Shown piece after piece: positions 1 to 64,000 of a stretch of 64,000 bases of DNA. Below the pieces are notes generated by a model that had not been told where the DNA came from, made no database searches, and saw nothing but the letters and a program-made list of their open reading frames with translations. How positions within the stretch are numbered: position 1 is the first letter of the stretch; the number at the start of each line of letters is the position of its first letter. Source of the DNA: Rectinema sp. (lineage in GTDB: Bacteria; Spirochaetota; Spirochaetia; Treponematales; Rectinemataceae); contig DAOOGR010000001.1 of NCBI GenBank assembly GCA_035415815.1, positions 990 through 64,989 of the forward strand, written 5' to 3'. A program made the translations under genes and the position numbers.

Positions 1-277
1 TGAGGCGATCCAGGTCTTTGAGGTCTCTTATTATAGGCTCGATCTCTGGCGTCGAAGAGCCTATCATGGGTTCATTTTTCTCTATTAGAAGATTATAGAC
101 TTCTGCGCCTAGCTTTGCAGTGAGGGATTGCGCCTTATTTCTCAATTGTAGAATTTCGATTTTTAATTTACCCATTTCACCCCAAACTTGAGCCTGATCG
201 GCTGCTTTTTCCAAGAATTCTCTCGAGGCTTCAGCACTGTTTTCCATGAATTTCTTCAGCTTTTCCGAAAACTCCAT
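1..277 (-). CDS. hypothetical coiled-coil protein, N-terminal part only (gene runs off the left edge)
   Basis: Absent from the ORF track because it has no stop in the window. The reverse strand reads AAGGAG-6nt-ATG (ATG at 277..275), then MEFSEKLKKFMENSAEASREFLEKAADQAQVWGEMGKLKIEILQLRNKAQSL..., open to position 1. No family recognised. Confidence 0.4.
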   Translation of the reverse strand, partial: MEFSEKLKKFMENSAEASREFLEKAADQAQVWGEMGKLKIEILQLRNKAQSLTAKLGAEVYNLLIEKNEPMIGSSTPEIEPIIRDLKDLDRL

Positions 278-483
278 TTCAATCTCCTTTATATATGAGC
301 ATAATAAATAATTTCTCATCGATACAATAATCCCAGATAGACAAATTAGCAATATAATCGAGTATGCGAATAGCAAAATAGTGGGTATGTCGATCGCCCA
401 GTAGCCTAATTTCGCTAGGACATTGTTTAGCTTTTGCGGAGCAGGGTTAAATACATTATATTTAAGTAAAATAGGGGGTATAT

Positions 484-1401
484 GTGGTGTTGTGGATTTA
501 TATAATCTTTGCGGTTCTTTCCGCATGGTGGGTGGTTTTTATCATTATTGCTGCAGCGCGAAAGCAAAAACCTGTCTTTGTATTCCTCCTTGTGCTATTC
601 CTGGTATGGGCAATCCCAGAGATCGTATTGATGATAATTTCTCCTCCGGTAGCTACTATTCTGTTTATCGTACCTTTCATAATTCTAATTCAGATGATGC
701 GCGTCGTGCAGGAATATCAGAGAGGGGTCTTGTTTCGATTTGGTCGCTTGCAGAAAGTAATAGAGCCGGGCTTCAACCTCATATTGCCATTCGGTATCGA
801 TTCGCTTCGTAAGGTTGATATGCGTACTTTCACCATAGATGTTCCAAAGCAGGAAGTAATAACACGAGATAATGTGCCTGTAATTGTGGATGCTGTAGTA
901 TACTTCAATGTATTCGATCCCATGCTCGCCGTGGTAAAAATAGCGGATTATACAAAGAGTACTAGTCTCCTTGCTCAGACAATCCTGCGATCGGTGCTTG
1001 GTCAGCATGAGCTCGATGAAATGCTTTCTCAGAGGGCTCAACTTGGCCAAATACTTCAAAGGCTTTTGGATGAAGCGACGGATCCTTGGGGTATTAAAGT
1101 CTCAGCTGTCGAGATAAAGGCAGTGGAACTCGCGGAGACCATGAAGCGCGCCATGGCCAGGCAAGCCGAGGCTGAGCGAGAGAGAAGGGCAAAGATAATT
1201 GCCGCAGAAGGGGAACTTCAGGCTTCTGAGAAGCTCGCCCAAGCTGCCGATGTATTGGCACAATCTCCAGCAAGTTTGCAGCTCCGATACCTTCAGACGC
1301 TCACGGAAATTGCAGTGGAAAAGAATTCAACAATAGTATTTCCTCTACCGATGGACTTATTGAAGGTTATTTCTAAAGCAGCAGAAAAGAGTTCGGAATG
1401 A
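484..1401 (+). CDS. SPFH/band-7 (stomatin/HflK-C-like) membrane protein
   Basis: 305-aa ORF with two N-terminal hydrophobic helices and an SPFH core ([22 protein letters not shown]...), then a charged coiled-coil [23 protein letters not shown] start preceded by AGGGGG. Confidence 0.85.
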
Positions 1402-1865
1402 AGTGCCCCTATTGCGGAAGTCTTGAAGACAAGGTTATCGACTCTAGAACTTTAGCCAACGGAGAAGCCATAAGAAGGCGCAGAGAATGCATTTCCTGTG
1501 GGCTTCGTTTTACCAGTTATGAACGCATTGAAGAAAAACCTCTCCTTGTCATAAAAAGAGACGGTAGACGGGAGCCATTCGAAAGACAAAAGATCGAGCG
1601 AGGCCTTGTCCGCGCTCTAGAGAAAAGACCAATTTCCCAGATGTCTATCGAGAATCTTGTAAATGAGATAGAAGACGAGGCTGCAGAACATGCCAAAGCC
1701 TCTAATGAGATCTCGAGCGAAGAATTGGGCCGAATGGTTTTGCAAAAACTCTACTCGCTAGACAAAGTTGCATATATCCGTTTTGCATCAGTGTATAGAA
1801 AATATGACACCCTCGATGAATTCATTGACGAAATAGAACGCCTAGAAAATGGACAGACTTGCTAG
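1398..1865 (+). CDS. nrdR: transcriptional repressor NrdR
   Basis: MKCPYCGS...[16 protein letters not shown] zinc ribbon followed by an ATP-cone. 155 aa. ATGA overlap with the upstream gene. Confidence 0.93.
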
Positions 1866-1889
1866 CAGATAGAAGAGCATTGCTATTCA

Positions 1890-3986
1890 TTACTCTTCTT
1901 CCGCTTCCTGAGTCTTGAAGGCTTGCGCAGCCTTTATGACATCTTCTGCGATCTTTCCAGAGATAGGCGCATAATGCGAAAATTCTACTTCGAAAGAACC
2001 TGTTCCAGAGGTCATGGAGCGTAGATCGATTGCATAGCGCAAAAGCTCTGCTTGTGGAACCTGCGCATCTATCTGAACAATACCACCGCCTATGGGGTTT
2101 TGGCCGGATATTTTTCCACGGCGCCCCGATAGATCGGACATTACATCGCCAAGGTATTTATCTTCTACAAAGACAGAGAGATTCATGATTGGTTCAAGCA
2201 AAACTGGGCTTGCTTGCTTCATGGCTTCACGGAAAGCCCCTCGAGCTGCAAGCTTGAATGCCATTTCAGAGGAATCGACAGGATGCTCCTTTCCATCGAT
2301 GATTGCTGTTTTAGTATCTACTACGGGATATCCAGCTAGCACGCCGGCTTCCATCGCTTGATGGATGCCCTTTTCTATGCCTGGCATGAAGCCTTTGGAT
2401 ACTGCACCACCAAAAATCCTATTTTCGAATTCATAGTCCTTTCCTCGTTCCAACGGTTCGATTTCAAATACAACTCGAGCGTATTGACCATGCCCTCCTG
2501 TTTGTTTCTTATGAGTGTATTCTGCAGTTGCCTTCTTGGTTATTGTTTCTCTATAAGCTACGCGAGGAATTCTGGTTTCTGCCGCGATCTTTGATTGGGA
2601 TTTTATTTTATCAAGGATCATGTTGATTTGCTGTTCGCCCATACCAGCTATTACTGTCTCTTTTGTCTCAGGATTGTAGCTCACACGGAAAGTGAGATCT
2701 TCTTCTGCAGCCCTATTTAGCAACTCGTTGAGTTTATCTTCTTCTTTTTTGTTAACTGCTGAAATCGCCAACATATGGACAGGAGAGGGTAGCTGCAGCG
2801 GTGCATAGGAGATTGGTTTATCGAATTGACTGATCGTATCATTTGTCTTTAACGAGGAAATCTTAGCAAGAACACCGATATCGCCCGCTGGGAGAGAAGA
2901 TATTTCCTCGAGTTTTTTCCCTTGCATAGTAAAGAGCTTTCCAATGCGCTCTTTGTGCAGATCGCGGCTCACTACCATGTCCATATCGGAAAGAATAGTT
3001 CCCGTTATAGCTTTGATATAAGAGAGTCGACCAGAAAATTGGTCAATCTGGGTTTTAAATACAAAAGCCGATGCAGGCTTCGAAGGATCGATAGACATTT
3101 CTAGATCGTTGCCATCTTGATCCTTAGCCTTTTCTGGTGCACGAGCAAATGGGGATGGTGCGCTCTGCATAATAAAATCAATGAGAGCCGCGGTTCCGCT
3201 GTTTGCAAACCCAGATCCGGCAAAGGCTGGAATAATCTTGCCTTCGGCAAGGGCTTCCTTAAGACCAAGCAGAGTTTCTTCTTGAGTAAGTTCGCCTTCG
3301 ATAAGGTACTTTTCCATGAGTTCATCGTTTCCTTCTGCTGCCGCTTCAGAAAGAAGTGCACGGGCGGATTCCACCGATTCCGAATACTCTGCCGGAACTT
3401 CGCTGGCAACTTCCTTTTGATCATGAGAGCTAGGCCTCATATATGCCTTGTTATTGAGTACATCGATTATTCCCCTAAAAGAGGTCCCTTCTCCCATAGG
3501 AATTGTCACGGGAACAGGAGAGACCCGGAATTTCTCTTTGATGTCGGCAAGGGTATTCGAGAAGTTGGCTCTATCTTCATCGAGTCTGGTTACAAATATC
3601 ATTCTTGGTCTTTTTTGGCGCTCTAATATTCTCCAGAGTTTTACTGTCTCAATTTGCACACCAGATTTGCCATCTATCACGAGCAGAGCCGTCTCTGTAG
3701 AACGAATGGCTAAAATTGCTTCTCCAACAAAATCGCCAGCGCCAGGTGCATCTATGAAGTTGATCTTGCAGTCATCGGTATTGACGTGCGTAAGACTCGA
3801 GCGAACTGATATCTTGCGCGCAATCTCGTCTTCGCTATAATCGCTGACGGTTTTGCCCGAATCTACCGTTTCCGGTCTAGATATCATTCCGCCCTGAAAA
3901 AGAATGTGCTCAAGCAGAGTCGTTTTTCCTGTGCTACCATGTCCAATGATAGCGATGTTACGAATCTGTTCAGTGGTATAGGACAT
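1890..3986 (-). CDS. fusA: elongation factor G paralogue (stand-alone, outside an str operon)
   Basis: 698 aa. G1 motif IIGHGSTGKTT, DAPG, and EF-G domains II-V readable. GAGGAG SD upstream of the ATG. Confidence 0.9.
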   Translation of the reverse strand: MSYTTEQIRNIAIIGHGSTGKTTLLEHILFQGGMISRPETVDSGKTVSDYSEDEIARKISVRSSLTHVNTDDCKINFIDAPGAGDFVGEAILAIRSTETALLVIDGKSGVQIETVKLWRILERQKRPRMIFVTRLDEDRANFSNTLADIKEKFRVSPVPVTIPMGEGTSFRGIIDVLNNKAYMRPSSHDQKEVASEVPAEYSESVESARALLSEAAAEGNDELMEKYLIEGELTQEETLLGLKEALAEGKIIPAFAGSGFANSGTAALIDFIMQSAPSPFARAPEKAKDQDGNDLEMSIDPSKPASAFVFKTQIDQFSGRLSYIKAITGTILSDMDMVVSRDLHKERIGKLFTMQGKKLEEISSLPAGDIGVLAKISSLKTNDTISQFDKPISYAPLQLPSPVHMLAISAVNKKEEDKLNELLNRAAEEDLTFRVSYNPETKETVIAGMGEQQINMILDKIKSQSKIAAETRIPRVAYRETITKKATAEYTHKKQTGGHGQYARVVFEIEPLERGKDYEFENRIFGGAVSKGFMPGIEKGIHQAMEAGVLAGYPVVDTKTAIIDGKEHPVDSSEMAFKLAARGAFREAMKQASPVLLEPIMNLSVFVEDKYLGDVMSDLSGRRGKISGQNPIGGGIVQIDAQVPQAELLRYAIDLRSMTSGTGSFEVEFSHYAPISGKIAEDVIKAAQAFKTQEAEEE

Positions 3987-4047
3987 ACTAACTCCTCACA
4001 GGGTGGGATGGTTTATAATTTCCTCTTTTGTTTAAGGAAGACGAGCT

Positions 4048-4075
4048 ATTATAATTCAAAAGCCGCAGGTGTCAA
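4048..4075 (-). promoter_or_regulatory. sigma70-type promoter for the EF-G paralogue
   Basis: The reverse strand reads TTGACA (4075..4070), a 16-nt spacer, then TATAAT (4053..4048), about 60 nt upstream of the start codon. Confidence 0.55.
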
Positions 4076-4109
4076 CAGCAGCTTGGCAAATATATGATAT
4101 ATGTAGGAT

Positions 4110-4904
4110 TCACCTTTGTCCGGTGCTTGCAGGCATGAGTGCAATACAGTCGAATATAGTTCGTCCTCCCTGATAAGCAGTAGCACTTCGCCGGATTATG
4201 CGCCAAAGCCCATTCTGATATTTGCCATCAGTTTCAATCCTTTCGGTCAAGCCAGGAGTTGTCTCAATAAAATTCATGAGTTCGAGGTTTTGTGTTAGAG
4301 CGAATGGCTTAATGCCTACTCCTGCAATTATCGAGACCGGTTCGATTATAAGATTGGACAGCTCTGGTACAGGTTGAGTTGCCATAGCGGCTTTTGCTTG
4401 GAGACGAATCATTCTTGCTCTAGCGTCGGGTCCAGCAGTCTCCTTGCTTACTGATATTAAATCCAGTAGATAATTGCGAACATCATTCAATTCTTTTATT
4501 GTGGACAATTTATCTATTTCTGGTGAGGATTTGAGTACCTTGGCCAAAGTTGATATTTCTCGAAGATAGTGGTTTCGCTGATTAGAAGGAACCAGGTACA
4601 TCACAATTATAGAGACAGGTACTCCATCGGGAGCTCCATAATCGATACCTGTTGGGCTCCATCCCACTACGCACATCAAGTCTTCTTCGAATTCCACACG
4701 CGCATGAGGGCAAGCCCACCTTTTGCCAAGAGCGGTGTTCATCGATTTTTCCCTTGCCATCACATTGCCCACAATATCGGTTCCAGTGGGAATTTGCGGA
4801 AAGGCTTCGATTATATGAGCGAGAAACTGGAGCGCATGATCCTTATCATTTTCTGGAAGCTCAAAAAGCCTGCCTTCCTGGAGGGCGTCAAGTATAGAGT
4901 CCAT
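4110..4904 (-). CDS. PTS EIIA type-2 (EIIA-Ntr-like) domain protein with an uncharacterised C-terminal domain of about 110 aa
   Basis: The N-terminal 150 aa match the EIIA-2 pattern, including the phospho-His context LGKRWACPHARV and DGVPVSIIVMYLVP. The start ATG lies 2 nt after the mgtA stop, with GGAG inside the mgtA 3' end. Confidence 0.7.
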   Translation of the reverse strand: MDSILDALQEGRLFELPENDKDHALQFLAHIIEAFPQIPTGTDIVGNVMAREKSMNTALGKRWACPHARVEFEEDLMCVVGWSPTGIDYGAPDGVPVSIIVMYLVPSNQRNHYLREISTLAKVLKSSPEIDKLSTIKELNDVRNYLLDLISVSKETAGPDARARMIRLQAKAAMATQPVPELSNLIIEPVSIIAGVGIKPFALTQNLELMNFIETTPGLTERIETDGKYQNGLWRIIRRSATAYQGGRTIFDCIALMPASTGQR

Positions 4905-4906
4905 GG

Positions 4907-7561
4907 TTATGCTCCTTCAAAATGTTTAAAAAACCAGCATTTCACTTTATGTGTGATAATCGAATAGATCAGAAGAAATGCCACTATCCAAATCCAATAG
5001 ATGCCAGGGAGAGGGACAAGGCCGAGAATGCTTGCGATGGGAGAGTAGGGCAACCAGATTCCAATTCCCATAACCACCAGTGTTGCAAGAATCATAGGAG
5101 CCGAAGCCCTGCTTTGAAAGAAAGGGATGCGCTTAGTCCGAATTATGTGGACAATGAGAGTCTGTGTCAGTAGTGACTCGACAAACCAGCCTGTTTGAAA
5201 AAGGCTAGCCGCGGCATTCCGTTCTGCCAGTGAAAGGGCAGGGTTCAGGTAATTTTTTGCATTGAAGAAAAACCACATAAGCGCAAAAGTCGCATAATCG
5301 AAGATTGAGCTAATTGGTCCAATACACATCATAAATCGCTTTATATTGTCGATATCCCATCTGACTGGTTTTGCGACCAATTCTGGATCCACATTATCCA
5401 TAGGAATGCCAGTCTGGGAAATGTCATACAGTAGATTATTGGCAAGTATTTGAAGAGGCTTCATGGGGAGGAAGGGCAGAAGGAAGCTCGCCCCCAGCAT
5501 GCTGAACATATTGCCAAAATTCGAGCTAGATCCCATTCTTATGTATTTGATTATGTTAGAGAAGATACGCCTGCCTTCCATAATCCCTTCTTCTAGCACT
5601 AGAAGGCTCTTTTCCAGCAATACGATATCTGCTGCTTCCTTGGCAACATCTACCGCCGAATCGACCGATATTCCCACATCGGCTGCTTTGAGAGCAGTAG
5701 CATCGTTTATTCCGTCTCCCAAATATCCAACTATGTTTCCCTGTCGTCGCAATTCTTTGACTATCTCTTCTTTTTGGTTTGGAGTTAGTTTAACAAAAAC
5801 CTCGCACTTCCTTACTTTATCAGAGAATTCATCTTTATCGAGAGCTGCCAGCTCAGGGCCGGTAATCGATGAAGTGAAGGGGATCCCGACATCCTTGCAT
5901 ACTTTCTTAGTAACAAGACCGTTGTCGCCTGTTAGAACCTTTACTTCGACACCAGTCTTGGAAAGGAGTTCGATGGCTTTGGTTGCTGATTCTTTTGGAG
6001 GATCGATAAAGGCAATATAACCCAACAATATAAGCTGGCTTTCATCCTCGACAGTAAATGTAGTCTTTTGACGTGGAAACTCGCGGTAGGCTATGCCCAG
6101 AACCCTAAACCCTTCAGTATTCAATTTCTCTACATCCTCGAATAGGTCTGCCCGGATCATATCTATCAGAGGATATATTTCCTCATCGATCTGGTAATAA
6201 GAACAACAACTGTATATCTCTTCGACTGCCCCCTTGCAGATTAGGACGTTATCCCCTTCGTATTCTACGATTACCGACATTCGGCGGCGCTGAAAATCGA
6301 ATGGAAGTTCATCCACAAGTTGACATTCGTCGACATTAAGATCGACATGTTCAAGTACAGCTCTATCTAGGAGGTTTTTCAGGCCTGTCTGAAAGTAGCT
6401 ATTGAGATAGGCGTAGTTAAGGACCTCATCGCTCTTGTTTCCAATGATATCCACATGATGTTCGAGTACTACACGATCCTGTGTTAGAGTACCTGTCTTG
6501 TCAGTACATAGGATATTGATGGCGCCAAGATTCTGGATAGATGGCAATTTCTTTACTATGACTTTCTTCTTTGCCATCGCCAGAGCTCCCTTAGCAAGGT
6601 TCACTGTAACGATCATGGGGAGCATTTCAGGAGTAAGCCCTACTGCTACAGATAAAGCAAAGAGCAGCGCTTCTAGCCAATTTCCTTTGGTTACTCCAAC
6701 GATCAAGAATACTACGCTGACCATAATGAGCATGAGGCGAATCATTAGCCACGTGAAGGAACGTATGCCTTTATCGAAACTGCTTTCCTCGCGACGCTCT
6801 ATGAGCTTTTTCGAAATAGTACCGAAAAGCGTATTGGTGCCTGTGGAAACGACTATGGCTCGGGCTGATCCGCTAGTAACGCTAGTGCCCATAAAGCAGG
6901 CATTAGGTAATTCGATCGCCGATCTTATAGTACCTGTTGGCAGAGCAGCGGATTTTTCTACAGGCATCGATTCTCCTGTCAAAGCCGATTCGCTTACAAA
7001 GAAGTCTTTTGCCCAAATGATTCTCACATCAGCTGGTACTATTGCTCCAGTTTGGAGCAGCACAATATCCCCAGGCACGACTTCAGACATTCTGATTTCA
7101 GTTTCGATGCCATTTCTGAGTACATAAGTGCGGGACTGGACACGCTTGCCTAGAGACTCGACTTCTCTATTGGAACGATTGTCCAGTATGTAAGAGAGCC
7201 CTACACTCAATAGGATCATTGCACCCACAACGGCTGCGGATTGCATTTCTCCAATTAAAGAAGAGATCGCCGCAATGACGAGAAGTTGGATGACAAGAGG
7301 GTTCTTGAAACGGTCTAGCATGTCCTCCCAGAAATTGAGTTTTTTCAGTTGTGCAATTTCATTTTTGCCAAACTCCGAAAGCCTTTTGTCGGCTTCCTTT
7401 TCGGAAAGGCCCTGAGGACCCGATTCGAGCGTCTCAAATACGCTCTGAAGCGGAGTCAAGCAGATAGAAATCAGCTTGTTCTCATTTGCGCTAGAGATAC
7501 TTCCATTCTTTGTTTCAGTCTTTTTCCTTATGGAGGGTAATATAAGTGGAAATTTAGTCAT
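4907..7561 (-). CDS. mgtA: magnesium-translocating P-type ATPase
   Basis: 884 aa. P-type motifs TGES, CTDKTGTLT and GDGINDATALKAADVGISV, with 10-TM topology. The overall layout is that of MgtA/MgtB. Confidence 0.9.
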   Translation of the reverse strand: MTKFPLILPSIRKKTETKNGSISSANENKLISICLTPLQSVFETLESGPQGLSEKEADKRLSEFGKNEIAQLKKLNFWEDMLDRFKNPLVIQLLVIAAISSLIGEMQSAAVVGAMILLSVGLSYILDNRSNREVESLGKRVQSRTYVLRNGIETEIRMSEVVPGDIVLLQTGAIVPADVRIIWAKDFFVSESALTGESMPVEKSAALPTGTIRSAIELPNACFMGTSVTSGSARAIVVSTGTNTLFGTISKKLIERREESSFDKGIRSFTWLMIRLMLIMVSVVFLIVGVTKGNWLEALLFALSVAVGLTPEMLPMIVTVNLAKGALAMAKKKVIVKKLPSIQNLGAINILCTDKTGTLTQDRVVLEHHVDIIGNKSDEVLNYAYLNSYFQTGLKNLLDRAVLEHVDLNVDECQLVDELPFDFQRRRMSVIVEYEGDNVLICKGAVEEIYSCCSYYQIDEEIYPLIDMIRADLFEDVEKLNTEGFRVLGIAYREFPRQKTTFTVEDESQLILLGYIAFIDPPKESATKAIELLSKTGVEVKVLTGDNGLVTKKVCKDVGIPFTSSITGPELAALDKDEFSDKVRKCEVFVKLTPNQKEEIVKELRRQGNIVGYLGDGINDATALKAADVGISVDSAVDVAKEAADIVLLEKSLLVLEEGIMEGRRIFSNIIKYIRMGSSSNFGNMFSMLGASFLLPFLPMKPLQILANNLLYDISQTGIPMDNVDPELVAKPVRWDIDNIKRFMMCIGPISSIFDYATFALMWFFFNAKNYLNPALSLAERNAAASLFQTGWFVESLLTQTLIVHIIRTKRIPFFQSRASAPMILATLVVMGIGIWLPYSPIASILGLVPLPGIYWIWIVAFLLIYSIITHKVKCWFFKHFEGA

Positions 7562-7563
7562 AG

Positions 7564-7608
7564 TTCACCTCACATTTCTGTCAATCTCTCCTGACAGAAG
7601 GAGGTGAA
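7564..7608 (-). promoter_or_regulatory. Shine-Dalgarno-sequestering hairpin in the mgtA 5' leader
   Basis: The mRNA reads UUCACCUC-C-UUCUGUCA-GGAGAGAU-UGACAGAA-AUGU-GAGGUGAA-CU-AUG. Two perfect 8-bp helices are stacked, and the 3' arm is the mgtA SD. Confidence 0.55.
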
Positions 7609-7630
7609 TGGCATAGGACAAAATGTAGCT

Positions 7631-7732
7631 CTATGCTTTTTCTATACCAGCTGCCAGGTGAGATGGTCGCGGGAATGGATCTTCGGGCTCGGTAAAGATG
7701 CAGTGACTATGACTGCCATCCGAGTCATTCAT
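7631..7732 (-). CDS. candidate 33-codon proline-rich leader peptide upstream of mgtA
   Basis: AAAGGAGG-7nt-ATG opens MNDSDGSHSHCIFTEPEDPFPRPSHLAAGIEKA. This is the in-frame C-terminal part of track ORF 7631..7867, whose own first ATG has no SD. Confidence 0.4.
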   Translation of the reverse strand: MNDSDGSHSHCIFTEPEDPFPRPSHLAAGIEKA

Positions 7733-7885
7733 GACACATCCTCCTTTTTGCTGGGATTTAATAGATTTAGAATTCGATTTACTATGCATCATTATATGGC
7801 TATAGTCAAGCCCTATATGAGAATTTGCAGCCCTTGATCTTTGGTGGGCTCTTAATATAGCGTCCATTTGGAGAATATGGATATC

Positions 7886-7915
7886 TTGACATCTAGCCTG
7901 TTTTTCAATTAGTTT
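7886..7915 (+). promoter_or_regulatory. possible promoter for tRNA-Pro/tRNA-Arg
   Basis: TTGACA (7886..7891), an 18-nt spacer, then the weak -10 TAGTTT, ending about 13 nt before the tRNA 5' end. Confidence 0.3.
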
Positions 7916-7928
7916 ACAACGCTGAAAC

Positions 7929-8001
7929 CGGGACGTAGCCTAGGGGCTAAGGCGTCTGCTTTGGGAGCAGAAGATCGGAGGTTCAAATCCTCTCGTCCCG
8001 A
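7929..8001 (+). tRNA. tRNA-Pro (anticodon UGG)
   Basis: Hand-folded cloverleaf: acceptor CGGGACG/CGTCCCG, anticodon stem TCTGC/GCAGA with loop TTTGGGA, T-arm GGAGG-TTCAAAT-CCTCT. No encoded CCA. Confidence 0.93.
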
Positions 8002-8076
8002 ATACTGCTTTTGGATGCGGCAAAAAAGCAGCCTCTTTAAGGCCTGTGCATTTTTTGCTTTTATTGCGCACTCAAT

Positions 8077-8150
8077 GGGATCATAGCTCAACTGGATAGA
8101 GCAACTGCCTTCTAAGCAGTAGGTCGCGCGTTCGAGTCGCGCTGGTCCCA
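8077..8150 (+). tRNA. tRNA-Arg (anticodon UCU)
   Basis: Acceptor GGGATCA/TGGTCCC, anticodon stem ACTGC/GCAGT with loop CTTCTAA, T-arm GCGCG-TTCGAGT-CGCGC. No encoded CCA. Confidence 0.93.
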
Positions 8151-8195
8151 TAAAATTTATTTAGCTTATATCAATTATAATCTATAAGTTAGGTA

Positions 8196-8267
8196 AGCGA
8201 CCGATGGGAGTCGAACCCACGTCTCCAGCTTGGAAGGCTGGGGTAATAGCCGTTATACGACGGTCGC
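8196..8267 (-). tRNA. tRNA-Gly (anticodon UCC)
   Basis: Reverse strand: acceptor GCGACCG/CGGTCGC, anticodon stem CCAGC/GCTGG with loop CTTCCAA, T-arm GTGGG-TTCGACT-CCCAT, discriminator U. Confidence 0.93.
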
Positions 8268-8356
8268 AATCAATTTGTGCCTCTTTCCGCAAGCAAAGGC
8301 AAAGCTTTCTAAGTGTCCTATTGTTTTTGCCTGCTTGTAGCTTCTCGACTTGGGCG

Positions 8357-8385
8357 ATTTAAGCGCACGATGCCTTGCTTGTCAA
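8357..8385 (-). promoter_or_regulatory. candidate sigma70-type promoter for tRNA-Gly
   Basis: The reverse strand reads TTGACA (8385..8380), a 17-nt spacer, then TTAAAT (8362..8357), about 90 nt upstream of the tRNA 5' end. Confidence 0.45.
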
Positions 8386-8655
8386 GTAGGCCTAAGGTAC
8401 CCATCCGCCAGAGTGGCTTAGAAGCGCCCTTAAAAATGAATCATACCTAAATTGGCTCTTGCTCCAAACTGTCTTTCAGTATAAAATTGTGTCTAATTTG
8501 TAAGCATATTGCCGCAATATTTTATATTTTTTCGATATTGGGAAGAGGACGACTTATTTTTGCTGTTTTTCTGAGCTTATTTTTGTTCGATAATCATGCA
8601 CTAATGAGATGCGATCTTGTTTCCCAAGCATCGACTCAATGCAGAGGGAATTAAG

Positions 8656-9273
8656 ATGGAGATCCAATTACAAGAGCTTCTTGAGAGAATTCATAGCGAA
8701 GGCATCGAAAATGCAAAGCAGCAAGCCGAAGAGATTATCCAAAAAGCTCATTCGGAAGCGGCAGAAATTGTTGCCCGCGCCAGAAGAGATGCAGAGGAGA
8801 TGCAGTCTGAGGCCCTAAAGCGCATAGATGCAATGGAAGCGGCTTCGCGCGAAAGCCTTCTTCAGGCTTCTAGGGATACAATGATCGCCTTGCGTCAAAG
8901 TGTTCAACGCTTTCTCGATTCAGCCATCAGGGCTGATGTCAAGAAAGCTTTCGATGAGAAAATGGCCGCCCAAGTGATACCTGAAGTTCTAAAGATACTC
9001 TCGTCCGGTCAATCTGGCGACTTCGAAGTGCTTCTTCCACCGGAGCAATTCGAAAAAATAGACAGTTCTCTTTCTGCAAGGCTTGCCAAAGAACTCTCGA
9101 GGGGTGTCAGCTTTAAGCCTTACGATGCCATCGATGCGGGATTCCGAGTTGCTCTGTCTGGTTCCTCGGTTCAATATGACTTTTCTGCAGAGAGCATTGC
9201 ACAGATGCTCTCGGTTCGCGTAAATAAGCTCCTCTCCCAATATCTAAAAGAAGCTGCGGGGAGCCTCGATTGA
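8656..9273 (+). CDS. atpE: V-type ATP synthase subunit E
   Basis: The start was moved from the TTG at 8617 to the ATG at 8656, which is preceded by AGAGGGA. MEIQLQELLERIHSEGIENAKQQAEEIIQKA... is a typical long N-terminal helix of V/A-type subunit E. First gene of the V-ATPase operon. Confidence 0.85.
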   Translation: MEIQLQELLERIHSEGIENAKQQAEEIIQKAHSEAAEIVARARRDAEEMQSEALKRIDAMEAASRESLLQASRDTMIALRQSVQRFLDSAIRADVKKAFDEKMAAQVIPEVLKILSSGQSGDFEVLLPPEQFEKIDSSLSARLAKELSRGVSFKPYDAIDAGFRVALSGSSVQYDFSAESIAQMLSVRVNKLLSQYLKEAAGSLD

Positions 9274-9274
9274 A

Positions 9275-9865
9275 ATGAAGCATTATTGGTACTTTGCTTC
9301 GACACTTACATCTTTTCCATTTGGCTCACCCCCTCCCGTTTCTGTGCAGGCTTTTGACGAACTCTGCTCTAGGATGATTGATAAGAGCGATTTGGAAATT
9401 TTTCCTTGCATAGAAGAGGCAAGAAATGGCAGATTTTCAGAATCCATGAAGAAATCTGCATTCTTGATGTCATATTTTGAATTTGAAAGAGGGCTTCGGA
9501 ATGCGCTTGTAGTTTTCCGGACAAGAGCTTCAAAGCAAGATGCTAGCCAATGGATGAGGCCTGGCGATATAAACCCAGATTCGCTAAAAGCCGCGCAGGC
9601 CGCACAGGCCGCTTCGGACCCTCTCCAAGCCGAGTTTGCCATAGAGCGCGAACGATGGAATGCTGTGGAGAGACTCTCCGCTCTTTCAGCATTTGAGCTT
9701 GACTATATTCTTGCATATAAAATGAAATTGCTTATTGCATCTCGATATGCCTCTTTCGATAGAAATCGCGGGATGCAAGGATTCAATATACTATACCAAG
9801 ATATTGTAAATGCTGCAGCTGCAGTAGATGCAGCGAGTGCTTTTGATACCGGAGTAGCAACATGA
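9275..9865 (+). CDS. DUF2764-family protein of spirochaete/chlamydia-type V-ATPase operons
   Basis: 196 aa, lying between subunits E and A exactly as in Borrelia, Treponema and Chlamydia operons. The N-terminus MKHYWYFASTLTSFPFG resembles the YYYLxSSLP start of that family. Confidence 0.7.
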   Translation: MKHYWYFASTLTSFPFGSPPPVSVQAFDELCSRMIDKSDLEIFPCIEEARNGRFSESMKKSAFLMSYFEFERGLRNALVVFRTRASKQDASQWMRPGDINPDSLKAAQAAQAASDPLQAEFAIERERWNAVERLSALSAFELDYILAYKMKLLIASRYASFDRNRGMQGFNILYQDIVNAAAAVDAASAFDTGVAT

Positions 9866-11625
9866 CAGAAGGATTTGTCACCGCAGTAAATGGCAACATG
9901 GTTTCTATACAAACAGAAGGTATTGTAACCATGAATGAAGTCGCTTATATCCTGGTAGGAGAAAGAAGGCTAAAAAGCGAGGTAATTCGTATCCGCGGTA
10001 CCTCCGTTCAGGCCCAGGTCTATGAGATTACCAAAGGCATAAGAGTTGGAAATAGGGTAGAGTTTAGCAATGAGCTATTGTCTGTCGAGCTTGGCCCTGG
10101 CCTTCTTGGGCAGATATATGATGGACTTCAAAACCCTCTGCCAGAGATTGCCAATAAGGTAGGGTATTTTCTGGAGCCAGGTCTTTATCTCAGGGCACTC
10201 CCTCGAGATATAAAGTGGCATTTTACCCCACTCTTAAGAAAGGGCGATGTCTTAAAGCGTGGAATGGGTATAGGCTGGGTTCCGGAGCGATATTTCCGGC
10301 ATATCATAATGATGCCTTTTGATTTATATGGAGAATGGAAAGTTATAGAGATTGCACCAGAAGGTGATTACACGATCGATGAGGCGATAGCGGAAGTTGC
10401 CGATTCGAAAGGAAACAAGAGACATATCCGAATGTGTTTTTCCTGGCCTGTGAAGAGGGCTGTGGATTGCTATTCCGAACGTCTTAAGCCTTCAGAGCCG
10501 CTTGTTACGAAAACTCGAATCATAGATACATTTTTCCCAGTGGCAAAGGGTGGAACTTACTGTATCCCTGGGCCTTTCGGAGCAGGAAAGACAGTCCTGC
10601 AGCAGGTAACAAGTCGCCATGCCGAAGTCGACATTGTGCTAATAGCAGCATGTGGCGAGCGAGCAGGCGAGGTAGTAGAAACTCTCAAAGAGTTCCCCCA
10701 GATCATCGATCCAAAGACTGGGCGCTCTTTGATGGAACGGACTGTTATTATATGCAACACTTCGTCTATGCCTGTCGCTGCACGTGAAGCGTCGGTATAT
10801 ACGGCTGTGACTATTGCAGAATACTACCGGCAAATGGGCCTCGATGTGCTTCTCCTTGCTGATTCTACAAGCCGTTGGGCGCAGGCGATGCGTGAGATGT
10901 CCGGACGCCTTGAAGAGATCCCTGGAGAAGAGGCTTTTCCGGCATATCTCGAGTCTGTTATAGCTGCATTCTATGAGCGCGCTGGTATCGTAAGGCTTTA
11001 TAATGGCAAGGAGGGGTCTCTCACTATTGGGGGAACGGTGTCGCCCGCTGGTGGCAACTTCGAAGAACCTGTAACGCAAGCTACGCTTAAAGTTGTTGGT
11101 GCCTTTCATGGACTCTCACGAGAGCGGTCGGACGCACGCAAATATCCTTCAATCCATCCTCTAGATTCCTGGTCCAAATATGACGGTATCATGCCCAAAT
11201 CGACCGTTCGATACGCCCATTCATTTTTAGAGCGAGGAGCCGAAATAAGCGCAATGATGAAAGTTGTAGGTGAAGAAGGAACAAGCTTAGAGGATTATGT
11301 AATCTATCTAAAGAGCGAATTTTTAGATGCGGTTTACTTACAGCAGAATTCCTTCGATCCTGTCGATGCGGCGGTATCTCCAGCAAGACAAAGGCATGTG
11401 TTTAAACTGATACTTAAGATACTTGCAGCCGATATAAGATTCTCCGACAAAGAAGAGGCGCGAAATTTTTTCTATGAGCTTCGTCAAACAATGCTCGATT
11501 TGAATGGTACTCCGCAAGATAGCGATATGTTTAACGCTCTATACAATAGAGTAGACGCAGCTCTGGTCGATAGAGAACCAGAGTTTGATAACCGGGGGCT
11601 TAAATTGATGAGCACGCTGGAGTAA
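9862..11625 (+). CDS. atpA: V-type ATP synthase catalytic subunit A
   Basis: 587 aa. Walker A GPFGAGKTV, and the non-homologous insert typical of V/A-type A subunits. 4-nt overlap with the upstream gene. Confidence 0.95.
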   Translation: MTEGFVTAVNGNMVSIQTEGIVTMNEVAYILVGERRLKSEVIRIRGTSVQAQVYEITKGIRVGNRVEFSNELLSVELGPGLLGQIYDGLQNPLPEIANKVGYFLEPGLYLRALPRDIKWHFTPLLRKGDVLKRGMGIGWVPERYFRHIIMMPFDLYGEWKVIEIAPEGDYTIDEAIAEVADSKGNKRHIRMCFSWPVKRAVDCYSERLKPSEPLVTKTRIIDTFFPVAKGGTYCIPGPFGAGKTVLQQVTSRHAEVDIVLIAACGERAGEVVETLKEFPQIIDPKTGRSLMERTVIICNTSSMPVAAREASVYTAVTIAEYYRQMGLDVLLLADSTSRWAQAMREMSGRLEEIPGEEAFPAYLESVIAAFYERAGIVRLYNGKEGSLTIGGTVSPAGGNFEEPVTQATLKVVGAFHGLSRERSDARKYPSIHPLDSWSKYDGIMPKSTVRYAHSFLERGAEISAMMKVVGEEGTSLEDYVIYLKSEFLDAVYLQQNSFDPVDAAVSPARQRHVFKLILKILAADIRFSDKEEARNFFYELRQTMLDLNGTPQDSDMFNALYNRVDAALVDREPEFDNRGLKLMSTLE

Positions 11626-11628
11626 GGC

Positions 11629-12927
11629 ATGAATAAGATATACTCGAGAATAGAATCAATCGTAGGTAACGTTATTGCGGTAGAAGCGCAGGATATTGCT
11701 TATGGTGAGCTGGCTCAGGTAAATACTAGATATGGTGCTTCTCTTGCAGAGACGATCCGTCTAGATGGCAAGATGGTGTATCTTCAAGTCTTTTCGGGTA
11801 GTCGTGGTATTTCAACAGGCGATGAGGTGCGTTTCTTGGGACACCCAATGCAAGTGAGCTTTTCCGACGACCTTATGGGCAGAATTTTCGATGGAGCGGG
11901 AGAGCCGCGCGATGGAGGCCCAGATCTAACGGAAAATCTTATAACTATAGCCGGACCAGCAGTAAACCCCTATCAGCGCATTATTCCGCGCGAGATGATA
12001 AGAACTGGTATTCCGATGATAGATGTGTTCAACACACTTGTCAAAAGCCAGAAACTTCCTATTTTTTCAGTCTCAGGAGAGCCATATAATCCTCTTCTTG
12101 CTCGGATTGCAATGCAGGCTGAAGTCGACCTTATCATCCTAGGAGGAATGGGACTCAAATATGACGACTATCTTTTCTTCAAAGATACTCTTGAGCAGGG
12201 AGGTTCTTTGTCGAAAACGATTATGTTCGTGCATACCGCGGCCGATCCCATAGTCGAGTGTCTCATGGTGCCGGATATCTCGCTGGCAATTGCCGAGCGC
12301 TTTGCTCTCAAAGGCAAGAATGTTCTCGTTTTGCTGAGCGATATGACCAACTTTGCCGATGCTTTGAAGGAAATCGCTATAACCCAAGAACAAGTACCTT
12401 CGAATCGCGGTTATCCTGGCGATTTATATTCACAGCTTGCTGCGCGATACGAAAAAGCCGTCGATTTTTCGGATGCTGGCTCTATTACTATTCTTGCGGT
12501 CACTACAATGCCAGGAGATGATGTGACACATCCTATTCCAGACAACACAGGCTATATAACCGAAGGCCAGTTTTATCTTCGTGATGGACACATCGAGCCT
12601 TTCGGATCTCTTTCTCGACTGAAACAATTGGTCAACGCCAAGACCAGGGAAGATCATCGCTCTATTATGGATGCGATGATAAAACTTTTTGCTGCATATA
12701 GGGACACCCTCGAGAAGAAATCGATGGGCTTCCAGATGAGTGCCTGGGATCGCAAACTCCTCAAATATGGAGAACTCTTTGAGCAGAGGATTATGGATTT
12801 GTCTGTGAATATTCCTCTAGAAAAGGCCCTTGATCTATGCTGGGAAACATTGGCTGAATGCTTTGAGCCACGAGAAACAGGCCTTCGTTCAGATCTTATC
12901 CAGAAATTTTGGATAGGAAAGAAATAA
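11629..12927 (+). CDS. atpB: V-type ATP synthase subunit B
   Basis: 432 aa with a conserved B-subunit core ([47 protein letters not shown]). Confidence 0.95.
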
Positions 12928-12960
12928 TTCGAGTTAGCAAGAAGAGAAGGCAATAGAATC

Positions 12961-13575
12961 ATGGGAAAGATCAAGCTGACCAAAAATGAGTTGAAAAAGA
13001 AGAGAGATGAGCTCAAGATGTATGAGCGCTATCTCCCAACTCTTCAACTCAAAAAACAGCAGCTTCAAGTCGAAGTGCGCAGCGTCCAGACTCGCATGGA
13101 GGAACTTCAAGCACAGAAAACAACGCTCGAGCAAGAGGCATCATCATGGATGGCAGTGTTCACAGAACAAACTGCTGCACGTACCAAGGAAGGTGAGCCT
13201 ATTCTGAAGGTTAGCTCCATTAGCTCTGATACTGGCAATATAGCCGGAGTCGCTATTCCAGTATTCCTTGGTGTAGAATTCGATCATAAGAGTTATGATT
13301 TATATGCGACTCCTCTCTGGGTTGATAATGCATTGATTCTTTTGGAGCGGCTTGTTCGCACAAAAATAGAACTCGATATAGTCTCAAAGCAGAAAGAGCT
13401 GCTTTCACAAGAGTTGCGAATTACAACTCAGCGTGTAAACCTATTCGAAAAAGTGAAGATTCCCGAGACTGTCGCCGACATAAGAAAGATTCGCATTTAC
13501 TTGGGCGATCAAGAGACAGCTCAAGTAGTGAGGGGTAAGATCGCAAAAAGAAAGGTAGAGGGAGCCGAACGATGA
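12961..13575 (+). CDS. atpD: V-type ATP synthase subunit D
   Basis: 204 aa. The start KLTKNELKKKRDELKMYERYLPTLQLKKQQL is typical of the central-stalk subunit D. Confidence 0.9.
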   Translation: MGKIKLTKNELKKKRDELKMYERYLPTLQLKKQQLQVEVRSVQTRMEELQAQKTTLEQEASSWMAVFTEQTAARTKEGEPILKVSSISSDTGNIAGVAIPVFLGVEFDHKSYDLYATPLWVDNALILLERLVRTKIELDIVSKQKELLSQELRITTQRVNLFEKVKIPETVADIRKIRIYLGDQETAQVVRGKIAKRKVEGAER

Positions 13576-15461
13576 TAGTACCTATGAAAAAGTTTTACCT
13601 CATCGTGCTCCAGAGAGATAGAGAAAACCTTCCAGAGCGACTTAGAAATCTCGGTGTAGCTCATGTTGAGGAACTTCGGGGTATAGGAGAAAAATACCAA
13701 GGTTTGGAGAGAGAAAAGGCAGAGGCTGAATCGGTCTATTTTCTTCTTCAGAATTATGTCGACAAAAAATCCAAACCAAGCAAGGAAGATACTTCTATAT
13801 CTTTAAAATATGAAGAATACAAAGATGTCAGAGATATCATTCGCGAAATCTCCGCAGCTAAGCAAAGACTGGATTTGTTAGAAGATCGTTCTATAGACCT
13901 AAAAAGAGAAATAAATAGAGTGGAAAGCTGGGGAGAAGTCTCGATGGCAATGCTTGAGCAAATCATCGATGGCGTAGGTTTAACTCTTAGATTCTTCGAA
14001 GCTCCGCTGAAAGAGCTCGCTACGCTGCCAAAAGAGACCGAATATATAAGGATTTCTGCTCCAAAAGGCAGATGCAGGATAGGCCTTATTCTCCACGAAG
14101 GGGAAGAAACACCAGAATTGCCGCCATCTTTCTTAGAGTTTTTACCACCAGAGATTCCTCTTTCGCAGATGCGACAAGAGATCGCTTCTATCGATAGCCA
14201 AAAGCAACAGATTCTTAGAGAATTTAGGGAAAATTCAGCAAACTTATCTCTTATAAAGAAATATTTGCATAAGCTTAATTCTAGCATAATCTTGGAACGA
14301 TTGCGATCTGGCATGCCACAGAAAGAAAGTCTTGCCTATATGAAGGGATATGTTCCTGCTCGCGACTGCGAAAAATTCAAGAAGGCTGCCGCAAAATATG
14401 GTTGGGCTATTGCCTTCGATGATCCGATAGAAGAAGACCAGCCTCCAACTCTTGTGGAAAACCCCCCAGCAGTTCGAATAATCCAGCCTGTATTCGAGTT
14501 TCTTGGAACCGTGCCGAATTATTGGGAGTATGACATATCGAGCTGGTTTTTGATCTTTTTCTCTATTTTCTTTGCAATGATATTCGGAGATGCCAGCTAT
14601 GGAGCTATCATCGTTCTAGCCACAATTGCTTCGATCATTGCTGGAAAAAGAAAAGGAAAGCCGATTGGCGATGCACAGAAGTTATTTCTTCTCTTGGGTA
14701 GTACAACTGTTATTTGGGGTGCACTTACTGCCACATGGTTCGGTATAGCCTTTGATAGTCTTCCAAGACTGCTTCAGAATATCTCTATTCCTTCAATAAA
14801 TGGTCAGTCTCCAGATTCCGAGAATAATATAAAGGTTATTTGTTTTTCAATTGGCCTTATTCAGCTTTCGATTGCTCACCTAAAGAATCTTAAGCGTGAT
14901 TTCCCCGACCTCAAGTTTCTCTCTCAGGCTGGATCACTACTATTGCTTCTTGGCATGTTCAATGCTGCATTAAATTTGGTCATCGATGCAACTAGATTTC
15001 CAATAACGAATTGGGCGATTGTCTGTATCGCTGTAGGCTTTTTCCTTGTATTTATCTTTGGCAATTGGAATGGCAAGCTTGGTTCGAGTCTTTTAGAAAG
15101 CTTAAAGAATATAATTCCAACTTTTTTAGGCACAGTAAGTGTCTTTGCCGATATTGTCTCTTATATAAGACTTTGGGCCGTAGGACTTGCGGGGCTCGCA
15201 CTTGCTCAGACGGTGAATGGAATGGCGGGAGGACTTTTGAGTGGACCCTCAAAATTTATCATAGATCTTATTCTCAAATTCATCATTGCAGCAGTGATCT
15301 TGGTTGCTGCCCATGCGCTCAATTTCTTGCTTACGGTTCTTTCGGTTATAGTGCATGGCATAAGACTCAATATGCTGGAGTTTTCCGGGCATCTCGGCAT
15401 GGAGTGGTCCGGTTACAAATACGATCCGCTGAAAGAGGATGAGGATCTTTCGGCGTCATAG
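13572..15461 (+). CDS. atpI: V-type ATP synthase subunit I (a-type stator)
   Basis: 629 aa with a soluble N-terminal half and a multi-TM C-terminal half containing SYIRLWAVGLAG (the essential Arg context). Confidence 0.88.
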   Translation: MIVPMKKFYLIVLQRDRENLPERLRNLGVAHVEELRGIGEKYQGLEREKAEAESVYFLLQNYVDKKSKPSKEDTSISLKYEEYKDVRDIIREISAAKQRLDLLEDRSIDLKREINRVESWGEVSMAMLEQIIDGVGLTLRFFEAPLKELATLPKETEYIRISAPKGRCRIGLILHEGEETPELPPSFLEFLPPEIPLSQMRQEIASIDSQKQQILREFRENSANLSLIKKYLHKLNSSIILERLRSGMPQKESLAYMKGYVPARDCEKFKKAAAKYGWAIAFDDPIEEDQPPTLVENPPAVRIIQPVFEFLGTVPNYWEYDISSWFLIFFSIFFAMIFGDASYGAIIVLATIASIIAGKRKGKPIGDAQKLFLLLGSTTVIWGALTATWFGIAFDSLPRLLQNISIPSINGQSPDSENNIKVICFSIGLIQLSIAHLKNLKRDFPDLKFLSQAGSLLLLLGMFNAALNLVIDATRFPITNWAIVCIAVGFFLVFIFGNWNGKLGSSLLESLKNIIPTFLGTVSVFADIVSYIRLWAVGLAGLALAQTVNGMAGGLLSGPSKFIIDLILKFIIAAVILVAAHALNFLLTVLSVIVHGIRLNMLEFSGHLGMEWSGYKYDPLKEDEDLSAS

Positions 15462-15487
15462 CAATCTACCCTATAGGAGAGTGGTGT

Positions 15488-15910
15488 ATGAATATTGCAT
15501 TGATAGGTGCTGCATGTGTGCTGGGCTTTGGTGCCATTGGTTCTGGCATCGGGGCAGGAATTGCTGGCATGGCCGCGATTGGTTCCTGGAAACGATCTTA
15601 TTTAAATAATAAAGCACCATCATTTTTGCTCGTTGCCTTTGCTGGAGCTCCTTTGACTCAGACTATATATAGCTTCATCTTGATGACCAGAATCATCAAC
15701 TCAACAAAAGAACCGTTGCTTTTGCTTGCAGCTGGCATTATGTCTGGACTCTCAGAAGGAATCTCCGCGATCGCACAAGGACAGGCTGCAGCTGCTGGCT
15801 GCGATGCATTTGGAGAGACTGGCAAGGGTTTTGCAAATTACATCATTGTTGTGGGCTTAGTTGAAACTGTAGCATTATTTACTTTGGCTTTCACTTTTAG
15901 CGTCATTTGA
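15488..15910 (+). CDS. atpK: V-type ATP synthase subunit K (proteolipid)
   Basis: 140 aa, Gly/Ala-rich four-helix proteolipid. Last gene of the operon. Confidence 0.85.
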   Translation: MNIALIGAACVLGFGAIGSGIGAGIAGMAAIGSWKRSYLNNKAPSFLLVAFAGAPLTQTIYSFILMTRIINSTKEPLLLLAAGIMSGLSEGISAIAQGQAAAAGCDAFGETGKGFANYIIVVGLVETVALFTLAFTFSVI

Positions 15911-15944
15911 TTAAGCACTTAGGAATAGGAGCTAAGTTTTCTTA

Positions 15945-17030
15945 ATGAAAGAGACGCACATTATAAAAGTGGGGGACCTGTTTTTAGGAGGCGATTGGCC
16001 TGTCAGCATCCAGACCATGTGGAAAGATGCGCTTCCTAGATTTTCATCGTCAGGGGATGCACAGCTGTTGGACATCCTTGAGAAACTTTCTTCCCTCAAA
16101 AAGCTTGGCTGTGACATTATCCGCTTTGCAGTGCCAGAAATATCCACTGCAGAATCGCTCGGGATGCTTGCAGGTCTTTCTCCATTGCCAATCGTGGCTG
16201 ATATTCATTTCGATTGGCGAATAGCGCTTAGATGCATGGACTTTCCTATAGCGAAGATACGTATCAATCCAGGCAATATCGGTGCCGAATGGAAGGTTCG
16301 CGAGGTCGTAGCTAAGGCCAAAGACAAAGGAATTCCCATTCGTATAGGTATCAATGCCGGTTCATTACCTAGAGATCTTGCAATGGAACAAGATGTCGTA
16401 AGCGCGGCCATAAAAGCGGCGGAGCGCGAAATTGAGCTTCTCGAATCAATGAGTTTCAACGATATCGTAGTATCGCTAAAGATGAACCAGCCAGACGAAG
16501 TCGTGCGAGCCAATGAAGAGTTTTCCTTACGCTATCCTTACCCTTTGCATCTAGGCGTCACTGAGGCCGGTCCTCTTGTGGCAGGAATAGTCCGCAATAC
16601 CGCAGCGCTCGTGCCACTTCTAAAAAAAGGTATTGGAGCTACCATCCGTGTTTCTCTCTCCGATACCATGGAGCAGGAAGTAATTGCTGGCAAAGAAATC
16701 CTTGCTTGCGTAGGGAAAGGCAAGCATGGAATTAGGATTGTATCCTGCCCTCGCTGTGGAAGAGCATCTTTCGATACTCATGCCTTCGTTTCTAGATGGA
16801 TGAATCGCCTGTATTCGCTAAACGCAGATATATCGATTGCCGTTATGGGCTGCATAGTAAATGGCCCAGGTGAAGCGCGACAAGCGGCTCTAGGCATTAC
16901 AGGAGCAGGCAATTCGGTGTTGATTTTCAAACACGGAGAAATTATAAGGCGAGTTGAAAAAGAGCAAGCTGATATCGCATTCGAAGAAGAACTCGAATCG
17001 TTATTGAAAGACGAAATCAATTCCAACTGA
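15945..17030 (+). CDS. ispG: 4-hydroxy-3-methylbut-2-en-1-yl diphosphate synthase
   Basis: 361 aa. IKVGDLFLGGDWPVSIQTM start and the C-terminal Fe-S cysteines (SCPRCGR ... GCIVNGPGE). Confidence 0.93.
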   Translation: MKETHIIKVGDLFLGGDWPVSIQTMWKDALPRFSSSGDAQLLDILEKLSSLKKLGCDIIRFAVPEISTAESLGMLAGLSPLPIVADIHFDWRIALRCMDFPIAKIRINPGNIGAEWKVREVVAKAKDKGIPIRIGINAGSLPRDLAMEQDVVSAAIKAAEREIELLESMSFNDIVVSLKMNQPDEVVRANEEFSLRYPYPLHLGVTEAGPLVAGIVRNTAALVPLLKKGIGATIRVSLSDTMEQEVIAGKEILACVGKGKHGIRIVSCPRCGRASFDTHAFVSRWMNRLYSLNADISIAVMGCIVNGPGEARQAALGITGAGNSVLIFKHGEIIRRVEKEQADIAFEEELESLLKDEINSN

Positions 17031-17083
17031 GCACCAATGCTGTTGTAGGCCAAAGCTGTGCTGTATATGCTATTTTCTTCGAG

Positions 17084-17431
17084 TCATTCGCTTTTTTCTG
17101 CCATTTTTTCTGAGGAAGAATTCGATTCTGCTTTGATTTGACAGATCATCGCATCGATTAGATTCTTGATAAATGGATCAGAGATAGAATAGATGCGACG
17201 CGTTTTCTTTACTTCGGAAGTAACGATTCCATAGTGTTTTAGAATTGCGAGGTGCTGAGATACTACTGGCTGTGGTTGATCGAGACAGCGCCAGATATCA
17301 CCAACACAAGGTACTTCTTGATCGGCAATGAGGCAAAGAATCTTCAAACGAATAGGATGTCCGATTGCCTTGAACTTTTGTGCATAAGGCTCAAGTTTTT
17401 CTTCATAGCATGTTTTTGTGGTCTGGTTCAT
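17084..17431 (-). CDS. ArsR/SmtB-family transcriptional regulator
   Basis: HTH core HPIRLKILCLI...VVSQHLAILKHYGIV. The start was moved from the TTG at 17452 to the first ATG at 17431 (MNQTTKT...). Confidence 0.8.
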   Translation of the reverse strand: MNQTTKTCYEEKLEPYAQKFKAIGHPIRLKILCLIADQEVPCVGDIWRCLDQPQPVVSQHLAILKHYGIVTSEVKKTRRIYSISDPFIKNLIDAMICQIKAESNSSSEKMAEKSE

Positions 17432-17440
17432 AATGTCTAT

Positions 17441-17469
17441 ATTATATAGCAATTATTATAAAAACTCAA
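17441..17469 (-). promoter_or_regulatory. sigma70-type promoter of the ArsR-family gene
   Basis: The reverse strand reads TTGAGT (17469..17464), a 17-nt spacer, then TATAAT (17446..17441). Only 9 nt separate the -10 from the ATG, and no SD is present. Confidence 0.5.
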
Positions 17470-17485
17470 GTTGATAAAGCTGATA

Positions 17486-17498
17486 ATGCAAATTGCAT
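17486..17498. promoter_or_regulatory. perfect 13-nt palindrome, candidate operator
   Basis: ATGCAA-A-TTGCAT lies 17 nt upstream of the -35 of the ArsR-family gene. The loop is too short for an RNA hairpin. Confidence 0.3.
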
Positions 17499-17540
17499 CC
17501 AGAATAGGCTAGCTAGATTTCTGGGTTCTGCCGATTTTAT

Positions 17541-17942
17541 TCAAAGTTTCATCGTACGCTGTGCTTTTGCAACTAGCCTGCTGCCAGTCTTAGAATCGAT
17601 ATGGTGGGTTTTTAGTATTTCATTTGTAATAATAGAGGGTTCTCTTAGGAATTGTTCTTCGGCGATACAGATACATGGGGGGAAATCAGGAATGCCTCTC
17701 CCAAGGACAATCATTTTGCAGCCTTTCAGCGGTGCATAAAAGCGGACTAGCGCTGCAAGCAACTGTTGATGTAAGGGGAAATCTTTTCCTCGAATGATGA
17801 CTGCCTCAGGATTAAGCTCAGTAAGATGGTCTAATACTCGCAGAGGATCGCGATAAGCTATAGAGGCAATATCCTTATGATTTAATTGCCTAAGGACAAC
17901 GTTGGCAATCGATTTTTCTTCGATAAGAACTAATACTAACAT
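17541..17942 (-). CDS. stand-alone receiver-like (CheY-fold) protein lacking the phospho-acceptor pocket
   Basis: 133 aa. The alternating beta/alpha pattern MLVLVLIEE...AVIIRGKDFP...MIVLG resembles a receiver domain, but the DD pair and the acceptor Asp are replaced (EE, RG). Confidence 0.45.
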   Translation of the reverse strand: MLVLVLIEEKSIANVVLRQLNHKDIASIAYRDPLRVLDHLTELNPEAVIIRGKDFPLHQQLLAALVRFYAPLKGCKMIVLGRGIPDFPPCICIAEEQFLREPSIITNEILKTHHIDSKTGSRLVAKAQRTMKL

Positions 17943-18007
17943 GGTATCGTAATTTTAGCACCCATAGATAAAACTCGCTAAAAAGGCTATACTCCTAACT
18001 ATCTTCA

Positions 18008-21000
18008 ATGACACAGCATACGATGAAAAAAGACAATCTGCAAGCGCTATTCGAAAAGATATCTAAAAATCCAGCATTGGGAAAAATCCAAAAGCTAGTA
18101 GAGCAGGACTCCTTTCCTATTCATATTCAGAATTCGGAGAATTCCTTGCTTGCTCTGTCTCTTGCTTCTTTAGTAAGGCGGACCAAAAGAAAATGCCTTG
18201 TAGTTCTTCCCTCAGATCATGAAACAGAAGAGTTTTCTCAGGATCTCGCACTTACAGGTGTTGATCTTCTAGATTTTCCCTTATGGTTTGGAGCCCCTTA
18301 TAGGGCACTTCCTCCACGTTCTCGCATGTTTAGAGAAAGGGCCTCTGCACTTGCAAGACTTGCAGAAGGCGATTTTGAAATTGCTACTGTTTCAGCGCGC
18401 ACTCTTGCGATTCCAGTTCCACCACCTGAATACACTAGGAATCATATCCTGCCATTGAGAATTGGGGCAGATTTCGAACCCATCGCCATATCGAGCAAAC
18501 TGGCGGAACTTGGATACTTGAGGGTGCCTTCTGTCAGCCTACCAGGCGAATATGCCGTGCGAGGTGAAGTGCTCGATATCTATATGCCTGGATATGAATA
18601 CGCGGTCCGTATCCATTTTGACTATGATCGTATCGAAAGAATAGTCCGCTTCGATCCTGAGACCCAAACAGGGCGTGAGCAGATTACTCAAATCCATGTG
18701 AGACCTCTAAAAGAACTCTTATGGGGTAAGGCTGAGATTGCTCAGCTTCAGAATAATGCTTCAGATTTCGTGCGGACTGATCCTCGTATTAGGCAGATTA
18801 TTGAGAATCTTGACAGTGGAAAAGAAATGCTAGGCGAAGAACTTTGGTTTCCGCTTGCATTTGACAGGATAAATAACCTAATGGATTATCTCGACAATAA
18901 GGCAATGCTTGTGCTAGTAGCCAGCGAACGCATCGATGCAATTTCCGAAACGCTAAGGAAAGAATATGCCTCAATGTATCGGATTGCACTTCGGGAAATG
19001 CTTGTGCCACCGCCGCATAAGATTCATATAAACCTAGATGGACTATCTGCTGTTACCTCGTCTGTGCTGTACTGCCATGCATTGAAAGGAATCGATGGCT
19101 CTGTAGAGCGAATATCTTTGGAAGCAGAGCCACAACACTCTTATTTTGGGAATATAAGGCTCTTCAAAGAAGAGTTGTCTGGTTTCAAAAAAGAAGACTA
19201 TAAGACATGGATAATTGCTTCTACTGAGCCACAGGCAGAACGAATTAGTTCACTCATTCAGGATGATTCTATCATTATATCTACAGGACCTATTTCTGCT
19301 GGTTTTACTATACCATCGCTCAGATTGCGAGTACTCGCCGAGCATGAGCTTTTTGGCAGGCGGAAACATGTGCCTCGCTCTATTGCCAAGACGAAGAGCT
19401 CTGTAATCGAAAGCTTTATAGAACTTACGCCAGGCGATTATGTAGTTCATACAAACTATGGCATAGGCAAGTTCATAGGTATAGAGCGCCTAATAGTCCT
19501 TGGTCTCGAGCGAGATTACATTTGCATCGAGTATGCAGCCGATGAAAAAGTCTTCGTGCCTATCGAACAAGCTAACCTCGTGCAACGATATATCGGCAAT
19601 GAAGGGGAGGCTCCGCATCTCGATTCGGTTGGATCAAAGGTTTGGGAAAACAGAAAAAAAAGAGTCAGCAAATCGGTGGAGGAGCTAGCAGAACGGCTTA
19701 TCAGGATTTACGCTCGTAGAAAATCCGCGCATGGCTTTGCGTTTCCTTCCGATAACGAATGGCAGATCCAATTTGAAGCAACATTCCCATACGAAGAAAC
19801 CGAAGATCAGCTAAAATGTATTGAAGAGGTAAAGCACGATATGGAGAGCCCAAAGCCTATGGATAGATTAGTATGCGGCGATGTGGGCTTTGGTAAGACA
19901 GAGATTGCAATGCGGGCATGTTTCAAGGCCATCACAGCAGGCAAACAGGTTGCATTCCTGGCTCCTACCACGATTTTAGCAGAACAGCATTTCGAGAACT
20001 TTCTCGAGCGAATTGGAGATTTCCCAATAAAAGTAGCATTGCTTTCACGATTGGTCGATAGAAAAACACAGAATTCTATTATCAAGGGATTGGCTGATGG
20101 AAGCATCGACATGGTAATTGGAACTCATAGGATTCTGCAAAATGATGTCCATTTCAAGGATCTAGGGCTGCTTGTCGTCGACGAGGAACAGCGCTTTGGG
20201 GTAAAAGATAAGGAGCGGCTAAAGGAGATGAAAGTCGGAATAGACTGTCTCACTTTGACAGCTACTCCAATTCCTCGTACCCTTCATATGTCGCTCCTCA
20301 AGATTAGAGACATGTCTGTTCTACAGACGCCTCCGCTGGAGAGGCAGCCAATTCAGACTTTTGTAGAGGAATTTTCTCCTGAACTCGTCGCTCGTGCAAT
20401 AAGAAATGAAATAGCTAGAGGTGGTCAGATATTTTATCTCCACAATCGCATAGAGACGCTACCGGAGGTAGAGTACTTTATCCGACAACTCGTCCCTGAA
20501 GCTCTAGTAGAGAGTGCCCACGGAAAGCTCGATGGCAAAGATTTGGAATCGATAATGCATCGCTTTATTCATGGAGCATTCCATGTCCTTGTTTCTACTA
20601 CTATCATAGAGAATGGCATCGATATACCAAATGTCAACACTATAATTATTGATAGATCGGATAGTTATGGTATTTCTCAGCTTTATCAACTGAAAGGCAG
20701 GGTAGGAAGATCCGATAGACAAGCCTATGCCTATCTTCTCTACCCAGATAAAAGGGCTCTCAGCGAAATTGCGATGAAACGACTTCAGATAATATCCGAT
20801 TTTACTGAGCTTGGCTCTGGCTTCAAAATTGCCATGAAGGACCTAGAAGTGCGTGGAGCGGGGAATCTTCTAGGACGCGAGCAATCGGGAAATATCTATG
20901 CGGTTGGCTTCGATTTATATCTAAAATTGCTAGATGAGGCGGTATCTAGGCTTTCTGGCATTGCGGAAGAGGAAGAAGAACCCTATCTTGAACTCGAGTA

Positions 21001-21418
21001 TTCAGGTTTTATACCAGACAGCTATATCTCGGTTCCAATGATCAAAATGGAAATCTATAAGCGTATTGCCTCTATTAGGACACAAGAAGAGATAGATTCT
21101 CTCCATGAGGAACTTGAGGAACGCTTTGGTCCACTCCCAGACGAGGCTCTCTCTCTGCTTTCGCTTGCGGAAATGAGACTGCTATGCAGAAGACTCTCTA
21201 TAGGGCGGCTGCAAGAGCGGGCAGGAATCGTTACCGTAGAGTTTTCAAAGGTTTCGAAGATTTCTGTTGAGAAGATTCTGAGACTCATACGTGAATCTGC
21301 AGGCACAATCCGTCTATCACCAGAAAAACCAAATGCTATTCAGATTCAGACAAGAGCAATTGGCCTAAAGGAGAAAAGTGCCTATCTCAGGGAGCGTCTT
21401 TCCCTTCTAGCCGGTTGA
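18008..21418 (+). CDS. mfd: transcription-repair coupling factor
   Basis: 1136 aa. UvrB-homology N-terminus, RNAP-interaction domain (GDYVVHTNYGIGKF), superfamily-2 helicase motifs GDVGFGKTE and DEEQRFG, and a TRG motif. Confidence 0.95.
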   Translation: MTQHTMKKDNLQALFEKISKNPALGKIQKLVEQDSFPIHIQNSENSLLALSLASLVRRTKRKCLVVLPSDHETEEFSQDLALTGVDLLDFPLWFGAPYRALPPRSRMFRERASALARLAEGDFEIATVSARTLAIPVPPPEYTRNHILPLRIGADFEPIAISSKLAELGYLRVPSVSLPGEYAVRGEVLDIYMPGYEYAVRIHFDYDRIERIVRFDPETQTGREQITQIHVRPLKELLWGKAEIAQLQNNASDFVRTDPRIRQIIENLDSGKEMLGEELWFPLAFDRINNLMDYLDNKAMLVLVASERIDAISETLRKEYASMYRIALREMLVPPPHKIHINLDGLSAVTSSVLYCHALKGIDGSVERISLEAEPQHSYFGNIRLFKEELSGFKKEDYKTWIIASTEPQAERISSLIQDDSIIISTGPISAGFTIPSLRLRVLAEHELFGRRKHVPRSIAKTKSSVIESFIELTPGDYVVHTNYGIGKFIGIERLIVLGLERDYICIEYAADEKVFVPIEQANLVQRYIGNEGEAPHLDSVGSKVWENRKKRVSKSVEELAERLIRIYARRKSAHGFAFPSDNEWQIQFEATFPYEETEDQLKCIEEVKHDMESPKPMDRLVCGDVGFGKTEIAMRACFKAITAGKQVAFLAPTTILAEQHFENFLERIGDFPIKVALLSRLVDRKTQNSIIKGLADGSIDMVIGTHRILQNDVHFKDLGLLVVDEEQRFGVKDKERLKEMKVGIDCLTLTATPIPRTLHMSLLKIRDMSVLQTPPLERQPIQTFVEEFSPELVARAIRNEIARGGQIFYLHNRIETLPEVEYFIRQLVPEALVESAHGKLDGKDLESIMHRFIHGAFHVLVSTTIIENGIDIPNVNTIIIDRSDSYGISQLYQLKGRVGRSDRQAYAYLLYPDKRALSEIAMKRLQIISDFTELGSGFKIAMKDLEVRGAGNLLGREQSGNIYAVGFDLYLKLLDEAVSRLSGIAEEEEEPYLELEYSGFIPDSYISVPMIKMEIYKRIASIRTQEEIDSLHEELEERFGPLPDEALSLLSLAEMRLLCRRLSIGRLQERAGIVTVEFSKVSKISVEKILRLIRESAGTIRLSPEKPNAIQIQTRAIGLKEKSAYLRERLSLLAG

Positions 21419-22200
21419 AGCAGCTTCTTGCCAAGATTCATGGGTAAGCCAAAGCAGAACACAGCTGGTTGTTCTGGCAAGATAAAGGCTTCCTTCCGCC
21501 AAGAAGCAACAGACATCGACCTTATTAGAGGCTGATTGGTTCCTAGATCATATGCAACGCAGAGATAGATATTCTCAGGCAGTGCTTCAATACAAGCCTT
21601 CAATGTCTTTGCATTACGATATGGAGTCTCGATAAAGATTCTTGCTGCTTCATCGTGCATGGCTGCTTTGCCTTCACGAGCCAGCTCTTTTTTAAGCTCT
21701 TCGCTTTGGATTGGCATGTAGCCAAGAAAACAGAATCGTTGGCCATTGAGACCAGAAGCAGCAAGGGCTAGGAGCAAGGAGCTATCGCCTCCAATTGGGA
21801 CAACCCGCAACCGTTCCTCATGTGCTAGATACACAAGCGCTGCGCCTGGATCGGCTATACAAGGAAGCCCTGCCTCAGAAAGGATGGCGCAGTCATAACC
21901 GCTTTTCAGTGCATCAATTGGGGCTTTAAGATCCTGAGCTTCCGAGTGTTCGCTTAAAATAAAAAAATGGACCTTAGAGAATTGCTCAGGCGAAAGCAAT
22001 CTTGATAGAAGACGCTCAGCTGTTTTCTGTGATTCCACTACAAAATATGGAACCTTTCTCATTAAAGTAAGAACATTTGGAGCTATCATATTCATGAGCT
22101 GGCAAGGCATCCAATTTTCAGGTGAATAAGGCCATAAAGGGGCTGGTATAAGATAAAGGGTACTGCTGCTTTTTTCAGTCTCTGACATGATATCTCTCAT
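21382..22200 (-). CDS. tetrapyrrole-methylase-fold SAM-dependent methyltransferase (RsmI-like)
   Basis: 272 aa. LYLIPAPL start and ILSEAGLPCIADPGAALV are typical of the RsmI/YraL fold. The 3' end overlaps the mfd 3' end by 37 nt (convergent). Confidence 0.7.
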   Translation of the reverse strand: MRDIMSETEKSSSTLYLIPAPLWPYSPENWMPCQLMNMIAPNVLTLMRKVPYFVVESQKTAERLLSRLLSPEQFSKVHFFILSEHSEAQDLKAPIDALKSGYDCAILSEAGLPCIADPGAALVYLAHEERLRVVPIGGDSSLLLALAASGLNGQRFCFLGYMPIQSEELKKELAREGKAAMHDEAARIFIETPYRNAKTLKACIEALPENIYLCVAYDLGTNQPLIRSMSVASWRKEAFILPEQPAVFCFGLPMNLGKKLLQPARRERRSLR

Positions 22201-22211
22201 TTAGTCTTTAG

Positions 22212-23048
22212 CTATAATATACTTGATCGTTGAAGGTTATCGAGTGCTTGGGATATTAATGGTACGAAAAGCTCTGTATTCCAAAAGTTAGTACGAAGAA
22301 GACTTTCGCTATACATTCTAAGGGCAGACTGAAAAACGCGTTCTGTCAAAGGATAGGGAGAAGAGACAATTTTCTGTTCAGCATCATAGTCTCGGTATGC
22401 ACGCTGTCCAGCTATAACTAACTTAAAGTTAGAAATCGAGTTTCGTTCGATGGAACATGCAGAAACCAAGTATGCGCCATCTCCATCCGGGAAAATCCCT
22501 CCACCAGTCCTCCTAATAAAAAGGTAATCGATAGATTGAAGCGGGATTCGAATTCTTGTAAGTATTCTTCTCGACTCCAGAGTCGGCAAGCCCTCTTCAT
22601 TAGTCAGGTACCAGATATTTTTGATGCTTGTTCCTGATGGCCCTTTGAACTCCAGTTCCGTATCTAGGCATGCCAATAGAGGCCATAGAGCAAGGAATCT
22701 CTTTTGATACATAAGATGCCCGCCAATCGTTGCAATGTTGCGTACCGCGGAGTTTGCCGTTGCTCGCAGGACTTCTCTGGCAGGATTCTTTTCGAAGGGA
22801 TATACGGATTCGAGCTCGCTTAGAGAACATGCTGCCCCGAAAGATATCATACGTTCAGTTTTATGGATGGTTTTTAGTTCAGGTACATTTCTGATACACG
22901 CGATAGAAGGCTCGAAAGATAGATAGCGTGGTTCTTGAATATATCCGAAGCTTGTTGCGCCAGCTACTATCTGTATATTCTTTTGTCTCTCCATGATGAC
23001 TATGAGTTCTTGAACACTATGCGGGTAGTAGATTTCGCTAAGGTTCAT
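22212..23048 (-). CDS. molybdenum-hydroxylase-family FAD-binding (medium) subunit-like protein
   Basis: 278 aa. IVAGATSFG corresponds to the AGGTDL motif and VRNIATIGGHL to the VRNxGTIGGNL motif of CoxM/XdhB-type subunits. Confidence 0.8.
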   Translation of the reverse strand: MNLSEIYYPHSVQELIVIMERQKNIQIVAGATSFGYIQEPRYLSFEPSIACIRNVPELKTIHKTERMISFGAACSLSELESVYPFEKNPAREVLRATANSAVRNIATIGGHLMYQKRFLALWPLLACLDTELEFKGPSGTSIKNIWYLTNEEGLPTLESRRILTRIRIPLQSIDYLFIRRTGGGIFPDGDGAYLVSACSIERNSISNFKLVIAGQRAYRDYDAEQKIVSSPYPLTERVFQSALRMYSESLLRTNFWNTELFVPLISQALDNLQRSSIL

Positions 23049-23527
23049 GGCAATTTTCTCGCTATAGCCAATTGTTGTATTAATTTTAATAGTGTATTAG
23101 CAAAGGCTCTAGGATCAATACATTGGCAATGCAAGCTAGCCAGGATGTCTGATATTTCATACAACGAAGGAGTCAAGGATCTATGGACCAACTCCATTGC
23201 TACAAGCATCAGCGAATTGTTGCAGTAAGTGCAGGACAATAGACCTTCCTTTTCGAGCTCTGCAGATAGAAGGTCATATTCCTTGCTCTTAGCAAAATAT
23301 TCGATTGTTTCTACATGCTGTTCCCGCAGAAGGAAGGCAGGCAGAATATAGCTGCATACAGGTTTGCCATCATATAGAATAAGGCAATTGCTGCAATCCC
23401 TATCAGGACTGATCTCAGAGAAACTTTTTATGCCACATTGATTAATAAGCACATCGAAAGCTCTCTCGACGCTAGTGATTGTGATTCTCTGCAAATTGCC
23501 ATTCAAAGTAAATTCAATGTTCATCAT
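23045..23527 (-). CDS. molybdenum-hydroxylase-family [2Fe-2S] (small) subunit-like protein
   Basis: 160 aa. IEFTLNGNLQ start, then DCSNCLILYDGKPVC, SCTYC and CQC at the positions of the two 2Fe-2S cysteine clusters. ATGA overlap with the downstream gene. Confidence 0.75.
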   Translation of the reverse strand: MMNIEFTLNGNLQRITITSVERAFDVLINQCGIKSFSEISPDRDCSNCLILYDGKPVCSYILPAFLLREQHVETIEYFAKSKEYDLLSAELEKEGLLSCTYCNNSLMLVAMELVHRSLTPSLYEISDILASLHCQCIDPRAFANTLLKLIQQLAIARKLP

Positions 23528-25265
23528 CTTTCTCCAAAAGCTCTGTAGAGGATATAGCAGTAGGGGTAGGCCTAAGAGGCAATATAAGCCTTTCCGAGCT
23601 ATTCAATTGCTGCATCACCTCGAGAAAGCATGATAGTACAAGAGTATATGCGAGATCTCCTATAGGGAGCGTAGAATTTACCGTTTCATCTTTCACAAGT
23701 TCTATATTGATTCTGCTTTCGGAAATTATCCATTCATATATATCATTTATATCTATATCCGGATAAAAGCTTCGTCTAATACATGAAAGGAGAGCCTCGA
23801 TACTTGCAGAGCGAATTGCGCCTTTTGTCTTGAACGGGCAGAGGATTTTACCGGCATAAATCGATATATCTAGACGAATATTGCGGAAGATCGATCTGAG
23901 GCTATCATAATCGACCTCGAGGATTGCAGCTCCTTGCGCTAGATCGGTAATCATCGAAATGGAAGACGAGTCGATATGGCTCTGATCAGCGATAGAGAGA
24001 GAAATAGCTCGTATTCTAGCTTCTCTTGCCCCACGGGTTCTTTTATGAATTTGCTCGTATGCTGCGTATTTTCTATGAAAATCCGTATGTTCCAATAATG
24101 GTTTTACAATTTTTTCCGTAGAAGATTCATTTTTGGCAGGCATCTTGGTTATAGCTGAATACGAATCTCTTTTACCCAAGGTAATACACAATAATTCTAG
24201 AAACTCTAAATCCATTTTTCTTGCAGCACGAGCAATATGAGTCTCGAGCATGCTAAATATCGCTGACGAAGAAATACAGTCTATGGCTCCCATAGGAATC
24301 GTGTTGGTTCTTACCGCAAAGCCAATAATTGTTAAAGGAATGTTAGGTATAGCATCGGCAACAAGATGCACAGTCTTTTCTAATATAAGCTCATCTAATA
24401 CAGAATAGGCTCCAATAGGAATCGCAAAGCGGCATTCAATATTCATAAGGTTATGTTTGTATTGTGACCACTTTGTTCTCATATGAAGAGATATACCATG
24501 CACACAAGGAAGGAATCGTTTTTCTCGTTGAATTGATATAAGGAGCTTTACAGGCCTTTTCAAAGCCCGAGCAGCTGCTGCGCTTCTGGCTCCAAGCAAA
24601 GAAGGGTACCAGAAATATATGCCAGAATTGTCATACATCTTAGATTGCAGGATTTCGATATTCTCAATCGAGGAACCAATTAGCTCTGCAATACATGAAT
24701 GTAAAAGCTCAGGCCATAGTGTAGGGCATGCTAGTTTAAGTCTATCATCTTGCCATTCTGCTAAAGCACCTAAGCCGCTATGAAAGCTAAATTCACGGGG
24801 CTCCAAACGCAAATAGGAAGCCAGTTCAAAGCTATCTTCAGCCCCTGAGGATTCGGGGGATTCGGAAGATACCATTGCATTTTCTTTAGAATAATCAATT
24901 CGGGCTGAAATATCTGAAGATGAAAATACCTGCCAGTCTAGTCTGGATTCCTGTCCTTCGCAATCAACTATTGTCTTCAATGCAAGCTCTTCCGCAATTA
25001 GTGGATCCGGACCTACGATGAGACCAACTGCCTCTCCTATATAGGAGACTTTTTTTGAGGCTAACAATGGCAGGCTTATGCCCTTGATTTTTAGCTCATT
25101 TCTAAATGGCAACTGATCAGCGGTGATAAGAGTATAGCCCTCTGGCAAAGGAGGGACTTTGATGTTTTGAATCTCTCCAATATTCGAAAGCGCTCTTATA
25201 TTAAAGGCATATAGCATGCCTGGCGCCGAGAGCTGTTCAAATGGAATACACTCATTTATTGTCAT
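23514..25265 (-). CDS. molybdenum-hydroxylase-family large-subunit-like protein (short, divergent)
   Basis: a/b-hammerhead-like N-terminus (PGMLYAFNIRALSNIGEIQNIKV...VSYIGEAVGLIVGPDP) and RPVKLLISIQRE, the equivalent of the RPVKL segment. The first ATG is at 25265; the track start at 25316 is TTG. Confidence 0.7.
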   Translation of the reverse strand: MTINECIPFEQLSAPGMLYAFNIRALSNIGEIQNIKVPPLPEGYTLITADQLPFRNELKIKGISLPLLASKKVSYIGEAVGLIVGPDPLIAEELALKTIVDCEGQESRLDWQVFSSSDISARIDYSKENAMVSSESPESSGAEDSFELASYLRLEPREFSFHSGLGALAEWQDDRLKLACPTLWPELLHSCIAELIGSSIENIEILQSKMYDNSGIYFWYPSLLGARSAAAARALKRPVKLLISIQREKRFLPCVHGISLHMRTKWSQYKHNLMNIECRFAIPIGAYSVLDELILEKTVHLVADAIPNIPLTIIGFAVRTNTIPMGAIDCISSSAIFSMLETHIARAARKMDLEFLELLCITLGKRDSYSAITKMPAKNESSTEKIVKPLLEHTDFHRKYAAYEQIHKRTRGAREARIRAISLSIADQSHIDSSSISMITDLAQGAAILEVDYDSLRSIFRNIRLDISIYAGKILCPFKTKGAIRSASIEALLSCIRRSFYPDIDINDIYEWIISESRINIELVKDETVNSTLPIGDLAYTLVLSCFLEVMQQLNSSERLILPLRPTPTAISSTELLEKDDEH

Positions 25266-25806
25266 AATAAATGCCTTGTGGTGCAGTTTCGGCAGTATCA
25301 GCTTCCATGACTTCAAATGCCAAATCGAGAATTATTACAGATTCTGCTATATCAAGCTTTACTTTTGCACGGCGTTTTCTCTTATTGACCTTTATAATAA
25401 AGCCTTCGATGCCTTGTAAGGGTCCCTCGATTACTTTTATTTTCTGATTTTCGTCGAATCTTACAAGCGATGGAGGAATCAAGCTTCCAAAATTTATGAA
25501 ATGGCGAATAATTTCGCTATCGCGATTATTAAGTGGTTGCGGAGCCTCGTTGTTTGGCAGGAATCGTATGAAGAATTGAGAATGTCTTAATCTGTATATG
25601 GTCTCTAGTGGCAGAGATTCTCCATTATACTCGAAAAATATATAGCCAGGAAAAACTGGTGAATTCTCGAGCTTGGTTTTTCCTCTTTTTCTTATATACA
25701 TTTTTTTCATTATATTATGGAATTTTAGATTTGTTACCTGGTGCTGAATTCGCTCAAGCCATTCGTCTTCCTTGCGTGTTGTCACCTGGATTGCATAAAA
25801 ACGCAT
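25252..25806 (-). CDS. specialised NusG-family paralogue (NGN + KOW)
   Basis: 184 aa. MRFYAIQVTTRKEDEW, VFPGYIFFEY, and the KOW segment IKVIEGPLQGIEGFIIKVNKRKRRAKVKL. Not in a secE-nusG-rplK context. Overlaps the next gene by 14 nt. Confidence 0.8.
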   Translation of the reverse strand: MRFYAIQVTTRKEDEWLERIQHQVTNLKFHNIMKKMYIRKRGKTKLENSPVFPGYIFFEYNGESLPLETIYRLRHSQFFIRFLPNNEAPQPLNNRDSEIIRHFINFGSLIPPSLVRFDENQKIKVIEGPLQGIEGFIIKVNKRKRRAKVKLDIAESVIILDLAFEVMEADTAETAPQGIYYDNK

Positions 25807-25883
25807 GCCAATAGAATAGCATATCCTAAATATCGAGTCAGTATTATTTAGAGAAATGGAATATAATTTTACCTAACAGTAAT

Positions 25884-25912
25884 TTGACAGGCTTTCTTTG
25901 GATGATTAGTAT
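25884..25912 (+). promoter_or_regulatory. candidate ligA promoter (leaderless geometry)
   Basis: TTGACA (25884..25889), a 17-nt spacer, then TAGTAT (25907..25912), followed by 6 nt and the ligA ATG at 25919. No SD. Confidence 0.45.
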
Positions 25913-25918
25913 AAGAGC

Positions 25919-27853
25919 ATGCCGAATGATTTAAAAGCCAATGAAGATATACAGGTTCGACAGAAGAGAATCAGAGAATTGGAGTCTCTGATTAGACATC
26001 ATCAGGAACTCTACTATAATGGTGAGCCCGAGATCTCAGATGAGGAATTCGATGCCTTATGGGATGAACTGGCTTCGATAGATCCAGAGAATCCTCTTAT
26101 TGCTTCTATTGGAGCGGACAGATCAGATCGATGGCCTAAATATAGGCATAGGATGACAATGGGAAGTCTCTCCAAGGCTACGGATCCAGAATCATTTCTA
26201 GCCTGGGCAGCCAAAGTCAAGTATCCACTTTACCTTGTACAATACAAGCTTGATGGCGCCAGCATAGAGCTTCAATATGATGAAGGTGCCTTTGCAAGGG
26301 GTGTCACTCGCGGAGATGGGGTTATAGGCGACGATATAACCCCTAATGCAATTCGTATGAATGGAGTGCCTAAGCAGCTTCAAGAGCCATTTACAGGATC
26401 AGTGCGCGGCGAAGTGCTGATGTCGAAAAGAGTGCATGCTATCAAGTATTCAGACAAGGCCAATTGTCGCAACGCTGCAAATGGTCTTATGAAGCGTAAA
26501 GATGGTCAGGGAGTCGAGGATCTCGACATCGTCTGTTATGATGCAGTGGGTAGATTACCTGCAGGCGAAGCCTTTTCCACCGAACGCGAAAAGATTGTTT
26601 GGCTGAAAAGAATGGGCTTCAATGTTGTTCCAACCGTAGAGTGCAAGAATCCTGAAGAGATCATTGTATATCGCGCTAAGATTATGGAACTAAGGCCTAC
26701 TCTGGAGTATGACATAGATGGGCTAGTCATAAAGGGTGATCGAATCGATCCCGAGGATATGAACAAACTGCGTCCCGAATTGCAGATAGCCTTTAAATTT
26801 AGTCCAGAAGAGGCTGTTACAACGCTTATAGCAGTGGAATGGAGCGAATCTGGAACTAATGTGACCCCCATTGGTATAGTCGAACCTGTAAGGCTTGCAG
26901 GTACTACTGTTCAACGAGCCAATTTGGCTAACCCGGGCATGATTAGGTCTATGAACCTAAAAATTGGCTCGAAGGTTGTAATAACGAAACGTGGAGAGAT
27001 CATTCCTAAGATTGAATCCCTGGTTGAAAATCCCAAAGATGCTCTTCCGATTTCTATTCCTTCGCATTGCTCACAATGTGGAGCAGAGCTCATAGATGAG
27101 GATACGCGTCTATATTGTCCAAATCCTGAATGCCCAGGAAAAGCCTATCATCGCCTTGAGAAATGGCTATCCGTAGTTGATATAAAAGATATTGGATCGA
27201 CCTTGTTAAGGAGGCTTTTCGAAGCCAAGAGAGTGATGCGTATTCCTGATCTATATACGCTTACGATGGATGAGCTTATCTCCTTTGAGCGAATGGGAGA
27301 GAAGAGCGCTCAAAAAATATTGCGCAATATAAAAGGACGAAATGAAGTCAGTCTTTCTCAGTTTATTGCGGGCTTTGATATTGAAGGAATCGGTTTGCTT
27401 ATGGCAGACAAGCTTGTCGAAGCTGGCTATGATACTCTCGATAAGATCCTAGCTGCTTCGCCAGCTGATTTTGAAAAAATTGAAGGTTTTGCAGAGATAA
27501 CCGCAAAGGCTCTTTACGAAGGGCTGCACCTAGTCGAGAAAGATATGCGCGAGCTCGTCGATAGAGGATATGTGCGAATAAAGCCTCCGCTCCGCAGAAT
27601 TCAAAGGGGTACAAATCCAATTGCCGGTAAGAGCTTTTGTTTCACGGGAGAGCTGAGGTCGATGAAGCGCTCGGATGCTGAAAAACTAGTTCGAGAAATG
27701 GGCGGCATTGCAAAATCTAGCGTAACTAAGGATCTCGACTATCTAGTCACGAATGATCCCAGCTCAGGATCCGAGAAAAACAGAAAGGCTCAAGAGCTAT
27801 CGATCAATATCATCGATGAAAAAGAATTCCTTGAAATGATCGGCCTTAAATGA
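25919..27853 (+). CDS. ligA: NAD-dependent DNA ligase
   Basis: 644 aa. Adenylation motif KLDGAS, Zn finger CSQCGAEL...CPNPECPGK, HhH repeats and a C-terminal BRCT domain (GKSFCFTGEL). Confidence 0.95.
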   Translation: MPNDLKANEDIQVRQKRIRELESLIRHHQELYYNGEPEISDEEFDALWDELASIDPENPLIASIGADRSDRWPKYRHRMTMGSLSKATDPESFLAWAAKVKYPLYLVQYKLDGASIELQYDEGAFARGVTRGDGVIGDDITPNAIRMNGVPKQLQEPFTGSVRGEVLMSKRVHAIKYSDKANCRNAANGLMKRKDGQGVEDLDIVCYDAVGRLPAGEAFSTEREKIVWLKRMGFNVVPTVECKNPEEIIVYRAKIMELRPTLEYDIDGLVIKGDRIDPEDMNKLRPELQIAFKFSPEEAVTTLIAVEWSESGTNVTPIGIVEPVRLAGTTVQRANLANPGMIRSMNLKIGSKVVITKRGEIIPKIESLVENPKDALPISIPSHCSQCGAELIDEDTRLYCPNPECPGKAYHRLEKWLSVVDIKDIGSTLLRRLFEAKRVMRIPDLYTLTMDELISFERMGEKSAQKILRNIKGRNEVSLSQFIAGFDIEGIGLLMADKLVEAGYDTLDKILAASPADFEKIEGFAEITAKALYEGLHLVEKDMRELVDRGYVRIKPPLRRIQRGTNPIAGKSFCFTGELRSMKRSDAEKLVREMGGIAKSSVTKDLDYLVTNDPSSGSEKNRKAQELSINIIDEKEFLEMIGLK

Positions 27854-27863
27854 TGGATCTTAG

Positions 27864-28175
27864 ATGAAAGCACCTTCAATAAGAACTCAAGAACACCTAG
27901 ATTTTCTCAAGCCAGCTCTCCATGAAGAGAAAGAAGGGGTAGTGCTCGAAGTCTATGTGGTCCCTCGTGCGCCTTGCGATAGTGTGGAAGAACTGCGCAA
28001 TGGGCGCTTATTGCTGAGAGTAAAAGCAGCGCCAGAAAAGGGTAGGGCAAATGAGGCTGTATTAGAGTTGATTGCGAATTATTTGGATATGGCGCCCTCA
28101 AATCTTCGTATATTGCGAGGCAATAGCTCCAGACGCAAGTCTATCTTATTGCAAAACTTTAGATATAACCGCTAA
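27864..28175 (+). CDS. DUF167 (YggU-like) protein
   Basis: 103 aa. LRVKAAPEKGRANEAVLELIANYL...LRILRGNSSRRK matches the YggU family pattern. Confidence 0.8.
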   Translation: MKAPSIRTQEHLDFLKPALHEEKEGVVLEVYVVPRAPCDSVEELRNGRLLLRVKAAPEKGRANEAVLELIANYLDMAPSNLRILRGNSSRRKSILLQNFRYNR

Positions 28176-28176
28176 A

Positions 28177-29961
28177 ATGGAGCACCTCATGGAATATTAT
28201 GTAGATCAATGGAAATCGATAATTGCGAACTGCTTAAATGAGCTCGCTTTCCAAAAAGAACTCAAGGATGCCTATTTATCCTCTCAAGATATCATTGCCG
28301 AGAAGCCACCTAGGCCAGAGTTTGGAGATATAGGCTTCCCAATGTTCTCATATGCAAAGCAATTTCGAATGCCACCGGCCAGAATAGCTGCAGAGGTAGC
28401 GAATGTCTGCAATATAAAAACCGATACTGAGAAGCCTATATGGCCTGGTACCGTAAAAACGGCAGGTCCATATATAAATATATACCTAGACAAAAAATAT
28501 GTAGCAAATTATGTCCTTGAAAACGCGGAGAAAGAATTTTGGGAGTCTAGTCCACTCTTTAATGGTCGAAGGATAATGATTGAGTTTTCTTGCCCAAATA
28601 CCAACAAACCCCTTCATCTTGGGCATCTTCGTAACAATGTGCTTGGAGAGTCTCTTTCTAGAATCATGAAAGAAGCAGGGGCAGAAGTCAAAAAGGTCAA
28701 TCTGATAAACGACAGGGGAATTCATATATGCAAGTCGATGCTTGCATATCTTGCTTATGGAGAAGGACGAACACCAGAAGATGAGGGATTGAAGAGCGAT
28801 CACTTTGTAGGCAAATACTATGTCTTATTCAATAGACTAAAAGATGAAGATCCATCCGCAGAAGAAAAAGCTCAAGAACTTTTGCAGAAATGGGAAGCCG
28901 GAGACGCAGATGTAATTGCCCTATGGGAAAAGATGAATAATTGGGCTGTTGAAGGCATAATGGCTACCTATAGACGCCAAAAGGTTAGTTTCGATGAATT
29001 CGATTTTGAACATGAGACCTATAAGTTAGGCAAAGAGGAAGTGTTGGAAGGCCTTGCTCGTGGGATATTCTATCGCGCAGAGGATGGCTCAATTCAGGTG
29101 GATCTAGAAGATATCGGTCTAGGGAAAAAAGTGCTCCTCAGAAAAGATGGTACAAGTATCTACATTACGCAGGATATCGGGACAGCAATTATGCGCTACA
29201 ACAGATGGCCTTTCCATGAGCTCGTGTATGTTGTGGCTTCTGAACAGCAGTACCATTTCAAAGTGCTTTTTGAAGTTCTAAGGAGGCTTGGCTATAATTG
29301 GGCAGAAAATCTCTACCATCTTTCATATGGACTGGTTAATCTGCCTTCTGGCAGAATGAAAACCAGGGAAGGAACAGTAGTAGATGCCGATGATCTTATC
29401 GACGAGCTTACAAGATTAGCAGCAAATGAAATAGCAGATAAGAGAAGAGAGGAAGCAGTAGGCGATATCAAAGATGTTGCAGAGCAGGTAGCTCTTGGAG
29501 CCTTACATTATTTTCTTCTACAAGTTTCGCCGGCTAAAGACATGCTTTATAATCCCGAGCAATCTATCTCTTTCACTGGAGATACAGGGCCATACATTCA
29601 ATATATGGGAGCTCGAGCTAGTTCTATTCTTCGAAAATATAAAAATGGTGAGGGTAATGCAAACCAAGGGAAAATCAATGTTTCTCTTATAGTATCGGAT
29701 TCCGATTGGTCTCTTATGAGGCTATTGATAGAATTTCCTCATACTATTGAACAATCGGCAAAAAACAAAGATCCTTCCATTCTCGCTGCATATACCCATC
29801 AGCTTGCGAGCGAGTTTTCTGTCTGGTATAGAGACAATCCAGTGCTCAACAACGACAATCCAGATATCTCGGCTAGCCGCTTAGCGTTCGTGATCGCAAT
29901 AAGAGAAACGCTTAGAAGAGCAAGTAATTTGCTATGCATACCGTTTCTCGATGCCATGTAA
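28177..29961 (+). CDS. argS: arginine--tRNA ligase
   Basis: Class I HIGH motif NTNKPLHLGHLRN, with an Arg-tRNA synthetase N-domain and a DALR-type C-terminus. The start is set at the ATG at 28177, 1 nt after the DUF167 stop. The track start at 28072 lies inside the DUF167 gene. Confidence 0.93.
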   Translation: MEHLMEYYVDQWKSIIANCLNELAFQKELKDAYLSSQDIIAEKPPRPEFGDIGFPMFSYAKQFRMPPARIAAEVANVCNIKTDTEKPIWPGTVKTAGPYINIYLDKKYVANYVLENAEKEFWESSPLFNGRRIMIEFSCPNTNKPLHLGHLRNNVLGESLSRIMKEAGAEVKKVNLINDRGIHICKSMLAYLAYGEGRTPEDEGLKSDHFVGKYYVLFNRLKDEDPSAEEKAQELLQKWEAGDADVIALWEKMNNWAVEGIMATYRRQKVSFDEFDFEHETYKLGKEEVLEGLARGIFYRAEDGSIQVDLEDIGLGKKVLLRKDGTSIYITQDIGTAIMRYNRWPFHELVYVVASEQQYHFKVLFEVLRRLGYNWAENLYHLSYGLVNLPSGRMKTREGTVVDADDLIDELTRLAANEIADKRREEAVGDIKDVAEQVALGALHYFLLQVSPAKDMLYNPEQSISFTGDTGPYIQYMGARASSILRKYKNGEGNANQGKINVSLIVSDSDWSLMRLLIEFPHTIEQSAKNKDPSILAAYTHQLASEFSVWYRDNPVLNNDNPDISASRLAFVIAIRETLRRASNLLCIPFLDAM

Positions 29962-30006
29962 GAAAGCCTGTTTTAAGAAGTCGCTTTTTTAGAGTTCTGA
30001 GAGCTG

Positions 30007-30036
30007 TTGACAAAGTGGGGTTATAAAGTGTATAAA
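30007..30036 (+). promoter_or_regulatory. candidate promoter of the rplU-rpmA-obg operon
   Basis: TTGACA (30007..30012), an 18-nt spacer, then TATAAA (30031..30036), about 45 nt upstream of rplU. Confidence 0.5.
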
Positions 30037-30081
30037 TTTCAGCCCGATATGAGTATTTGAGCATTGATGAGGATAAGCTAT

Positions 30082-30393
30082 ATGTATGCAATCGTAGAAA
30101 TCAACGGAAAACAATATCATGCAGAGCAGGGGAAGGATCTAGTAGTGGATCGCTTTGATGCAATGCCAGGTCAGTCGATCGTTTTCGAAAAGGTATTATT
30201 GCTTAGTGGAGATGAGACCAAAGTTGGTAGTCCGTATGTCAATGATGCTGCCGTCAAGGCTATAGTAAAAGAAGAGATCAAAGGTGATAAGATAATTGTA
30301 TTTAAGTATAAGCCAAAAAAGGGGTATCACAAAACCCGCGGGCATCGTCAGCCTTATACCGTGCTCACGGTGAATGAAATTGTTGGCGCCTGA
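30082..30393 (+). CDS. rplU: 50S ribosomal protein L21
   Basis: MYAIVEINGKQYHAEQG is the canonical L21 start, with GAGGA 8 nt upstream. The track start at 30064 is an upstream TTG. Confidence 0.93.
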   Translation: MYAIVEINGKQYHAEQGKDLVVDRFDAMPGQSIVFEKVLLLSGDETKVGSPYVNDAAVKAIVKEEIKGDKIIVFKYKPKKGYHKTRGHRQPYTVLTVNEIVGA

Positions 30394-30423
30394 GGCGTCC
30401 ATTTTAACCGGAGGAATATAGCA

Positions 30424-30669
30424 ATGCCGCATAAAGGTGTTAATGGCCGAGATTCAAATCCACAGTATCTTGGTGTAAAGGCCTATTCAAGCGAGAACGT
30501 AAACGCGGGCTCGATTATTGTACGCCAGAGGGGTTCTAGAATAAATCCAGGCAAGAATGTTGGTAAGGGTAAGGATGATACCCTATTTGCGCTTATCGAT
30601 GGTACGGTGCGCTTCCGTGAATATAAAGGCAAGAAATTTGTAGATGTGGAGCCAGCCATTCAAGCATGA
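30424..30669 (+). CDS. rpmA: 50S ribosomal protein L27
   Basis: [13 protein letters not shown] and [19 protein letters not shown] are the L27 core. GGAGGAA lies 7 nt upstream of the ATG. Confidence 0.93.
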
Positions 30670-30693
30670 GCATAAAAACCAGAGCATAATTCT

Positions 30694-30728
30694 AACCGCT
30701 CCTGTAGCACAGAGAGCGGTTTTTTATT
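30694..30728 (+). terminator. intrinsic terminator/attenuator between rpmA and obg
   Basis: AACCGCTC-12nt-GAGCGGTT hairpin followed by TTTTTATT. Confidence 0.6.
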
Positions 30729-30755
30729 ATGCTTATGAGTTATGGGAGTATTTTT

Positions 30756-31862
30756 GTGATCAAATTCGCTGATGAAGCGATAATAAGCGTCGCAAGCGGT
30801 AAGGGGGGCGATGGTTGTGTTGCATTTAGGCGAGAAAGGTTCATTCCTTTTGGCGGTCCTGCAGGCGGTGATGGAGGGCGAGGGGGAGATGTAATTTTTA
30901 TTGTCAAGCAGAACCTTCGGACGCTCGCATATCTTCGATATCGTAAGGTTTTCAAAGCTGAAAACGGTCAGCCGGGCATGGGAAAGAACATGCATGGGAG
31001 AGATGGAAAGGATGTCATAATCGAAGTCCCGCCAGGGACGATTCTTCGAGATGCCGAGACCAATGAGATTATAAGGGATTTTGGCCGTCGGGCTGGTGGC
31101 AAAAGAGCTGGAACGCTAGAGTATGTAGAACCATGGGTTTTCTTAAAAGGCGGCAAGGGGGGTTGGGGAAATACTCATTTTAAGAGCTCAGTAAATCAAA
31201 CACCTCGTTACGCTCAACCTGGTCAGCCAGGACAGGAGAGAAAGCTCAAAGTCGAACTCAGTCTAATTGCGGATATCGGTTTCGTTGGGTTTCCAAATGC
31301 CGGTAAATCAAGTCTGTTAGAGTATTTTACAAATGCACGTCCTAAGATTGCGCCATATCCTTTCACAACTAAGATACCTAATCTGGGCGTTCTTACGGTG
31401 AATGAAAGGGATATTATTTTAGCTGATATTCCGGGCATAATAGAGGGAGCACATGAAGGAGCTGGATTGGGGCTTCGTTTCCTAAAACATATCGCAAGGA
31501 CAGCTTGCCTTGCTTTTCTAGTGGATCTTTCCGACGAGCATTGGCGAACAGCCTTCCCAATTCTGTTGCATGAATTGGGGTTATTTTCTCCAACCCTAGT
31601 GCAGAAGCCGCGTATCTTGCTGGGAACAAAGATGGATCTACCGGAATCCCAAACGAATTTTATGGAGTTCAAAGCATCTTTTCCAGAAGAAAGTGTCTAT
31701 GGTATATCTGTTTTTACTGGGCAAGGTCTGGATGAGGTCAAACAGCAATTCTTTGAAAAGGTTCTAGCCTATGAAGTAGCCGAGGCCTATGAAGCTCAAA
31801 AAGAAAATGCCCCAGATCGCCTATTCGATGAAATAGATTTTTCGGATGAGGGCTTTATTTGA
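30756..31862 (+). CDS. obg: GTPase Obg/CgtA
   Basis: (M)IKFADEAIISVASGKGGDGCVAFRRE is the Obg fold start, with G motifs GFPNAGKSS and DIPG. The GTG at 30756 has GGGAG 7 nt upstream. The alternative ATG at 30729 lies in the terminator T-tract and has no SD. Confidence 0.88.
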   Translation: MIKFADEAIISVASGKGGDGCVAFRRERFIPFGGPAGGDGGRGGDVIFIVKQNLRTLAYLRYRKVFKAENGQPGMGKNMHGRDGKDVIIEVPPGTILRDAETNEIIRDFGRRAGGKRAGTLEYVEPWVFLKGGKGGWGNTHFKSSVNQTPRYAQPGQPGQERKLKVELSLIADIGFVGFPNAGKSSLLEYFTNARPKIAPYPFTTKIPNLGVLTVNERDIILADIPGIIEGAHEGAGLGLRFLKHIARTACLAFLVDLSDEHWRTAFPILLHELGLFSPTLVQKPRILLGTKMDLPESQTNFMEFKASFPEESVYGISVFTGQGLDEVKQQFFEKVLAYEVAEAYEAQKENAPDRLFDEIDFSDEGFI

Positions 31863-32440
31863 TGAGAATTGCGATAATTGGAGGTTCCTTCAATCCGCCC
31901 CATATAGGACACATGATTTTGATTGAAGAGATTCTTGCCACTGAATGTTATCAGAGAGTATTGCTTATTCCAGCTAAAGCTGCGCCACATAAAGTTCCGC
32001 AGATGGACCCAGGTCCGGAAATGCGACTTGCTCTTTTGGAAGCAAGCATTGAAGGATGGCACAATGTGGCGATTGAAGATTGCGAATTGAGGCGAGCTGG
32101 TCTATCCTATACTTCAGATACCTTGGAAGAACTATGGAATAGAAGACTGTTCGATGAAAGGCCAGGGCTTGTGATAGGAGATGATCTAGCTACTGATTTT
32201 TTAGCAACATGGAAACGGGCCGAGAAGATTCTGGAATTAGCGGATATTATCGTTGCTCATCGTCTCTATGTTGACAAAATCCCATTGCCTTATCCTCACA
32301 ACTATATCGAAAATCTCATTATTCCAATCTCTTCCACGCTTGTTAGAGAGAGGATTCATGCTGGTGGTGCATGGCGTTCGCTAGTTATGCCTTCTGTTCG
32401 CACAATCATAGAGAACTATGGACTATATCGAAATACCTGA
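31859..32440 (+). CDS. nadD: nicotinate-nucleotide adenylyltransferase
   Basis: IAIIGGSFNPPHIGH (HxGH motif). 193 aa. 4-nt overlap with obg. Confidence 0.9.
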   Translation: MMRIAIIGGSFNPPHIGHMILIEEILATECYQRVLLIPAKAAPHKVPQMDPGPEMRLALLEASIEGWHNVAIEDCELRRAGLSYTSDTLEELWNRRLFDERPGLVIGDDLATDFLATWKRAEKILELADIIVAHRLYVDKIPLPYPHNYIENLIIPISSTLVRERIHAGGAWRSLVMPSVRTIIENYGLYRNT

Positions 32441-33032
32441 GATTGCCAAAGTAATAGAAAAAGAGATTGCATGTACTTTGACTCCCAAAAGATACGCTCA
32501 CTCTAGATCAACCGCAGAGACCGCGGTAAAACTCGCCGAGCGTTTTGGCGAAGACCGATGGGCCGCTCATCTAGCAGGATTATCGCATGATATGTGTAGG
32601 GGGTTGAGTTTTGAGGAGCAAGATAATCTGGTGAATCGACATAAAGCTTGTATAGCTTTTCTTAGTAAACGCGCATCCCTAGCGGCAATCCTATCGGATA
32701 AGGAATTTAAAGAAAAAATGATTCATGGCCCAGCTGCAGCTTGTTTGCTCTGTCATAGGTTTCAGGTTAGGCAAGAACCGATATTGGAAGCTGTGGCATT
32801 GCATAGCATTGCAGATGATGCAATGTCCCCTCTTGCTAAGATTGTATACATTGCCGATAAACTCGAACCGCTTCGCAATCGGGCAGCCGATGCCGATGAA
32901 AAAATGCAGACTCTAGACCTTGATTCGCTTTTTGCATATACGCTTACTTCAGTTGTAAAATGGTTCTCCGAATCTGGGAGACCGCTTTGCCCATACACTG
33001 CCGAGATATATAGCAGGATGCCAAAATTATGA
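32418..33032 (+). CDS. yqeK: HD-domain phosphohydrolase YqeK
   Basis: RYAHSRSTAETA...LAGLSHDMCR HD motif, in the conserved position after nadD. Confidence 0.85.
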   Translation: MDYIEIPEIAKVIEKEIACTLTPKRYAHSRSTAETAVKLAERFGEDRWAAHLAGLSHDMCRGLSFEEQDNLVNRHKACIAFLSKRASLAAILSDKEFKEKMIHGPAAACLLCHRFQVRQEPILEAVALHSIADDAMSPLAKIVYIADKLEPLRNRAADADEKMQTLDLDSLFAYTLTSVVKWFSESGRPLCPYTAEIYSRMPKL

Positions 33033-34219
33033 GCGACTCGAAATCAAAAATTTTAAAACGAAGCTCTCTACCACTTTTAGTGATTCTAATCGTTGTAGCA
33101 ATAGGGCTTTTCTTTGTTGTCAAGCTCACAGAGAAGGGAACTGTCGAGAGCATTATCAAGAAAGACCAGCCTATGGCTATACTCTTCATTTTTGAGAGTG
33201 ATAAAAAACCTGTTTCTAATCAACTTTTAATTTGGTATCCGTCGAGGCGCAAGGCTGCCATTATGGATATTCCAAGCACTATGGGCATCATACTAAAAAG
33301 TGCAAATAAAATGAGCAGCATCGACACTGTCTATGATTCTCGAAATCCCAGTAAATTCGTCAAAGAAATAAGCGATTATCTTAAGTACCCAATTGATGGC
33401 TGGTTTGTCTACGATGAAGTGAGCCTTTGCCAGACAATAGATCTGCTGGAAGGAATTCAGATGTTTATCCCCGAGACGGTGATAGAGAGTGACTCACTAA
33501 AAGGAGTGTCTCTTCCTGGAGGTGCAGTAGTGCTAGATGGGGATAAGACAAACCAATACCTTCTTTATGCCTTAGCCACAGACTCCTATTCCGAGGAGAT
33601 CAGCCGCAAACAAAGGTTGCTTATAAACATGCTGGGAAAACTTGCTGATGAGTCGACAGCCTTCAATAAGAATAATAATATTCGTTTGATCGCATCAAAA
33701 CCAAAAAGCAATTTCAGTCTTGCAACTCGCGTGAGTATTTTTAAGCACTTAGCTCAGATTGATTATGATATGATAATCACACAATTCATTTCTGGATCTT
33801 TTAGGAGCTTTGAGGAGCGTCGTCTTCTATTTCCATATTATGATGGAGAGCTTGCTCGGGATGTGGTGAGTCAGACAGCAAAAGCGCTGGGCGTAGAAGA
33901 AAATGAAGCGTCTCAGAAGACGGTTGTGACAATAGACATACTAAATGGCTGTGGAGAAAAAGGGCTTGCAAATACAGCCTCGATTCTCTTCGAAAGCTAT
34001 GGCTATAAAGTCGTATCGGTAGGCAATGCACCAAGTTTCGATTATGCAAAGACAATTATGTACGACAATGATGGGGATAAGGCGGCGCTTCAACAGGTTG
34101 CAAATATCATAAACTGTAGGAATTTTGGCGACGCTTCAGCTTTGCCCGGGCTTCAAAAAGCCAATATCACTATAATATTGGGAAAAGATTTCAATGGGAG
34201 GTACTGTATTGGACAGTAA
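33029..34219 (+). CDS. LytR-CpsA-Psr (LCP) family protein with a LytR_C-like tail
   Basis: N-terminal TM helix, LCP core (AILFIF...AAIMDIPSTMGI...IDGWFVYDEVSLCQTIDLLEGI), and a C-terminal VVTIDILNGCGEKGLA module. Confidence 0.8.
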   Translation: MSDSKSKILKRSSLPLLVILIVVAIGLFFVVKLTEKGTVESIIKKDQPMAILFIFESDKKPVSNQLLIWYPSRRKAAIMDIPSTMGIILKSANKMSSIDTVYDSRNPSKFVKEISDYLKYPIDGWFVYDEVSLCQTIDLLEGIQMFIPETVIESDSLKGVSLPGGAVVLDGDKTNQYLLYALATDSYSEEISRKQRLLINMLGKLADESTAFNKNNNIRLIASKPKSNFSLATRVSIFKHLAQIDYDMIITQFISGSFRSFEERRLLFPYYDGELARDVVSQTAKALGVEENEASQKTVVTIDILNGCGEKGLANTASILFESYGYKVVSVGNAPSFDYAKTIMYDNDGDKAALQQVANIINCRNFGDASALPGLQKANITIILGKDFNGRYCIGQ

Positions 34220-34571
34220 GGCGTTTGCATATCAGAGTGCTGAGATTCTAGCGCAGCATAAAGCGCTCAATGTTCTCGTAATGGATGTTCATGAGATAGC
34301 TGGATGGGCTGATTATTTTGTACTAGCGACAAGCACAAGTTCCACTCATATGCGGGGACTTCAAAAGCATATTGAGGAATTTCTAGATTCCGAAAAAATA
34401 GATCTTCTCAATAGGCCTGAAGTTACCGACGATCAGTGCTGGCTGCTAATGGATGCCCAGGATGTGATAATAAATATCATGAGCGCCGAAGCTAGGGAGT
34501 TCTATGATCTAGAATCGCTTTGGTTCAATGCACCTCGCTTTGCAGTCACTTTCCGTGGAAACGGAATCTAA
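34194..34571 (+). CDS. rsfS: ribosome silencing factor RsfS
   Basis: 125 aa. LNVLVMDVHEIAGWADYFVLATSTSSTHMRGL is the typical RsfS/iojap core. Confidence 0.85.
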   Translation: MGGTVLDSKAFAYQSAEILAQHKALNVLVMDVHEIAGWADYFVLATSTSSTHMRGLQKHIEEFLDSEKIDLLNRPEVTDDQCWLLMDAQDVIINIMSAEAREFYDLESLWFNAPRFAVTFRGNGI

Positions 34572-34610
34572 ATCTGGAATAGTCTCAATAATCTTAGGTA
34601 TGAGCAAGGT

Positions 34611-34646
34611 ATTGAAAAGGCGCGGTTTTAGCCGCGCCTTTTCAAT
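34611..34646. terminator. bidirectional intrinsic terminator
   Basis: Perfect 15-bp stem ATTGAAAAGGCGCGG / CCGCGCCTTTTCAAT with a 6-nt loop, lying between the convergent rsfS and acidic-protein genes. A/T runs flank both sides. Confidence 0.7.
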
Positions 34647-34662
34647 CTATAACACCGTTGTC

Positions 34663-35007
34663 TTATTCGTCAGTGTCATCATCATAATCAAAATCTTCGT
34701 CTTCGAAATCATCGTCCTCGAGTTCCTCATCCTCATCTAGGTCCTCATCTTCGTCGAAATCTTCATCGATATCTTCCTCGTCCTCGAATTCCTCATCCTC
34801 TTCCAAGTCATCTTCATCTTCTAGATCTTCTTCGTCTTCAAACTCATCATCATCATCGCTATCATAGTCGAATTCATCATCGTAGGCGCCATCGAATCGC
34901 ACAGTAGGTCTAAGCGAATATATGGTATCGGCAGAATCGCCGTTGGTAAGAGTGATCAATTCGAATTCTTCCTGCGTATCGGCGGTCATTGTAATTTTAT
35001 GGTTCAT
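34663..35007 (-). CDS. hypothetical protein with an extremely acidic Asp/Glu-rich C-terminal tail
   Basis: GGGAGGAG-6nt-ATG at 35007 opens MNHKITMTADTQEEFELITLTNGDSADTIYSLRPTVRFDG. About 70 residues follow that are almost only D/E, punctuated by F/L/I/Y. The track start at 35097 has no SD. Confidence 0.6.
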   Translation of the reverse strand: MNHKITMTADTQEEFELITLTNGDSADTIYSLRPTVRFDGAYDDEFDYDSDDDDEFEDEEDLEDEDDLEEDEEFEDEEDIDEDFDEDEDLDEDEELEDDDFEDEDFDYDDDTDE

Positions 35008-35200
35008 AGTGCGCTCCTCCCATAAATATTCTCTTTGCATTGAAGCAGATGTACTATTACGAGAAACGGCCAGTGCGTCAATACAGAGGCATGGCAAAAT
35101 TTATAGGTCAAATGAAAATATGTCAAGGAAAAATTACAAAAAACATTTCTTTTTGGAGAGCTTTTAATCAAAAAAGTTATCATATATAATATAATCGATA

Positions 35201-36232
35201 ATGTACGCACTCGAAATCAAAGCTTTTGCAAAAATCAATATCGGACTCAAAATCTTTCAGAGAAGAATCTCAGGATACCACGATATAGAAAGCATATTTC
35301 AGAATGTAAGTTTATCTGATACCATTTTGATATCCACGGGCAAAAAGAATAATAAAGAGAGAGTGACCATAGAAGGTGACTTTGGATGCCCTATAAACTT
35401 ATCAAGTGTATATAGAGCAGCGATCGAATTCGATAAAGCTTCCGATGGAATTATTAGCCAAAATGGTGTATATATCCAAGTTAAAAAAGGAATTCCTGCA
35501 CAAGCAGGCTTGGGTGCAGCCAGTGCTGATGCTGCGGCTACACTCTGCGGCTTAAACGAGCTTTTTAGCATGCAGTTCTCAAAAAAAGAACTAACCAGCA
35601 TTTCAATAAGGATCGGGAGCGATGTTCCTTTCTTTTTGTATGGAGGTGCGGCTATTGTTAGGGGACGAGGCGAGTTGATAAACCTAATAGATCCCAGAAC
35701 CGATTTTGGAATAGTAATTTTACTACCTTCATGGTCTTCTTCTACTCAAGATGCTTATAGGCTTTTAGATGTTCTGCGCTGCAATGATATTTCTTGGATT
35801 CCACCCGCAACTGAATTTCGCGAAAGCGAATCGGTCCATTGTGTCTGCTCTTCGGATGAGAAGTTGAAACAATGGTATCATGGTCCTATTGTAAATTGGT
35901 ATCTAGAGAACGATTTTCAGCCAGTAATGGAAAAACAACATAGAGAATATAAAGAATGGTCACAGTTTCTTATGAAAAATGGCGCAATCTGTACAAGCCT
36001 TACTGGTTCTGGATCGGCAATGTATGGAGTATTCAAGTCTATGAGAGAAGCTGATACAGCTGCCGAAGAATGCAGGACTTTGCTCAAAGAAGCCGAAAAA
36101 TCAGGATTGTGTACTATTGCTAGCATTTTTTCTGTAGCACCGCTTGCGCGAAGCATGATTGTAAGTTATATTCAAGCTTGCAACGTAGATACAAGGTCAG
36201 ACAAGGAGCGTTCCTGCCATGGAAGTGACTGA
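35201..36232 (+). CDS. ispE: 4-diphosphocytidyl-2-C-methyl-D-erythritol kinase
   Basis: [12 protein letters not shown] start and GHMP-kinase motif [17 protein letters not shown]. At 343 aa it is longer than I would expect for IspE. Confidence 0.88.
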
Positions 36233-36503
36233 CATCCGTATCCGGAAGGTAAGTGCTGAAGGAAAACTCAAAGCCTATGTAACAGTGACCTTCGATGAAT
36301 GCTTTGTTGTTCACAATGTAAAAATAATCGAAGGTAAAAGCGGCATGTTCATTGCTATGCCTAGTAGGCGGACAAAAACAGGAGAATACAAGGATATAGC
36401 ACATCCTATTTGTCCTGATTTCCGATCGAAATTACAGGAAAAAATTCTCGCTGCATATAATTCTAATGCGCCAAGCGATACTTCAGTGCCTGAATTTGAC
36501 TGA
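36219..36503 (+). CDS. spoVG: SpoVG-family nucleic-acid-binding protein
   Basis: [11 protein letters not shown]...[36 protein letters not shown] is the canonical SpoVG sequence. Confidence 0.93.
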
Positions 36504-36554
36504 CACCTTCACATTTTTTCAATTTCCTCGTATATTGCAATGAATTCTTTTTAT

Positions 36555-36626
36555 TGGGACGTAGGCAAGCGGTAAGCCTCCGGATTTTGGTTCCGGCATG
36601 CGCAGGTTCGAATCCTGCCGTCCCAG
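36555..36626 (+). tRNA. tRNA-Gln (anticodon UUG)
   Basis: Acceptor TGGGACG/CGTCCCA (U1-A72), anticodon stem CCGGA/TCCGG with loop TTTTGGT, T-arm GCAGG-TTCGAAT-CCTGC, discriminator G. No encoded CCA. Confidence 0.92.
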
Positions 36627-36658
36627 GAAAAGGCATATAGGTCAAGGAGTAGAAAAAT

Positions 36659-37315
36659 ATGGAACATATTGCATTGAGAGTCTCCCCGAGAGGAAAACTT
36701 ACTAAAGGAGAGCTCAGGCAAGAACGCAAAAAATGTAGATTGCCCGCTCAGATATATGGCAAAGGGATTGAGCCAATCTCGGTTTTTCTCGAAGGCAAGG
36801 AATTTACCAATGTTGCAAAACGTATCACCGAGAGTATGATCATCGATCTAGATTTGGAAGGCAAAAGATTTGCTGCTTTATTGAAGGAGATCCAAAAAGA
36901 AACAATTTCTGGTGATATCCTCCACATCGATTTTAATCTCTTGAGGCATGATAGAAAGATTCGTGTCAGAGTGCCTCTTCACCTGAATGGAACAGCCAAA
37001 GGTGTCAAAGATGGAGGAATTTTGGAACATTCAATTCATGAGATTGAAGTTGAGTGCGATTCCGATCATCTTCCAGAAAAGATCGAAGTAGATATTACAG
37101 ATCTTGAAGCGAATCATGCCCTTCACCTGAGAGAAATTGCTTTACCTGAAGGAGTAAAGCTAATCACTAACCCCGATACCGTCTTTGCGATCATAAAGTT
37201 TGCACACGGAGAGCCTGAAAATCCATCCGAGGTCGAAGCTGAAGCAGTCGAAGAAGCTGTTGCGCCTACAGAGCAAGAATCTGCAGAAACGACAAGTGAA
37301 GCAGTGCATAAATAA
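36659..37315 (+). CDS. rplY: 50S ribosomal protein L25 / general stress protein Ctc form
   Basis: 218 aa. GELRQERKKCRLPAQIYGKG start, two-domain Ctc architecture and an acidic tail. Confidence 0.9.
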   Translation: MEHIALRVSPRGKLTKGELRQERKKCRLPAQIYGKGIEPISVFLEGKEFTNVAKRITESMIIDLDLEGKRFAALLKEIQKETISGDILHIDFNLLRHDRKIRVRVPLHLNGTAKGVKDGGILEHSIHEIEVECDSDHLPEKIEVDITDLEANHALHLREIALPEGVKLITNPDTVFAIIKFAHGEPENPSEVEAEAVEEAVAPTEQESAETTSEAVHK

Positions 37316-37346
37316 CTTTTCAATATCTCAATTTTGTCTTAATAGT

Positions 37347-37386
37347 CCAGCGTTCCAGCTTAAGAGGCTGGAATGCTGGGCTTTTT
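37347..37386 (+). terminator. intrinsic terminator after rplY
   Basis: 13-bp stem CCAGCGTTCCAGC / GCTGGAATGCTGG (one G-U pair), a 7-nt loop, then GCTTTTT. Confidence 0.7.
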
Positions 37387-37416
37387 ATTACTAGGCTTGT
37401 ATATTCATAAGACAAG

Positions 37417-38931
37417 ATGCTAGGGTACCCAGAGGCAAACCCAAGCAAGGCAAAGAGAATGAAAACCCTCGAATACAAAGTCAAGAAAGTCCTCCTGGAT
37501 ATGCATGTGGATTTTCATAAGCCATTGGCAATTGCCTTTTCAGGAGGACTCGACTCAAGTGTTCTTCTCAGCATTCTCGTTCGTATTATTGGGCATGAGA
37601 ATATAAGAGCCATCCATGTATGTCACAATATTCGTCCAAAGGAAGAGCTTGAAAAAGAGAAGATAATTCTGCAAAAAACATGCAGAGATATGAATATTCC
37701 TCTGACCATAGTTAATATTAGGCAAGGTGCTATTTCTGAGTATGCACATAGGACAAAGTGTGGCGTCGAAGCAGCAGCAAGGCAATATCGATATCATGCT
37801 CTTATAAGGACAGCTCAAAGATTTGGTATCTCGACAATAGCCACTGCTCATCAAGCCGATGATCAAGCTGAAACCTTTTTCTTGCGTCTTCTTCGCGGGG
37901 GGCGCCTTGAGGCTCTCGGTGGTATTTTGCAGTCAAGATTAGTCGATAGTACAAAAGACATTTATATTATTCGCCCCCTTTTGAGTTTTAGACGCTACGA
38001 GCTAGAAGCATTTGCAAGAGAAAATAGCCTCGAATGGTCAGAGGATTCGACAAATAGAGACAACTCTTTTTTGAGAAATAGAATTAGACATGAGCTCATC
38101 CCTTTACTCGACACAAGATTTCCTTCCTGGAGATCTTCAATCGAATCTTATCAGCTGCAAGCTCAGGAATTAAAATCTCTTGTTACTTCAATCGCTCGCC
38201 AGCGTATGCCAACAATGGTGAGAGGTCGCGGCAAGGATGCCATACTGGATCAAACCTTATTTAAAAAGGAAGAAGCTTTGGTGCGCAGGGAGATCCTAAG
38301 GCTCTTTCTCATGCAGCTAGGGTTAGAAGATATTGTCAATCAAGGCGTGTTGCGATCCCTTGAGCATGCAATTCTAAAAAGGGCACCTAGAATCGAAGCA
38401 GGAAGATGTCAATTCGATCTCTCTTGTGGAGTTGTCAAGTATATCGGAAAAGCGGATTCTTCTTCTGCATTTTTAGATCGAAGTATTTCGCATCTAAAGG
38501 ATTTATGGAAGCTAGATGAATTCTTTCTAAAAGTAAGAGAGCCGGGTCAATACGAATGTGGGCCATTCAGAATCGTCGTATCTCAAAGCAAGTACGATCC
38601 TTCTTCAAATATTGCTGCAATAGACAAAGAGGATTTTATATACCTATCGATTCCGCTTTCCTTTCCATTTGTATTTCGAAATCGAAAGGAAGGTGAAACT
38701 ATAAGCCATGGAACTTTCTCGAAAGACTTGGATGCAATTTTTAAAAAGCAGAAGATTTCTTCTGAATCAAAGCATATTATTACTATTCTAGAAGATGAAT
38801 ATGGGATTGCGGCGATTCTTTTAATGACTTTTGATGGCAAATTAAATATAAAATCATACTATCCTCCACAGTTGCTGTGCGAAAAGAGAAAAATAATGTA
38901 TATTTTGCTATCGATGAAAGGAGATTTTTAG
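37417..38931 (+). CDS. tilS: tRNA(Ile)-lysidine synthase
   Basis: PP-loop AFSGGLDSSVLL and ATAHQADDQAETFFLRLLRG. The start could instead be the ATG at 37459. Confidence 0.88.
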   Translation: MLGYPEANPSKAKRMKTLEYKVKKVLLDMHVDFHKPLAIAFSGGLDSSVLLSILVRIIGHENIRAIHVCHNIRPKEELEKEKIILQKTCRDMNIPLTIVNIRQGAISEYAHRTKCGVEAAARQYRYHALIRTAQRFGISTIATAHQADDQAETFFLRLLRGGRLEALGGILQSRLVDSTKDIYIIRPLLSFRRYELEAFARENSLEWSEDSTNRDNSFLRNRIRHELIPLLDTRFPSWRSSIESYQLQAQELKSLVTSIARQRMPTMVRGRGKDAILDQTLFKKEEALVRREILRLFLMQLGLEDIVNQGVLRSLEHAILKRAPRIEAGRCQFDLSCGVVKYIGKADSSSAFLDRSISHLKDLWKLDEFFLKVREPGQYECGPFRIVVSQSKYDPSSNIAAIDKEDFIYLSIPLSFPFVFRNRKEGETISHGTFSKDLDAIFKKQKISSESKHIITILEDEYGIAAILLMTFDGKLNIKSYYPPQLLCEKRKIMYILLSMKGDF

Positions 38932-38935
38932 ATAA

Positions 38936-40819
38936 ATGCCTGATCAAAACGATAATAGAAATGGGAATAAGCCCGATCTGCCCATCGCTCCCAAAGGCAA
39001 TAGAGCGGCTCTTGTCCTGTTTTTTTCTATAATTGTCCTATTAGCGGTCTTTCTATTCTTTGGACAAAGCGAGAATTCGCGAGAGATTTCTTATTCTTCG
39101 TTTTTGTCTTATCTTGAACTTGGAGAAGTCAAATCCATCAAGATCGTCGATCAGAGGGACATAGAGGGAGTACTAAAGGGCAAGGGTGGGGCAGAAATGC
39201 CTTTCACCACGAGAATACCTTATTTTGACGCTGAGCTGATGGCTAAGCTTGAAGAAAAGGGAGTAAGCGTAACCGGAGCGATAAGCGGCACAAGTCCTTT
39301 CCAGATACTGTTCGAACTCACGCCATGGATATTTGGCTTTATCATGATATGGATAATGATGAAGCAAGTGCAGGGCAACAACAAGGCGTTCAGTTTTGGG
39401 AAAAGCCGGGCAAAAATGTATAGCGATTCCAATAAAAAGATCACCTTTGAAGATGTTGCTGGGCAAAAGGAAGCCAAGTATGAACTTATGGAGGTAGTCG
39501 ATTTTCTCAAGAATCCCAATAAGTTCCTAAAGATGGGCGCTAAGATACCCAAAGGAGTCCTTCTAGTGGGTATGCCGGGGACAGGCAAGACGCTCATAGC
39601 AAAGGCTACAGCTGGTGAAGCAAATGTGCCATTTTTCCATATGTCGGGTTCAGATTTCGTCGAAATGTTCGTCGGTGTTGGTGCTAGCCGTGTTCGTGAC
39701 CTCTTTGAACAAGGTCGAAAGCATGCTCCTTGTATAATCTTCATAGATGAGCTCGACGCGGTAGGCAGAACTCGAGGTTCTGGACTTGGGGGAGGACATG
39801 ACGAAAGAGAACAGACTTTGAATCAAATGCTTGTTGAAATGGACGGATTTGATACAAAGGATGGAGTCATTGTTTTGGCAGCCACCAATAGGCCCGATGT
39901 TCTAGACCCTGCATTGTTGAGACCAGGTCGCTTCGATAGACAAGTTGTAGTTGCAATGCCCGATGTAAATGAGAGAACCGAGATTCTTAAAATACACATG
40001 CGCCAGATTCCAACTTCTGGTGATGTAGATGTAGAGAAACTATCTCGTGCTACCCCTGGAACTTCTGGAGCCGATCTTGCTAACCTGGTTAACGAAGCCG
40101 CTCTCTTTGCTATCCGCAAAAACAAAGAAGCGGTTGAGATGGACGATTTCGAAGATGCGCGAGACAAGATATTGATGGGTGTAGCACGAAAAAGCTTGGT
40201 GATTGCGGATGAAGAAAAACGTGCCACCGCGATCCATGAATCGGGGCATGCACTTCTGCATTATTTTCTTGCACATGCGGATTCGCTTCATAAGGTGACT
40301 ATCGTTCCTCGGGGAAGAGCTCTGGGCTTGGCTTTATCATTGCCAGATAAGGATACATACTCAAGAACTTATGGATGGCTTTACGATCGCATCGTGATTT
40401 CTTATGGCGGATATGCAGCAGAAAAAATTATTTATGGAGAGACCACTACAGGAGCGGCACAGGATATCAAGCAGGCCACAGAAATTGCCCAAAAGATGGT
40501 GCGCGAGTGGGGAATGGCGAAGGATATTGGTCCAATCTCTCTTGGAGAGGACGAAGAGCCAATTTTTCTAGGACGTGAAATAGCGCAACACAAGGATTAT
40601 TCAGAAGCTACAGCCCAAAAGATAGATGCGGCCATACAAGGAATCCTTGATTCTGCATTGGAAAAGGCAACCAATATTCTAAAGCGAGAAAAGGATCGAC
40701 TAGTTAAACTTGCAGATGAGCTTATGCAAGTTGAAACCCTGGAAGATAAAGAAGTAAGAGAGCTTCTAGGCTTGCCTGAGGGTAAACTACTCTTGGAAGA
40801 GGGGATCGCACCATGTTGA
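38936..40819 (+). CDS. ftsH: ATP-dependent zinc metalloprotease FtsH
   Basis: Two TM helices, AAA+ Walker A GMPGTGKT, an SRH segment, and the HESGH zinc site. Confidence 0.96.
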
Positions 40820-40827
40820 GGAATTGA

Positions 40828-42753
40828 ATGAAAACACGGCAAGCTGCTATTCTTGTTCTTTTTTTATCCTTAAGTGTGGCAATAATTCAAAGCAGCTGTT
40901 CATCCATGCCCAAGAATGAGTTAAATATCAATTCCTCTGAAGAGGCAATTATTGCTCGTTTGGATCTGCTTGTAGATACTGATCCTGAACAATGTATCGC
41001 TGTTATCTCAAATCTATTCGAACAGCAACGAGAAAAAAATCAATCTTTTGAGGCTAGCATAATCGGCGAGAAAGGATTTGTGCTTTTTAGTAAAGCTATA
41101 GATAATATCAATATCCTCTTTAGAAAAGCTGTTGCAGACCAGGACATTCTTGCGGCTCGTCGGCTCTCTTTTTCTGCTTCTTCTTTAGTTCAATATGTAT
41201 CTTTTTATGATTCTCTTAGAAAAATGGTATCGGAAGAGCTTTCGATTATAGCATCGCCAGCAATGAGACTGCAGCTTGCTCTCTGGGAAGCCGAGAACAA
41301 ATTCAAAGAATATGGTTATGTTACAGGGAAGGCAGTGCTATCGATGGCTTACCTGGGAGAGCAGGGAGAAGATTCTTTCATTAAAGATACGGCTTTTTCT
41401 ATAGAAGACCTGAAAGTTCTTATAGACGCAAGAGATCCAAAAGAATATTTTGCTACTTGGGCTACCAGGGCTAAAGAGAATAATGATCTCAATGCGGAAG
41501 CCTGGTTTGAATCGCTCTCGTCTGGTCGGATCGATTTCTCTCCGGCTATCCAGACTTCCAGTCAAGATTGGTTGGCAGATGCGGTATCGAGCGTGGTCAC
41601 AGTATATGTGGACCGCGGATTCAAGGTTCAAGGCGGATACAGCATTCCGGATCGTGTGCTTGGCACAGCATTTCAAATTTCTGAAGGATTATACCTAACA
41701 AACTATCATGTTGTTCAGAGCGAGATTGATCCTACATACAAAGGATATTCGCGAATCAGTATTAGGCCTTCCGATAATCCTCAGATAAGAGTACCTGCAA
41801 AAGTCCTTAGCTTGGATGAAGAATTGGATTTGGCGCTTATTAAGTCCACAGAATATGCTCGTTGTAGTATTTTGCTGCCTCCTCCAGGAATGAGATTCCA
41901 TGCAGGAGATCGTGTCTTTGCCGTCGGCTCGCCTATAGGTCTTGAAAATAGTATTACGGCTGGTGTTGTCAGTTCATTGAGCAGAAAAATCATTTCCTTT
42001 GGCGAAGCGGCTCAGATCGATGTTCCAGTCAATCAAGGTAATTCAGGAAGCCCGCTCTTTTCTGAAAATGGAGTGTTAGTAGGCATGGTCTTTGCTGGAT
42101 TGCCATCATTTCAGAATATAAACTTCGCACTGCCCGTCCAATGGATTTCATTGTCTCTTCCCTCCCTATTCGAGGGAAAGGAAGTTGTCCATGCCAGACT
42201 TGGACTTATTATGGGGAAAGGCAGTGGTCAGAGTCCGCTAGTTCTTGCTGACCTCGATCCGTCTCTTTCTGCATTTAGAGCAGGTGATATTCTTAAATCT
42301 ATAAATGGAAAGGTTTCAAAGGACATAGCTTCGATTCAATTTCAACTCGCTTCTGTTCCGAAAGGCGCACTATGTTTTTTGGAAGCGCAGCGCGACTTTC
42401 AACCTGTCAGGAGATTGAGACAAATAAGCTCTACCGATGGTGCCTCCTTGATACCTGCATGGGACAGAATTCACAAGAATTCAATACTTGAGGGACTTTT
42501 CGGGGCTAGGCTTATTCAGCTTAAGGACTCGGAAAAAGTAGGGGGCCTCTATTCTGTACAATGGGTATGCCCTGCAGAGGCAGCCGATGAAATAGGCCTT
42601 AGTGAAAACGATGTTATAACTGTTTACAAGTTTCGGCTCGATCCAAAAAATAAGGTATTTATCCTTGAATTTTCTGCCAAGTCTAGGCTTAGCGGATATT
42701 TCGAACGCACTATCCATTTGGAGTTTTCCAGCGATAGTGCTACAATTATTTAA
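40828..42753 (+). CDS. trypsin-like (HtrA/S1C-type) serine protease lipoprotein with a PDZ-like region
   Basis: Signal peptide ending in IQSSC. Catalytic triad contexts TNYHVV, DLALIK and GNSGSPLF. Helical N-terminal domain of about 250 aa with unknown function. Confidence 0.8.
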   Translation: MKTRQAAILVLFLSLSVAIIQSSCSSMPKNELNINSSEEAIIARLDLLVDTDPEQCIAVISNLFEQQREKNQSFEASIIGEKGFVLFSKAIDNINILFRKAVADQDILAARRLSFSASSLVQYVSFYDSLRKMVSEELSIIASPAMRLQLALWEAENKFKEYGYVTGKAVLSMAYLGEQGEDSFIKDTAFSIEDLKVLIDARDPKEYFATWATRAKENNDLNAEAWFESLSSGRIDFSPAIQTSSQDWLADAVSSVVTVYVDRGFKVQGGYSIPDRVLGTAFQISEGLYLTNYHVVQSEIDPTYKGYSRISIRPSDNPQIRVPAKVLSLDEELDLALIKSTEYARCSILLPPPGMRFHAGDRVFAVGSPIGLENSITAGVVSSLSRKIISFGEAAQIDVPVNQGNSGSPLFSENGVLVGMVFAGLPSFQNINFALPVQWISLSLPSLFEGKEVVHARLGLIMGKGSGQSPLVLADLDPSLSAFRAGDILKSINGKVSKDIASIQFQLASVPKGALCFLEAQRDFQPVRRLRQISSTDGASLIPAWDRIHKNSILEGLFGARLIQLKDSEKVGGLYSVQWVCPAEAADEIGLSENDVITVYKFRLDPKNKVFILEFSAKSRLSGYFERTIHLEFSSDSATII

Positions 42754-42810
42754 AAGCTTCTTCCATAGACAATCGATTCATAGCAAGAGGGAATCAAGGA
42801 GGCCTGCAAG

Positions 42811-44730
42811 ATGCCAAAAATTGCCATTCTTGAATCCGACATTCTAATAGCGTTAGATATCGCAAAGAGTATAGAACAAGAAGGGCTGGCAGAGGCAGAT
42901 ATCTATGAAAAAATTGAGCAAGCATATCAGGATATTGATGGACTCGAGTATGAGCTTTTTATTATTGATATTGGAGATAATCAACCTGAGATAATTGACG
43001 CAGCAATACGGATACATAGACAGACTGGCCTATACTGTCTGGTTGTAAGTGACCATGGCGTTACAAGTATTTCAGCAAAACTACGAGAAGCGCAGCCTCT
43101 TGGCATTCTTGTAAAACCATTTTCTAAACGAGAGCTTATCGCCAATGTCGAAACTGCGCTCTACCATTCATCGATGGAAAAAAAATTGAGAGATAGAGAG
43201 CGACGATATAGAGATCTTTTTGCTTATAGTCTATCAGCGAGATGCATCACAGATATCGAAGGAAGTATTCTAGAGAGAAATAGAGTATTTGAATCTAGCT
43301 TTTCCAATCCAATAAAAGCCGAAAATGTAAAGGATATCTTACCCAGCGATATGATCTGGAGAGAGATAATCGAAAGCCTTGAAGAAAACAATATTCTGCA
43401 GAGAGAAATTCAAACAAATAGAATTATAGATAGCCTCGAACAAAGATCGCGCGATTTCATCTGCAGCTTTTCTAAATTTGAGGAGGAAGGAAGCAGTGCA
43501 CAAATTCTATGTGAATTCTTGGATGTCACCGAATCTAGGAGGCTGAGGGAGGAACTATTTCAGTCACAAAAGAGAGAGGAGATAGGAAGGCTAACAAGTG
43601 GTGTTGCTCATGATCTAAATAATTTTCTGACTTCAATAATGGGATTTCTTGAAATGATTAAGCTCGAAATTCCTAATAATTCGCCAGCACATGAAGATAT
43701 CCGAGGAATAGATAGAGTTGTTAAGAGGGCTTCTGGACTTACGCGACAACTATTGGGCTTTTCCAAGCACAAGCCTTATTCACCCGCTCCAATCAATCTA
43801 AAAGAAGTTATGGGCGACACTTATAAAATATTAAAGAGACTTATCCCTGAGAACATAAGTCTTACCCTAAGCCTTCCTGAAGAGTCATTAGTTGTAAACA
43901 TGGATATATCACATCTCGAACAGATACTTTTGAATCTTGTTGTGAATGCCAGAGATGCACTTGAAAAGACTGAGAATCCTCATATATCGATTCAGCTTAG
44001 CCAATTTGGGAACGATGCGTTTTATCCTAAAGAAGCCATGATGCAGCCAGGCGATTATGCTCTAATCGCAGTTAAAGATAATGGAGCTGGTATAGATAAT
44101 CAGAATATAGAGAGAGTATTCGAGCCTTTTTTTACTACTAAAGCAAAAAATCAAGGGACAGGTCTAGGATTGTCTATTGTTAAATCTCTCGTCGAAATGA
44201 ATGGCGGCTACATTAAGCTTGAGAGCGAAAAGGGAAGAGGGACTACGATCAAGATCTGGTTTCCAATCCTTATGGGAACCGATACTACGACCAAGCCCAT
44301 GGCTCAAGAAGAATACTCTCTGCTCTCTATGATCAATCCGCCTAATAATATATTAAAAGGAAGGCATATTCTTGTTGTTGACGATGATGAATCAATATTG
44401 GAGGCCTGCACAAGAATCCTAGAGAGTGCAGGAGCTATTGTTGATACTTGTATCAATGCTGGAGAAGCTATTCTTAAAGCTGAAAGGGTCAAATTCGATC
44501 TTCTGCTCACAGATATAGTACTGCCGGGCGTATATGGAACTGAATTATGGGAAAGGATGAAAAAAAATAGTCAAGCGAAAGCATGTATTTTCATGACCGG
44601 ATATGAGTCCTATCAGACTGAGCAATTCGCAGGTGTTACTTTACTGCACAAGCCATTCGATGCTCGTACTCTTCTCGAATGTTGTAATAATGTTTTAAAT
44701 AGTTCGATCGAATCCCAAGAGACGATATAG
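42811..44730 (+). CDS. hybrid sensor histidine kinase with receiver domains at both ends (REC-PAS-HisKA-HATPase-REC)
   Basis: H-box SGVAHDLNNFLTSI, N box LNLVVNARDA, and G boxes DNGAGI / GTGLGLS. C-terminal ILVVDDDES...LLLTDIVLPG...KPF and N-terminal FIIDIG...VVSD...KPF. Confidence 0.88.
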   Translation: MPKIAILESDILIALDIAKSIEQEGLAEADIYEKIEQAYQDIDGLEYELFIIDIGDNQPEIIDAAIRIHRQTGLYCLVVSDHGVTSISAKLREAQPLGILVKPFSKRELIANVETALYHSSMEKKLRDRERRYRDLFAYSLSARCITDIEGSILERNRVFESSFSNPIKAENVKDILPSDMIWREIIESLEENNILQREIQTNRIIDSLEQRSRDFICSFSKFEEEGSSAQILCEFLDVTESRRLREELFQSQKREEIGRLTSGVAHDLNNFLTSIMGFLEMIKLEIPNNSPAHEDIRGIDRVVKRASGLTRQLLGFSKHKPYSPAPINLKEVMGDTYKILKRLIPENISLTLSLPEESLVVNMDISHLEQILLNLVVNARDALEKTENPHISIQLSQFGNDAFYPKEAMMQPGDYALIAVKDNGAGIDNQNIERVFEPFFTTKAKNQGTGLGLSIVKSLVEMNGGYIKLESEKGRGTTIKIWFPILMGTDTTTKPMAQEEYSLLSMINPPNNILKGRHILVVDDDESILEACTRILESAGAIVDTCINAGEAILKAERVKFDLLLTDIVLPGVYGTELWERMKKNSQAKACIFMTGYESYQTEQFAGVTLLHKPFDARTLLECCNNVLNSSIESQETI

Positions 44731-45429
44731 CTCCATTTCATATCCATAGAGTTCTGAAGAAGTAAAAGTCCTTTTTTCGTGAGGTATATCGATCTGTATC
44801 GTCCCTTCCACCCGGGCAGGGCGCTGGCTCAATACGATCACTTTATCAGCTAGATATAATGCATCGTGAATGTCGTGTGTTACAATGACAACAGTCGGCT
44901 TTTCATCTTTCCATAAATGGAGAAAATCCTCCATAAGTTCGATTTTTTTTCTCAGATCAACCTCCGAGAAGGCCTCGTCTAAAAGAAGCATATCAGCTGG
45001 GAAAGCAAAAGCCCTTGCCAAAGCAAGCCTTTTTTGCATTCCTCCCGATAATTGGCTAGGCTTGAATTTCCTAAATTCCCAAAGTCCGGCTTCTTGTAAA
45101 AAGCGCTCGATTCTCAATTCTATATCGCATATTCTAGAAGAGGATTGCAAAAGAGAGCCCAAGGCAAATCGCAAGTTATCTTCTGCGCTTAGCCAACCGA
45201 GAAGCCTTGGCTCCTGAAAGCAATAGGAGAATTTACGGCCTTCAATGCCAATAATAGAACCGCTATCGGCTTGGGAAATCCCAGATATTATATTTAAGAT
45301 AGTCGTCTTGCCGCAACCGCTGGGCCCTATAATTAAGGTTATACAAGATTCTTCGAGAGAAAAGGTTACATCTTCGAGCACTTCGAGAGATCCATAGCTT
45401 TTTTTTAGATTTTCTATCTTGATATTCAT
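44695..45429 (-). CDS. ABC transporter ATP-binding protein (NitT/TauT family)
   Basis: Walker A GPSGCGKTT, signature LSGGMQKRLALARA, Walker B LLLDEAFS. 36-nt convergent overlap with the kinase gene. Confidence 0.9.
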   Translation of the reverse strand: MNIKIENLKKSYGSLEVLEDVTFSLEESCITLIIGPSGCGKTTILNIISGISQADSGSIIGIEGRKFSYCFQEPRLLGWLSAEDNLRFALGSLLQSSSRICDIELRIERFLQEAGLWEFRKFKPSQLSGGMQKRLALARAFAFPADMLLLDEAFSEVDLRKKIELMEDFLHLWKDEKPTVVIVTHDIHDALYLADKVIVLSQRPARVEGTIQIDIPHEKRTFTSSELYGYEMELYRLLGFDRTI

Positions 45430-45431
45430 CG

Positions 45432-46202
45432 TCAGCCTAGATCCTGATTTTCTTCTTGAGAAGACTGTCTAAATCGTACACTTAATCCATCTGCTAGAAG
45501 TCCGAATAAATACTCGCTTAGACCACAAAGGAGTATTGTAATTATTGCCCAGGCAAAAACCGTAGTCGTTTCAATAGAAAGTCTTGCTTCCTGCATACCA
45601 GTACCCAACGCCATACGTGGCTGACTCAAAACTTCTCCGGCGACGACTACTTTCCACGAGAGCCCAAGAGCATTTTTTGCTCCAGATAGGATATATGGAA
45701 GGGCAGATGGCAAACGAAGACGCCAAAAAACCAATGATGAAGGAACATGGAAAAAATTCGACATCTGAAGAAGCTTTTGATCCACCGCATGCACACCTGC
45801 TTCTGTCGAAGTATGCATTACAGGAAATGCCATAAGAATTGCGCTAAAAACAGGTACCTGCCAAGCCGGAAACCAGAACATAGCCACTAATATCAACGCC
45901 ATAACAGGTGTTGCTCGCATTGCTACAACTAATGGATTTAAAAAAGCTCGAGCTTGAGGCTTTATTCCGCTTATTATGCCAGTAGCAAGGCCTATAAGAG
46001 TGCTAAGAATGAATGCCTCGAGCACCCTAAGGAAAGAACCACCTATTGAAAGCCAAAATGTATTCTTTCCAGAAAGCATATAAAGGGCTGTAGCAACTCT
46101 AGCAGGACTTGGCAGAATTAGATCGCTTTTTACAAGAATAGCTCCTATTTCCCATATTAAGAGAAACGAAATAATCCCCAATAGCTGCCATCTAAGCAGC
46201 AT
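45432..46202 (-). CDS. ABC transporter permease (NitT/TauT family)
   Basis: Six TM segments and an EAA-like loop (LPSALPYILSGAKNALGLSWKVVVAGE). The start is set at the ATG at 46202, with AGGTGA overlapping the upstream stop. The track start at 46259 lies inside the binding-protein gene. Confidence 0.85.
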   Translation of the reverse strand: MLLRWQLLGIISFLLIWEIGAILVKSDLILPSPARVATALYMLSGKNTFWLSIGGSFLRVLEAFILSTLIGLATGIISGIKPQARAFLNPLVVAMRATPVMALILVAMFWFPAWQVPVFSAILMAFPVMHTSTEAGVHAVDQKLLQMSNFFHVPSSLVFWRLRLPSALPYILSGAKNALGLSWKVVVAGEVLSQPRMALGTGMQEARLSIETTTVFAWAIITILLCGLSEYLFGLLADGLSVRFRQSSQEENQDLG

Positions 46203-46212
46203 AAATCGGCGT

Positions 46213-47178
46213 TCACCTAATTTGTGCATAGAATGATCGGCTAGGCAACACACCGCCAACGCTTGTAGGATCGAATTTCAAGAATACTGATAGTAAAGCC
46301 TCAATGCTTTGGATTGATTGAGAAGCTTCAATAAATACAAAATTAGAGTTTGGGATGGCAATAATTGCCACTTGAGCGCTAATGCCTAGATCTAAATTCT
46401 CTGCAAGCTTTGCTATCATCTGCGGATCCTCGATAGCTTTTTGGACAGAAGCACGATACGAATCAAGCAATATTCTTGCTTTATCTGGATGTAATTCAAT
46501 TAGTTCTTTTCTGGCGACAAAGAGAGACATGGGATAATCCGTCTGATTTGTAGCAATCTGCCATTCCTTTGTGATGTCTATGGGTGCTATTATGGCTGGA
46601 TTTTTAAGAATTGCTTGAGTTGCAAATGGTTCTGGCAATACAGCATAAGATATCTTTCCGCTAGCAAGCCCTGCTGCTATCTCAGGATATGCTAGGCTAT
46701 AGATTGCTGTGTAATCTCTTTCTATTTGCAAACCTTTTTGGGCGCATAAGAATTGGAAGATATAATCAGGGGTGGCTTTTTGTCCTGCAATGTAGATCGT
46801 CTTACCTTTGCAGTCAGTAAGGCTTTGTAATTTGGGGTCTGTTGTCAAGAATTTGACCATACCATTGCCCACTACTGCCAAAGCTCTGATGGGCGCCCCA
46901 GCATTGTAGAGCTTAGCTGCTACATTTACAGGTAAAACACCAGCGTCTATTTCTCCATTTAGAAGTTTTGCGACTACCATGTCAGCGCTGGCAACCGATA
47001 TGAACTCAAATTCATTAGGGCTTGTTCTGGAAAGTTCAGACATCATCCATACACTGCTCAATCCAGAAGGGCCTCTAATGACCGATACTGCAATCTTATC
47101 TTTAGGCAATGCATATAGAATAGAAATACTAGCCAGTAGCAAAAATAAGGCAACCAGAAAGATCATAGATCGCTTCAT
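46213..47178 (-). CDS. ABC transporter substrate-binding protein (NMT1/SsuA-like)
   Basis: Signal peptide and a periplasmic-binding type-2 fold pattern shared with sulfonate/nitrate/taurine binders. Confidence 0.8.
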   Translation of the reverse strand: MKRSMIFLVALFLLLASISILYALPKDKIAVSVIRGPSGLSSVWMMSELSRTSPNEFEFISVASADMVVAKLLNGEIDAGVLPVNVAAKLYNAGAPIRALAVVGNGMVKFLTTDPKLQSLTDCKGKTIYIAGQKATPDYIFQFLCAQKGLQIERDYTAIYSLAYPEIAAGLASGKISYAVLPEPFATQAILKNPAIIAPIDITKEWQIATNQTDYPMSLFVARKELIELHPDKARILLDSYRASVQKAIEDPQMIAKLAENLDLGISAQVAIIAIPNSNFVFIEASQSIQSIEALLSVFLKFDPTSVGGVLPSRSFYAQIR

Positions 47179-48620
47179 ATTAAGTTCTCCTCTTTAGTTT
47201 GATATTCTTGAAAAATCTCCCTTACTTCAGCCTCTGTAAAAGTAATATATAAATTTTTCTCTAAATAGGGAATAACCAAGCCTATTGGTCCATCTTTTAC
47301 CTTTCGTAGATTTTTGACAAAAGTCGTATGAACATCACCACCACCATTTTTTCGAGCTTTTGAGTAGTATATTGCAAGCTTTGCTGCAGATTGGATTACT
47401 TCTGGGGGGATCGATTTGTTTTTCTTAGCTTTGATAAATACATAAGAGCCGGCATAATCCCGTGCATGCAGCCATAAGTCTGAACCCCGCACAAAATGCC
47501 GAAGGATATCTTCGTTTTCTTTGCCTGAGCGACCGATCAAAATTCTCCAGCCTCTAAAATCAAGATATTGACAAGGAAAAGCAGGCTTCTCTTTCGAACG
47601 AGCGGTTCCGCCTTTTCGTAGGATTTTTGCTATGATTAAGGGATTAGTCTCATTCTCAAGTCTATGGAGCCAAGTGTCCAACTGATTAAGGCTTTTTTGC
47701 CAATGCTGAATTTCGGAACGAATCTCTTCGAGGCTAGATTTAGCCTTTCGGTATTTTTCGTAATAGATGCCTGCATTTTTGGCAGGATTGAGATTTTGAT
47801 TTATCTCGATAAGAATCTCTTTATTATCATAATAATCATAGGCACGCGCAAATGCTTTTTTCCCTTGTATCTCAGTGTAATATCCGGCTAGCAAAATATC
47901 TCCCAATTGGCGGAATCGTTCGGCTTGTTCATACTCGTTTTGTTTAGATACAAGGTGATTCAATCTCGTCTCGATTGATAGCTTTTTTCTTTCATATCTG
48001 TCGTGCGCTTGAGCTAGCAAGATAGAGCGAGAAAGATTGTCGGCATTTTGGGCATAAAATTGTTCTATACGTTTCCAGAATGTACCATCTCCTTCGAGGT
48101 CGCGAACTACATAATGCTTAGAATATTGCTTATTGCTATCTAGTTGCTGAGGCAATATAAAGGTTGATCCAGATACTTCATTCCGAGCTGGAAGGCGTCG
48201 TAGTGCATCGATGATTATGCCCTCGGCAGAGACTAAGAGGATATTTCCTGCTCCGCTCCATAACCTTGCATATAGATAGGATTGTTCCGGGGCCCCTTCT
48301 TCATTAGTTCTGATAATATCGATTTTTGCAATGCGATCTTTGCCAATCTGTGATGCATATAATATGGTGCCTCCTCTAATTCTTGAGCGAAGACATTCCA
48401 TAAATCGCAAAGGGCGCTCGTTTTTTGGAGCTGGAGTGCTTAATGGATGGAGCCTGCAAGCATTTTGGGCGATGCTAAAAAAATAATAAGTCAATGTACC
48501 TTTGCCAAAAAGTTCCAATATAAGAGAATCATAAGTTGGTTGATAGATATTTTGAATTTTTGTACCGACAAGCGGAGCTTCGCTTAGAATGAGATCTATT
48601 TCTTCACAATTTAGTGACAT
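47175..48620 (-). CDS. NFACT-family ribosome quality-control protein (RqcH/FbpA-like)
   Basis: NFACT-N start (LILSEAPLVGTKIQNIYQPTYDSLILELF), a coiled-coil middle, and a DUF814/NFACT-R segment GWRILIGRSGKENEDI...DLWLHARDYAGSYVFIK. Confidence 0.8.
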   Translation of the reverse strand: MSLNCEEIDLILSEAPLVGTKIQNIYQPTYDSLILELFGKGTLTYYFFSIAQNACRLHPLSTPAPKNERPLRFMECLRSRIRGGTILYASQIGKDRIAKIDIIRTNEEGAPEQSYLYARLWSGAGNILLVSAEGIIIDALRRLPARNEVSGSTFILPQQLDSNKQYSKHYVVRDLEGDGTFWKRIEQFYAQNADNLSRSILLAQAHDRYERKKLSIETRLNHLVSKQNEYEQAERFRQLGDILLAGYYTEIQGKKAFARAYDYYDNKEILIEINQNLNPAKNAGIYYEKYRKAKSSLEEIRSEIQHWQKSLNQLDTWLHRLENETNPLIIAKILRKGGTARSKEKPAFPCQYLDFRGWRILIGRSGKENEDILRHFVRGSDLWLHARDYAGSYVFIKAKKNKSIPPEVIQSAAKLAIYYSKARKNGGGDVHTTFVKNLRKVKDGPIGLVIPYLEKNLYITFTEAEVREIFQEYQTKEENLI

Positions 48621-48677
48621 AGAGACACTCCAAACATTCTAGAAAGCAGCCAATATCATTTCCGATATCAAGAGGTT

Positions 48678-51449
48678 CTATCGGCCATGGCAATATTTAT
48701 ATTTCTTGCCCGAACCGCATGGGCATGGATCATTGCGACCTATTTTCTTTCCTTGTCTTACAACTGTAGCAGTAGCTGGTGCGGATGCCGCAGCTATAGC
48801 AGACTCTTTTCGTACTGATTGACTTTCGTTAGCAAAAGAACTTACTGCCTCGTGACTTGTCTGTGTTGCTTCTATCCTCGATGCTGATCGCGGACTTGTT
48901 GCTTCAACTGTTGAGGTACTTTCTTTGATTCTTACTCTAAAGACTTTTGAGGCGATATTGTGCCGTATCGAGAAAATCAAGGATTCGAAAATATCCGATC
49001 CTTCGATCTTATACTCGAGTAGAGGATTTTTTTGAGCATAACTTCGCAAGTATACTGCTTCTCTGAGAGCTTCCATCGATTCTAGGTGATTTAGCCATTT
49101 TTCATCAATTTCTTGCAAATACGAAAATCTAATGAAAAAATTGAGGCTTTCGGCTCCCGCTGCTTGTATCTTTGAATCGAGATCAAGCTCAAGTTTATTC
49201 CTAATCGCAGGAATAAGCTCGTCTGACTTGTAAAGAGCAGTCAACTCTTTTGCTGTCATTTCTATGCCAAAGCTATCAAAAAGCCATAAGCTAAATTCTT
49301 GAATTGCTTTGTTTGGATTATCCTTGAATTCCTGGGTGAGAATAGCATTCTGATCTTCTAGCATTTCGTAGGCTGCATCGCGTACTCTCTCTATAAGATT
49401 GTCATCAGCTAGGATTGAGTTCCTCTGTTCATAAATGAAGTTACGTTGCTTATTTAGAACATCGTCGTATTCAAGCAGATGTTTTCGTATTTCGAAGTTT
49501 CTCTCTTCAACCTTTTTTTGTGCGCTTTCGATGGATTTGCTGAGTAGAGGATGATAGATTGGTTCTCCTGGTTTCATGCCAGCTCTGCCCATCAGTTGTT
49601 TGAAATTGTCTCCTCCAAATAGGCGCATGAGATCATCGTCTAAAGAAATAAAAAACACCGAGCGGCCAGGATCTCCTTGACGTCCGCTTCTGCCTCGCAG
49701 CTGATTGTCAATGCGCCTTGCCTCATGACGCTCGGTACCTAAGACGCAAAGTCCTCCGAGGCTTTTGACTTCTTCATAATCCTTAGTCCATGTCTCGTAT
49801 TCTCGAGATAAGATCTCTCTATATTTTTCTTCAGGTGCTTCGGTACCAGCTTTTCGCCTTGCACGGAACTCCGGATTTCCTCCAAGCTTAATATCTGTTC
49901 CACGTCCCGCCATATTTGTTGCAATAGTAACTGCTCCCTTAGAACCTGCTTCTGCAATTATTAGGGCTTCACGTGCATGGTTCTTGGCATTCAAGACCTC
50001 GTGCTTTATGCCATTTCTTATGAGCAAGGAAGATAGCTTTTCTGATTTTTCAATGGATACCGTACCTACTAGAATAGGTTGTCCCTTTGTGTGCATTTCT
50101 CTTATTGCCTCGATAATGGCATCGTACTTCTCAGCTTCATTTAGATATACAAGGTCATTCTCATCTTTTCGAACAACAGGCCTATTTGTAGGGACTACCA
50201 TTACATCAAGATTGTATATTTTATTAAACTCTTCAGCTTCTGTTTCGGCAGTGCCGGTCATTCCGGCTAGTTTTTTATATAATCTAAAGTAATTTTGGAA
50301 TGTTATTGTAGCAAGTGTGCGATTGCGCCTAGCAATCTTGATTCGTTCCTTAGCCTCGATAGCTTCGTGAAGACCATCGGAGTATCGTCTACCATGAAGA
50401 ATTCGGCCTGTAAATTCATCTACTATTTGAACTTGATTATCTTGTACAACATAATCGACATCTTTAGAGAAAAGATGCTGGGCACGAACCGCTTGAGTAA
50501 AATAATGGACAAATTGAAAATTTTCAGGGTCAAAAAGGCTTTCCTTTATTAATCCTCTCTTCTGTAACAATAGTTCAATATGGTTTAATCCTTCGCTTGT
50601 GAACATGACTCGCTTGGATTTTTCATCTATTTTATAATCTCCTTCCAATAGTTCGCCTTTGGCTTCGTCGGGATACTCGCCGGTCTCAGGGTTCTTCTTG
50701 ACTTCGAGAAGGGAGGAAGCAAGTCGATTGACCTCATTTACCTTGTAAGTGTCATCATCTGCAGGGCCTGAGATAATAAGTGGGGTTCTAGCCTCATCGA
50801 TGAGGATGGAGTCGATTTCATCGATGATGCAGTAATAATGACCTCGCTGCACTTTTTGATCCAAAGACCAAACCATATTATCCCGCAGATAATCAAAACC
50901 GAATTCGTTGTTGGTTCCATATGTGATATCGCAGGAATAAGCGACTTTTCTAGCTATATTATCCATGGAGGAGAGAATGCATCCGACTGTAAGCCCAAGA
51001 AACTTATAGATTTGCCCCATCCATTGACTATCGCGTTCTGCTAGATAGTCGTTTACGGTTATGATGTGGACTCCTTGTCCTGCTAATGCATTTAAGTAAG
51101 CCGCGGTTACTGAAGATAGAGTCTTTCCTTCTCCTGTTTTCATCTCTACGATTTTGCCTTGATGCAGCGCAATTCCTCCAATTATCTGCACATCGAATGG
51201 ACGCTCACCTAGTTTTCTTCGGGCTGCTTCTCGCACAAGAGCAAAAGCTTCCGGTAAAAGATCATCGAGAGTCTCTCCTTTGGCAAGGCGATCCTTGAAT
51301 TTTATCGTCAAAGCAGGGAAGTCGCTATCATCAAGAGACAGAGCCCAAGACTCTAGTTCGTTGATTTTATGGAGAAGTGGCAAAACAGCTTTGATATCTT
51401 TTTCTTCTTTTGAACCCAAGAGGGCGGAAAGGATTGTATTTCTAGCCAT
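48678..51449 (-). CDS. secA: preprotein translocase ATPase SecA
   Basis: 923 aa. DEAD-like motor motifs MKTGEGKTL and DEIDSILIDEARTPLIISG, and a C-terminal zinc tail CPCGSGKKYKYCHG. Confidence 0.97.
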   Translation of the reverse strand: MARNTILSALLGSKEEKDIKAVLPLLHKINELESWALSLDDSDFPALTIKFKDRLAKGETLDDLLPEAFALVREAARRKLGERPFDVQIIGGIALHQGKIVEMKTGEGKTLSSVTAAYLNALAGQGVHIITVNDYLAERDSQWMGQIYKFLGLTVGCILSSMDNIARKVAYSCDITYGTNNEFGFDYLRDNMVWSLDQKVQRGHYYCIIDEIDSILIDEARTPLIISGPADDDTYKVNEVNRLASSLLEVKKNPETGEYPDEAKGELLEGDYKIDEKSKRVMFTSEGLNHIELLLQKRGLIKESLFDPENFQFVHYFTQAVRAQHLFSKDVDYVVQDNQVQIVDEFTGRILHGRRYSDGLHEAIEAKERIKIARRNRTLATITFQNYFRLYKKLAGMTGTAETEAEEFNKIYNLDVMVVPTNRPVVRKDENDLVYLNEAEKYDAIIEAIREMHTKGQPILVGTVSIEKSEKLSSLLIRNGIKHEVLNAKNHAREALIIAEAGSKGAVTIATNMAGRGTDIKLGGNPEFRARRKAGTEAPEEKYREILSREYETWTKDYEEVKSLGGLCVLGTERHEARRIDNQLRGRSGRQGDPGRSVFFISLDDDLMRLFGGDNFKQLMGRAGMKPGEPIYHPLLSKSIESAQKKVEERNFEIRKHLLEYDDVLNKQRNFIYEQRNSILADDNLIERVRDAAYEMLEDQNAILTQEFKDNPNKAIQEFSLWLFDSFGIEMTAKELTALYKSDELIPAIRNKLELDLDSKIQAAGAESLNFFIRFSYLQEIDEKWLNHLESMEALREAVYLRSYAQKNPLLEYKIEGSDIFESLIFSIRHNIASKVFRVRIKESTSTVEATSPRSASRIEATQTSHEAVSSFANESQSVRKESAIAAASAPATATVVRQGKKIGRNDPCPCGSGKKYKYCHGR

Positions 51450-51488
51450 GCATTAAGAATACTTTTGTTCTCAAAAAGGGTCAAGGAA

Positions 51489-51497
51489 TGGTATAAT
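51489..51497 (+). promoter_or_regulatory. extended -10 promoter element (TGnTATAAT), leaderless geometry
   Basis: TGGTATAAT at 51489..51497, followed by 7 nt (TTCGAAA) and the ATG at 51505. No SD. Confidence 0.5.
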
Positions 51498-51504
51498 TTC
51501 GAAA

Positions 51505-52659
51505 ATGAAGAGATTTGTAAGTATTTTATGCTTGCTAGTAGTCGTAGCTGATTTCCTTATAAGCTGCCACTCCTCCGTAGAAGAAGGAAAGATACAAGCG
51601 CTTTTTGACCTTGGTTATGGCAGATCTGATTCATCGATCGATATATCTATCCAAAATAAGAATTCAGTTGATATTTGCCTTAGGAAAGGAATATTTCATC
51701 TGCTGAGTCGGGGAGAGGCAAAAATCCTTCGCATTTCTTCTTATGGCCAGACTCTTGCAATGTGGTATGACCCTAAAAAAGGAAGTGCACCTCTTGTCCT
51801 CAAAGATGTCCAGATGAGTGACTTTTCTTCAGAGGAAGATCTAGGCCGTTTTGCAATTCAGGTTTCATTCAATGATCCTGGCTATATTGCTACAGATTCA
51901 AGGCAAATGCTCTATGTCGCTGATGCTCAAGTTGTAAGGAGGTTTGATTCCGATGGTAGGGAGCTGCCTTTTCTTGGACAAGAAGGCATTGGAGGAATTA
52001 GATTCCCAGTAATAACTGCACTCGATGTTCTCAGCAATGATGATATTGCGGTTTCCTGCGCATCTGAGTCGGAAAAAGCAGTCTATTTCTATGATCGAAA
52101 TGGTACCTTTTTGCAAGTGCTAAAATGGGATGGGCAGCATATGCCCGTTCCTGTTTCAGTTGCGGAGAATCATCCAAATGCAAGTGGCTCGCGCATAATT
52201 GCCTCGCTTGAGTCATTTCTACCGTGCTTCTTGAATGGGAAAAGAGTAGTAATTCTCAAGATCAACTATTATTCGGAGAAATACGATCCTTCATCGGGAG
52301 TGACAATTTCGATCGAGCCTATTGGTGGTTGGATTATGGTGACAGATGCATCAAGCGGCGCATTTTTGAATTCTTTTCCTTTGCAGAGTAGTCTTGAAGA
52401 TTTGGGTATCGATCAACAGATGATCGCAGCACAATCGAATGATATTTTCTGTATTCGTTGGAGAGATGTAGGGTTGGCCGGAGAGGTTTTCCGCTTTAAT
52501 CAACAGGGAAGGATAAATGGAAAATTGGATTTTCAAGTACCTGATGATGGTGCTTCTCTTATAGCTATGATCATTGGTGATGATGGAAATTTATATATGC
52601 TTACTCAATTATCTTCCAAGCTGAGGATGTATACATGGAAAATACTCACCTTGAGATGA
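51505..52659 (+). CDS. hypothetical lipoprotein
   Basis: Signal peptide with lipobox-like FLISC. 384 aa, beta-rich, no family recognised. Confidence 0.6.
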   Translation: MKRFVSILCLLVVVADFLISCHSSVEEGKIQALFDLGYGRSDSSIDISIQNKNSVDICLRKGIFHLLSRGEAKILRISSYGQTLAMWYDPKKGSAPLVLKDVQMSDFSSEEDLGRFAIQVSFNDPGYIATDSRQMLYVADAQVVRRFDSDGRELPFLGQEGIGGIRFPVITALDVLSNDDIAVSCASESEKAVYFYDRNGTFLQVLKWDGQHMPVPVSVAENHPNASGSRIIASLESFLPCFLNGKRVVILKINYYSEKYDPSSGVTISIEPIGGWIMVTDASSGAFLNSFPLQSSLEDLGIDQQMIAAQSNDIFCIRWRDVGLAGEVFRFNQQGRINGKLDFQVPDDGASLIAMIIGDDGNLYMLTQLSSKLRMYTWKILTLR

Positions 52660-52733
52660 GATAGCTTATTCAAACCCTTGATCCCTTTGATATGCAGAGA
52701 AAATAATATGCAAAAGATTCAGAACAATTATGA

Positions 52734-52761
52734 TGACATTCTATAGCATTTCCGCTATAGT
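52734..52761 (+). promoter_or_regulatory. candidate rnz promoter (near-leaderless geometry)
   Basis: ATGACA (52734..52739), a 16-nt spacer, then TATAGT (52756..52761), followed by 9 nt and the ATG at 52771. No SD. Confidence 0.45.
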
Positions 52762-52770
52762 CATTTCGCT

Positions 52771-53700
52771 ATGAATTTAGAAGCATTTGTCCTCGGATGT
52801 GGTGGCATGATGCCCCTCCCTTATAGACATCTAACTAGCATGCTTATACGTAGAGAGGGGGAGTTGTTTCTTTTTGATGCTGGAGAGGGAACCCAGGTTT
52901 CGATTCGAAGGTTAAATCTACGCTGGAAAAAGATCACTGCTATTTTTATCTCTCATATGCATGCTGATCATGTTACTGGCCTGCCGGGCATTCTAATGCT
53001 CTCTAGCCAGGTGGATAGGGAAGAACCGCTATATATTTTTGGGCCTCCAAAGATTGCAGAATTTGTTGATCAGAATAGGCATCTCTTGGATATGTATATC
53101 AATTACGAAATCATCGTAAGAGAGATATATGAAGCTGGAACTATATGGCAGGGTGATGATTATTCGATAAGAGCCTTTCCTCTAAAGCATACCAAAATGT
53201 GCTTTGGTTATGCGTTGGAAGAATCTAAGCGTCCTGGCGTTTTTTATCCAGAAAAGGCCCTTGCGCTGGGTGTCCCTCGTGGTCCTCTTTGGTCTGAGCT
53301 TCAGTCCGGCAAGACAGTCCGGCTTACAGAAGGAAGCTCTATAAAACCTTCAGAAGTTATGGGCGAGCCTCGTAGCGGAAGGAAATTCAGTTTCGTTACA
53401 GATACGCTTTATTTCCCAGAAATTGCTCAAGAGGTATCAAATTCGGATCTTCTTATATGCGAAGGGATGTTCGAACACGCGCTTATTGAGAGCGCTGTTG
53501 ACAAGCGGCATATGACTGCACATCAAGCTGCTCTGATTGCTCGTGATGCTGGCAATATAAAAAAGCTGGGCTTAATTCACTATAGCCCGCGATATGCTGA
53601 TCGAGAGCTCAAAATTTTACTCGACGAAGCCCGAGAAATATTTCCTGATACCGTGCTTACAAAGGACAGAATGCGTTTCCCCATTGAGTTTGTCGATTAG
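52771..53700 (+). CDS. rnz: ribonuclease Z
   Basis: Metallo-beta-lactamase motif SHMHADHVTGLPG. The length (309 aa) and C-terminal HYSPRY are typical of the short form of RNase Z. Confidence 0.9.
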   Translation: MNLEAFVLGCGGMMPLPYRHLTSMLIRREGELFLFDAGEGTQVSIRRLNLRWKKITAIFISHMHADHVTGLPGILMLSSQVDREEPLYIFGPPKIAEFVDQNRHLLDMYINYEIIVREIYEAGTIWQGDDYSIRAFPLKHTKMCFGYALEESKRPGVFYPEKALALGVPRGPLWSELQSGKTVRLTEGSSIKPSEVMGEPRSGRKFSFVTDTLYFPEIAQEVSNSDLLICEGMFEHALIESAVDKRHMTAHQAALIARDAGNIKKLGLIHYSPRYADRELKILLDEAREIFPDTVLTKDRMRFPIEFVD

Positions 53701-53716
53701 GCCCCATATCACTGTT

Positions 53717-55084
53717 TTATGCTATAGCGCTAGCTGGCTTAAATGCCAGGATTCTTGAGCCGCTTCTTTCCTGTGCTTCTTCAAGTGCTGCAAAAGCCTC
53801 CCTATATAGGCGATCAGGGAAGATCACGCGATCATATCGGGCGCTTATCCCAAAATAGAAGGGTGGTTCTTCTGATAGATCTTTATAGAGACTAGCGGTG
53901 GTTGTGAGCACATCATCTAGATCCACTGCCACTTTGAGTGCTGAACCAGCATCTGTGCCGGGCAAAACAGCAGCATAACAGCCTTTTCCAAGCTCGAAGA
54001 CGAGCGATTCCGATGCAAAATAGTCGCGAATAGTGACTCCTAAAGCCAAGGCGCTTGGGTCTAACTCACCAGAAAGTATACAGTGAATAAGGAGCAGAGA
54101 TGTTTCTTGATCGCGTTGAAGCTCAATATCAAGGTTACGCTTAAGTTCAGCAAGTGAAAGGGTAGAGGGAAAAACCTCGGGCAGTGGTACTTCTTCGGTT
54201 TCCTCATCGGTCTGAGGTGCAGGGGCAACGAATTCTCCAGGCAGGAAATCATCAGAAGATGAGAGAGGCTTTGGAATCGCTTCGGATTCTGATTGGGCAG
54301 CTTGAATATTTTCTGGAGCTCTTACCTCTTTCTGGGCAATTTCTTCTTCTCTTTCTTCTTCTTCTTCTTCTGCTGCTGCTTCTGCTTTTGCTTCTTCTTC
54401 TATATTTTCTATAGTCTCTTGAACTGCGGGGTTTTTGATGTTTTCTTGGGTTGCAGAAAGAGCTTCTTCAGAATATGAGGCACTCTCTAATGGATTCTCT
54501 TGATACTCTTGCTTTTCAATAGTTTCAGTTAATTCTTCTTTAACAATTTCTTCTTCAGGCTCTTTAGGTTTCTCCTTTAATACAAGTTGCAATACCACAA
54601 GAAGCACAATCCATGCGGAAAGTATGATAGCTGGAACAATAAGAATATTCGAAATATCTCTTTGAGATAAAATTGAATAAAGAGCCATAAGCTTCATGCC
54701 GTCGGGAAGGGGTGTCATGTAGATTATTGTCGACATACCTGGAGCATGAAATACGCTGCCAGGATTTGTAGCTGGCGAAGCAAAGTAGGGCGACTCATCG
54801 GGCATTTTCCAGAGAACAAGTCCGTTGCGATCAAGTACTTGAACAGCAAGCAAATGTGTGCTTGCGTTATATAGGGATTTAAGCCTATCTCTTACGAATT
54901 GATCGCCAAGATCTTCTTCGCTTGCTATAAGAGATGCTGCATTTCGCAGGATGGAATACTCAGCAGATGCGCTCTGTTCTCCCAGAAGGCGTATCTCACC
55001 GATCTTCCATGCGACATATCCGACAATGAGAGCTAAAAGCACAAAAGTGCCAATGAATAAGATTATACGCAATGTTCGTTTCAT
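53717..55084 (-). CDS. membrane protein with a Glu-rich linker and a degenerate GGDEF-like C-terminal domain
   Basis: Two TM segments flank a loop of about 130 aa. The acidic low-complexity region is EEEAKAEAAAEEEEEEREEE. The C-terminus FELGKGCYAAVLPGTDAGSAL...FGISAR...LYREAFAALEEAQERSGSRILAF aligns to RYGGDEFAVLLP...SIGVA...ADEALYRAKRxGRN. The start is uncertain (55084, 55093 or the TTG at 55123). Confidence 0.6.
   Translation of the reverse strand: MKRTLRIILFIGTFVLLALIVGYVAWKIGEIRLLGEQSASAEYSILRNAASLIASEEDLGDQFVRDRLKSLYNASTHLLAVQVLDRNGLVLWKMPDESPYFASPATNPGSVFHAPGMSTIIYMTPLPDGMKLMALYSILSQRDISNILIVPAIILSAWIVLLVVLQLVLKEKPKEPEEEIVKEELTETIEKQEYQENPLESASYSEEALSATQENIKNPAVQETIENIEEEAKAEAAAEEEEEEREEEIAQKEVRAPENIQAAQSESEAIPKPLSSSDDFLPGEFVAPAPQTDEETEEVPLPEVFPSTLSLAELKRNLDIELQRDQETSLLLIHCILSGELDPSALALGVTIRDYFASESLVFELGKGCYAAVLPGTDAGSALKVAVDLDDVLTTTASLYKDLSEEPPFYFGISARYDRVIFPDRLYREAFAALEEAQERSGSRILAFKPASAIA
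54341..54400. repeat. TTC/TGC trinucleotide tract (GAA/GCA on the coding strand)
   Basis: Includes 6 uninterrupted TTC units (54353..54370) followed by 3 TGC units. It encodes the poly-Glu/Ala linker of the gene above. Confidence 0.8.
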
Positions 55085-55203
55085 TTTTTCCATCCCTGCA
55101 GTATATAATATCATTATCGGCAAATACCTGCCCAGTTGGAGAGTATTGTTTATTGATTCAAATGCACATAATGCATGGGATTGCCGCTAGGAGGATAAAA
55201 GCC

Positions 55204-56055
55204 ATGGCTACAAGTCGCAGAATTAGGAAAAGGTACATGTCTTCGGGTTGGTATCCTGAAGATTCAGCAGAAATCAGTTCTCTTGTCGCAGATTGGACTC
55301 AATCTCAGAAGAATCTATCGGCATATGCTGTTCTCTCGCCCCATGCAGGATGGTATTTTTCTGGGGATTTAGCTGCTAAGTCAGTCTGGGCATTGAGAGA
55401 TTGCGATACAGTGGCAATTCTCGGGGGTCATTTGAGTAGTGGAGATCCCATCCTATATGGCGATGAAGATGATTTCGACTGTACTGTCAGAGATGCAGAG
55501 AATGATATAGAGATGCTTAATGCCTTAAAGGTCGAATTGAAGAATGTTGGGATCCAAGAAATCGCTTCAGATCGAGACATAGATAATTCTGTCGAAATAA
55601 TATTGCCTCTTGCTGGGCTTCGTTTCCCAGAAGCTCGTATTCTATGGCTTCGCGTTCCACCAGATTATAAAGCCAAAGAGCTCGGAGCCGCCCTTTTCAG
55701 GGCGGCATCTTCATGCAAAAAGCAACTTGTTACCATTGCTTCCAGCGATTTGACCCACTATGGCCCTAATTATGGTTTTATGCCACGGGGCTTGGGAGAG
55801 CTAGCTGTCCAATGGGTTAGAAATGAAAACGACAGAGGTTTTATAAATGCAGCGCTTGAGATGGATGCCGACAAGGTATTAAAACACGCTAGGAATAATT
55901 TCTCTGCCTGTTCCTCAGGAGCTGTTGCTGCAGCTATATCTTTTGCTCTCAATGCAGGGGCAAAACATAGTCTTCTAATTGAGCACAAGCTTAGCTTCGA
56001 CATCCATCCTGATCGTTCATTTGTCGGATATGCATCTATCGCTTTTGTTCCATAG
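55204..56055 (+). CDS. MEMO1-family protein (AmmeMemoRadiSam system protein B-like)
   Basis: The start is set at the ATG at 55204, preceded by AGGAGG. SSGWYPED, VLSPHAGWYFSG and SSDLTHYGPNYGF are typical Memo motifs. Confidence 0.8.
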   Translation: MATSRRIRKRYMSSGWYPEDSAEISSLVADWTQSQKNLSAYAVLSPHAGWYFSGDLAAKSVWALRDCDTVAILGGHLSSGDPILYGDEDDFDCTVRDAENDIEMLNALKVELKNVGIQEIASDRDIDNSVEIILPLAGLRFPEARILWLRVPPDYKAKELGAALFRAASSCKKQLVTIASSDLTHYGPNYGFMPRGLGELAVQWVRNENDRGFINAALEMDADKVLKHARNNFSACSSGAVAAAISFALNAGAKHSLLIEHKLSFDIHPDRSFVGYASIAFVP

Positions 56056-56059
56056 AGTC

Positions 56060-57517
56060 TTATTCAGCATATTGGCGAAAAAGCATGAGGGCTTCTTTTT
56101 TAAAAGAATCACCTCGTTCAAACTCATGCATAAACATACCAAAGCTTGCACAGCCTGGAGAAAGAATTACAATATCACCAGGATCAGCTTGCTTGTCTGC
56201 AGTTTGAACTGCTTCATGCATCGAAAAGTAAGGTCCCTTGTAAGCCACTTTGTTTGCATCGAGTATTGGAATGAGACGATCTGTTCCACTTCCCGCGAGA
56301 AGAATTAGCGCTTTTAGGCTCCTTGCTTTTTGAGCAAAGGCCGAAAAGTCACTCATCTTATCGCTTCCGCCAGCTATTAGAACTATAGGGCTAGAAAAGC
56401 TCTCAATGGCTGCAATTGCTGCATCAGGGATAGTAGCAGTGCTATCATTGTACCATCTTATGCCTCGTGTGGAGCCTACGAATTCGAGCCTATGGGGCAC
56501 TCCGGGAAAGCTTGCAAGTCCAGACATGATGTCTTCTGAAGGCAGACCAAATGCACGGGCTGCAACCGCAGCGGCCAAGAGATTCTTTTTTTGATGGCGG
56601 CCAGGAACCAAAACCTGACTTGGCACGAGTAGTTCTTCTGGCCCATCGAAATTGAATTTTCCACGGCCTTCGAGAAGGTCTACAGATGAAGAGAAAGCTC
56701 CAAAATTATCGGGATTACTTAGCTTTGTTTTGCTTTTTATAAGCCAACCACCCAAAGCTCTTTTCCCAACTGACTCCTCGAGGGGGCTTTCACTGTACCA
56801 AAGAACACGAGCTCGGGTTTCCTCTGCAAAAGAATGTCCCCATTTCTGATCAGCATTACATACTGTCCAGCAATTATCATCTTGTGATTCATATATTACA
56901 CGTTTGTCGGAGACATAAGTCTCCATGGAATCATAATAATTCAAATGATCGGGCAAAATATCACTTAGCACCGCTACAAGCGGTTTCAATAGATTTCTAC
57001 CTCGCAAGTCTCCAAGTTGCCAGCTTGAAAGCTCAAGAATTACAGGGACTTCTGTATCTGTCTCATCTAGGAAATCAAGAGGAGAAACTGTGATATTTCC
57101 TCCCAGAAGGGCTTTTTTATTGTTTTTCAAGAGGACATGCCAGAGCGCGGATGCAATGGTCGATTTTCCTTTTGATCCAGTTACCGCGATAAGAGGCGAT
57201 TTGGAATAGCGTAAAAATATTGAGATATCGGTCTCTATTCTTTTTGCAAAAGCTAGATAAGGCGAATCGCGGCGAACAGCAGGGTTTTTTATTACTATAT
57301 CTGCATCGATGAAATCTTTTTTTTCATGGCGACCTAGAACATAGCGAATCGGCAAACCTTTAAGTTCATATATGGCTGGTGATAGAGTTTCAGCGCCACG
57401 TAGGTCTGTGACTGTGACATCTGCTCCAGCTTTTGCAAAGAATCTGGCGCTCGCAATTCCGCCACCATGAAGACCAAGTCCCATTATGGTTATATGTTTG
57501 CCGCGAAATTCATCCAT
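56060..57517 (-). CDS. murD: UDP-N-acetylmuramoylalanine--D-glutamate ligase
   Basis: Rossmann start ITIMGLGLHGGG, Mur ligase P-loop VTGSKGKST, and the C-terminal domain. Confidence 0.93.
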   Translation of the reverse strand: MDEFRGKHITIMGLGLHGGGIASARFFAKAGADVTVTDLRGAETLSPAIYELKGLPIRYVLGRHEKKDFIDADIVIKNPAVRRDSPYLAFAKRIETDISIFLRYSKSPLIAVTGSKGKSTIASALWHVLLKNNKKALLGGNITVSPLDFLDETDTEVPVILELSSWQLGDLRGRNLLKPLVAVLSDILPDHLNYYDSMETYVSDKRVIYESQDDNCWTVCNADQKWGHSFAEETRARVLWYSESPLEESVGKRALGGWLIKSKTKLSNPDNFGAFSSSVDLLEGRGKFNFDGPEELLVPSQVLVPGRHQKKNLLAAAVAARAFGLPSEDIMSGLASFPGVPHRLEFVGSTRGIRWYNDSTATIPDAAIAAIESFSSPIVLIAGGSDKMSDFSAFAQKARSLKALILLAGSGTDRLIPILDANKVAYKGPYFSMHEAVQTADKQADPGDIVILSPGCASFGMFMHEFERGDSFKKEALMLFRQYAE

Positions 57518-57740
57518 TTTGCTGATAATTCCCCTTCATCTTAATTTATTTTATAGTGTTGGAAGAATTTGACTTTTTTAAAATATAGCATAATCGGAAT
57601 ATCTTCGATAGTCTGTTCTATCCAAGAGGAGATGTAATTATATGCATAGAATTCGAATATTATTGTATATTGTGTCAGATTGTGCTAAACCATGATTTTT
57701 CTTGACAGATTTGGAATTCAATCATAGGCTTGAATGAATT

Positions 57741-59897
57741 ATGAACCGCATAGAACATCATCCTATACTTTCTGCAAAAAAGAATCTGACTCTCGTGAAT
57801 TTTTCATTCGATGGAGAGGAAATATCCGGTTATGAAGGAGAACCAGTGGCTTCTGCCCTAATATCCGAAGGCCGGCATGTGTTTTCCTATCACTTTCGGG
57901 ATGGCTTTCCTCAAGGTCTTTTCTGTGCAAATGGTCAATGTTCACAGTGCACAATGTTGATAGACGGCATTCCAAAGAAGTCATGCGTAACTCCTTTGGC
58001 CAAAGGGATGGATGTCCGGACAATTCATGGACTGCCCAGATTGCCTTCTCAGGATAGCCCGCTTGTTCAAGCAGAACGCAGATCGATTCGCACTGATATT
58101 CTCATCATAGGCGCTGGACCTGCTGGACTCGCTGCAGCTGCTGAGCTAGGCAGTATGGGCTTTCAGGTTCTTGTAGCAGATGACAAGCCACAAGCTGGAG
58201 GCAAATTAATCCTCCAGACTCATAAATTTTTCGGTTCAGAAGCCGATTGCTATGCAGGAACACGCGGCATCGATATTGCTAATATACTGCAAGAAGAAGC
58301 CCTGCAATATCCTTCCGTAACAATACTAACGAATGCTCCTGTGGTAGGTATATACAAAGACCGAAAGGCTGGGATCTACCTTAATTACGAATCTTATTTG
58401 CTTGTCGAGTTTACGGCTCTAGTTGTTGCTGCCGGAGCAAGAGAGAAAGCACTCCATTTTCCTGGCTGGGATCTTCCTGGAGTAATAGCAGCAGGAGCTT
58501 TCCAGACACTTGTAAATCGTGATCTTGTCAAGGCATATATGAAAATTCTCATTATAGGTTCGGGCAATGTTGGCTTGATCGCCGCATATCATGCCCTTCA
58601 GGCAGACATCGAAGTCGCTGGTATTTTCGAAGCCGCTGGCAGAGTTAATGGGTATCAGGTACATGCCGACAAGATAAGGCGTTTGGGAATACCAATACAT
58701 CTAAATACGACAATAACGAGGGCAGAGGGCTGTCAAAAGGTCCAGAGAGCGTATGTAGCTGCAGTTGATGAGAGATTTCAGCCTATACCTGGAACAACAA
58801 GAGACTACGAAGTAGATTCTGTTCTAATTGCAGTAGGCCTTGCACCATGCAATGAATTTTTAGAACAAGCCAGACGATATGGTATCATGGCAGTGGCTGC
58901 TGGAGATGCGTCAGAGATAGCAGAAGCTTCGAGTGCTATCTATGGTGGCAAAACTGCGGCGGCAAATCTTGCGCTCATGCTAGGACTAGGGAAAAAAGGA
59001 GCTATTGATCCAGGGTGGGAAAAAACCCGAAAAGTGCTTGCTTCACGGCCGGGAGATTGCTATGAACGTTCTCCGATAGTTCCTGGTAAAGAATGGCGTC
59101 CAGTATTCTTTTGTTCAGAGGAGATTCCATGTAATCCATGTGCAACGGTTTGCCCCCTGGGGTCCATAGAGCTAAGGTCAATGCAAGGCAACATTATGGA
59201 TCTTCCTTACTTTGCAGGAGATCGCTGCACAGGATGTGGAGCCTGCGTAGCAATCTGCCCAGGTCTCGCTATTACTCTAGTGCGAAGGGTCGCAGATGAT
59301 AAGGCACAGGTAGTCCTTCCTTGGGAGTTTAATGTCGATTCTGGACTCGAGGAAGACATGGAACTTGTGGATCAAAAAGGCGAGGTATTGGAAAGAGTCC
59401 CAATAATATCTAAACGAAAAGTGCAGAAAAGAAATACATGGCTTTTGACCTTCGAGGTAGATGTGGCGCATGCAGCAAGGATTGCAGGTGTTAGACATCT
59501 CAAAACGCAGCAAGTTCCTCGACCGCAAAAGGATACAATAGAATTCAAAAATATACCTAGCATCATATCTGTCGAAAAGAGTTCGCTTGAAGACCTAGAT
59601 ACTGTGGTATGTCGCTGCGAACGAATTACCTTGCGAGAAATAGTCGATTTCATCAAGAAAAATGATGTCAAAGACGCAAATCAGCTCAAATCTCTCAGAG
59701 TAGGAATGGGTGCATGTGGAGGAAAAACCTGCTCACAGCTAATTGCAAAGGCATTCATCATTGCAGGAGTGAATCCAGCGGAAATCGAGCCTTTTACTCA
59801 GAGGCCACTTTTTATGGAAGTGCCCATGGGTTCTCTTGTGAATGAAGGTTTGCACAAATTAGGTGGCAAAGACGCAGGTACTAGAGGCGCGCCATGA
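57741..59897 (+). CDS. fused multi-cluster flavoprotein (2Fe-2S N-domain + FAD/NAD(P) oxidoreductase + 2x[4Fe-4S] + BFD-like 2Fe-2S), sarcosine-oxidase-alpha / HcnA-HcnB / proline-dehydrogenase-alpha-like
   Basis: FDGEEISGYEGEPVASALI...CANGQCSQC, dinucleotide folds IIGAGPAGLAAA and IIGSGNVGL, CNPCATVCP and CTGCGACVAICP, and VCRCERIT...GACGGKTC. Confidence 0.8.
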   Translation: MNRIEHHPILSAKKNLTLVNFSFDGEEISGYEGEPVASALISEGRHVFSYHFRDGFPQGLFCANGQCSQCTMLIDGIPKKSCVTPLAKGMDVRTIHGLPRLPSQDSPLVQAERRSIRTDILIIGAGPAGLAAAAELGSMGFQVLVADDKPQAGGKLILQTHKFFGSEADCYAGTRGIDIANILQEEALQYPSVTILTNAPVVGIYKDRKAGIYLNYESYLLVEFTALVVAAGAREKALHFPGWDLPGVIAAGAFQTLVNRDLVKAYMKILIIGSGNVGLIAAYHALQADIEVAGIFEAAGRVNGYQVHADKIRRLGIPIHLNTTITRAEGCQKVQRAYVAAVDERFQPIPGTTRDYEVDSVLIAVGLAPCNEFLEQARRYGIMAVAAGDASEIAEASSAIYGGKTAAANLALMLGLGKKGAIDPGWEKTRKVLASRPGDCYERSPIVPGKEWRPVFFCSEEIPCNPCATVCPLGSIELRSMQGNIMDLPYFAGDRCTGCGACVAICPGLAITLVRRVADDKAQVVLPWEFNVDSGLEEDMELVDQKGEVLERVPIISKRKVQKRNTWLLTFEVDVAHAARIAGVRHLKTQQVPRPQKDTIEFKNIPSIISVEKSSLEDLDTVVCRCERITLREIVDFIKKNDVKDANQLKSLRVGMGACGGKTCSQLIAKAFIIAGVNPAEIEPFTQRPLFMEVPMGSLVNEGLHKLGGKDAGTRGAP

Positions 59898-61066
59898 AAA
59901 ACTATGATGTCGTAATAATAGGAGCTGGATCGGTGGGCCTACCTCTATCATGGCAGCTTGCAGAGAAAGGGCTCAAGGTTGCATTGCTAGATGAGGAGGC
60001 CTCCTGGGGAAGAGGTCAGAATCGGGCTGCTATAGGCGGAATAAGAGCTACTCACTCGGATCCTGCAAAGATACGTATCTGTCTTGAGTCGATAAGGCTT
60101 TTTTCTTCGATGCAGGAGAAGTATGGGTTAGATATGGAATGGAGAGAGGGAGGTTATCTTTATATAGCGTTTGATGAAGCGACAAAACAGCAGTTTTGTG
60201 CACTTCTAAAAAAGCAGAAAGCCGCAGGTCTGGATATTGAGTGGGTAGGCCCAGAGACAATATATCGGCTTGCACCTGGGCTTAGAACCGATGATCTAAT
60301 AGGAGGAACTTATAGCCCCCAAGACGGCTATGCCTCGCCTCTTATGGCCGCAAGTGCTTTTCATTACCTTGCGTTGGCAGCTGGTGTATCTTTTTTCTTC
60401 AATACAAAGGTAAAAGCAATTCATAGAGAAGGTGAAAGAATCTCTTCGATTGAAGCGGGTGGCGAGAGTTTTTCTGCTGACATCTTTGTCAATGCAGCGG
60501 GCGCAAAGGCTGCTGACATTGCAAAAATAGCCGGCTTCGATCTGCCTGTATTTCCGGATTGCCACGAGGCAGGTGTGACAGAACCGGTCGAGCGTTTTAT
60601 GGAACCAATGATAGTCGATGTCCGCTCAGATGCTGAATCTGGGAATTATTATTTCTATCAGGCCGCTACTGGGCAGATTGTGTTCTGTATTACTCCTCGT
60701 CCACAGATATGGGGTCGAGACAAGGATTCTACTTCAACTTTTCTTCCGCTTGTAGTTCGTCGAATGCTTGAACTGTATCCTAGGCTTCGCAATTTGCGGG
60801 TACGGAGAACATGGCGCGGCATGTATCCAATGACTCCTGATGGTCTTCCGATTATAGGCTACCCTGATATGGCTGTGAACTTTTTACAGCTTGTTGGTAT
60901 GTGCGGACAAGGTTTTATGATGGGGCCTGGTCTAGGCAGCATCATTTCGCGGTCTATTGCTGCAAGTGGTTGCCATGAAAGACCCGAGGGTTTCACTGAT
61001 TATGGCTTTTTGTTTGACGAACTTTCGATCAATCGCAGCTTCGATCACGCTGAACTTTTGAGCTGA
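59894..61066 (+). CDS. FAD-dependent oxidoreductase, DAO family (sarcosine-oxidase-beta / HcnC / proline-dehydrogenase-beta-like)
   Basis: YDVVIIGAGSVGLPLSWQLAEKGLKVALLDE. 390 aa. 4-nt overlap with the upstream gene. Confidence 0.85.
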   Translation: MKNYDVVIIGAGSVGLPLSWQLAEKGLKVALLDEEASWGRGQNRAAIGGIRATHSDPAKIRICLESIRLFSSMQEKYGLDMEWREGGYLYIAFDEATKQQFCALLKKQKAAGLDIEWVGPETIYRLAPGLRTDDLIGGTYSPQDGYASPLMAASAFHYLALAAGVSFFFNTKVKAIHREGERISSIEAGGESFSADIFVNAAGAKAADIAKIAGFDLPVFPDCHEAGVTEPVERFMEPMIVDVRSDAESGNYYFYQAATGQIVFCITPRPQIWGRDKDSTSTFLPLVVRRMLELYPRLRNLRVRRTWRGMYPMTPDGLPIIGYPDMAVNFLQLVGMCGQGFMMGPGLGSIISRSIAASGCHERPEGFTDYGFLFDELSINRSFDHAELLS

Positions 61067-61126
61067 TTGACAAAGCCTTCAAAAAGAGCGATATTTTATA
61101 TTCAGACTTATTTAGTAGGAATTATA

Positions 61127-61537
61127 ATGTTTCAGGTTCCAACAAAGACACAGTATGCGATTCGTGCTCTTGTGCATCTAGTGCATGCAAAGTCCGCAAG
61201 CGTCGCAAGCATCGCAGAAGCAGAACATATTCCCTCTAAATACCTCGAAGCAATTCTCGGTAAACTGAAAAATGCCGGGCTTTTGATTTCTGAGCGTGGT
61301 AGGAATGGAGGATACAGGCTTGCAAAAGATCCAACGCTTATACCAATGAGCGAAGTGGTACAAGCAACGGAAGGCGAGATAAGGCTTGTTGAATGTGTCG
61401 ACAACGCGGCAGTCTGCATATTAGGCGAAGGTTGTCTGCCTAGACATTTTTGGCTGGGACTTAAAAGTGCAGTCGATCTATATCTCGAATCTGTTACATT
61501 GGCAGAAATTGCTGGACCTGAAACGTCGTCGACTTAA
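61127..61537 (+). CDS. Rrf2-family transcriptional regulator (three-Cys, IscR/NsrR-like)
   Basis: MFQVPTKTQYAIRALVHL start at the ATG at 61127. Winged-helix GYRLAKDP and the Cys triad CVDNAAVCILGEGC. Confidence 0.85.
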   Translation: MFQVPTKTQYAIRALVHLVHAKSASVASIAEAEHIPSKYLEAILGKLKNAGLLISERGRNGGYRLAKDPTLIPMSEVVQATEGEIRLVECVDNAAVCILGEGCLPRHFWLGLKSAVDLYLESVTLAEIAGPETSST

Positions 61538-61548
61538 AGGAGGCATCC

Positions 61549-62583
61549 ATGAAAAAAGTGGTGGTTGCCTGGTTTATCTTTTTGCTCCTATCATTTCCTG
61601 CTTCCGTGTTTGGAGAAATCACTCTAAAACTAGCACACCTGAATCCTCAAGCACCCTATGAAGTAGTATCAGCCGCAATGGCAGCGGTATTCAAGAGCGA
61701 AGTAGAGAGCAGGTCTAATGGCCAAGTAAAAGTGGAAATCTACCCCGATGGTGAGGTAGGGAAAGAAGTTGAAACGTTGATCCAAGTTAAGTCTGGGAAA
61801 GTACAATCTTTTATCTCTACTTCGGGTGCCATTGCTCAATTCTATCCTCTTATAGATATTACTAACATCCCTTTTTCAATTTCGAGTTACAATGTAGCTT
61901 ACAATGTATATGATGAACAGTTTGGGAAAGAGCTCGCCGCTGATATAGAGGAAAAGGCTGGTTTTCATGTCCTTGGCTTTGGAGAATCAGGAGGATTTTT
62001 TGCTATTACGAATTCAAAGAGGCCAATTAGATCGCCTGGAGACTTAAAAGGCCTCAAACTAAGAACTATGCCTATTCCACTCCATCAGGAAATTGTTAGA
62101 GCATTAGGAGCAACTCCGATTTCCATTGCCTGGTCGGAACTATATACAAGCCTTCTAGCAGGGGTAGTGGATGGTCAAATGAATCCGGTATCTATCATAG
62201 TCATGGATAGATTATATGAAGTACAGAGATATTTGACCCTAATAGATTTTATATATTCTCCTTATGTATGGGTCATCAACCAAGAATTTTACAATAGTCT
62301 TTCCAAAGAGCTTAAGATAGTCGTGGATGATGCTGCAAAAATTGCAATTTTGGCAGGAAGGGGACTATCAAGAATAATAGACTCAACCGAAAGAGGCCTG
62401 CCTATGGTTTCTATGAAAATGCAGGTATATGTTCCATCCAAAACAGCAATAAAGCAGTTTCAAGATATCACGGTCCCAGCAGCAAAGAAGTTCTTGCTTA
62501 CCCAGTACAAAGAGGAAGGAAGAATATGGATGGACAAGTTTTTTGCTGCAATCGATAAAGCAGAAAAAGAGTTAGGGTATTGA
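61549..62583 (+). CDS. TRAP transporter substrate-binding protein (DctP family)
   Basis: Signal peptide, LKLAHLNPQ and other DctP-type features. No dctQ/dctM follows in the window. Confidence 0.88.
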   Translation: MKKVVVAWFIFLLLSFPASVFGEITLKLAHLNPQAPYEVVSAAMAAVFKSEVESRSNGQVKVEIYPDGEVGKEVETLIQVKSGKVQSFISTSGAIAQFYPLIDITNIPFSISSYNVAYNVYDEQFGKELAADIEEKAGFHVLGFGESGGFFAITNSKRPIRSPGDLKGLKLRTMPIPLHQEIVRALGATPISIAWSELYTSLLAGVVDGQMNPVSIIVMDRLYEVQRYLTLIDFIYSPYVWVINQEFYNSLSKELKIVVDDAAKIAILAGRGLSRIIDSTERGLPMVSMKMQVYVPSKTAIKQFQDITVPAAKKFLLTQYKEEGRIWMDKFFAAIDKAEKELGY

Positions 62584-62652
62584 TTGCTGTATCTTTCTCA
62601 ATTGTCCAACTAAGAGCAGCGCTTTCCTAAAATTAGATACTTTTCAAGCAGA

Positions 62653-63939
62653 TCAAAGCTTTCCGAATAAATAAGCAAATATGCGCTGTATGCCATCCAA
62701 GAGAATTCTAAATATGTTACCTTTCGAAATATCCTGACCAGAAACTAGGTTGACCGAAGAAATCTTTATGCCATCTATTTCATAAACAATTTCACCTAAC
62801 TTTTGCCCTTTATATATAGGAGCTCTGATGTTTTTGACAGTTTCGATTCGAGCAGTTACTCGGTCTTTGAGTAGAGCAGGAACTGTAGCCGCTGCCTCAC
62901 CTTCAGGCTCTGGATCTACCCAAATCGATTTGCCAAACCATACACGAAGAGGCTTTGGCAAAATATAGCCAGGTCTTGCAGTAGCGAAATTCGCAAATGC
63001 CCAGTCGAGGAGGGCCTTTGTATCTTTTGTGCGTTGGGTGGCACCATCAGCATAGGGGGTAGATGACCCTCCCAAAAGCACTGCAATAAAGCGATTACCG
63101 TTTCGCATCGCTGTGGCGGCCATATTGTATCCTACTTCGATTATATAGCCCGTTTTTAGGCCATCGGCTCCTTCGTAGTTGAATATAAGGGGATTGCGGT
63201 TGTATTGAAGAACGATACCATTGGGGCGATATTGCGATGTTGCATGTTCAGGTCGAGGGAATCGAATTGAATGTATCGAATGAAGCTCTTTGAGCGATTT
63301 AGGATGCAGTTCAATATATTTTTTACAGAAAAAAGCAAAGTCTCTAGCAGTTACAAGATTGAACTCCGAAAGTCCGCTGGGTTCTACAAAGCTGAGGTTA
63401 TGGAAACCCAATGCTTTTACCTCATTGTTCATCATCTTAGCGAATTCTTCATTCGATCCTGCAATCCGGCGAGCTAGTGCATAAGCTGCATCATTCCCCG
63501 ATACTACAGCCGCCCCCAGCATTAAATCCCGCACACTAACCTTCATTCCTGGCTGCAGATACATAAGTGAAGAACCGTAAGGAATAAAAGGCGAACAATC
63601 TTGCGGATCGATCTCAATGATTTCGTCCAGGGAAAGTCTCCCTGATTCTATCTCTTCCATAGCGATATGGAGAGTGACGAGCTTTGCCAAGCTGGCAGGC
63701 GGTAGTCTAAGATCCGCTTCTTTTTCATATAAGATAGTCCCCGTTGCAGCATCTATCAGTATGGCTGATCTGGCATTTAGCGAAGGTGGATCTGGAATCT
63801 CTATGCCTAATCTATTGATTGCTTCGATCGGATAGGCTGGAAGGCTAAAAATGACAAAGCATGTGACAATCCCTAGAATTGAAAGTCTGACTTTGTTTAT
63901 GCATATTTTGCGTCTTTTGATTGCTAGAATAAGCTTCAT
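62653..63939 (-). CDS. dacA: D-alanyl-D-alanine carboxypeptidase (PBP5/6-type, S11)
   Basis: SxxK (ASLAK), SxN (SGND) and KTG (LKTGYI) motifs, with an N-terminal signal/anchor and a C-terminal beta domain. Confidence 0.88.
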   Translation of the reverse strand: MKLILAIKRRKICINKVRLSILGIVTCFVIFSLPAYPIEAINRLGIEIPDPPSLNARSAILIDAATGTILYEKEADLRLPPASLAKLVTLHIAMEEIESGRLSLDEIIEIDPQDCSPFIPYGSSLMYLQPGMKVSVRDLMLGAAVVSGNDAAYALARRIAGSNEEFAKMMNNEVKALGFHNLSFVEPSGLSEFNLVTARDFAFFCKKYIELHPKSLKELHSIHSIRFPRPEHATSQYRPNGIVLQYNRNPLIFNYEGADGLKTGYIIEVGYNMAATAMRNGNRFIAVLLGGSSTPYADGATQRTKDTKALLDWAFANFATARPGYILPKPLRVWFGKSIWVDPEPEGEAAATVPALLKDRVTARIETVKNIRAPIYKGQKLGEIVYEIDGIKISSVNLVSGQDISKGNIFRILLDGIQRIFAYLFGKL

Positions 63940-63953
63940 CGATGTTTTCCCGA

Positions 63954-64000
63954 TTAGAAATCAGCTTGACGCGGCGCTCTTGGGAAAGGGATAACATCGC
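63954..64000 (-). CDS. 3' end of an unidentified gene continuing beyond the right edge
   Basis: The reverse strand is open from the window edge to the TAA at 63956..63954 (...DVIPFPRAPRQADF*). Only 15 codons are visible, so no product call is possible. Confidence 0.25.
   Translation of the reverse strand, partial: DVIPFPRAPRQADF

Follow-up and report, generated by a model that had tools for sequence, protein, structure and literature searches.

Control of Mg2+ importer genes by acidic, proline-containing leader peptides has been worked out in Salmonella and Escherichia coli only. In E. coli, the peptide MgtL (MEPDPT...) induces mgtA through the destabilization of ribosomes by acidic residues and intermittent prolines (10.1101/2021.02.02.429294; PMC12856214), and such acidic/proline (DE/P) motifs cause translation to abort, which happens more at low Mg2+ and with fewer than about 30 residues ahead of the motif in the exit tunnel (10.1101/2021.02.02.429294). 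In Salmonella, the acidic codons of the 8-amino-acid (aa) open reading frame (ORF) mgtQ, together with alternative stem-loops, free mgtB's ribosome binding site (RBS) (PMC8092293). For Salmonella mgtCBR, one report (PMC3641672) describes the short leader ORFs mgtM and mgtP, the latter with Pro codons, whose translation selects the stem-loop that forms ahead of Mg2+ homeostasis genes. The residues Pro550/551, which are the subject of another study (PMC6460261), lie within mgtA and not in its leader. In the literature library that we searched, which is incomplete, no MgtL-like peptide is described outside enterobacteria, and none for Treponema. In the classical translational attenuators of ermC, cat, and secM-secA, the position of the ribosome on the leader ORF remodels the mRNA and exposes a downstream Shine-Dalgarno (SD) sequence.

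Here we describe an mgtA leader from Rectinema sp. (Spirochaetota), contained in a stretch of 64,000 nucleotides (nt) of contig DAOOGR010000001.1 that is referred to below as the window. A first-pass annotation of this DNA, made from the sequence alone, had pointed to a proline-rich upstream ORF (uORF) in the leader and had proposed an MgtL-like logic for it. Our analysis supports this interpretation, with refinements concerning the nature of the motif, its position in the peptide, and the predicted output.

Leader ORF of mgtA in the window

The gene behind the leader encodes a protein that scores 1091 bits against the NCBIfam model TIGR01524 (cutoff, 610.75) and that contains the Pfam domain E1-E2_ATPase and related domains. 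The structural details given in the first-pass annotation hold: the 33-codon uORF, its SD sequence AAAGGAGG at a 7-nt spacer, and the four prolines within EPEDPFPRP are all present in the minus-strand sequence; the start of mgtA is at 7561, with tRNA-Pro 368 nt away, where a tRNA cluster at about 350 nt had been noted; and the uORF stop codon, which had been placed about 20 nt before an SD-masking hairpin, lies 22 nt before it. Three tRNA genes, Pro-UGG, Arg-UCU, and Gly-UCC, are located further upstream of the uORF. The coordinates of all features are listed in Table 1.

A promoter of the form CTTGAC-N17-CATAGT/CATACT is kept in 11 of 11 aligned spirochaete leaders, with flanks that are not conserved. 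From the predicted promoter, transcription would start near 7774, so that about 42 nt precede the uORF ATG, and as this conserved element lies upstream of the uORF, the uORF should lie within the transcript. A longer frame of 78 aa, listed from an ATG at 7867, opens ahead of this promoter, and the stretch that it adds to the uORF is not conserved.

Table 1. Features of the mgtA leader and neighboring genes, with positions numbered along the window
Feature	Position	Strand	Remarks
uORF, 33 codons plus stop, encoding MNDSDGSHSHCIFTEPEDPFPRPSHLAAGIEKA	7732-7631	minus	ATG at 7732, TAG at 7633-7631
uORF SD sequence AAAGGAGG	7747-7740	minus	7-nt spacer (atgtgtc) to ATG
Acidic/proline motif EPEDPFPRP, uORF codons 15-23	7664..7690	minus	Amino acids kept, codons vary synonymously
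uORF codons 5-7, GAU GGC AGU (Asp-Gly-Ser), in N-terminal block MxDSDGSxS	7712..7720	minus	Near-invariant nucleotides across phyla
Predicted sigma-70-type promoter	7809-7781	minus	-35 TTGACT (7809-7804), 17-nt spacer, -10 CATAGT (7786-7781); consensus scan
tRNA-Pro	7929-8001		368 nt from mgtA start
mgtA, magnesium-translocating P-type ATPase, 884 aa	4907..7561	minus	TIGR01524 equivalog and Pfam domains
PTS_EIIA_2-domain protein gene, 264 aa	4110..4904	minus	Start 2 nt past mgtA stop
Segment 1, CCUGGCAGCUGG, uORF codons ~25-29, proposed anti-sequestrator	7658-7647	minus	Complementary to inner 5' arm of hairpin
Segment 2, UUCACCUCCUUCUGUCAG, 5' arm of SD-masking hairpin, with anti-SD CACCUCC	7591..7608	minus	Equivalent (G)GUUCRCCUCC arm in all members
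Segment 3, UUGACAGAAAUGUGAGGUGAA, 3' arm, with mgtA SD GAGGUG (7571-7566)	7564..7584	minus	Hairpin fold
Small hairpin GCAUAG...CUAUGC overlapping uORF stop	7611..7636	minus	Window and nearest relative only; not conserved in other members

A leader peptide family in several phyla

A degenerate DNA pattern derived from MNDxDG...DPFP only, with mgtA left out of the query, was scanned against one genome per species and returned 16 stretches. Ten of these are spirochaete loci, which include Treponema, Rectinema subterraneum, and metagenome-assembled genomes (MAGs) of Spirochaetia, and in all ten the ORF, with its SD sequence and frame kept, lies directly upstream of mgtA; the other six are chance matches. 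Of 80 loci with the same MgtA subclade, an unbiased sample gathered through an alignment of MgtA N-termini, a profile of the peptide matched 27, compared with 1 of 160 loci with a more distant MgtA. Beyond the spirochaetes, the family was found in Desulfobacterota (Desulfatiglans, Smithella, Desulfobacterales, and Syntrophorhabdales), Sumerlaeota, Hydrogenedentes, one Bacteroidota MAG, and others. A profile search of a library of 5.8 billion proteins yielded 35 clusters with E values from 7e-18 to 4.5e-6, and an exhaustive search yielded 88 clusters at 50% identity, nearly all of them 34 to 67 aa long and aligned from residue 1. The 35 clusters are without a Pfam domain, and all are "hypothetical" or unnamed; the leader peptide family has no entry in Pfam or in Rfam. 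In its most frequent form, of 45 aa, the peptide has the consensus MSDSDGSHSCQxMTQELTQEEPEDPGPRRLRLATRDVNGRRSIRA, and all family members examined have a GGAG or GGAGG sequence at equal distance before the ATG.

When contigs of genomes and metagenomes were searched with the whole MgtA protein, mostly distant MgtA proteins (at most 61 to 70% identity) were returned, and the Pro-rich small ORFs at those loci showed nothing consistent, except at loci L005 and L002; the informative sets of loci were those obtained with the DNA pattern and with the MgtA N-termini. At L005, where MgtA is 70% identical, a peptide beginning with MNDADGSYS and continuing with ...SEDPFP... is encoded at the equivalent site, together with an SD sequence and an anti-SD hairpin. 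Taken together, the searches confirm, at the level of sequence, that the uORF is a real member of an unnamed, multi-phylum family of leader peptides.

The comparison with close relatives is in line with this. Between the window and its nearest relative, locus L177, identity is 98.0% in the uORF and 98.6% in the spacer to mgtA, as against 87 to 90% both in the promoter region and in the coding sequence of mgtA, and both differences in the uORF are synonymous third-position changes. The first-pass annotation had suggested looking in relatives for conservation of the ORF and for the balance of synonymous and nonsynonymous change. The ORF is kept together with its SD sequence, the reading frame, and the central Pro codons, and this extends well outside the close relatives; the Asp, Glu, and Pro codons of the motif vary synonymously, with the amino acids unchanged.

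The nature of the motif has to be restated to some extent. The first-pass annotation had pointed to the proline-rich composition; of the four prolines in EPEDPFPRP, only two are kept family-wide. The family-wide core, [DE][DE]PxP, corresponds to E17-D18-P19-F20-P21 of the window peptide. The motif is located at residues 15 to 23 in the window and 20 to 27 in the 45-aa members, and always within the first ~27 residues. A PP dipeptide (two or more consecutive Pro codons) is absent from both the window peptide and the family consensus. Since it is two prolines and the acidic residues that are conserved, the motif looks like a DE/P motif of "intrinsic ribosome destabilization" rather than a purely proline-sensing one. 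At the nucleotide level, it is encoded as GAA GAT CCA TTC CCG, GAA GAC CCC GGC CCT, GAA GAT CCT TTA CCA, GAC GAC CCT GAC CCG, or GAA GAG CCT GGC CCT in different members, and this pattern, with [DE][DE]PxP kept while third positions vary, shows that selection on the acidic/proline motif acts at the peptide level.

SD-masking hairpin and competing pairing

The strong hairpin that masks the mgtA SD sequence spans positions 7608 (TTCACCTCC...) to 7564 (...GAGGTGAA); in it, UUCACCUCC... of the 5' arm is paired with ...GAGGUGAA, and the latter holds the SD sequence. All members share the general form (G)GUUCRCCUCC...GGAGGYGAAC-AUG. In 15 Desulfobacterota-type leaders, 95.5% of the cells of this helix between segments 2 and 3 (2:3 helix) are paired, versus 33 to 49% when the pairing partner is slid along, with three doubly changed pairs (4 of 500 shuffles) and with variants that include UUCGCC/GGCGAA and UUUACC/GGUAAA. 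In 12 spirochaete leaders, the corresponding values are 87% versus 28 to 62%, in an alignment in which the window and L177 are shifted in register by 3 nt and L165 and L168 are misaligned by MAFFT; column-wise covariation revealed no double changes in these leaders, whose sequences are too similar. No intrinsic terminator, that is, a G+C hairpin followed by a U run, was found on the minus strand in the leader, and the sequence following the hairpin is AACUAUGACU. An Rfam scan of window positions 7400 to 8400 (E <= 10) and of four other family leaders (E <= 1) returned tRNAs only, with no match to Mg_sensor (RF01056) or M-box (RF00380).

Of the sequences upstream of segment 2, the one that pairs best with it is contained in the uORF at codons ~23 to 34, immediately 3' of the motif. 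In the window, CCUGGCAGCUGG is complementary to CUGUCAGG within the segment 2 arm, and this 1:2 pairing is found in at least three sequence versions in spirochaetes (CCUGACAGC / GCUGUCAGG, CCAGACAGCUGG / CCAGCUGUCUUGG, and GCCGGCUGCCA / UGGCGCCGGC) and as GUGAACGGU / ACCGGUUCGC in Desulfobacterota. In the spirochaete leaders, 79% of the cells of the 1:2 helix are paired versus 34 to 55% when slid, and the covariation score, 0.199 versus 0.111, was reached by 1 of 500 shuffles; in the Desulfobacterota-type clade, 88.9% are paired versus 21 to 50% (12 of 500 shuffles), with the covariation within each clade resting on few independent changes. An alignment-free swap test among 14 representatives gave a mean of -24.25 kcal/mol for cognate duplexes versus -18.2 +/- 1.0 kcal/mol for swapped ones (0 of 20,000 permutations), and the mean z score of the 1:2 duplexes against dinucleotide shuffles was -2.3. 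A concerted triple change across the segments, GUAAAU / GUUUAC / GUAAAC, is present in L229, and a clear 1:2 partner was not found in three members (L212, L228, and L194). Pair counts and the swap test together show co-evolution of the anti-SD arm of the hairpin with the 3' portion of the uORF.

Equilibrium folding supports the existence of two near-isoenergetic states in several relatives, and it does not settle the direction of regulation. Without a ribosome, the mgtA SD sequence is predicted to be open with a probability of 0.35 to 0.69 in L178 and L180 to L182; with a ribosome footprint placed on segment 1, the predicted probability is 0.00 in the six closest spirochaete leaders (L177 to L182); and with the footprint placed on the Pro codons, the values are mixed. 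For the window, all simulated states are dominated by the masking hairpin, with the SD sequence open at 0.07 or less, so that a switch at this locus would have to be kinetic and cotranscriptional.

Comparison with described leaders and proposed mechanism

Among the closest described systems is MgtL. The MgtL sequence given in the first-pass annotation, a 17-residue peptide containing EPDPTPLP, agrees with that of E. coli b4702. In both cases, a short ORF with its own SD sequence is located on the same strand in the 5' leader of an mgtA gene of the TIGR01524 type; both peptides contain an acidic motif with nonconsecutive prolines (EPDPTPLP in MgtL versus EPEDPFPRP in the window and EPEDPGPRR in the family); and in many family members a basic run follows the motif. 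By analogy, the same logic would also be expected, namely, that mgtA expression rises when the motif is translated poorly at low Mg2+. There are also differences. The family peptides are 33 to 57 aa long and have an extra conserved N-terminal block, while MgtL has 17 residues; their motif falls at residues 15 to 27, while that of MgtL directly follows the initiating Met, with abortion occurring within MEPDPT; the N-terminus of the window peptide, MNDSDGS, contains only two Asp among six residues. The predicted output here is an SD-masking hairpin in place of Rho-dependent termination, and the hosts are Spirochaetota, Desulfobacterota, and members of other phyla in place of Enterobacterales. 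Comparison of the family profile with MgtL gave 4.5 bits, with only PxPRRxL aligned between sequences that are very short, so that homology of the two may be considered no more than possible.

On the output side, the closer parallel is mgtQ, in which a uORF with ribosome-destabilizing acidic codons is likewise combined with an RBS of a Mg2+ P-type ATPase gene that is sequestered in a stem-loop, and in which alternative pairings with the uORF sequence decide access to that RBS and hence its translation (PMC8092293); for the leader described here, the support for such pairings is computational. In mgtQ-type leaders, the destabilization of ribosomes at acidic codons is counteracted by bL31; acidic codons are present in the family as well. 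It is of note that mgtQ is intergenic within its operon, encodes 8 aa, uses four segments (1:2 plus 3:4 versus 2:3), and needs translation of the uORF for the RBS to open, while the evidence here supports three segments, and the uORF is part of the 5' leader; its peptide is longer, has a conserved motif with Pro, and shares no sequence similarity with that of mgtQ. The mgtP and mgtM ORFs differ in sequence and host and act on transcription elongation in response to charged tRNA-Pro and ATP. Among other described devices, the ermC, cat, and secM-secA leaders respond to antibiotics or secretion force and involve stable arrests, in contrast to the drop-off expected of a DE/P motif. The M-box (ykoK) element is also a cis-acting leader of Mg2+ transporter genes in nonenteric bacteria, but it is a metabolite-free RNA sensor for which translation is not needed. 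Unlike trpL-type attenuators, the leader here has no intrinsic terminator behind its ORF, and unlike EF-P-dependent polyproline stalling peptides, the family has no consecutive prolines.

Weighing this evidence, we consider it reasonably probable that the uORF encodes a translated cis-regulatory leader peptide and that it functions as a ribosome-mediated translational attenuator of mgtA by way of SD masking. The best reading, by analogy, would combine MgtL-like sensing through the acidic/proline motif with an mgtQ-like output through RBS release. Three RNA segments would take part, namely, segment 1 inside the uORF, toward its 3' end, segment 2 as the anti-SD arm, and segment 3 with the mgtA SD sequence; the 2:3 hairpin would hide the SD sequence, and the alternative 1:2 pairing would free it. 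When Mg2+ is ample, a smoothly moving ribosome would cover segment 1 as segments 2 and 3 emerge, the 2:3 hairpin would form, and mgtA would remain untranslated. At low Mg2+, the ribosome would pause or drop off at E17 to P21, segment 1 would capture segment 2, and the SD sequence would be open for translation of mgtA. Because acidic/proline nascent chains destabilize ribosomes more when Mg2+ is low, as for MgtL and mgtQ, the synthesis of MgtA would rise as cytoplasmic Mg2+ falls. The output is probably translational, through masking and unmasking of the SD sequence and not through the Rho-dependent termination of enterobacteria, and low Mg2+ probably turns mgtA on, as it does in the analogous systems. 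We infer uORF translation, stalling or abortion of ribosomes on the motif, the direction in which mgtA is regulated, and the role of Mg2+ as the signal.

Two points of geometry run counter to this model. In spirochaete-type leaders, part of segment 1 would be covered if the ribosome stalls when its P site is occupied by the last Pro codons, and the motif is situated away from the extreme N-terminus, where ribosome destabilization is strongest.

Alternative explanations

The main rival is a positive coupling in which ribosomes finishing the uORF would melt the base of the hairpin and allow initiation or reinitiation at mgtA, so that pausing at the motif would lower mgtA expression. The distance between the uORF stop and the hairpin bears directly on this idea. 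In Desulfobacterota-type leaders, the masking helix begins 6 to 7 nt past the stop (UAG-CCCACC-GGUUCGCC), a distance that a terminating ribosome can bridge, and in most spirochaete leaders the stop is 12 nt away; however, the distance varies and amounts to 22 nt in the window and to about 25 and about 47 nt in L206 and L192, respectively, which places the hairpin out of reach of a terminating ribosome in these leaders. The rival also leaves the co-evolution between the 3' part of the uORF and the anti-SD arm unexplained, and it would have a ribosome-destabilizing motif lower the production of a Mg2+ importer at low Mg2+, which would be physiologically odd. We regard it as unlikely.

According to a second explanation, the conserved element would be an RNA structure, such as a riboswitch-like or protein-binding leader, in which the reading frame is incidental or secondary. 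RNA-level constraint is visible at both ends of the uORF. Codons 5 to 7 are near-invariant as nucleotides across phyla, the invariant stretch being GAUGGCAGU. The C-terminal third of the uORF is not conserved as a peptide, and the RNA sequence GUGAACGG accounts for the "DVNGR" that recurs in Desulfobacterota-type peptides; in L221, the DVNGR peptide is lost and the RNA complementarity is kept. On the other hand, an incidental frame sits poorly with an SD sequence and an ATG that are correctly spaced in all members, with a frame that survives an 18-nt insertion, a multiple of three, in L165 and L168, with motif amino acids that are kept while third positions are free, with profile matches that run end to end from Met1, and with the lack of any Rfam family match in the window or the four other leaders. 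We give this explanation little credence. Judged by its conservation part by part, the uORF is constrained as both peptide, in the motif, and RNA, in the C-terminal third and the N-terminal block.

The nucleotide-level conservation of the N-terminal block (GAU GGC AGU) is outside the reach of the proposed model. Pairing of this block with downstream sequence had no shuffle support in most members, the window included.

Slightly less probable again is that the uORF encodes a trans-acting small protein, either metal binding or modulating MgtA in the manner of MgtR, MgtS, or KdpF, and not a cis-acting leader. The conserved D, D, H, and C residues of the N-terminal block (MxDSDGSHSC) could bind metal, and the association with mgtA is strict. 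MgtR, MgtS, and KdpF are peptides with a membrane segment, while the peptide described here is hydrophilic and has none; furthermore, its C-terminal third is not conserved as a peptide, and the switch that masks the SD sequence is interwoven with its coding sequence.

A chance ORF in an AT-rich spacer can be dismissed almost entirely. Short ORFs are common in any 350-nt spacer, and many are listed for this DNA, but the mgtA-blind pattern scan, the library profiles, with cross-phylum conservation at E values down to 7e-18 in 5.8 billion sequences, and the L177 comparison, in which L172 and L177 encode an identical peptide amid about 12% divergence of the surrounding DNA, rule it out.

Implications

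The leaders described here form an unannotated, multi-phylum family with a DE/P motif and a predicted translational expression platform, related in kind to the MgtL and mgtQ devices. If the proposed attenuator is correct, the principle by which the ribosome itself serves as a Mg2+ sensor through a destabilizing nascent chain would extend to at least five or six phyla, where the peptide differs and the output is translational, not Rho-dependent. About 90 natural variants would be at hand in which the Mg2+ responsiveness of a DE/P motif preceded by 15 to 25 residues could be tested, and cultured hosts, Rectinema subterraneum and Gracilinema caldarium, are within reach. Dozens of "hypothetical" genes for peptides of 37 to 45 aa would gain an annotation. 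It is also conceivable, although we think it distinctly improbable, that the 33- to 57-aa family represents a widespread and possibly ancestral form of nascent-chain Mg2+ sensing of which MgtL is a shortened derivative, with the N-terminal block (GAU GGC AGU within MxDSDGSHSC) acting as a second sensing element, either as an RNA site or as nascent peptide.

Genes downstream of the leader

At some Desulfobacterota loci, an ORF of 80 to 90 aa is located behind the masked SD sequence; its product has only a sub-threshold match to MgtE_N (E = 0.048). In the window, mgtA is followed by the gene for the PTS_EIIA_2-domain protein, which is probably cotranscribed and translationally coupled with mgtA, since it begins 2 nt past the end of mgtA. 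The same order of uORF, mgtA, and EIIA-domain gene is also found in three distant member contigs that were reexamined.

Conservation and variation of the leader ORF

Within the 33-codon leader ORF that precedes mgtA (uORF), codons 5 to 7 (GAU GGC AGU) do not vary in nucleotide sequence from phylum to phylum, with the same codons found in the window and in the comparison loci L177-L228. The invariance extends to the serine codon AGU, which is never replaced by another serine codon. A long-range pairing partner for this block was tested and was without support in most family members. The window's uORF is 4 to 5 codons shorter than most other spirochaete members, and an additional small hairpin overlapping its stop codon is restricted to the window and its nearest relative, L177.

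In Desulfatiglans (LR026961, a complete genome), no gene is called across the 3 kb downstream of a uORF of this family, where mgtA may be disrupted or may simply be uncalled. The L250 member uses the +1 frame for its N-terminal block (MTRMVVI...), which then joins the ELEDPVP motif, pointing to a frameshift or to an error in the assembly.

Coordinates of features in the window and in comparison loci (L numbers)
Feature	Locus	Position	Strand	Remark
264-aa protein gene, PTS_EIIA_2 (PtsN-like) domain	Window	4110-4904	-	Start 2 nt past mgtA stop (GGAGCATAACCATG)
Small hairpin GCAUAG...CUAUGC	Window	7611-7636	-	Overlaps uORF stop codon
uORF codons 5-7	Window	7712-7720	-	
tRNA-Pro(UGG)/tRNA-Arg(UCU)/tRNA-Gly(UCC) cluster	Window	7929-8267		tRNA-Pro and tRNA-Arg divergent from mgtA; directly upstream of leader
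Three-tRNA cluster	L178	678-1110		Upstream
Region without called gene	L262 (Desulfatiglans)	4225-7290		
uORF with +1-frame block	L250	1060-1192		
80-90-aa ORF after masked SD	L214	1157-1429		
	L196	1163-1435		
	L229	1190-1435		
	L186	1205-1441		

In other mgtA subclades, the small ORFs upstream of mgtA are different ones, each with a Shine-Dalgarno sequence (SD) and with Asp/Glu/Pro directly after the Met (L002, L233, L249, and L256; L199, L202, L207, and L235; L216, L241, and L248). Their peptides (MEDDPGGQH..., MKDNEDQPPS..., and MPDSDEPGA...) are each kept in 3 to 4 genomes, and the position of the motif in them looks even more like that in MgtL. In some Desulfobacterota-type loci, the SD and ATG masked by the hairpin start an ORF of 80 to 90 amino acids (MKNKNPLFVPELREILASGD...) ahead of mgtA, whose similarity to the MgtE N domain is only sub-threshold (E = 0.048).

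Genes flanking the leader and mgtA

The tRNA cluster next to the leader has a counterpart in L178, and in L167, a Rectinema locus, the stretch preceding the leader matches the window's tRNA-Pro gene when compared by eye. That a tRNA-Pro gene adjoins a leader with Pro codons may be a coincidence. On the other side of mgtA, the gene order uORF-mgtA-EIIA is seen again in unrelated contigs of other phyla, and because of this recurrence, the EIIA-domain protein may serve the MgtA clade to which the window's protein belongs as a conserved partner or regulator.
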